Origin: Candidatus Saccharimonadota bacterium | Lineage (GTDB): Bacteria; Patescibacteriota; Gracilibacteria; BD1-5; UBA6164 | NCBI GenBank assembly: GCA_965227835.1 | Contig: OZ245768.1 | Span: 1,320,001 to 1,352,000, forward strand | Direction of reading: 5' to 3' | Length of the DNA stretch: 32,000 nt | Shown: piece by piece, positions 1-32,000 of the stretch | Position numbering within the stretch: position 1 is the stretch's first letter | Layout: every line of letters begins with the position of its first letter | Notes under the pieces: model-generated | The model's database searches: none | Told to the model about the DNA's origin: nothing | Seen by the model: the letters and a program-made list of their open reading frames with translations, nothing else | Made by a program: the position numbers and the translations under genes

Positions 1-10004: not shown

Positions 10005-10065
10005 GAGGGCTAGGGTGAGGGCTAGGGTGAGGGTTTTTCGGAGAGGGCTAGGGTGAGGGCTAATC
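10005..10065 (+). repeat. GC-rich tandem 12-mer tract (GAGGGCTAGGGT and variants)
   Basis: GAGGGCTAGGGT GAGGGCTAGGGT GAGGGTTTTTCG GAGAGGGCTAGGGT GAGGGCTAATC. The 21-mer GAGAGGGCTAGGGTGAGGGCT (10041-10061) recurs with one mismatch at 10307-10327. Confidence 0.8.
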
Positions 10066-10178
10066 AGAAATAATCAATGGTAAAATGGCTGAAGCCATCC
10101 GTTGAAAGGAATATAATAACTTTTGGTTAATTTGCAATTAAGTTTTATTTTGCAAAAATCTTGCTATGCAAATGGCTA

Positions 10179-10220
10179 AATGCAAATACCTTAATGTGCA
10201 AATGGCTAAAGCCTTCTGCC
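10179..10220 (+). repeat. REP-like palindromic module, copy right of the IS110-family element
   Basis: AATGCAAATACCTTAATGTGCAAATGGCTAAAGCCTTCTGCC. It is preceded by partial TGCAAATGGCTAAA reiterations (10167-10187) and followed by the CTGTTCT module at 10258-10300. Confidence 0.75.
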
Positions 10221-10527
10221 AAAAAAATAAAAACTAGATATTAAGTTTATGTTACAATTCTTTATATCCCCTGTTCTCTCTCTGTTCTCTCCCCTCTCCT
10301 CTAAAGGAGAGGGTTAGGGTGAGGGCTGTACGGAGAGGATTAGAATTAAGCCTAACTTTCAAAATCTCAAACAAAATTTTAGTTATGTAAAAATTTGCTA
10401 TTTATCAAAACTCTAAAATTGATGTATTTTTAGAATAAAAAACTTTCAAGATATGACTAAAAAATTTGACTCAAAATATAAAAAAATATATAATAACTAT
10501 ATATTATATATTTAAATAATCAAAAAT

Positions 10528-10809
10528 ATGTCTAAAATAGTAATGACCATATCTACAGACTTACAAACAAAAAAAATGTTTATGGAATATGCAAAAGATA
10601 TGTGAACAAATATGACAAATCTGTTAAATATGTTTATGAAAAATGCACCTAGGAGTAAAAAACTAGAATTTTATTCTCCAATAGAAGAAGTAAAACCCGA
10701 AAAATGGGAAAAAGATATTATAGATGACTATAACAAGCAGGTAAAAGATTGAACTTTTCAATGAGTTGAATTCCAAAAATTTTTTGATTCTTTAAAGAAA
10801 AAAGATTAA
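10528..10809 (+). CDS. RelB/DinJ-family antitoxin
   Basis: 93 aa with TGA=Gly: MSKIVMTISTDLQTKKMFMEYAKDMGTNMTNLLNMFMKNAPRSKKLEFY... This is a DinJ-like N-terminal ribbon-helix-helix pattern. Its stop overlaps the toxin ATG by 1 nt (TTAATG). Confidence 0.65.
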
Positions 10810-11072
10810 TGTATAAAATTATTTTATGAAAAAAAGTACAAAAATTCATAAAGAGCCATAAAGATGAAACTGTAATATTTAGCTTATATAGTACTTTTTG
10901 TATATTAGAAAACAACCCATTTTACAATGATTTGGATATAAAGAAAATGGCTTGATATCAATGAAAATATAGGCTCAGATTATGAAAATATAGGCTTATT
11001 TATGAAGTTGATAGCAAAAAATTTGCCGTTTATTGTATTGATATAAACTCTAGATGAGATATATATAAATAA
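10809..11072 (+). CDS. RelE/ParE-family toxin (type II TA)
   Basis: 87 aa with TGA=Gly: MYKIILGKKVQKFIKSHKDETVIFSLYSTFCILENNPFYNDLDIKKMAGYQGKYRLRLGKYRLIYEVDSKKFAVYCIDINSRGDIYK. It has the characteristic YRLR.G.YR.IY.V core. Confidence 0.8.
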
Positions 11073-11154
11073 TTGTGAAATAATATACTCTAAAAATAAA
11101 TATATTACATATATTCAAGTCAATTATTTAAGAATAAATTTAAAAATTATAAAC

Positions 11155-11532
11155 ATGAAAAATACAGAAAAAACAAAAATATTTGATATGCCTTTTTCAA
11201 AAATCTATGAATGTTATATTTCGAAAGCAAAGAAAAAAGGTAGAGAAAAATTTGAAGTTGATGAGATTATTTCTTGGTTAACTGGATATAAAAACCAAGA
11301 AGTAGAAAATAAAGTAAAAAGTAATATAGATTTAAAAAATTTTCTTTTAGAATCTCCTAAATTAAACCCTTTAAGGACTTTGATTAAGGGAACCATTTGT
11401 GGTATTAAGATTAGTGAAATTAAAGATCCTACTATGAAAGAAATTCGTTATTTAGATAAATTGATAGATGAGTTATCAAAATGAAAGCCATTGGAAACTA
11501 TTTTAATGAAGAACTGAAAGATTATTGAGTAA
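11155..11532 (+). CDS. DUF2200-like protein
   Basis: 125 aa. The standard-code ORF (109 aa) extends through two TGA=Gly codons to TAA. IFDMPFSKIYECYISKAKKKGREKFEVDEIISWLTGY matches my memory of the DUF2200 N-terminus. Confidence 0.6.
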
Positions 11533-11702
11533 AGATTTTTAAAATAACTAATTATATTAATGAGGGGCTGAAAAATTAACTAAAAAATGTAGAATAAAAC
11601 ATTATAATATCTGTTTATAATATGCTAAATTTCTTTTATTATAAATGACTAAAGCCTCCTGTTAAAAATGAATATCAGTTTAATTAAATCAAATATCTAT
11701 TG

Positions 11703-12176
11703 CTACCCTAACTTTAAATTAACAAATTCTGTTGTATCAAAAGGGAGCTCTCATCTTTGTTTGTATAATTGTGTTTCTTCGCTATGTTGTCATAAATTAT
11801 TTAAAAATATATCTTTTCAATCTCAATAGGGTATTACAACCCTTGTTTCTATATTTTCAAAAATTTTACAAGCTTCTTTTGTTCAAATGATTACCAATAT
11901 ATCTACATCTCAAAAAAAATCAGATATCTCCTCTTTCATCTCAAAACTATCCTCTGTTATTATCACTAAATTTCTTCAATCAATTAAAAAATGATAAAAA
12001 AGGTTTTCTAGATACTCCTTAGTCTCAACCAATATATTTGATTTTTCATACTCTCCAGGAAAACTTACATCAAATCAATCTAGCATAACTTGCTTTGTAT
12101 CTGTATTAAAATCTACTCATTTTTTATCTGAGTTTTCTATTATTAAACTCTTTCATTTATAAAAAATATCAATCAT
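11703..12176 (-). CDS. Hypothetical protein (157 aa)
   Basis: ATG..TAG ORF open only with TGA=Gly: MIDIFYKGKSLIIENSDKKGVDFNTDTKQVMLDGFDVSFPGEYEKSNILVETK... No confident family. Confidence 0.5.
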
Positions 12177-12254
12177 AATTTAGTTTAGTTAAAATAATAA
12201 AATAATTAACAAAAGTTTATTCTTTAAAATTACACCAAAAAATAAAACAGAAGT

Positions 12255-12707
12255 CTAAATGAAATAAACTCTATTTCTATTTACTATAGGATATAAATCA
12301 AACTTTATATTAACATCCTTAATCTCTTCAATAGCTATCCACTCATATCAAACAAATCTCTCTTCTTCTTGGACTTTTACTAGTTTTGTTCAACTATATT
12401 TAACCAAAAACAGATACACATCTTTATCTACTAGAGGGTTATCTTTTAGATGTCAGGCAGTAAAACTATAGTTTAGCTTAGTTATAAATTTTATAACCTC
12501 TAAATCTTTTATTTCCAAGCCAGCTTCTTCACTAATCTCTCTAACAGCTGTATCTTTTGCTATCTCTCAGTCTTCTATATGTCACTTAGGGATAACATAT
12601 TCTTTACTATTTTTGGAGTTTAACCATATAAGAAGAAGTATTTCAATTTTACCATCTTTTTTACGATACACTATTCATCAAGAACTTTTTTCATACTTTT
12701 TAGGCAT
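12255..12707 (-). CDS. NUDIX hydrolase
   Basis: 150 aa with TGA=Gly. The Nudix box is PKGHIEDGEIAKDTAVREISEEAGL (G-x5-E-x7-REUxEExGU); both Gly of GHIEDG are TGA. Confidence 0.88.
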
Positions 12708-12936
12708 AACTTTTCTATTTTATTAAAAAGAATTTTTTAAATAATAATACAAAAAGTATAAATTTCAAATTTATGCTATCATTTCTAAATCCTTGCAATT
12801 TTTACATTGGGCAGAAGCTGAAAAGTATTTAATATTTGCTTGAATTATTGATTAATATAACTATATTAAAGATACAAAATTTTTGAACAATAATTTTTAT
12901 ACTTTTATTTTTTTAAAAATAAACTTGGAAGAGGAT

Positions 12937-13341
12937 ATGTTTTTAGATAGAAAAGGTTACAGAGATAAAGGATATTTAAAAATGGATAGATGTCCTTTTT
13001 GTATAGATATATTAAAAGAAAGCCAATACATAGCTTTTGAAACCAAGTATTGGTATGTAGTTTACAATAAATACCCTTACTTTTGAAATAAAATACATTT
13101 GCTAACTTCTCCTAAAAAACATAAAATAACTACAGATGAACTTAGCTATGAAGAATTGAAAGATTATAAAAATATTGAAAAATTTATGAAAGATTGGTAC
13201 AAATGAAAAAACTATTTTTCTTTTATAAGACAAACTATATGATGAAAAAGTGTAGAACATCTACATTACCATTATATTTCATGAAAAATTATCTTTGATA
13301 ATAGTTCTTGAGAAAATATTTTGAAAATTAAAAATGACTAA
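12937..13341 (+). CDS. HIT-family nucleotide hydrolase/transferase
   Basis: 134 aa from ATG 12937 with TGA=Gly: MFLDRKGYRDKGYLKMDRCPFCIDILKESQYIAFETKYWYVVYNKYPYFGNKIHLLTSPKKH...SVEHLHYHYISG. It has the histidine triad HLHYHY and an N-terminal CPFC. The TTG at 12883 in the ORF track is less likely to be the start. Confidence 0.8.
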
Positions 13342-13345
13342 ATAA

Positions 13346-13957
13346 ATGAAAAGTATAGATTTATCTAAAATTTTTTGAAGTAAATCCAGGGCAAAGATAC
13401 TTGAGAGATTTCTTTTGGAATATGAAAATGGTAACAATGAGGGTTTTCATATGAGACTTCTTAGTAGAGAGCTTGATGAACAGATAAATTCAGTAAAGAG
13501 AGAACTTGATAATTTAGCTGATCTTGGAATTTTAAAATCAAAAACTCTTTTGAAAAAAAAGATTTTTTATTTAAATAAAGATTTTGAACTTCTTCCTGAA
13601 TTTACAACTATTTTTTTAAAATCGTATAATCCTTTGGACAGATTGAAAGAGTTTTTTAAAAAAGAGACCTTGCTAGAACTTATAATTATTAACAGTGAAA
13701 TAAAAAACAAGCTTTTATGACAAACTAAATCTATACTTGATATATTTTTGATAGGTGAATTGGATAAGGAAGAATTTGGTAAGTTTATAAATGCAATATT
13801 TTATTGAAGGAAGGTTAAATATGCTATAATAACAACGGAAGAATTGTATAAAAGACTTGAGTATTGAGATAAACTTATAAAAAATATATTATCTGAAACT
13901 GGAAATGTGTTTTTGAAAGATAACTTAAAAATAAAAGAAAAAATGGGGATAGGTTAG
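13346..13957 (+). CDS. Winged-helix (ArsR-like) putative transcriptional regulator
   Basis: 203 aa with TGA=Gly: MKSIDLSKIFGSKSRAKILERFLLEYENGNNEGFHMRLLSRELDEQINSVKRELDNLADLGILKSK... This is an HTH plus wing pattern with a C-terminal domain of unknown function. Confidence 0.6.
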
Positions 13958-14034
13958 CTTATTGAAAAATGGGCTTATTTTTTAAAAAGATTCATTTATC
14001 AAGAATTTTATATTATAAAATATTACTTTTTATT

Positions 14035-15744
14035 TTATTTGTCCTCTAGATCCATCTCAACTCTCTCCAAGACCTCTTTTGTATTAGAATACTTTTCTGA
14101 AAAAAATCTGTGTTTCAGATTTTTTTTGTTTACAAAAATACTTTGGTAATATTTAGAATTATCATCCCATAAATTAGGCAATTTTTCCAGTCAAAGCTTA
14201 TAATAATTCAAAGACAAATCTCTTTTTATAAAATAAAGTAAGTTTCAGCAATATATATAGTTTTCAGCCGATTCCCCATATTTTATCAAATTCTCACATA
14301 GCCTTTTTGGATCTTTCTTATATTCTTTAAATATAGTTTTTTCTCTATCTTCAAACTCCATTTTTTCTAATAAATGATTATCCGTTTTGTATAGGCTATT
14401 ATTATAATACTTTCTTTCCTCCAAAAAATAATTTCAGTAAAAATATATTCAAAAAATAGAAACTAGTATAAAAAAACCAGAAATTAAATAATTATTTCAT
14501 TTTATTAACTCCTTATTAGAAGTATATATTATGCTAAGAGATAATATAACTACCAAATAACTTGCTGAGCTTGAAAAATTAAAAATATTAAACAAAAGAA
14601 AAATACTAAATATTTCTAAAGACATAGTTATATAGTTTTTATCCATTTTTTTTAAACTACCTAAAATCTTAAAAATATTTTTATAAAAACATATAATCAA
14701 GTAGATAAAAAATGATAATCAAACTAAACCAAAACTATAAAAAACATATAAAAATATATTATGAGGTCTGTCTGCTACAAATCAGTAATTTTCAAATATA
14801 TATAATTCTTTAACCTTAAAAGTTTCAAAAACCATATTAAGATTTCATAATCAATTTCACAAAGTAAATATTTTCAAATCAGATAAAACTATACTAAAGG
14901 TAGTTTCCCATATATAAAATCTAGATATAAAGCTTGAAAGCTTTTCAGGATAATATTTCAAAATTCACACTAAAAATAAAACAAATAAAAAAACCAATAT
15001 TTTATTGAATAACCTTTTTCATATTAGTTTTTTTAATTTTGAATAATTTAGATATATGAAATATGATGAAAGCAAAAATATTGCCCAAATAGATTTCGTC
15101 AGAATTATTGTTATACAAACTAATAAAAATGAAGATATTAGGATGTACTTTTTGTCTTTTTGTTTTATGTTATTTAATAATTTGCTTATAATGACTATTA
15201 TCATAAGCAAGTACATAGCAAGATAATTTGGATGTCCAAAACTTCAAATTGCCCTATTTGATAAATCTCAATAATCAAAACTAGGAAGAAGAAACTCTTT
15301 TATTGATATAATAGATACTAAAACTCAAGATAATATAGAGACTTTTAATAGTATAGTCTTTAATTTAGTATTTATTAAAATTATAAATAATCACAAAAGG
15401 TTTATAAAAAACAAAACTCAGTGTCATTTTTCATTATTTCATAAAATAGAAATTAGGGGAGATATAGAAAATAAACTTGATAAAAATAATATGAAAATAA
15501 ATACATAAATTAGCTTTGGTATATGATATTTTCTTTTTTTTAAAATACCCTCAACCAAAAAAAGAAATATAGAAAGAGAGGTAAATATATTTATGAAAGA
15601 TACTTTAAAAAATTCATAATTTCCATTTATGTGAAAGAACTTTCATATTTCCTTTATACCAAATGTATCTAATAAATGAGAGTGAATAATTGGGCTTAGC
15701 AAAAATATTAATATTACTAAACCCTTTATTGTTTTTGATAACAT
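14035..15744 (-). CDS. O-antigen ligase/polymerase-like (Wzy_C-type) multipass membrane protein with a soluble C-terminal tail
   Basis: 569 aa with TGA=Gly. It has more than 8 hydrophobic segments, and RAIGSFGHPNYLAMYLL and FVADRPHNIFLYVF resemble Wzy_C/O-antigen-ligase loops. The 105-aa C-terminal tail is hydrophilic. The standard-code ORFs at 15019-15216 and 14497-14700 are in-frame fragments of it. Confidence 0.6.
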
Positions 15745-16384
15745 TTTATTTAATTTTAAGAAGACGGGGGAGTGAGTTTTTTATATATAGTAAACTAACT
15801 TGCGAGTTATCTTACTATATATATTATAAATAAACTGGGTATTCTTTTTCAAAAATACAAACTTCTTACAATATCAAAGGGCTAAGGTTCTCTGCCTGCT
15901 AATAATAAGAAATTGCTTTTTAATTAAAACCATATTTTAAAATATTCTAATTTATCAGTTAGCTTACTATAAAAAATGATTTTGAGTGAAAATTTAAAAA
16001 GAAATTATTTTTTAAGGCAAGTGTGAATTTTCAAGTTTATCTTTTATAAAAACTTGTCAACAAAGGGCTTTAGCCTTTTGTAAAATATAAAGCCTATAAT
16101 TTTATAAAATAATATTTTAATTTTCATCCAATTTCAATCTATATTCAACAAATATTTCCAGTACTTTTAATTAATTTATTTTCTTAAATGACCTTTCAAA
16201 ATATCTTCAACAGAGAGCTTTAGCTTTCAGCACCATTTAAGAAAAATTTGAGAAATTATCTTCAGAGTAAAAAGCATATATTTTTTCTCTGCACCATTTA
16301 AGAAAAACCTGTAAAATTAATATTTTGTAAAAAATAATCTCTTTTGCTAATTTTTAAACGGAGGAATAGTTAAAAAATTCACAA

Positions 16385-17170
16385 CTATTCAAACCTACTA
16401 TAATAAAATTCTCCGAAAGTTATATCTTTTTCATGAAGATATTTTGCTAAATCTTTTCAAAGATATCTCCAGTGCCAAGGTTCTATTTCATATCAATCTG
16501 TTTCAACTCAATTTTGGTAAGAATTATGAAAACCGTATTTATGGGCATTTTGTTTAAACCAATAAAAATATTTTCTTAGATTATTATCATTTTTCCAATG
16601 CTTTTCAGAAGAAGCTGAATATATATCTATGGCAAGACCCGATTGATGTTCACTATGTCATGCTTTTGCACATAAATTATCAGAACATCATCTGTCTTTT
16701 ATACCTTTTTGATAATAATAACTTCTGTATCAGCTTACAATAACTATATTATTTCAAGTATCTTTATAAAAAGCTTCACTCAATTCTTCTAAATCTTTCT
16801 TTAACTCCTTTCTAACTTTTATATAGCCATTTTTAGAATCAACCACATATTTTCACTCCACAGGAACCAAATTTTCCGGGGCATATAATTTGTTCAAAAA
16901 AGATATATCTTTATCAACAAATTTAGTTATTGAGTCATCATTTAAAACATCTATTTCTTTGATGAATAACTTTTTTTTAAGTGCATTTATATACCTATTT
17001 TTTTCCAATATTATATTTTCCAGTCTCTCCACCTCCAAAGCTTTTTCTTTCCTGAAAGATAAATCTATTATTCTATAACACATAAACATAATTACCAAAA
17101 TCATAAAAAATATAGTAAGACTAAGTATATTTTTTAAGTTTTGATCGTTTAGGATTTTTTCTAGTTTCAT
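16385..17170 (-). CDS. D-alanyl-D-alanine carboxypeptidase, VanY/peptidase M15B-like, membrane anchored
   Basis: 261 aa with TGA=Gly. N-terminal TM segment (ILSLTIFFMILVIMFMCY), then IVIVSGYRSYYYQKG...AKAGHSEHQSGLAIDIY...AHKYGFHNSYQNG...EPWHWRYLG. The SxHxxGxAxD and EPWH motifs are those of VanY/M15. Confidence 0.85.
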
Positions 17171-17172
17171 AA

Positions 17173-18849
17173 TTATTTAATATTATTTTTTTTAGCTAAA
17201 GACAAGATTTCATTATATTTTAAGAAAGCTTCTTGATTTCAAGATTCCATTTCTTTTTTTAGCCTAGAGCTTGTTTTTTTGTATAAATAAAGATTTAGTT
17301 TTCTTAGAAAACTATCTAAATTTTCTTTTATTTTTCAAGAATTATCCAAATCTTCTCAAAGAGAGATTTTCATAGCCACAGCTTTCAATCTATCCTTTTT
17401 TTCGGGAGGTAGGCTTTCTACAATATTTATATCACATAGTGAATCTTCTAGTTCTTTTGTTAAATCTTCTTTAAAAACTATATTTTCTTTTATGTAGTTT
17501 GAATTTGTATTGTCATTTATAATATATCAAATAGCTATTTCTTCCAAACTAAAATTTCATTTTGAATGGTTATCAAATTCTTGCACATCTCTTTTTCTGT
17601 TAAAGCTTCTTTCTATTTTATTAAACTTATCATAAACTATATTTTCTTTGATATCTAGTTTTAAAGATACCTCTTTCAAGTAAAATTCTCTTTCAATAGA
17701 ATCAGAATAATGTGATACCATATCCAAAATCTCTGTTAAAAGTAGCTTTTTATCTTCTATACTATCCAAACTAAATTTTGATTTTTTTAGATAGTATCAA
17801 ACAGGACTAAGAGCATTTTTGATATATGAGCTAAAATCTTTTCAAGAATTTATTATACTATCTGGATCACTTCATTTGGGTAAATCTATTATTTTTATCT
17901 CAAAACCTTTATTCTTAATAATTTCAAGAGAAGATTTTGTTGCTTTTTCTCAAGCATCATCAGAATCAAAAGATAAATAAATTTTTTGTGTAAGTCTTTT
18001 CAAAACACTTAAATGTTTTTGAGTCAAAGCAGTTCCAGAAACAGCAACTGTGTTTGAATATCAAGAAGTTTGGCACCTTATTACATCCATCTGTCCCTCT
18101 ACCACTATTACAAATCACATATCAACTATAGATTTTTTAGCATCATAAAGACCATACAAAATTTCAGACTTATCATAAAGATCTGAAGCTGGAGAATTTA
18201 TATATTTTGGTTCTCCAAACTCAAGTATTCTTCATGTAAAAGCCACAAAATCTCATCTCAAGTTTCTTATAGGAAATATTATTCTGCCTATAAATTTGTC
18301 TTTTCTATCTTTTAAATTTACGAAAATATTTGATTTTACTATTAATCAATCATCATATCATTTTTCTTTCAAGTAATTGTATAATCACAATCATGAATCT
18401 GAAAATCCAAAACTAAATTTCTTAAAATCTTCTTTTTTTAATCATCTTTCAAATAAATATTTTTGTGCTTCTGGGCTTTTTTCCAATGCTTTTTTATAAT
18501 ATAATACAGTATCACCATAAAGAGAATATATATTTTTTTTGATTTTGTGTTTTTCTGCATCAAATCACTCTATACTCTTTCAAACTATATTTGCTAATAC
18601 TTGAATTGCTTCCTTAAATTCCATATTCTCTATATCCATTATGAATTTCAAGGCTCATCATCATTTATGACAACCAAAACAATATGCTAATTGTTTCACT
18701 GGAGAAACCACAAAACTAGGTGTTTTTTCATTATGACCAGGAAAAGGGCATACAGCTTTGTAGTTTACTCATGATTTTTTAAGTTTTGTGTATTTTGAAA
18801 CAAGCTCTACTATATCTGTAGAGGTTTCAAGTTCTTCTACTAGTCACAT
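17173..18849 (-). CDS. dnaG: DNA primase
   Basis: 558 aa with TGA=Gly: [86 protein letters not shown]... It begins with a CHC2 zinc finger and continues in frame with the 17557-17769 ORF. Its stop lies 2 nt before the VanY-like start. Confidence 0.9.
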
Positions 18850-19059
18850 AATTTTATATTATTTTAAATACTTATTCTACTTTTGAATAATATATAAATA
18901 ATTTGAAAAATGCTAAATCTAAATTTATAAAAAACTAGAATTTAATTTAAAATATAAAATACTAATTTTTTAATCAATAAAAATATATTAAAAAAAATAT
19001 TATTTTTTCTGCATAATATGATTTTTTTTAGTTTTTTAGATTTCAAAATAATTAAAGAA

Positions 19060-19902
19060 TTATTTAAAATAATATCATAATCATACAAGAATGGATACAA
19101 CTATAGTAAGAGAAATACTTTTTTTTGTAGGAATGTCTTTATTTATCAAATATGAAATAAAAAGAGTCATTGCCATTCACAGAAAAGAGAGCATTACACT
19201 TGTAGATAATCACAATTCATGAATTAAAAGTAGGGAAAATAGATAACCAACTCATCAAAGATGACTTCAAATTATTCTATAATAATAAAAATTTTTAGGG
19301 ATAGTTTTTATTGTTTTGAAAGATCACTTTTTTAAAACTATTCATAACACAAAAGATATTCCTATGATATAAGATATGAAAAAATATGCAGTTGAATGCA
19401 TATGTAGTAAAATATATCATGCTACTAGTAATGTTCCTGCTCTTATAAATCCAGATAATATATATAATCATATATTTTTTGAAATTTTTAATGCTTTTGT
19501 ATCAATAGAAGAAATAACAATGATTATCATTGTTAATATTGTAATATAAAGAGAAATATTTGATATATCTGAAAATATAATAAATGAAAGAATAATGGTA
19601 ACAAGTTTACTAGTATTGCTATATGGAGCTAGGGTTGATATTTTTTCTTTAGAATATACATGTTGTCATATAAGAATTGATATATGATTTATTACTACAA
19701 CTCCTGTGATTAGAAAAATATAAAATATGTCAAATCAAGAAAAATCAAAAATATCAAATATATAAAGTACGGTGCTTACAAAAAATATACTTGAGTATGA
19801 CATAAGCCTAAAGAGATTTTTTTCAACTCAAAAGGATAAGGCTTTCTTCCAAAGATTCATTCCAAGACTCGAAAAGAAGGTAGATAAGATTGCAAAAAAC
19901 AT
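19060..19902 (-). CDS. Multipass membrane protein, DMT/EamA-like permease (tentative)
   Basis: 280 aa with TGA=Gly. About 9-10 hydrophobic segments (MFFAILSTFFSSLGMNLWKKALSFG...LVGLGYYFK). The family assignment is weak. Confidence 0.45.
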
Positions 19903-19960
19903 AAGTTATTTTTAGTAAATTTTTTAAGAAATGAGAATATATTTTGTATAGAAATTTTTT

Positions 19961-21223
19961 TTACATAATTTTTTTCCCTCACATAGCTTCTTGCAAAACT
20001 TCTGGAATTTCAAAACTTCAATCGTTTGTTTGGAATTGTTCCATTATAGCAAGTCATGTTCTAAAAGTCACAGCAGTACAGTTCAGAGAATATGCAAATT
20101 CTTTTTTTCAATCTTTCAAATATGTTGTCTTCAGCCCCCTTGTTTGATAATCTGATGCAGATCAATTTGAGCATACTTCCCTGTATTTTTTTTCTCATGG
20201 AAACCAAGCTTCATAATCTACCTGTCTGTAATGTTTTGCTGGCATATCTCAGCTACATACTTCAACTGCTCTAAAATGAAGTCAAAGTTTTGAATAAATC
20301 TCTTCATTTATCTTTGCATTTAATGCAAAGATTTTATTGTTATCTTCTGGTCTACAAAGAGCATCTATTTCTATTTTTTCAAACTGATGTACTCTCAATA
20401 TTCATTGCTGATCCTTTCAATATGATCCCGATTCTTTTCTAAAACAAGTAGTATTTGCTACAACCAAAATAGGCTCTTTCAAATCTCAAATATTTCTGTG
20501 AGAATAATATCACATAAGTGATTGTTCAGAAGAAGGTATTAGATAATAGTTTGTATTTTTGTTAATTCAAACCTCATATAATTGTCAGTCAAAGTCAGGT
20601 AGGTTTCCTATTTCTGTCATTGTTTCTTCATTTAACATCAAAGGCACATACATTGGTTCAAACCCATAACTCCATATTATTTGTTCTACCCAATTAAATA
20701 AAACCTTTTGAAATTTTGCCATTTCTCATCTCATAAAATATCATCTTGCTCACATAACTTGAGCTCATGTTTTTTGATCCACATATTTCCTATATACATC
20801 AAGTTCATAATAAGGTTTTGGTTCAAAGTTAAACTCTCTTTTTTCTCACCAAACTCACATAACAGGATTATCACTATCATCTTTTCATATGGGTATATTA
20901 TCCCAAGTAAGATTTGGAATTTTTGCTATGCTTGATTTAAGTTTTTCAGAATACTCTTTTACTATTGTTTCTTTATCTCTTATTTCACTGCTTATTTTTT
21001 TCATACCTACTATAGCAGTCTTTTTTTCTTCATTTGATAAAGACTCAATTTTTTTATTAAAATTATTTTTCTTTTCAAGCAAACTATCAAGTTCTTCTTT
21101 TCTTTCTTTCCAAAGCTCATAGTTTGTTTTTGCTTCCAAAGCAAAATTTGGATCTCATCATCTTTTATCTAATTCTTGTTTATATCTTTCAAGATTTTGA
21201 GATAAATGTTTTATATCAATCAT
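19961..21223 (-). CDS. serS: Seryl-tRNA synthetase
   Basis: 420 aa with TGA=Gly. N-terminus MIDIKHLSQNLERYKQELDKRGGDPNFALEAKTNYELWKERKEELD is the coiled-coil arm. C-terminus ...DGSFEIPEVLQEAMGGKKIM matches the SerRS tail (IPEVL..YMGG). Confidence 0.9.
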
Positions 21224-21236
21224 AATTTTTTTTAAT

Positions 21237-22919
21237 TTATATTTTAATAATTATTGCTTCCTCTCATTTATAAGATAGCTCATATCATCATTTTTCTATA
21301 GTTTTCCCAGATATTACTATTCTTCTAGGTATTCCAAAAAGTTCACAATCCAAAGCTTTTTGTCAAAATCATATTTTTTTATCCATTCTATCATCTATTA
21401 TAACTTCTTTTCATTCTCTTTCTAATTTTTCAGCAATATCTTCAGCTTTTTTGAGATTTTCTTTTCACATTACTATTATATAATAATCATAAGGAGCTAT
21501 ATTATCTGGCCAGGATATTCAGTTATCATTTACAAAATATTCACTGCAAACTCACATTAATCTAGAGACTCATATTCCATAACATCACATTTCAACTTTA
21601 TCATTGCTTTTATTATTTTCATCTAAAAACGATATTCAAAAAGGTTTGGAGTATTTATCTCCCAAATAAAAAATATTTCAAACTTCACATGCTCTTCTAA
21701 AAACCAACTTTTCTCACTCTACATTCAAAGATGTAAACCCTTCTTTTGCCTTGTTAAAATCTCAAAACTCAGATATATCTAAATCAGAAATGTTTACATT
21801 TTTTGTTGATTTAGCAACCCCATTAGCTCAAGCAAAGAAATTTTTTACCGTTTTTAGAGAATTGTCTCAAAAATTCTCCATTTTCAATTTAGAATCTTTA
21901 AGGGGGCTTATAAATCATCTAGCTGTTCAAAGTTTTTCTAAATCTTCTTGTTTTGCCTGAGTGAAATTCTCACCATATTTTTTAAAAATAAATTTAGTTA
22001 GTTTTGTTTCATTTACTTCTAAATCTCATCTTATAACCACTGAAAAATATTTTTGAGAATCTGTCTTGTAAACTACTGTTTTAAGCATTTGCCAGTCTGG
22101 AGCTTTGAAATAATCAGTCATTTTATCCATTGTAACTATTTCAGATATTGAATCCATATACTCTATTTTCTCTTCTTTTTCATCTATATTTTTTGAGTCT
22201 GCAATACCACAGGCCAGTTCTAAGTTATAACAATATCAGGAGGAGTCACTTACTATAACATCTTCTCATATATCTAAGTATGTTTGAAATTCATGAGAAT
22301 TTTTATCACTAATAGCTCCTCAATCAGCTTCAGCTATAACTGTATCTTTTCAAATTCAAAGTCTATCAAATACATTTTTGTAAACTATCTTTATTTTTTC
22401 ATAAAATTCTTCAAAGTCTTTTATGTTTTTATGAAATGAATAAGCATCTTTCATTAAAAACTCCCTTCATCTCAAAAGCCCAGATTTTGCTCTTTTTTCA
22501 TTTCTAAATTTTTTTTGGATATGATATACACAGGTAGGTAAGTCTTTGTAGGATCGTATAAATTCTTTGAAAATTTTACCCACATTTTCCTCATTTGTAG
22601 GACTTATTCTATACTGCGAATTTCCCCAACCTGGCACTTTAAAATATTCAGGGATTTCCCATCTTCCTGTAGTATCCCATAATTCTTTTGGAGATAGTAT
22701 AGTCATAATCATTTCATAATATCATGCTTTGTCCATTTCTTCTCTGACTATATTTTCTATCTTTTTTAAAACTTTGTATCATATAGGTAAATATTCGTAT
22801 GCTCATGCCATTGCTTGTCTTATATATCATCCTTGTAATAATATACTGGTTGATTTATTATCACTTATTTTCGGTCTGGTTTTTAAAGTTTTAAAAGGAA
22901 ATTTGCTTAATTTTAGCAT
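21237..22919 (-). CDS. proS: Prolyl-tRNA synthetase
   Basis: 560 aa with TGA=Gly: MLKLSKFPFKTLKTRPKISDNKSTSILLQGGYIRQAMAGAYEYLPIGYKVLKKIENIVREEMDKAGYYEMIMTILSPKELWDTTGRW...[31 protein letters not shown]... These are class II motifs typical of ProRS. It is the last gene that uses TGA as a sense codon. Confidence 0.9.
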
Positions 22920-23143
22920 TAATTTTTGGTTATTTTTAAATTTGTTTAGAGATAATATATTTTTTTAAAGTTTTTTCAAATTTAGGGTTTATATAAATAT
23001 AAAAATACTTAAAAACTTTTTTTATAAGATTTATCATTGAAAAATCTTAAATTGAGTTAGTTTTTAAATATTAAACTTCAAAAAATTTTTTAAAAATAAA
23101 TAAATATATCTGAAATTTATATATTCAAAAAAAGGCAAGTTTT

Positions 23144-23683
23144 TCAATCCTGCCTTTTTTCTTGTCTCTCCCTTTTGTATTTAAATGTGTTTACCCTTAT
23201 ATATCTTTTGAGAATAATAAATATCTTTTTTTTGTTTGATTTAAAGATATTTGTGAAAGCTTTAAGTTTTTGCCTAAGTTCATTTAAAGCATTTCTCAAT
23301 TTAATATATGAAGGATGTCCAACTATATACTGCTTTTGAGTAGCTATAAATTCAACTACTTTTCTATACCATAGATATTTCATCAACTTATCTCTACCAT
23401 ATATAATTATTATCATTGATATAAATCCTAGTGACATATCAAGAAATATTATGGTAAAGAATAAGGTTTTGTTTCCTGCTACAAAAGGTAGTATAAATTT
23501 AAATGCTACCTCCACAGATTTTATTGCTATAAATATGGTAATTGTAAGTCTAGCAGACCATTTTTTTATGACTTTTTCTGCAAAAATTATTTTTATCTTT
23601 CTAATGGGGCTAAGAATTAACTCCTCTATCATTAGAAACAAAAGCAAGCTTATGAAGAAAAAAATCTTTAGTACCTTTTTCAA
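23144..23683 (-). CDS. Hypothetical 3-4 TM membrane protein with a basic C-terminal tail
   Basis: The standard-code ORF spans 23144-23713. The preferred start is TTG (complement 23681-23683), 7 nt after AAGGAG, rather than GTG at 23713. It ends in TGA; under table 25 it would run 9 codons further, to TAA at 23117-23119. No internal TGA. No family recognised. Confidence 0.55.
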   Translation of the reverse strand: MKKVLKIFFFISLLLFLMIEELILSPIRKIKIIFAEKVIKKWSARLTITIFIAIKSVEVAFKFILPFVAGNKTLFFTIIFLDMSLGFISMIIIIYGRDKLMKYLWYRKVVEFIATQKQYIVGHPSYIKLRNALNELRQKLKAFTNIFKSNKKKIFIILKRYIRVNTFKYKRERQEKRQD

Positions 23684-23756
23684 GATTTGACTCCTTGTTA
23701 AAAAAATTGACACAAAAACTAGAATAATAAAAATTTTATGTTGTCAATTTTTTTTG

Positions 23757-23784
23757 TTGACAAATTGAAATTAATTTATAATTT
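23757..23784 (+). promoter_or_regulatory. Putative sigma70-type promoter for the 23862 gene
   Basis: TTGACA (23757-23762), a 16-nt spacer, then TAATTT (23779-23784), preceded by a T-tract. The -35 box is half of the palindrome TTGTCAA-N9-TTGACAA (23741-23763), whose other half gives a -35 on the minus strand. Confidence 0.45.
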
Positions 23785-23861
23785 ATAAAATGTTCTTATT
23801 TAATAAGTAAGAATTAATTTCGTTCTTTTAACTTTTCTGAAAAAATTAAGGAGTTTATTAA

Positions 23862-24899
23862 ATGATTGGTAAATTGAGTGAATTTTTTGATAAAATTAAA
23901 GAGTTTATGGATAGTTTTCCATCAATCTCTGATATATATCAGAAATTTAGATTTGGTATTCCTAGTTTTAATTACAAAGGAAAACCCATAATCCCTTTTT
24001 TGTTTTCTCCAAGAAGATGGCTTATATTTTTAGAAAGACTATCTGTTGGACTTATTGTATCTTTATTAGCAATAATTCTTTGGGTTTTTCCTGTTAGCTT
24101 GTTTGTTGCTCCCTTTTATTCTTTTACTCATTCAGATAAGGTAGAAGAATTTGTCATATATGATGGTGCTGAGGGTCTTACCACTGCAAATGCTCTTAGA
24201 GATGGCTTGATTTATCTTGAAGACAGTCTGGTTACAAACTTTTTTGGTGTAAGAAACTGGATTGATAATGCAGAAAATGAGCAAATAGGTATGATAGAAA
24301 TGTATCGTATTTCTGCCTATATGCTTGAAAACCATTTAGGTAGAAATAGAGGTTCTGGAGGAGCTAATGAATGCTTGAAATCTGCTCGTGCTGATATTAA
24401 TGCTGATTATACAATTCCATTATTTACTAGTTACAATACTAGATTGGAAAGTGCTATAAGAAATATTGATTGCTATACCAAACAGCTTTTAGAAGATCAA
24501 TCAAAAAGTATGAATGATAAGAGAGCTGTTTTTATAGTAAATTCCGATAATTTGGCAGAGGCATTGGATAAAATTAAGCAACAACTTGATAATCCTATAG
24601 AGGCCTCAAAAAATATGTCTTTTTTTGAACAAGATGATGTTTTCTATCAAATAAGAGGAAATCTTATAGCAATGTATATTTTCCTAAAAGGTATTGATCA
24701 TGATTTTAGAGATAAAATGATTGATAAAACCTTATATGAGCAAAACTTTACTCCTGTTTTGATTCTTTTGGAAGAAGCAATAGCATATAATCCTATCGTT
24801 ATTTTGAATGCTTTTGGTCATGTTGATAAGCTTACTGCAATTTCTCTTGATATAGTTAAAAAAATGGGAGAATTGAGAGACAAACTAAAAAAAGGTTGA
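23862..24899 (+). CDS. Membrane-anchored protein of unknown function (345 aa)
   Basis: AAGGAG lies 8 nt upstream of the ATG. Hydrophobic segments are at residues about 53-86 (WLIFLERLSVGLIVSLLAIILWVFPVSLFVAPFY), followed by a soluble domain of about 250 aa. It ends in tandem TGATGA immediately before a strong terminator. It may be DUF2333-like, but I cannot verify that. Confidence 0.75.
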   Translation: MIGKLSEFFDKIKEFMDSFPSISDIYQKFRFGIPSFNYKGKPIIPFLFSPRRWLIFLERLSVGLIVSLLAIILWVFPVSLFVAPFYSFTHSDKVEEFVIYDGAEGLTTANALRDGLIYLEDSLVTNFFGVRNWIDNAENEQIGMIEMYRISAYMLENHLGRNRGSGGANECLKSARADINADYTIPLFTSYNTRLESAIRNIDCYTKQLLEDQSKSMNDKRAVFIVNSDNLAEALDKIKQQLDNPIEASKNMSFFEQDDVFYQIRGNLIAMYIFLKGIDHDFRDKMIDKTLYEQNFTPVLILLEEAIAYNPIVILNAFGHVDKLTAISLDIVKKMGELRDKLKKG

Positions 24900-24906
24900 T
24901 GAAAGT

Positions 24907-24960
24907 CCCCCCTATTTAAATCCGATTTTATCGGATTTAAATAGGGGGGCTTGTTTTTTT
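24907..24960 (+). terminator. Rho-independent terminator
   Basis: Perfect 19-bp stem CCCCCCTATTTAAATCCGA / TCGGATTTAAATAGGGGGG with loop TTTTA, followed by CTTGTTTTTTT. Confidence 0.9.
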
Positions 24961-25076
24961 GGAGGAAATTTAGAGTTTTAGTTTTTTTATTATTTAATAA
25001 ATATAGACTATTAGTCTATATAAAGCTAAAGTTATATTTTTTTAAAATTAAATTTATGTGTTTTTGAATTTTTTTC

Positions 25077-25104
25077 TTGACAAAAAAATAATAATTGTTA
25101 TTGT
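25077..25104 (+). promoter_or_regulatory. Putative sigma70-type promoter for the 25174-31316 operon
   Basis: TTGACA (25077-25082), a 16-nt spacer, then TATTGT (25099-25104). The upstream context TTTTTTTCTTGACAAA closely resembles that of the 23757 promoter (TTTTTTTGTTGACAAA). Confidence 0.45.
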
Positions 25105-25173
25105 AGGAGAACTGAATTTTGGTTTACAAAGTTCAATTTGTTCGTTAAAATAAACTAACCAAAGGAGAAAATT

Positions 25174-26913
25174 ATGAAAAAATTTTTCTTAATTGTTATA
25201 AGCTCTTTGCTTATACCATCGGTGTCAATTGCACAAACAGTTGATTATTTAAATGCAAAACCTCTTACAGATGTTGTGAATATATCTGTAAAAAGTTGTT
25301 CTCAACCAAATGTGTTACAGATTCCTGTGATTGCATGGGGTGCAGATACTGTTATGTCTTTAGCAAATGGTAATGCCACCCGCACTTCTAGTGGAAGTAT
25401 TTTTTCAGAGAAAAACCTGGACATTTCTTTGTATAGGCAAGATAATTTCATACAACAAGTCAGGGATTATATGTCTTGTAAAACCCCATATCTAAGGGGT
25501 ACACTAGGCATGATTTCTCAGGCTAATGAGTTGTTATCTCAAAATCCTAATACAAAACCTGTAATTATCCATCAGCTAAGTTGGTCTTCAGGTGGAGATG
25601 CTTTAGTTGTTAGAGAGGGTATAAACTCCCCAAGTGACTTAAGGGGAAAAACAATTGTGATGCAGGCCTATGGCCCTCATGTTGATTATGCCCTGAAAGT
25701 TATTTCAGATGCTGGAATTGATCCATCAGATGTAGAGTTTAGGTATGTAAAAGACCTACTTGAAATAGATGATAATTCAGTTTCTCCAGCTATGGCATTT
25801 CGTAATGATTCCTCTATAGATGCTGCTTTTGTTATCTTGCCAGATGCTTTAGCTTTGACAAGTGACGGTAATGTTGGTACTGGAGCAGAAGACTCTGTCC
25901 TTGGTGCTAAGATTTTGTTTTCCACAAAAACGGCTAATAGAATCATCACTGATGTTTATGCAGTTAGGTCAGATTACCTACAAGTTAATCGAGATAGTGT
26001 AAATGATTTTGTTCATGGTCTACTTATTGCCCAAGAGCAACTAGAAAATACTATGAAGCTTAAATCAGGTAACTATGATGAAATTCTAAGTGCATCAGCT
26101 GATTTACTATTGGATGACAGGGAAGCAAAGGAAGATGTTATCGCTATGTATGGTGATGCTGATTTAATGGGATATCCTCAAAATGTTGATTTTTTTGGTA
26201 ATTCCAACTCAGCTAGAAACTTTGAAAGGCTTGTAACAGAAGTTCAGAAGTCACTTTTAGATTTAGGTATGGTTTCAAAGATAACCTCCCTTGATCATGC
26301 AAAGTGGGACTATGCAAAGCTTGCCTTAGGTCTCAAAAATACTTCTGGTGTAGAAGTTCCTCGTTTTGAATCAGCAGTGGTGCAAAAAGTAGTTGAAAGT
26401 CGTACAAGACAAGGTTCTAGTGAAGAAGGTGTTTTGTTTAGATTTGAAATTTATTTTGATGCAAACCAAAATGCTTTCCCTGTAGCTAGATATCAAGAAG
26501 AATCTGCTCGTGTCGTTGATTTGGCTTCTACATATGGTGGAGCTATTCTTTCCATTGAAGGTCATTCAGATCCATTAGGATATTTGAGAAAAAAGAAATC
26601 AGGAGATTCGGCAAAAGTATTGAGTGCAGTATCTCAGTCTGCAAAAAATCTGTCTTATAGCAGAGCAAATGCAGTAAAAGATATGCTTATTTCTTATGCC
26701 TCTCAACAAGGCATTACACTAGATTCTTCACAATTTGGTATCGTTGGTCATGGTGTTAGCCAGCCTAATACTCCAAATTGTACTCTAGACTCTAGTGGAG
26801 ATATAAGTTTAAGCTGTGCCCCAGCTAATGAAGCTGAATGGAATAGAACTCGTAGAGTTGTATTTAAAATCATTCAGGTAGAAGCTGAATCAAGTGTCTT
26901 TACACCACTCTAA
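25174..26913 (+). CDS. Secreted periplasmic-binding-protein (NMT1/SsuA/NrtA-like type 2 PBP) fused to a C-terminal OmpA-like peptidoglycan-binding domain
   Basis: AAGGAG lies 6 nt upstream. Signal peptide MKKFFLIVISSLLIPSVSIAQT. The PBP-like core includes SWSSGGDALVVREGINSPSDLRGKTIVMQAYGPHVDYALKVISDAGIDPSDVEF. The C-terminus is LSIEGHSDPLGY...NLSYSRANAVKDMLISY...GHGVSQP...NRTRRVVFKI, an OmpA_C/MotB-type pattern. 579 aa, no TGA. Confidence 0.8.
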   Translation: MKKFFLIVISSLLIPSVSIAQTVDYLNAKPLTDVVNISVKSCSQPNVLQIPVIAWGADTVMSLANGNATRTSSGSIFSEKNLDISLYRQDNFIQQVRDYMSCKTPYLRGTLGMISQANELLSQNPNTKPVIIHQLSWSSGGDALVVREGINSPSDLRGKTIVMQAYGPHVDYALKVISDAGIDPSDVEFRYVKDLLEIDDNSVSPAMAFRNDSSIDAAFVILPDALALTSDGNVGTGAEDSVLGAKILFSTKTANRIITDVYAVRSDYLQVNRDSVNDFVHGLLIAQEQLENTMKLKSGNYDEILSASADLLLDDREAKEDVIAMYGDADLMGYPQNVDFFGNSNSARNFERLVTEVQKSLLDLGMVSKITSLDHAKWDYAKLALGLKNTSGVEVPRFESAVVQKVVESRTRQGSSEEGVLFRFEIYFDANQNAFPVARYQEESARVVDLASTYGGAILSIEGHSDPLGYLRKKKSGDSAKVLSAVSQSAKNLSYSRANAVKDMLISYASQQGITLDSSQFGIVGHGVSQPNTPNCTLDSSGDISLSCAPANEAEWNRTRRVVFKIIQVEAESSVFTPL

Positions 26914-26929
26914 ACTTAGGAGAGAAAAA

Positions 26930-27694
26930 ATGAAGATTGTATTATCAATTCCAATCATCCTTTCACTCTTACTTGTAGGATGTGAAGGCTCTAAAACTTC
27001 TGTGTCACAACAGCAAGAATCTAGGCAAGAGTCTGGTAGTAGCAGTTCTCCAGAAAGTAGAGAAAGTGAAGTTTGGCCATATATGCCTGATAATTTGGGT
27101 AATATATCCATAGATTCAAATGTATTGGCTACCAACTATCTAGTACTTTTAGATACTTCTGGCTCAATGGATAAACGTGAATGTTCTGGAAACAAAACCA
27201 AACTTGAAACTTCAAAAGAAGCGATAGCTGAATTTGTAGACTTAGTACCTGAAAGTGATAATCTATCACTAATGAGTTTTCATGGTATGAGAGTTGATTT
27301 TGGTTCTGGAGACACAAATAGGAAAAATTTCCTAAATGCTATTAGTCAAGAAAGATCTTCTGGGGGAACTCCTTTGCATAGTTATACGAAAGAAAGTTTT
27401 TGGATTTTGACAAATCAAGCCCAAAAACAGCTAGGTTATGGGACTTATCGTCTTGTTGTAATAACAGACGGTGCTTCTTCAGATGATGATCCAGGTCCTC
27501 TAGTTGAGGAAATAGTTCGTAGATCTCCTATTGAAATCCATGTTATTGGATTTTGTGTGGGAGAAAAACATTCTATGAATAGACCTGGTTACTCAACTTA
27601 TTACACTGCTGATAGCCCAGAGCAATTAATGGAAGGATTGAGAAAAGTTCAAGCTGAGACTTCGGATTTTACTCAAACTTCTTTTGATAATTAG
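26930..27694 (+). CDS. Lipoprotein with a von Willebrand factor A (vWA) domain
   Basis: TAGGAG lies 7 nt upstream of ATG 26930 (the 26894 start in the ORF track overlaps the upstream gene and lacks an RBS). Lipobox LLLVGC, then a Ser/Glu/Gln-rich linker. MIDAS residues are in LVLLDTSGSM, SGGTPL and VVITDGASSDDD. Confidence 0.85.
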   Translation: MKIVLSIPIILSLLLVGCEGSKTSVSQQQESRQESGSSSSPESRESEVWPYMPDNLGNISIDSNVLATNYLVLLDTSGSMDKRECSGNKTKLETSKEAIAEFVDLVPESDNLSLMSFHGMRVDFGSGDTNRKNFLNAISQERSSGGTPLHSYTKESFWILTNQAQKQLGYGTYRLVVITDGASSDDDPGPLVEEIVRRSPIEIHVIGFCVGEKHSMNRPGYSTYYTADSPEQLMEGLRKVQAETSDFTQTSFDN

Positions 27695-27701
27695 AAACCT
27701 T

Positions 27702-27733
27702 ATAGTGTACAGGAGTTAGCTCCTGTACACTAT
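27702..27733 (+). terminator. Intercistronic perfect hairpin (attenuator, processing signal or weak terminator)
   Basis: ATAGTGTACAGGAG-ttag-CTCCTGTACACTAT, a 14-bp perfect stem. It is followed only by TTCCTTA, so there is no long U-tract. Confidence 0.4.
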
Positions 27734-27756
27734 TTCCTTATAAACAGGAGACTACA

Positions 27757-29319
27757 ATGAAAAAAACTACATTAATCGCAGGAATAGTTCTTGTTGTAGG
27801 CTTAGTTATTATTGTTTTGTCTTTCTTTATCGGGAAGGCATCTGAACAATCTCAGCAAACTAGTACCAGTGATGCAAGCAAATCAAAAGGAAGCATAACT
27901 ATAGGTATGGATAACTTTATAGGTTATTTTCCCTTATGTTCACCTTATATGAAGAAGCTTATGTTGGCTGATGGATACAAGCTAGATTGTGTGGACGATA
28001 AAGCTGATTATTCCAAGCGGTTTGAAAACCTTAGAAATGAAAATTTGGATTTTGCTGTATCAACTCTAGATGCATATATTCTAACAGGAGAAAGAACTAA
28101 TTATCCTGGTATAATAACTGCAGTTTTAGATGAAAGTAAGGGGGCAGATGCAATTGTCTCTCATATAGACTATGCAAAAACTCTTACAGAACTCAAAAAC
28201 AATTCCGACTTAAGAGTAGCTTTTACTCCAGAATCTCCAAGTGATCATCTAAGAAAGGCTGTAGGGATAGATTTTGATATTCCTTTGCTAAAAGATAATG
28301 GAGAATGGTCAATTAGGGTAAACGGGTCATCGGAAGCTAGAGAGTCTCTTAAATCAGGCAAATCTCAGATAGCAATATTATGGGAACCAGATTTAAGTAA
28401 GATTTTGTCTGATAAAGACTTTGTAAAGTTACTTGGAACAGAACAGACATCTGGTTTGATTGTTGATGTACTAATTGTAAATCGTGATTATTACCAAGAT
28501 AAGCCTGAAACTGTATCTCTACTTTTGAGTAACTATTTTAAGACACTCAAATATTATCGTGATAACCTAAGTAAATTTGAATCTGATTCAGCAAATTATG
28601 CAAAAGTTTCTAAAACCGTAGCAAAATCTATGTTGAGTGGTGTTAAGTGGGTTAATCTTACTGAAAATGCTACTGACTGGATGGGAGTATCCATATCTGG
28701 AAAAGTACCTAATCATAAATTGTTTGATTCAGCACAATCAACAATTCGTATTTTAAAGGACTTTGGTGATGTAGTAGATAATCCTCTTCCAGGAGATGAT
28801 CCAAGAAGTATTATCAACTCTCAAATTGTTTCAGATCTTTACAACAGAGGAATTCAGCCCGGGCAACAAACTAGTTTTATTCAAGAACATTCACCAAACT
28901 CATTGGAAACTGATTTTAGTCCTTTGAGTGAAAATGCTTGGAATTTGTTAAACGATGTTGGAATCTTAAAAGTAAGACCTATTAGATTTGGCTCAAGTTT
29001 GGCATCTTTGGATATTGAAGATAAAAAACAGCTAGATTTAGCTGTAGATTCACTCAAAAGCTACCCCAACTTTAGGATAGAAATTCAAGGGCATACTAGT
29101 CCTAGAGGAGATGAATCTATAAATCAACAACTATCTCAGGATCGTGCAGACTCCGTAAGTCGTTATCTTTTAACAACTTATGGTATTGATAAAGATAGAA
29201 TAAGGTCAATTGGCAAAGGTTCAAATATACCCATACCCCGTAAACCGGGTGAATCTTTAAGAGCCAACAGGTCAAAACAATCTCGTGTTGAGATACACTT
29301 GAAAACAGAGGTATATTAA
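27757..29319 (+). CDS. Membrane-anchored PBP-like (NMT1/SsuA-type) domain fused to a C-terminal OmpA-like domain (second paralogous architecture)
   Basis: CAGGAG lies 6 nt upstream. N-terminal TM LIAGIVLVVGLVIIVLSFFIG. The PBP-like region runs ITIGMDNFIGYFPLC...DFAVSTLDAYIL...SKGADAIVSH... The C-terminus is FRIEIQGHTSPRGDESINQQLSQDRADSVSRYLLTTYGIDKDRIRSIGKGSNIPI...SRVEIHL, an OmpA_C pattern. 520 aa, no TGA. Confidence 0.8.
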   Translation: MKKTTLIAGIVLVVGLVIIVLSFFIGKASEQSQQTSTSDASKSKGSITIGMDNFIGYFPLCSPYMKKLMLADGYKLDCVDDKADYSKRFENLRNENLDFAVSTLDAYILTGERTNYPGIITAVLDESKGADAIVSHIDYAKTLTELKNNSDLRVAFTPESPSDHLRKAVGIDFDIPLLKDNGEWSIRVNGSSEARESLKSGKSQIAILWEPDLSKILSDKDFVKLLGTEQTSGLIVDVLIVNRDYYQDKPETVSLLLSNYFKTLKYYRDNLSKFESDSANYAKVSKTVAKSMLSGVKWVNLTENATDWMGVSISGKVPNHKLFDSAQSTIRILKDFGDVVDNPLPGDDPRSIINSQIVSDLYNRGIQPGQQTSFIQEHSPNSLETDFSPLSENAWNLLNDVGILKVRPIRFGSSLASLDIEDKKQLDLAVDSLKSYPNFRIEIQGHTSPRGDESINQQLSQDRADSVSRYLLTTYGIDKDRIRSIGKGSNIPIPRKPGESLRANRSKQSRVEIHLKTEVY

Positions 29320-29322
29320 AAT

Positions 29323-30102
29323 ATGGTAAAAGAAGACAACCCTTTAATAAATGCTGATCTATCAAGAAAAGCAATAAACAGGGCTGTTTCATCTCAAGTG
29401 TTTCAAAGCCCATTAACTCTATTTTCTTTAATAGGTGGAGTTTTAGGGCTTTGTACTGGCTTCTTGTTCTCTTCTTCAGTTTTTATATATGTTGGAGTAG
29501 GACTTTTAGCTTTTGGCTTATTTGGAAAATTATTTAACTATTTTTTCCGAAGAGGTGCTCTAGAATCTAGCTATATACGAGAAATTCAGGAAAAACAGGA
29601 AGAATATCTTTCTAAATTACCCGAAAGATTGTCTGTAGCTTTCACAGAACATGGCCATGAGAATGGATTGAAACAGCTAAATGAGCTAGAAAAATCTTTT
29701 ATTGATTTTGATAATCTTCTTGATAGAAAGTTCTCATCAAAAGGACTTACTTTAGGAAGGTTTCATGCATCTGCTAATCAAGTTAGAATGTCTGCTTTAG
29801 CTAAACTTGAGATAATATCAGATTTACTTAAGTCTATTGAAAGTATTCCTGAAGATTTGGCTAGTGATGACCAAGAAATTTCTGAAGCTAAGAAAGCAAG
29901 AATCAATCATAGATCAGATGCTCTAAAAGACATTGAGCAATATCATCATGATATAGAAAACTGTCTTACAAGTATATCAGAAATAAGTGTTGAAGTAGCT
30001 AGAATAGGCACCAATTCTGATTCTGATATTTTGTTTGAAACCCAACTGGAAAGCTTGGATCGTTTAGCGAAAAGAGCTTCTCAATTTAAGAAAGAAAGGT
30101 GA
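29323..30102 (+). CDS. 2-TM plus coiled-coil protein, XpaC-like (TelA partner)
   Basis: Two adjacent hydrophobic segments (LTLFSLIGGVLGLCTGFLFSSSVFIYVGVGLLAFGLFG) are followed by a helical, acidic cytoplasmic region. It sits immediately upstream of, and translationally coupled to, the TelA gene, as xpaC-yaaN are arranged in Bacillus subtilis. It ends in TGA. Confidence 0.5.
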   Translation: MVKEDNPLINADLSRKAINRAVSSQVFQSPLTLFSLIGGVLGLCTGFLFSSSVFIYVGVGLLAFGLFGKLFNYFFRRGALESSYIREIQEKQEEYLSKLPERLSVAFTEHGHENGLKQLNELEKSFIDFDNLLDRKFSSKGLTLGRFHASANQVRMSALAKLEIISDLLKSIESIPEDLASDDQEISEAKKARINHRSDALKDIEQYHHDIENCLTSISEISVEVARIGTNSDSDILFETQLESLDRLAKRASQFKKER

Positions 30103-30107
30103 AAATT

Positions 30108-31316
30108 ATGGAAACTAACCAAACAAAAGTAACAGCTAGAACTTCAAGTGAACTTGATAGTTTATTTGGAACATCAGATCCAAATCAGCTCCCTGAAGTC
30201 ATTGAAGATACACCATCAAGTTTGACCCTAGTGAATCATAGTGAAATTAGTCCAGAAGCATCGCAAAGGGTAAGTGCTATAGTAGAGAACTTTAACTTAA
30301 GTGATACCAACTTGGTACTTATGTATGGTTCTGAACCTCAGCGTAAACTATCAGTATTTCTTGATTCCTTACTTGAAGGAATAAAGGTCAAAGATGTAGA
30401 TGTTGCTGGAGAGATGGTTTTACAAATGTCTGATGGCATTAATTTAATGCAGCTATCAAAAGTAAAAGCTTCAATAAACAGCAAAAAAACTAGTGGCTTT
30501 ATGGTTGGTCTTATTAATTCAATTGGACTTGGTAAGAACTATATTAAAGCTTTCTACGAAAGCCAAAAATTGGTTACATCAAAAATGGATAAGATTGAGG
30601 ATATGGCCCAAAATCAAATATCTATTATTGCTGAAAGAAACGAAAAACTAGATAGCTTGGTTGAACATTCTATACAGCAGGTTCTTGAACTTGAAGTGTT
30701 TATACTTGCTGGAGAAGAAATTCTTGAGTTAGCTAAGCTACAGTATGCTGAAAAGGCCCAAGAAGTGAAAAAAAGTAGGAATCAGCTGGAAGCTTCAAAT
30801 CTTCGTGATATGGGTAGACAGCTGGCAGCTTTTGATGTAAGGCTTCTTCGTCTGAAAGAAGCATATGTTGAAGCTGGCTCTGCAACTATTGAGCGAATTC
30901 GACAAATTCAGGAAGCTGGCAAGATTGAGATTCAAGGTCTCAATGATGGTATACTATTCACTATTCCAAAAATCAAGAAAGCCATTTTGCAAGTAGCTGC
31001 TTTAAATGATATTAAAACAGCACAAGAAGCTCGTAAGAAAATGGATGAAATTGATGCTCAATTGGATGCAGAATTATCAGAATCTACAAATTCTATTCAT
31101 ACTGCAGCAAAAAAGTCTCAAGGTGATGCTTTGGATCGAGTTCGTAGGCTTGAAGGAGTCATCTCTAATATAGAAAAATCAATTCAAGATAGTATCAGAA
31201 TTGAGAAATCTACTCAAGAAATGCGAGAAGAAGCTGGTAAAACGTTAGTTGGTTTAAAAGACCGTATTACTGATACTCTAAGTGAAACTAACCTAAAAGC
31301 CGCAGGAGCTGTATAA
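30108..31316 (+). CDS. telA: TelA/KlaA-family (toxic anion resistance-like) protein
   Basis: ATG 30108 follows GAAAGGTGA by 5 nt; the ORF track's GTG at 30099 is less likely. LMYGSEPQRKLSVFLDSLLEGIKVKDVDVAGEMVLQM... and the long helical remainder parallel B. subtilis YaaN/TelA (LQYGSQAQSKL..F....L..V..KDVGE.G) as I recall it. Confidence 0.85.
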   Translation: METNQTKVTARTSSELDSLFGTSDPNQLPEVIEDTPSSLTLVNHSEISPEASQRVSAIVENFNLSDTNLVLMYGSEPQRKLSVFLDSLLEGIKVKDVDVAGEMVLQMSDGINLMQLSKVKASINSKKTSGFMVGLINSIGLGKNYIKAFYESQKLVTSKMDKIEDMAQNQISIIAERNEKLDSLVEHSIQQVLELEVFILAGEEILELAKLQYAEKAQEVKKSRNQLEASNLRDMGRQLAAFDVRLLRLKEAYVEAGSATIERIRQIQEAGKIEIQGLNDGILFTIPKIKKAILQVAALNDIKTAQEARKKMDEIDAQLDAELSESTNSIHTAAKKSQGDALDRVRRLEGVISNIEKSIQDSIRIEKSTQEMREEAGKTLVGLKDRITDTLSETNLKAAGAV

Positions 31317-31325
31317 CTCAATATA

Positions 31326-31354
31326 AGCCCTACATCTTATCTAGATGTAGGGCT
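31326..31354 (+). terminator. Perfect hairpin after telA (possible terminator or stabiliser)
   Basis: AGCCCTACATCT-tatct-AGATGTAGGGCT, a 12-bp perfect stem with no U-tract after it. Confidence 0.4.
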
Positions 31355-31391
31355 CATCAAAACTTTATTAAAATTCTTTTAGGAGAAAAAC

Positions 31392-32000
31392 ATGAAATTT
31401 AAAATCCTTAGTATAATTGCTTTATTGTTTTCATCCATAGCAATTCCAGTTCAAGCTGCCGAACAGTGCGATATAGCTTGGTCTAGATACACAGGATGGG
31501 AACCTTTAGGATATATTGAAGATTCAGGGATTGCCGATAGATGGGGAGAAAAAGAAGGTGTAAACCTAAGCTTCTCATATGTTGGTGAATACATAGAAAG
31601 TGTGAATCTTTATAATGCCGGAACCTATCAAGGTGTGGCCATTACAACTATGGATGCACTAACTATCCCTGCTGTTGGAGGAGTAGACACGACTGTGATA
31701 ATAATTGGAGACTTTTCTAATGGTAATGATGCTATTCTTATCAAAGATGAAGATAAATCAATTAACGATTTGAGAGACAAAGAAATAATTCTTGTAGAAC
31801 TTTCTGTAAGTCATTATTTACTTGCTCGCGCTCTTGGAAAAGTCGGTATGTCTGAAAGGGATATTAATTTGGTAAATACTTCAGATACAGCTATTCCTTC
31901 CTTAATTGCTACAGCAAATCAGGGAGATACTTTTGTTACATGGAATCCTATTGTAATGAAAGGTCTCCAGCAACCTGGCATTTCAAAAATATTTGACTCT
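31392..32000 (+). CDS. Secreted NMT1/SsuA/NrtA-like substrate-binding protein (third PBP paralogue; 3' end outside window)
   Basis: TAGGAG lies 6 nt upstream. Signal peptide MKFKILSIIALLFSSIAIPVQA, then AEQCDIAWSRYTGWEPLGYIEDSGIADRWGEKEGVNLSFSYVGEYIESVNLYNAGTYQGVAITTMDAL...GNDAILIKDEDKSINDLRDKEIILVELSVSHYLLARALGKVGMSERDINLVN. Open for 203 codons to the window edge. It is absent from the ORF track because no stop is reached. Confidence 0.8.
   Translation, partial: MKFKILSIIALLFSSIAIPVQAAEQCDIAWSRYTGWEPLGYIEDSGIADRWGEKEGVNLSFSYVGEYIESVNLYNAGTYQGVAITTMDALTIPAVGGVDTTVIIIGDFSNGNDAILIKDEDKSINDLRDKEIILVELSVSHYLLARALGKVGMSERDINLVNTSDTAIPSLIATANQGDTFVTWNPIVMKGLQQPGISKIFDS

What the first reader, a model, noticed from the sequence alone, without database searches (positions are those of the whole stretch)
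23117..32000. At least 8.9 kb that never uses UGA as a sense codon, inside a UGA=Gly (table 25) genome
Genes up to 22,919 use TGA heavily as Gly: tmk has 9 in-frame TGA in 217 codons, and 9 of its 11 Gly codons are TGA. The next eight genes (about 2,700 codons, rich in GGN glycines) contain no in-frame TGA. Three of them end exactly at a TGA: 23144-23146 on the minus strand, tandem TGATGA at 24897-24902, and 30100-30102. Other signals change at the same place. AGGAG-type Shine-Dalgarno sites 5-8 nt from the start occur at 6 of 8 island genes (a GGTGA variant at 30108, only a weak AGAGG at 29323), against 0 of about 15 upstream genes I inspected. GC looks higher (sampled 60-nt lines about 33-43% against about 13-30%; not computed exactly). 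TTGACA promoters and GC-rich perfect-stem hairpins appear. The block therefore looks written for the standard code. It could be a very recent transfer from a code-11 donor, and the bacterial host or prey of an epibiotic CPR cell is an obvious candidate donor. It could be a mobile segment kept readable under both codes. It could also be an assembly or binning chimera. No integrase, att repeat or tRNA marks the left junction (22,920-23,143).
Basis: partly seen in the sequence, partly recalled or inferred. Interest (0 to 1): 0.92.

Follow-up and report, generated by a model that had tools for sequence, protein, structure and literature searches.

The report
Standard-code gene island in a UGA=Gly genome
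A bacterium that reads the stop codon UGA as glycine carries at least 8.9 kb of genes that never use UGA that way. These genes were most likely imported from ordinary-code bacteria, which shows that a changed genetic code does not stop genes coming in.

Summary
All 20 genes left of 22,964 use TGA as glycine: 251 TGA against 116 GGN, and in EF-Tu 17 of 19 TGA positions align with Gly in E. coli EF-Tu. The eight genes from 23,144 to 32,000 have 0 TGA among 158 Gly codons (P about 1e-79). They keep AGGAG ribosome-binding sites, hairpin terminators and three TGA stops.

The block has two modules. The first is a divergent pair, a small membrane protein plus DUF2333. This pair also occurs, TGA-free, on an independent code-25 contig, directly next to a gene with 28 in-frame TGA. 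The second is the first six genes of a nine-gene envelope/ABC-transport cassette (NMT1-OmpA, vWA, NMT1-OmpA, membrane protein, TelA, binding protein...). The same gene order occurs in standard-code Proteobacteria such as Kordiimonas.

The nearest relatives are only 50-70% identical, so no recent donor was identified. The block shares the host's rare CpG depletion and tetranucleotide signature, which argues against an assembly chimera.

Best reading: a genuine horizontally acquired island of standard-code origin that is still young in the recoded lineage (0.62). Rivals: selection to stay readable in both codes (0.15), and chimera (0.10). It is a new member of a known kind and of moderate interest.

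The parts
21237..22919 (-). proS (prolyl-tRNA synthetase), the last native code-25 gene: 30 in-frame TGA against 15 GGN
22920..23143 (.). Left junction: very AT-rich spacer with no tRNA, integrase or exact repeat
23144..23713 (-). Small membrane protein (189 aa from a GTG start), with no TGA among its 4 Gly codons. It ends at a TGA (23144-23146), which under code 25 is read through for 8 more codons to the TAA at 23117-23119. The family is tiny: 10 representatives among 1.84 billion.
23714..23861 (.). Divergent promoter region with the palindrome TTGTCAA-N8-TTGACAA and an AAGGAG ribosome-binding site for DUF2333
23862..24902 (+). DUF2333 protein (345 aa), with 0 TGA among 18 Gly codons. It has a tandem stop TGATGA (24897-24902). 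Under code 25 it is read on to 24944, and the deposited protein is 360 aa.
24907..24949 (+). 20-bp perfect-stem hairpin followed by a T run (intrinsic terminator)
25077..25104 (+). Promoter-like site TTGACA-16-TATTGT upstream of the operon
25174..26913 (+). Operon gene 1: secreted protein (579 aa) with an NMT1-like binding-protein fold and a weak OmpA-like C-terminal match; 52-54% identical to the first gene of the proteobacterial cassette
26930..27694 (+). Operon gene 2: vWA-domain lipoprotein (LVGC lipobox); an alternative GTG start lies at 26894
27757..29319 (+). Operon gene 3: NMT1-like protein with an OmpA peptidoglycan-binding domain (520 aa)
29323..30102 (+). Operon gene 4: membrane protein with no family match (259 aa). 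Its TGA stop overlaps the GTG start of telA (GTGA). Under code 25 it is read through for 9 more codons.
30099..31316 (+). Operon gene 5: TelA-family protein (405 aa)
31392..32000 (+). Operon gene 6: NitT/TauT-type ABC substrate-binding protein (TIGR03427-like), cut by the window end; the deposited protein is 337 aa

Best explanation
The right-hand block is a genuine genomic island of standard-code origin in the chromosome of a code-25 (UGA=Gly) bacterium of the Gracilibacteria/Absconditabacteria type. It has two modules that arrived by horizontal transfer. Module 1 is a divergent pair, a small membrane protein plus DUF2333. Module 2 is a proteobacterial-type envelope/ABC-uptake cassette: two peptidoglycan-anchored binding-protein-like proteins, a vWA lipoprotein, a membrane protein, TelA, and a NitT/TauT binding protein. 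Judging from the cassette in other genomes, a permease, an ATPase and a protein of about 200 aa should follow beyond the window. The genes evolved where UGA terminates translation, so they contain no sense UGA. Because the host reads every UGA as Gly, nothing inside the genes is misread. Only the three genes that end in UGA gain 8-14 extra residues plus the Gly, before the next UAA or UAG. The island is TGA-free because it has not been in the recoded lineage long enough for GGA-to-TGA changes to accumulate. For the same reason it still carries AGGAG sites that native genes lack. Shown: the codon statistics, the synteny with standard-code genomes, the presence of module 1 in a second code-25 genome, and the host-like CpG depletion. 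Inferred: the direction and timing of transfer, expression, and the reason for the CpG similarity. That reason could be fast CpG-specific decay, a filter against CpG-rich incoming DNA, or a CpG-poor donor.
For: 0 of 158 Gly codons are TGA, against 68% in all 20 native genes. TGA=Gly is verified on EF-Tu. The gene order NMT1/OmpA-VWA-OmpA-266 aa-TelA-SBP-permease-ATPase-200 aa recurs in standard-code genomes: Kordiimonas (L003/L004, 41% GC) and L006-L010 (50% GC). Their flanks differ, and the five window proteins detectable there (TelA is not) are 29-65% identical to them. The best named hits for the binding protein are Alphaproteobacteria. Apart from the copy on L005, the closest DUF2333 relatives are standard-code sequences at 49-57%, and those that carry a name are mostly Campylobacterota. 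L005, an independent code-25 contig, carries the same pair TGA-free (0 of 13 Gly in DUF2333) 44 bp from a gene with 28 TGA. The membrane gene's ancestral TGA stop lies at the homologous position there and is read through for 50 residues. All ORFs are full length compared with their orthologues. AGGAG precedes 5 of 8 island genes and 0 of 20 native genes. Same-genome signature: rho(CpG) is 0.25 on the left, 0.21 in the pair and 0.32 in the operon, against 0.41-1.13 in comparators. Codon-boundary CpG is 0.32, 0.18 and 0.37 against 0.50-0.98. Tetranucleotide correlation with the left is 0.80-0.85, inside the left's own range of 0.78-0.88, while the best outsider reaches 0.72. The window lies on a 1,489,121-bp contig that was annotated under code 25. 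HGT into this lineage is documented: 126 genes in Vampirococcus (PMC8080830).
Against: No donor closer than 66-70% identity was found among 5.8 billion proteins. A truly recent transfer therefore needs an unsampled donor lineage. The block's synonymous codon usage (r = 0.96 with the host) and its CpG depletion look ameliorated. Under simple neutral drift, that much amelioration should also have produced some TGA and eroded the AGGAG sites. No mobility gene or att site lies at the left junction, and the right end is outside the window. No reads were available to verify the joins at 22.9-23.1 kb and 24.9-25.2 kb. The operon itself was not found in any other code-25 genome.
Confidence: 0.62

Rival explanations
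1. The island is kept free of sense UGA by selection rather than by youth. One version: it belongs to a gene pool exchanged between code-25 cells and their standard-code partners, as proposed for code-11-compatible phages of these bacteria. Another version: its genes must be translated when the UGA-decoding tRNA is limiting.
For: The block looks compositionally resident. It shows CpG depletion, a host-like k-mer signature and host-like codon usage, yet has 0 TGA among 158 Gly codons even though 61 of them are GGA, one step from TGA. The DUF2333 pair is TGA-free in two code-25 genomes whose copies are only 62-66% identical. Those two copies resemble each other more than any standard-code homologue does. 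A possible third recoded copy of the membrane gene also carries a read-through right after its K-rich tail. TGA-free, doubly compatible phages of Gracilibacteria have been described (PMC10746230).
Against: No mobility, phage or plasmid genes were found, and no relatives in phage or viral collections apart from one bacterial-looking IMG/VR contig. In L005 the pair is compositionally unlike its host (GC3 0.31 against 0.22; CGN rho 1.03 against 0.38). That fits independent recent uptake better than long maintenance. Three genes end in TGA, so they are not strictly identical under both codes. AT-rich standard-code donors with partial CpG depletion exist (L012, rho 0.41).
Confidence: 0.15
2. The contig is an assembly chimera. 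Standard-code DNA from a co-occurring AT-rich bacterium was joined to the code-25 genome, either at 22.9-23.1 kb or at 24.9-25.2 kb.
For: Every sign of zero residence time is present: no TGA, intact AGGAG sites, TGA stops, and a GC step near 25 kb. The junctions are low-complexity AT-rich DNA. The right end cannot be seen. The genome was not retrievable from the collections.
Against: The pair next to the left junction occurs in an independent code-25 assembly beside TGA-rich genes. CpG depletion in the operon (77 sites against 249 expected) is incompatible with every comparator, with P from 0.006 to 1e-11. It deviates only marginally from the host rate (P = 0.038). The tetranucleotide signature lies within the host's own range. 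No exact repeat lies at either junction. A bacterium abundant enough to be co-assembled would be expected to have relatives closer than 70% in the databases. At 1.49 Mb, the contig does not look much longer than the closed genomes of this group (1.3-1.34 Mbp; PMC6851277, PMC8080830).
Confidence: 0.1
3. These are native code-25 genes that lack TGA by chance or because of their amino-acid content.
For: GC3 and synonymous codon usage outside Gly resemble the host.
Against: P is about 1e-79 given 158 Gly codons. All 20 native genes have at least 2 TGA, including three transposases. The closest homologues and the synteny lie in standard-code bacteria.
Confidence: 0.01

Closest known systems
Horizontally acquired genes in Absconditabacteria/Gracilibacteria (for example the 126 HGT genes of Vampirococcus lugosii, PMC8080830)
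   Same: Genes of non-CPR origin sit in a UGA=Gly genome. The incoming direction is tolerated because a standard-code gene has no internal UGA.
   Different: Here a contiguous run of at least eight genes still shows the donor code intact (0 TGA, TGA stops, AGGAG sites). The papers read here report their HGT by phylogeny; the passages I retrieved do not mention a code signature, but I did not read the papers in full.
Code-11-compatible phages predicted to infect Gracilibacteria/Absconditabacteria (Liu et al. 2023, PMC10746230)
   Same: There are no in-frame TGA, and TGA stops are followed closely by another stop. The sequence is associated with a code-25 host.
   Different: This block is chromosomal and carries envelope/transport genes. 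It has no phage genes and no phage-database relatives. In that study all integrated prophages were TGA-dense.
Proteobacterial nine-gene cassette NMT1/OmpA-vWA-NMT1/OmpA-membrane protein-TelA-NitT/TauT ABC transporter (Kordiimonas L003/L004; L006-L010)
   Same: The six genes visible in the window have the same order, orientation and protein lengths (579/584, 254/262, 520/522, 259/266, 405/405).
   Different: Identity is only 29-65%. The window's TelA has no BLASTP-detectable similarity to the Kordiimonas TelA but is 70% identical to that of L001/L002. GC3 is 0.21 against 0.26-0.37 in the Kordiimonas cassette genes, and CpG is strongly depleted.

Membership tests
Translation table 25 genome (UGA = Gly) | In-frame TGA in conserved genes aligns with conserved Gly | tested here: met
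   For the left side: 17 of 19 TGA positions in EF-Tu align with Gly of E. coli EF-Tu. Overall, 251 TGA occur in 20 genes.
Translation table 25 genome (UGA = Gly) | Loss of RF2 and presence of tRNA-Gly(UCA) | not testable with these tools
   Neither gene lies in the window. Only tRNA-Ala and tRNA-Asp were found.
Horizontally acquired genomic island | Closest homologues and synteny lie in a different lineage from the host's | tested here: met
   The operon is syntenic with Kordiimonas and other standard-code Proteobacteria. DUF2333 is closest to Campylobacterota apart from one code-25 copy.
Horizontally acquired genomic island | Composition differs from the host genome | tested here: inconclusive
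   Atypical: TGA use, SD use, GC1/GC2 and Arg/Ile codon choice. Host-like: GC3, CpG depletion and tetranucleotide signature.
Horizontally acquired genomic island | Integrase, tRNA target or flanking direct repeats | tested here: not met
   None at the left junction or inside the block. The right end is outside the window.
Horizontally acquired genomic island | Patchy presence among relatives of the host | tested here: inconclusive
   The code-25 contig L005 has the DUF2333 pair in a different neighbourhood and lacks the operon. No close relative of the host genome was retrievable.
Code-11-compatible elements of code-25 hosts (PMC10746230) | No in-frame TGA, and TGA stops backed up by a nearby second stop | tested here: met
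   0 of 158 Gly codons are TGA. Backup stops lie 8, 14 and 9 codons downstream, although the chance expectation is about 22 triplets, so this adds nothing.
Code-11-compatible elements of code-25 hosts (PMC10746230) | Phage or other mobile-element gene content | tested here: not met
   No phage, plasmid or defence-system matches of note.
TelA (PF05816) | Pfam score above the gathering threshold over the full profile | tested here: met
   86.4 bits against a cut-off of 30, covering profile positions 2-331 of 332.
DUF2333 (PF10095) | Pfam score above the gathering threshold | tested here: met
   51.3 bits against a cut-off of 22. There are 193 homologues, and the top 120 carry PF10095.
TIGR03427 putative urea ABC transporter binding protein | Score above the NCBIfam cut-off, and linkage to urea carboxylase genes | tested here: inconclusive
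   225 bits on the 203-aa fragment against a cut-off of 333.9 for a whole protein. No urea carboxylase lies next to any copy of the cassette examined.

The most novel reading that the evidence does not exclude
The island, or at least its DUF2333 pair, is actively kept free of sense UGA inside code-25 genomes. It may belong to a gene pool shared between UGA=Gly epibionts and their standard-code partners, or it may have to be translated independently of the UGA-decoding tRNA. This would be the first chromosomal 'bilingual' segment maintained by selection in a recoded bacterium.
Probability: 0.15. Interest if true: 0.85.

Novelty: new member of a known kind. Interest (0 to 1): 0.5.

Why it matters
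Codon reassignment has been proposed as a genetic firewall. This locus is a clear natural example that the wall lets genes pass in one direction. A multi-gene standard-code operon can sit intact in a UGA=Gly chromosome, at the cost of only 9-15 extra C-terminal residues on the three genes that end in UGA.

The absence of TGA also gives a built-in clock for dating transfers into recoded genomes. Here that clock reads zero, which conflicts with the host-like CpG depletion. That mismatch points either to a very fast CpG-specific process or to selection on code compatibility. Both can be tested.

Tried and rejected
Fetching the source contig or its neighbours by exact protein look-up failed for four window proteins. 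I therefore could not examine the right end of the island or the rest of the genome.

Scans of GTDB genomes and JGI metagenomes with TelA and DUF2333 alignments found nothing. The genome scan with the first operon protein found only Kordiimonas.

Markov-corrected tetranucleotide z-scores were too noisy at 7 kb to be useful: left against left gave only 0.04-0.43.

Phage or plasmid origin is rejected. The single IMG/VR hit, L013, is a 49% homologue at 52% GC.

A single-block transfer from Campylobacterota is rejected. DUF2333 in L011, L012 and L014 has neither the membrane partner nor the operon next to it.

UGA=Trp (code 4) is rejected by the EF-Tu alignment.

Chance absence of TGA is rejected.

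A literature search found no described chromosomal TGA-free island in these phyla, only phages.


Full report
CHECK OF THE OBSERVATION

With only TAA and TAG as stops, the window resolves into long ORFs on the left that are broken under table 11. From 23.1 kb onward the ORFs are intact under table 11.

The left-hand genes are ordinary housekeeping and mobile genes. They include EF-Tu, thymidylate kinase, DnaG, SerRS, ProRS, a VanY peptidase, and IS4-like, IS200 and IS110 transposases.

- All 20 left-hand genes contain at least two in-frame TGA, in total 251 TGA against 116 GGN.
- In EF-Tu, 17 of 19 TGA positions align with Gly of E. coli EF-Tu, so the code is table 25 and not table 4.
- The eight genes from 23,144 to 32,000 (2,766 codons) have 158 GGN and no TGA. 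With the host's TGA share this gives P = 10^-79 for the block and 1e-9 for DUF2333 alone.
- Three genes stop at TGA, one of them at a tandem TGATGA.
- AGGAG precedes five of the eight starts on the right and none of the twenty on the left.
- Strong hairpin terminators follow DUF2333 and the vWA gene.

GC rises near 25.0 kb, not at 23.1 kb, and the rise is almost entirely in codon positions 1 and 2. GC3 is 0.19-0.25 on the right against about 0.17 on the left.

WHAT THE BLOCK IS

The block has two modules.

Module 1 (23,144-24,902) is a divergent pair. One gene encodes a 189-aa membrane protein with no family assignment; its family has only ten representatives among 1.84 billion. The other encodes a DUF2333 protein.

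Module 2 (25,174 to the window end) encodes six proteins:
- a secreted NMT1-like/OmpA-like protein of 579 aa
- a vWA lipoprotein
- a second NMT1-like protein with a clear OmpA domain (520 aa)
- a 259-aa membrane protein
- a TelA-family protein
- the first 203 residues of a NitT/TauT-type binding protein that matches TIGR03427

The same gene order and nearly the same protein lengths occur in an uncultured Kordiimonas genome (L003/L004, 41% GC) and in several contigs of about 50% GC (L006-L010). There the six genes are followed by a permease, an ATPase and a protein of about 200 aa. All of these loci are TGA-free in frame and sit among ordinary proteobacterial genes with different flanks. Identity to five of the window's six operon proteins is 29-65%; TelA is not detectable there. 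The window therefore cuts a nine-gene cassette after its sixth gene, and the island should continue about 2.8 kb further.

I infer, but have not tested, that the cassette is a peptidoglycan-anchored envelope module coupled to an ABC importer. It matches no known defence system and has no phage or plasmid relatives of note.

ORIGIN

The deposited proteins of the window lie on a 1,489,121-bp contig. That contig was annotated under code 25, because the DUF2333 entry is 360 aa, which is the length with the TGATGA read through.

The best non-self relatives among 5.8 billion proteins are:
- 70% for TelA, on short 36%-GC contigs L001/L002 that are also TGA-free
- 66% for the binding protein; the named hits are Alphaproteobacteria
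- 66% for DUF2333

Below that, DUF2333 hits run at 49-57%; those that carry a name are mostly Campylobacterota, and the contigs I examined (L011, L012, L014) are standard-code. They have neither the membrane partner nor the operon next to them. The two modules therefore have different affinities, and no recent donor has been sampled.

THE KEY COMPARISON

The 66% DUF2333 relative lies on L005, an independent 8.3-kb contig that is itself code 25. Its ribosome recycling factor gene has 5 in-frame TGA, an ABC ATPase has 8, and a PKD protein has 28. L005 carries the same divergent pair.

- Its DUF2333 has 0 TGA among 13 Gly codons, keeps a GGAGG site and a hairpin, and ends 44 bp from the 28-TGA gene.
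- The first TGA of its membrane gene falls exactly where the window's gene stops, just after the K/R-rich tail. It is read through for 50 non-conserved residues, against 8 in the window.

So a TGA-free pair of standard-code ancestry does reside in code-25 chromosomes, in two independent assemblies and in different neighbourhoods. In L005 the pair is compositionally unlike its host (GC3 0.31 against about 0.22; CGN rho 1.03 against 0.38). That looks like a recent arrival there.

CHIMERA OR RESIDENT?

The left 23 kb has an unusual DNA signature. I compared the block and all available outside loci against it.

| Measure | Left 23 kb | DUF2333 pair | Operon | Comparator loci |
|---|---|---|---|---|
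| rho(CpG) | 0.25 | 0.21 | 0.32 | 0.41-1.13 |
| CpG across codon boundaries (independent of codon and amino-acid choice) | 0.32 | 0.18 | 0.37 | 0.50-0.98 |
| Composition-normalised tetranucleotide correlation with the left | 0.78-0.88 (left against itself) | 0.80 | 0.85 | best outsider 0.72 |

- On the left, ACGT occurs once against 52 expected, and TCGA and GCGT are also very rare. The block shares this depletion of ACGT, TCGA and GCGT.
- Poisson tests reject every comparator's CpG rate for the block, with P from 0.006 to 1e-11. The host's rate is only marginally off (P = 0.038).
- No exact repeat lies at either candidate junction.

Together with L005, this makes a chimera unlikely, at about 0.1. 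Only reads can exclude it.

THE UNRESOLVED TENSION

These features say 'young in this lineage':
- no TGA, although 61 Gly codons are GGA, one step from TGA
- intact AGGAG sites in a host that does not use them
- retained TGA stops
- full-length ORFs

These features say 'resident':
- the host-like CpG depletion
- synonymous codon usage correlated with the host (r = 0.96 for non-Gly codons, against 0.89 with L001/L002)

Three explanations could reconcile them:
- CpG loss is much faster than G-to-T change, for example through methylation-driven deamination.
- Restriction by the host filters out incoming DNA that is rich in CpG sites.
- The donor was an AT-rich, CpG-poor standard-code organism. 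L012 shows that such organisms exist in this gene family, with rho 0.41.

The alternative is that TGA is selected against in these genes. Native mobile DNA in the window (three transposases) is TGA-rich. Integrated prophages of these phyla are reported to be TGA-dense, while some of their free phages are TGA-free and doubly compatible (PMC10746230). Long residence normally does produce TGA, so the selection reading stays open at about 0.15.

COMPARISON WITH WHAT IS KNOWN

HGT into Absconditabacteria is documented (PMC8080830), and the idea that UGA reassignment shapes gene flow is discussed there. TGA-free phages of code-25 hosts are described in PMC10746230. I found no report of a chromosomal, non-phage, multi-gene TGA-free island in these phyla in the searchable library.

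I therefore classify this as a new member of a known kind: a horizontally acquired island, unusually legible because the donor's code is still visible. Interest is moderate (0.5). It would be high if the selection reading were shown.

Noticed in passing
window 1-32000: CpG is extremely depleted across the whole window (rho 0.25-0.32). ACGT occurs once on the left against 52 expected, and TCGA and GCGT are about as rare, while CCGG is nearly normal on the left. This suggests CpG methylation with decay, or avoidance of restriction sites.
   Followed up: partly
window 4001-5200, 5480-5929, 8866-9948: Three transposase genes lie within 6 kb: IS4-like DDE with DUF4372, IS200 Y1, and IS110. They carry 11, 6 and 10 in-frame TGA, so the mobile DNA of this lineage is itself recoded.
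   Followed up: partly
window 8544-8576, 9990-10327, 10075-10224: 33-nt repeats (up to 91% identical) flank the IS110 gene. A G-rich motif (GAGGGCTAGGGTGAGGGCT) is repeated four times just downstream, in a non-coding stretch of about 780 bp.
   Followed up: no
window 7168-8442 (-): A 418-aa protein has a prepilin-type N-terminus (FTLVELIVVVTILAIIG) but no Pfam match. 28 of its 33 Gly codons are TGA, the highest share in the window.
   Followed up: no
L005 188-886 (-) and window 23117-23713 (-): Read-through of the ancestral TGA stop adds 50 residues to the membrane protein in L005 and 8 in the window. The deposited window protein (P0244) is annotated from an internal Met as 106 aa. The clustered library translates these TGA as W.
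   Followed up: yes
P0248 (homologue of window 23144-23713): A 195-aa homologue has a W directly after its K-rich tail, followed by 20 unrelated residues. It may be a third recoded genome carrying the same read-through. I could not fetch its DNA.
   Followed up: no
window 30099-31316 vs L003 8737-9954 and L001 169-1377: The window's TelA is 70% identical to that of L001/L002 but has no BLASTP similarity to the equally long TelA at the same position in the Kordiimonas cassette. Its neighbouring genes show the opposite pattern. The cassette appears mosaic, or its TelA diverges very fast.
   Followed up: partly
window 23729-23764 and 25049-25084: The upstream regions of DUF2333 and of the operon share a 36-nt AT-rich motif that ends in TTGACAAA. 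Each copy is 75-78% identical to a third copy at 14101-14136, which served as the reference. This may be a common promoter/UP element or chance similarity in AT-rich DNA.
   Followed up: no
window 16227-16319: Two 32-nt direct repeats (84% identical, 61 nt apart) lie in the spacer between the gene at 14035-15780 and the VanY gene.
   Followed up: no

What the first reader, a model, noticed from the sequence alone, without database searches (positions are those of the whole stretch)
25174..32000. Operon combining two PBP::OmpA-C fusions, a vWA lipoprotein, an XpaC-like protein, TelA and a third PBP: a candidate uncharacterised envelope sensing or stress module
One promoter-to-hairpin unit encodes six proteins in order. 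First is a secreted type-2 periplasmic-binding-protein domain (oxyanion-type NMT1/SsuA/NrtA-like) fused to an OmpA-like peptidoglycan anchor. Second is a lipoprotein with a complete MIDAS vWA domain. Third is a TM-anchored PBP::OmpA-C fusion. Then come a 2-TM coiled-coil protein, a cytoplasmic TelA, and after a hairpin a third free PBP. No ABC permease or ATPase is visible, so the binding domains look like wall-tethered ligand sensors or traps rather than transporter subunits. TelA with an XpaC-like partner is a known but mechanistically unexplained membrane-stress pair. vWA plus TelA/Ter proteins have been grouped in comparative-genomic work on Ter-type stress systems. I am not aware of this PBP::OmpA/vWA/XpaC/TelA combination being characterised. 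A speculative reading is an envelope complex that detects or sequesters an (oxy)anion and couples it to a TelA-type membrane response.
Basis: partly seen in the sequence, partly recalled or inferred. Interest (0 to 1): 0.85.

Follow-up and report, generated by a model that had tools for sequence, protein, structure and literature searches.

The report
Conserved TelA–vWA–tethered-binding-protein ABC transporter cluster
The six genes are real and mostly have the predicted domains, but they are the first three-quarters of a widespread, uncharacterised eight-gene cluster that normally includes an ABC importer, and here they sit in a standard-genetic-code block joined to a bacterium that reads UGA as glycine.

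Summary
The gene calls and most domain calls are confirmed. g1 and g3 are TauA/SsuA-type binding proteins fused to OmpA-like domains. g2 is a lipoprotein with an invariant MIDAS vWA domain. g5 is TelA and g6 is a free binding protein. "XpaC-like" for g4 is not supported by sequence. The missing ABC permease and ATPase are an artefact of the window end. In 44 related loci with full flanks, g1–g4 occur in 44, TelA in 41, the free binding protein and a TauC-like permease in 40, and a TauB-like ATPase in 39. The family occurs in at least 383 species across several phyla and on large Vibrio plasmids. I found no functional study, and RefSeq names the genes only generically. So this is an uncharacterised, conserved accessory module built around a NitT/TauT-type importer, not a transporter-free sensor. 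Separately, bases 1 to about 23000 are Gracilibacterial DNA in which UGA encodes glycine (69% of Gly codons) and genes lack Shine-Dalgarno sites. From 23862 onward there is no in-frame TGA, two genes stop at TGA, and all seven genes have Shine-Dalgarno sites. That indicates very recent transfer across a genetic-code boundary or an assembly chimera, and I could not tell which.

The parts
25077..25104 (+). Promoter-like site (TTGACA, 16 nt spacer, TG-TATTGT) upstream of g1, preceded by a T-tract.
   Evidence: Consensus scan, 10 of 12 matches with an extended -10 TG. This is a consensus match only. A strong RBS (AAAGGAG) precedes the ATG at 25174.
25174..26913 (+). g1: secreted TauA/NMT1-type binding protein fused to a divergent OmpA-like peptidoglycan-binding domain (579 aa).
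   Evidence: Pfam NMT1. The family profile reaches TauA at 8.8e-7 and Omp38 at 2.4e-4. hhalign to the g3 family gives E 3e-9 over 393 columns. D466 and R497, the canonical OmpA-type Asp/Arg pair, are invariant. A signal peptide is present. Orthologs occur in 44 of 44 loci.
26930..27694 (+). g2: lipoprotein with a vWA domain and a complete MIDAS motif (254 aa from the ATG at 26930; the mechanical ORF starts at the GTG at 26894).
   Evidence: VWA_2 at 39.2 bits and VWA at 34.3 bits. Lipobox LVG|C and RBS AGGAG. D75, S77, S79, T147 and D180 are 100% conserved in 24 orthologs. Orthologs occur in 44 of 44 loci.
27702..27733 (+). Intercistronic hairpin between g2 and g3 (14-bp stem, no U-tract).
   Evidence: -25 kcal/mol, z -5.8; also listed by the scan.
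27757..29319 (+). g3: protein with an N-terminal TM anchor, a TauA/SsuA-fold binding domain and a C-terminal OmpA domain (520 aa).
   Evidence: OmpA at 56 bits. SsuA_fam at 8.7e-6. AF2 model with pLDDT 87. Foldseek gives TauA target TM 0.81 and SsuA 0.79. More than 415 homologs of about 520 aa. R463 is invariant, but the canonical Asp position after GHT is not conserved.
29323..30102 (+). g4: 2-TM hairpin protein with a cytoplasmic helical tail. It is the TelA partner. Its TGA stop overlaps the g5 start (GTGA).
   Evidence: Hydrophobic segments at residues 26-66. Family alignment A3. Present in 44 of 44 loci, always directly upstream of TelA. No Pfam, NCBIfam or PADLOC family matches.
30099..31316 (+). 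g5: TelA-family protein of a divergent lineage (alternative start at the ATG at 30108).
   Evidence: PF05816 at 86.4 bits. No BLAST similarity to the TelA of the main cluster lineage. Relatives at 70% and 46% identity lie in the same architecture. An exhaustive search found 441 relatives.
31326..31354 (+). Hairpin after TelA (12-bp stem, no U-tract).
   Evidence: -20.8 kcal/mol, z -7.6. The terminator scan does not call it.
31392..32000 (+). g6: free secreted binding protein of the TIGR03427 / NitT-TauT class, truncated by the window end.
   Evidence: TIGR03427 at 5.7e-66 over 178 of 328 profile positions. Full-length orthologs score 440 and 434 bits against a cut-off of 333.9. In relatives it is followed by the permease and ATPase.
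23862..24899 (+). DUF2333 gene. It is not part of the cluster, but it belongs to the same standard-code block. It ends in a tandem TGA-TGA.
   Evidence: PF10095 at 51 bits. Adjacent to the cluster in 0 of 44 related loci. No in-frame TGA. SD site AAGGAG.
24907..24949 (+). Canonical intrinsic terminator after DUF2333. It separates that gene from the cluster.
   Evidence: 20-bp stem plus T-run. -35.9 kcal/mol, z -7.1.
22965..23861 (.). Boundary zone between code-25 Gracilibacterial DNA and the standard-code block. It is very AT-rich (12-25% GC) and holds one unassigned 189-aa membrane ORF (23144-23713, minus strand).
   Evidence: Composition profile. ORF and TGA census. No integrase, tRNA or flanking direct repeat. 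The 189-aa ORF has no family match.

Best explanation
The region is the first six genes of a conserved eight-gene envelope cluster.

Core of the cluster: a NitT/TauT-family ABC importer. It consists of the free binding protein g6 plus a TauC-like permease and a TauB-like ATPase. In this genome the permease and ATPase are inferred to lie just beyond base 32000.

Five co-inherited partners:
- two paralogous binding proteins tied to the cell wall by OmpA-like domains (g1 secreted, g3 also anchored in the cytoplasmic membrane);
- a metal-binding (MIDAS) vWA lipoprotein;
- a 2-TM protein (g4);
- a cytoplasmic TelA.

Proposed working (inferred, not shown): g1, g3 and the vWA lipoprotein form a wall-anchored capture or scaffold layer for a small polar solute. 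That layer feeds or positions the importer. g4 and TelA act on the cytoplasmic face of the same membrane patch, either gating the importer or protecting the membrane when the solute or its analogues are toxic.

Shown: gene content, domain folds, conservation, and linkage to the transporter. Inferred: substrate hand-off, physical complex, and the role of TelA.

Origin: in this window the cluster lies in a block written in the standard code (TGA is stop, Shine-Dalgarno sites present, 35% GC). That block is joined to Gracilibacterial DNA (UGA is Gly, no Shine-Dalgarno sites, 25% GC). This means a very recent horizontal acquisition or an assembly join. I put these at roughly equal odds.
For: - Domains.
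- Conservation: more than 415 g3 homologs and 383 species with a relative.
- Census of 44 full-context loci: g1-g4 in 44, TelA in 41, g6 in 40, permease in 40, ATPase in 39. 27 loci have the order g1-g2-g3-g4-TelA-g6-permease-ATPase. 9 have permease-ATPase first with g6 still last. 1 is a circular permutation.
- Pfam-annotated examples: Magnetofaba, Kordiimonas-like and Zooshikella genomes and the closest metagenomic relative.
- RefSeq-annotated example on Vibrio plasmid pAM7.
- Transporter class: TauC/TauB-like. g6 orthologs exceed the TIGR03427 cut-off.
- Code contrast: 206 TGA in 4440 host codons against 0 in 2576. TGA falls on invariant EF-Tu glycines. SD sites are present in 0 of 10 host genes and 7 of 7 block genes. 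Public gene calls on the 1,489,121-bp contig read TGA as sense.
Against: - The permease and ATPase could not be read in this genome. The source contig was not retrievable and is not among the species-representative genomes.
- 4 of 44 loci have the five-gene core without a transporter within about 9 kb, so the core may act without it.
- Nothing tested here shows physical interaction, substrate hand-off or any TelA activity.
- g3 lacks the canonical OmpA Asp, so its wall binding is not assured.
- The substrate is unknown. The TIGR03427 name ('putative urea') rests on linkage to urea carboxylase, which is absent from every annotated locus seen.
- No ykkC or other riboswitch was found.
Confidence: 0.6

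Rival explanations
1. One reading: a transporter-independent envelope sensor or trap. The wall-tethered binding proteins detect or sequester an (oxy)anion and signal to g4/TelA. The free binding protein and any ABC genes form a separate, merely adjacent operon.
For: - 4 of 44 loci keep g1-g4 (with or without TelA) and have no nearby transporter.
- A stable hairpin and a 75-nt gap separate TelA from g6.
- In Magnetofaba and the closest relative, gaps of about 220-230 bp precede g6.
Against: - The transporter genes are adjacent in 40 of 44 loci. In 9 loci the permease-ATPase pair lies upstream of g1 while g6 stays after TelA, so the transporter genes bracket the core.
- The hairpin has no U-tract, and a similar one lies between g2 and g3.
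- g3 has only about 5 cytoplasmic residues and g4 has almost no external loop, so there is no obvious signalling path.
Confidence: 0.15
2. An ordinary nutrient ABC importer operon with three binding proteins of different specificity. The vWA, g4 and TelA genes are passengers with no functional link.
For: - Multiple binding proteins per ABC importer are common (general knowledge).
- All three belong to one structural class.
- RefSeq annotates the genes generically.
Against: - vWA and g4 occur in 44 of 44 loci and TelA in 41 of 44. They keep a fixed order across Alpha-, Beta- and Gammaproteobacteria, Nitrospinota, Desulfobacterota, Elusimicrobiota and five CPR lineages, and on plasmids.
- Passenger genes would not persist that way.
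- The OmpA fusions are invariant features of both families.
Confidence: 0.1
3. An anti-phage or toxin-defence module of the Ter/TelA/Juk kind. TelA would be a membrane-acting effector and vWA a TerY-like partner.
For: - Marginal sequence hit of the window's TelA to JukB (9jht, E 0.003).
- Marginal PADLOC TerY hit for g2 (E 0.0066, no stretch passing on its own).
- The cluster is carried on large plasmids and shows a patchy phyletic distribution.
Against: - No PADLOC model matches TelA, g4, g1 or the Magnetofaba orthologs.
- g2 is a secreted lipoprotein, unlike the cytoplasmic TerY.
- No TerB/C/D/Z, kinase or phosphatase gene appears in any locus annotated here.
- The tight linkage to an importer is not explained.
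Confidence: 0.07
4. Origin rival: the block from about 23.1 kb onward does not belong to the Gracilibacterium. The contig is an assembly chimera with a low-GC standard-code bacterium, joined in a low-complexity AT-rich stretch.
For: - GC content, TGA usage and SD usage all switch at one point with no sign of amelioration.
- The join lies in DNA of 12-20% GC.
- There is no integrase, tRNA or direct repeat at the boundary.
- DUF2333 and the cluster are unrelated units that both carry the foreign signature.
Against: - The contig is 1.49 Mb, and its gene calls were made with TGA as sense, which suggests most of it is recoded.
- Each of g3, TelA and SerRS is a single-member cluster seen on one contig only. 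There is therefore no sign of a separately assembled donor genome.
- GC3 of the block (0.21) is close to the host's (0.17).
- The cluster is demonstrably mobile: it is on plasmids and in other CPR genomes.
- A T-tract+TTGACAAA motif is shared by host and block intergenic regions, but this is weak evidence.
Confidence: 0.45

Closest known systems
TauABC / SsuABC / NrtABC importers (NitT/TauT family of ABC transporters)
   Same: - The binding-protein fold of g1, g3 and g6 matches: TauA target TM 0.81 and SsuA 0.79; profile hits to TauA and NrtA.
- The permease and ATPase in orthologous clusters match TauC (5e-34) and TauB (2e-62) best.
   Different: - Two extra binding-protein paralogs are fused to OmpA-like wall anchors.
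- vWA lipoprotein, 2-TM protein and TelA genes are fixed within the same cluster.
- All equivalog scores are far below the cut-offs for taurine, sulfonate or nitrate systems, so the substrate is different or unknown.
TIGR03427 'putative urea ABC transporter substrate-binding protein' (urea-carboxylase-region transporter)
   Same: - g6 orthologs pass the equivalog cut-off (440 and 434 bits against 333.9).
- The window fragment matches at 5.7e-66.
- RefSeq uses this name in the Vibrio plasmid copy.
   Different: - No urea carboxylase or allophanate hydrolase gene lies in any annotated locus.
- No guanidine or other riboswitch is present in the window.
TelA with its membrane partner (xpaC-telA/yaaN in Firmicutes; klaA-telA-telB of plasmid RK2)
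   Same: - A TelA-family protein (PF05816) is encoded directly after, and translationally coupled to, a small membrane protein with a 2-TM hairpin and a helical cytoplasmic tail.
- xpaC-telA is reported as an envelope-stress or daptomycin-response pair (PMC6811118, abstract seen).
   Different: - g4 shows no sequence relationship to XpaC.
- The pair is embedded in a transporter cluster.
- The window's TelA belongs to a rare divergent lineage.
OmpA-C-type peptidoglycan anchors that bridge the inner membrane and the wall (MotB, TssL, Pal, YiaD)
   Same: - g3 has an N-terminal TM helix plus a C-terminal OmpA domain, like MotB and TssL.
- YiaD at 7e-20 and Pal at 2.5e-10.
- PDB OmpA-like domains at 1e-22 and weaker.
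- The top Foldseek hit is the TssL periplasmic domain.
   Different: - A complete 330-residue solute-binding domain is inserted between the anchor and the wall-binding domain.
- The canonical Asp of the DAP-binding pair is not conserved in g3, although it is in g1.
Ter stress cluster with TerY-type vWA proteins
   Same: A vWA protein and a tellurite-resistance-associated protein are encoded together.
   Different: - No TerB, TerC, TerD or TerZ genes.
- The vWA protein is a secreted lipoprotein.
- The TerY model match is marginal (E 0.0066).

Membership tests
NitT/TauT-family ABC importer | Type-2 periplasmic binding protein of the TauA/SsuA/NrtA class | tested here: met
   - g3 model against TauA target TM 0.81 and SsuA 0.79.
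- g1 family profile against TauA at 8.8e-7.
- g6 against SsuA_fam at 4e-10 and TIGR03427 at 5.7e-66.
NitT/TauT-family ABC importer | Adjacent TauC-like permease and TauB-like ATPase | tested here: inconclusive
   - The window ends inside g6, and the source contig could not be fetched.
- In orthologous clusters the permease is present in 40 of 44 loci and the ATPase in 39 of 44.
- Best family matches are TauC at 5e-34 and TauB at 2e-62.
TIGR03427 urea-carboxylase-region binding protein | Score above the curated equivalog cut-off (333.9 bits) | tested here: inconclusive
   - The window fragment (202 aa) scores 222.9 bits over 54% of the model.
- Full-length orthologs score 440 and 434 bits.
TIGR03427 urea-carboxylase-region binding protein | Genomic linkage to urea carboxylase / allophanate hydrolase | tested here: not met
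   None lies within 10 kb in the five Pfam-annotated loci, or within 8 kb in the RefSeq plasmid locus.
TelA (PF05816, toxic anion resistance protein) | Full-length match above the gathering score | tested here: met
   86.4 bits against 30, covering profile positions 2-331 of 332.
XpaC (PF10112) | Sequence match to the family model | tested here: not met
   No hit for g4 at E<=10. No hit for any of 23 g4-family members at E<=1.
XpaC (PF10112) | 2-TM protein with a helical tail encoded directly upstream of telA | tested here: met
   Topology, family alignment, and adjacency in 41 of 44 loci. This is a resemblance in arrangement only.
OmpA_C-like peptidoglycan-binding domain (PF00691) | Model match above the gathering score | tested here: met
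   - g3: 56 bits against 27.2.
- g1 alone fails (16.4 bits), but it passes at family level: Omp38 at 2.4e-4 and hhalign to g3 across the domain.
OmpA_C-like peptidoglycan-binding domain (PF00691) | Conserved Asp/Arg pair that binds diaminopimelate | tested here: inconclusive
   - g1: D466 and R497 are invariant.
- g3: R463 is invariant, but the position after GHT is Ser in the window and is variable in the family; D452 is nearly invariant nearby.
- Binding itself was not tested.
vWA domain with MIDAS | DxSxS...T...D metal-binding motif and a model match | tested here: met
   VWA_2 at 39.2 bits against 27. D75, S77, S79, T147 and D180 are 100% conserved in 24 sequences.
Bacterial lipoprotein | Signal peptide ending in a lipobox L-x-G/A-C | tested here: met
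   g2 has LLLVG|C at residues 13-18, counting from the ATG at 26930.
Known anti-phage defence systems (PADLOC v2) | Any component matching a defence-system model | tested here: not met
   The only matches are generic MotB-domain (ZorB) hits on the OmpA domain of g3 and a marginal TerY hit on g2.
Genetic code 25 (UGA is Gly) host | In-frame TGA at conserved glycine positions of housekeeping genes | tested here: met
   - EF-Tu has TGA at DCPGH, GRGTVVTG and REGGRTVG.
- 206 TGA among 4440 host codons, which is 69% of Gly codons.
- The block at 23862-32000 has 0 TGA among 2576 codons.

The most novel reading that the evidence does not exclude
The eight genes encode a previously undescribed envelope machine. 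Two wall-tethered binding proteins and a MIDAS lipoprotein capture a small solute and pass it to a dedicated ABC importer. The activity or membrane impact of that importer is controlled from the cytoplasmic side by TelA and its 2-TM partner, which would give TelA its first defined molecular context. In addition, this copy would be a genuine, very recent transfer from a standard-code bacterium into a UGA=Gly Gracilibacterium, where two of its genes must tolerate stop-codon read-through.
Probability: 0.2. Interest if true: 0.75.

Novelty: new variant of a known kind. Interest (0 to 1): 0.5.

Why it matters
TelA has been linked to tellurite, bacteriocin and daptomycin tolerance for decades without a mechanism. 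Here it sits in a strictly conserved arrangement: next to a defined ABC importer, two wall-anchored binding proteins and a metal-binding lipoprotein, in hundreds of species that include culturable ones (Zooshikella, Kordiimonas, Desulfosarcina, Vibrio plasmids). That gives a concrete, testable setting for its function. It also defines an unusual class of binding proteins tethered to peptidoglycan. Separately, if the junction is real, the window is a clean natural example of gene flow across a genetic-code boundary. The acquired genes still carry the donor's stop-codon and ribosome-binding-site usage.

Tried and rejected
1. Exact-sequence retrieval of the source contig, to read beyond 32000, failed. 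I tried TelA with two alternative starts, g3 and P0001. The genome is also not among the species-representative genomes.
2. Exact look-ups of host EF-Tu and of code-11 and code-25 versions of g4 and DUF2333 found nothing. This was later explained: the public calls translate TGA as Trp.
3. A metagenome scan with DUF2333, looking for an independent assembly of the junction, found nothing.
4. An empty-site comparison in related Gracilibacteria was not possible. Gene order around SerRS is not conserved in them.
5. The XpaC relationship of g4 is rejected at sequence level.
6. The cluster as a known defence system is rejected by PADLOC. The JukB link is only E 0.003.
7. No riboswitch or other Rfam family was found; the only hits are two tRNAs.
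8. I first read the window's TelA as a one-off replacement. That is rejected, because the same divergent TelA lineage occurs in the same architecture on L084/L085 and L092.
9. Literature: nothing on this combination in the searchable library. The Ter/TelA comparative-genomics paper (Anantharaman et al. 2012, PMC4104200) is not held, so I could not check whether it already lists this neighbourhood.
10. DUF2333 as a cluster member is rejected: it is adjacent in 0 of 44 loci.

Full report
**What is in the sequence**

- g1 (25174-26913) has a cleavable signal peptide and a weak NMT1/TauA-type match. Its C-terminal OmpA call fails on the single sequence (16.4 bits against a cut-off of 27.2).
- A 25-sequence family profile for g1 reaches TauA (8.8e-7), NrtA (1.7e-4) and the OmpA-like domain of Omp38 (2.4e-4).
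- A profile-profile comparison aligns the g1 and g3 families over 393 columns that span both domains (probability 96%, E 3e-9).
- g2 most likely starts at the ATG at 26930 behind an AGGAG site. It has a lipobox (LVG|C) and a vWA domain. Its MIDAS residues are invariant in 24 orthologs.
- g3 (27757-29319) has one N-terminal TM helix and a solid OmpA domain (56 bits). Its confident AlphaFold model (pLDDT 87) superposes best on TauA and SsuA (target TM 0.79-0.81).
- g4 (29323-30102) is a 2-TM hairpin protein with a helical tail.
- g5 is a full-length TelA (86 bits).
- g6 is cut by the window end and matches TIGR03427 at 5.7e-66.

The hairpin after TelA is real but has no U-tract. An equally strong hairpin lies between g2 and g3. 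Only the hairpin after the upstream DUF2333 gene is a canonical terminator.

**What was wrong or unsupported**

'XpaC-like' is not supported by sequence. Neither g4 nor any of 23 family members gives an XpaC signal at permissive thresholds. What remains is a similar topology and a similar position next to telA.

More importantly, 'no ABC permease or ATPase' is an effect of the window edge.

**The cluster elsewhere**

g3 has more than 415 homologs of about 520 aa, which NCBI names 'phosphate ABC transporter substrate-binding/OmpA family protein'. 383 species-representative genomes encode a relative.

- In Magnetofaba australis the order is NMT1::OmpA, VWA, PBP::OmpA, unknown, TelA, NMT1-type binding protein, BPD_transp_1 permease, ABC_tran ATPase.
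- The same eight genes occur in a Kordiimonas-like genome, in Zooshikella and in the closest metagenomic relative.
- A tblastn census of the 44 loci with full flanks gives g1-g4 in 44, TelA in 41, the free binding protein and the permease in 40, and the ATPase in 39.
- 27 loci have the canonical order. In 9 loci permease-ATPase precedes g1 while the free binding protein stays after TelA. One locus is a circular permutation. Four loci have no transporter nearby.
- Carriers include Alpha-, Beta- and Gammaproteobacteria, Nitrospinota, Desulfobacterota, Elusimicrobiota and five CPR lineages.
- Six large Vibrio plasmids carry it too. RefSeq labels the genes there as ABC ATPase, OmpA family protein, vWA domain-containing protein, phosphate ABC transporter substrate-binding/OmpA family protein, hypothetical protein, toxic anion resistance protein, putative urea ABC transporter substrate-binding protein and ABC permease.
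- The permease and ATPase are closest to TauC and TauB. Full-length g6 orthologs pass the TIGR03427 cut-off.
- DUF2333 is never adjacent in other genomes, so it is not part of the cluster.

**How it most likely works**

Shown:
- a NitT/TauT-type importer is genetically locked to two wall-anchor-fused paralogs of its binding protein, a MIDAS lipoprotein, a 2-TM protein and TelA;
- the transporter genes can bracket the five-gene core, which argues for one functional unit.

Inferred:
- g1, g3 and the vWA lipoprotein form a peptidoglycan-anchored capture or scaffold layer for a small polar solute that serves the importer;
- g4 and TelA act at the cytoplasmic face of the same membrane region, either regulating the importer or limiting membrane damage.

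Two points limit this reading. g3 has almost no cytoplasmic residues and g4 has almost no external loop, so classical transmembrane signalling from the binding domains is unlikely. The substrate is also unknown. The 'urea' label rests on linkage to urea carboxylase, which is absent from every annotated locus. All taurine, sulfonate and nitrate equivalog scores are far below their cut-offs, and no riboswitch is present.

The rival explanations are weaker. They are a transporter-independent sensor, an ordinary transporter with passenger genes, and an anti-phage module. PADLOC is negative and the TelA-JukB link is marginal.

**TelA lineage**

The window's TelA has no detectable BLAST similarity to the TelA of the main cluster lineage. 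That lineage's TelA is 28-45% identical across 73 loci. The word-indexed search found only one relative among 5.8 billion proteins, while an exhaustive search found 441. Its relatives at 70% and 46% identity sit in the same g3-g4-TelA-binding-protein(-permease) architecture, with neighbours that are only 25-50% identical to the window's. The cluster family therefore carries at least two deeply divergent TelA lineages.

**Context: two genetic codes in one window**

Bases 1 to about 23000 have almost no ORFs under the standard code. They fill with long ORFs when TGA is read as sense.

- TGA falls on universally conserved glycines of EF-Tu.
- TGA makes up 4.6% of codons there, which is 69% of all Gly codons.
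- The genes are housekeeping genes (EF-Tu, DnaG, SerRS, ProRS, VanY and others) plus three IS transposases.
- SerRS is 76% identical to a protein named 'Candidatus Gracilibacteria bacterium'. It also matches a protein on the same 1,489,121-bp contig as g3 and TelA, differing only by Gly to Trp at all 23 TGA positions. So the public calls on that contig also read TGA as sense.

From 23862 onward the pattern changes.

- There is no in-frame TGA in 2576 codons.
- DUF2333 ends in TGA-TGA before a strong terminator, and g4 ends in a TGA that overlaps the g5 start.
- GC content rises from about 25% to about 35%.
- All seven genes have Shine-Dalgarno sites, against none of ten host genes.

The switch lies in AT-rich DNA with no integrase, tRNA or direct repeats.

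This is either a very recent acquisition from a low-GC standard-code donor or an assembly chimera.

- For acquisition: the cluster is mobile and present in other CPR genomes.
- For acquisition: the block's GC3 (0.21) is close to the host's (0.17).
- For acquisition: no duplicate donor contig exists in the database.
- For a chimera: three signals (GC, TGA use, SD use) switch together in low-complexity sequence.

I could not separate the two. A metagenome scan found nothing, and gene order in related genomes is not conserved. The functional conclusions about the cluster do not depend on this.

**Novelty and score**

The parts are all known kinds and the proteins carry generic RefSeq names. The fixed eight-gene combination has no functional description that I could find. 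I could not read the 2012 Ter/TelA comparative-genomics paper, which may already list it.

I rate it a new variant of a known kind: an ABC importer with an unusual, conserved accessory module. Interest is moderate at 0.5. It is not low, because the cluster offers a tractable context for TelA and the code-boundary junction is unusual if real.

Noticed in passing
window 1-23000: This stretch is Gracilibacterial DNA in which UGA encodes glycine. It is nearly ORF-free under table 11 but fully coding under code 25. TGA supplies 69% of Gly codons and falls on invariant glycines of EF-Tu.
   Followed up: yes
window 22965-25173 and 23862-32000: GC content, TGA use and Shine-Dalgarno use all switch sharply at one boundary. 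The right-hand block has 0 sense TGA, uses TGA as a stop (tandem TGA-TGA after DUF2333, GTGA overlap of g4 and g5), and has SD sites on 7 of 7 genes against 0 of 10 host genes. This is either recent cross-code gene transfer or an assembly chimera, and it is unresolved.
   Followed up: partly
window 30099-31316; L084, L085, L092: The window's TelA belongs to a rare TelA lineage with no BLAST similarity to the TelA of most clusters of this type. It nevertheless sits in the same gene architecture in three other contigs. So the cluster family carries at least two deeply divergent TelA lineages.
   Followed up: yes
window 4001-5197, 5480-5926, 8866-9945: Three different transposase genes lie within 6 kb: IS4-like DDE, IS200 Y1 and IS110 DEDD. 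All are read in code 25.
   Followed up: partly
window 8544-8576 and 9990-10330: G-rich direct repeats (GAGGGCTAGGGTGAGGGCT-like) and 33-nt repeats containing a palindrome flank the IS110-type transposase gene. They stand out in DNA of 24% GC and may be element ends or an associated non-coding RNA region.
   Followed up: no
window 7171-8442 (minus strand): A 418-aa protein has a prepilin N-methylation motif (FTLVELIVV) and a large unassigned C-terminal part. It looks like a pilin-like surface protein of the host.
   Followed up: partly
window 23144-23713 (minus strand): A 189-aa Lys/Ile-rich membrane ORF with no family match lies at the boundary. Its standard-code TGA stop lies in the loop of a small hairpin, so it is unclear whether it belongs to the host or to the foreign block.
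   Followed up: partly
L016, L023, L033, L037, L062: The same cluster occurs in five other CPR lineages (Sung-, Parcu-, Sacchari-, Kaiser- and Adlerbacteria). There its GC content is about 1-7 points above the flanks, which hints at repeated acquisition by CPR bacteria.
   Followed up: partly
L094 (Vibrio rotiferianus plasmid pAM7, NZ_AP019800.1) and L093 (IMG/VR contig of 545 kb): A distant copy of the full cluster (g3 33-35% identical) is carried on large Vibrio plasmids next to an RctB-type replication gene. One relative lies on a contig classed as viral in IMG/VR.
   Followed up: partly
window 14101-14136, 23729-23764, 25049-25084: A T-tract followed by TTGACAAA (promoter-like) recurs upstream of a host gene, of DUF2333 and of g1. 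It may be a shared promoter style or chance in AT-rich DNA.
   Followed up: no
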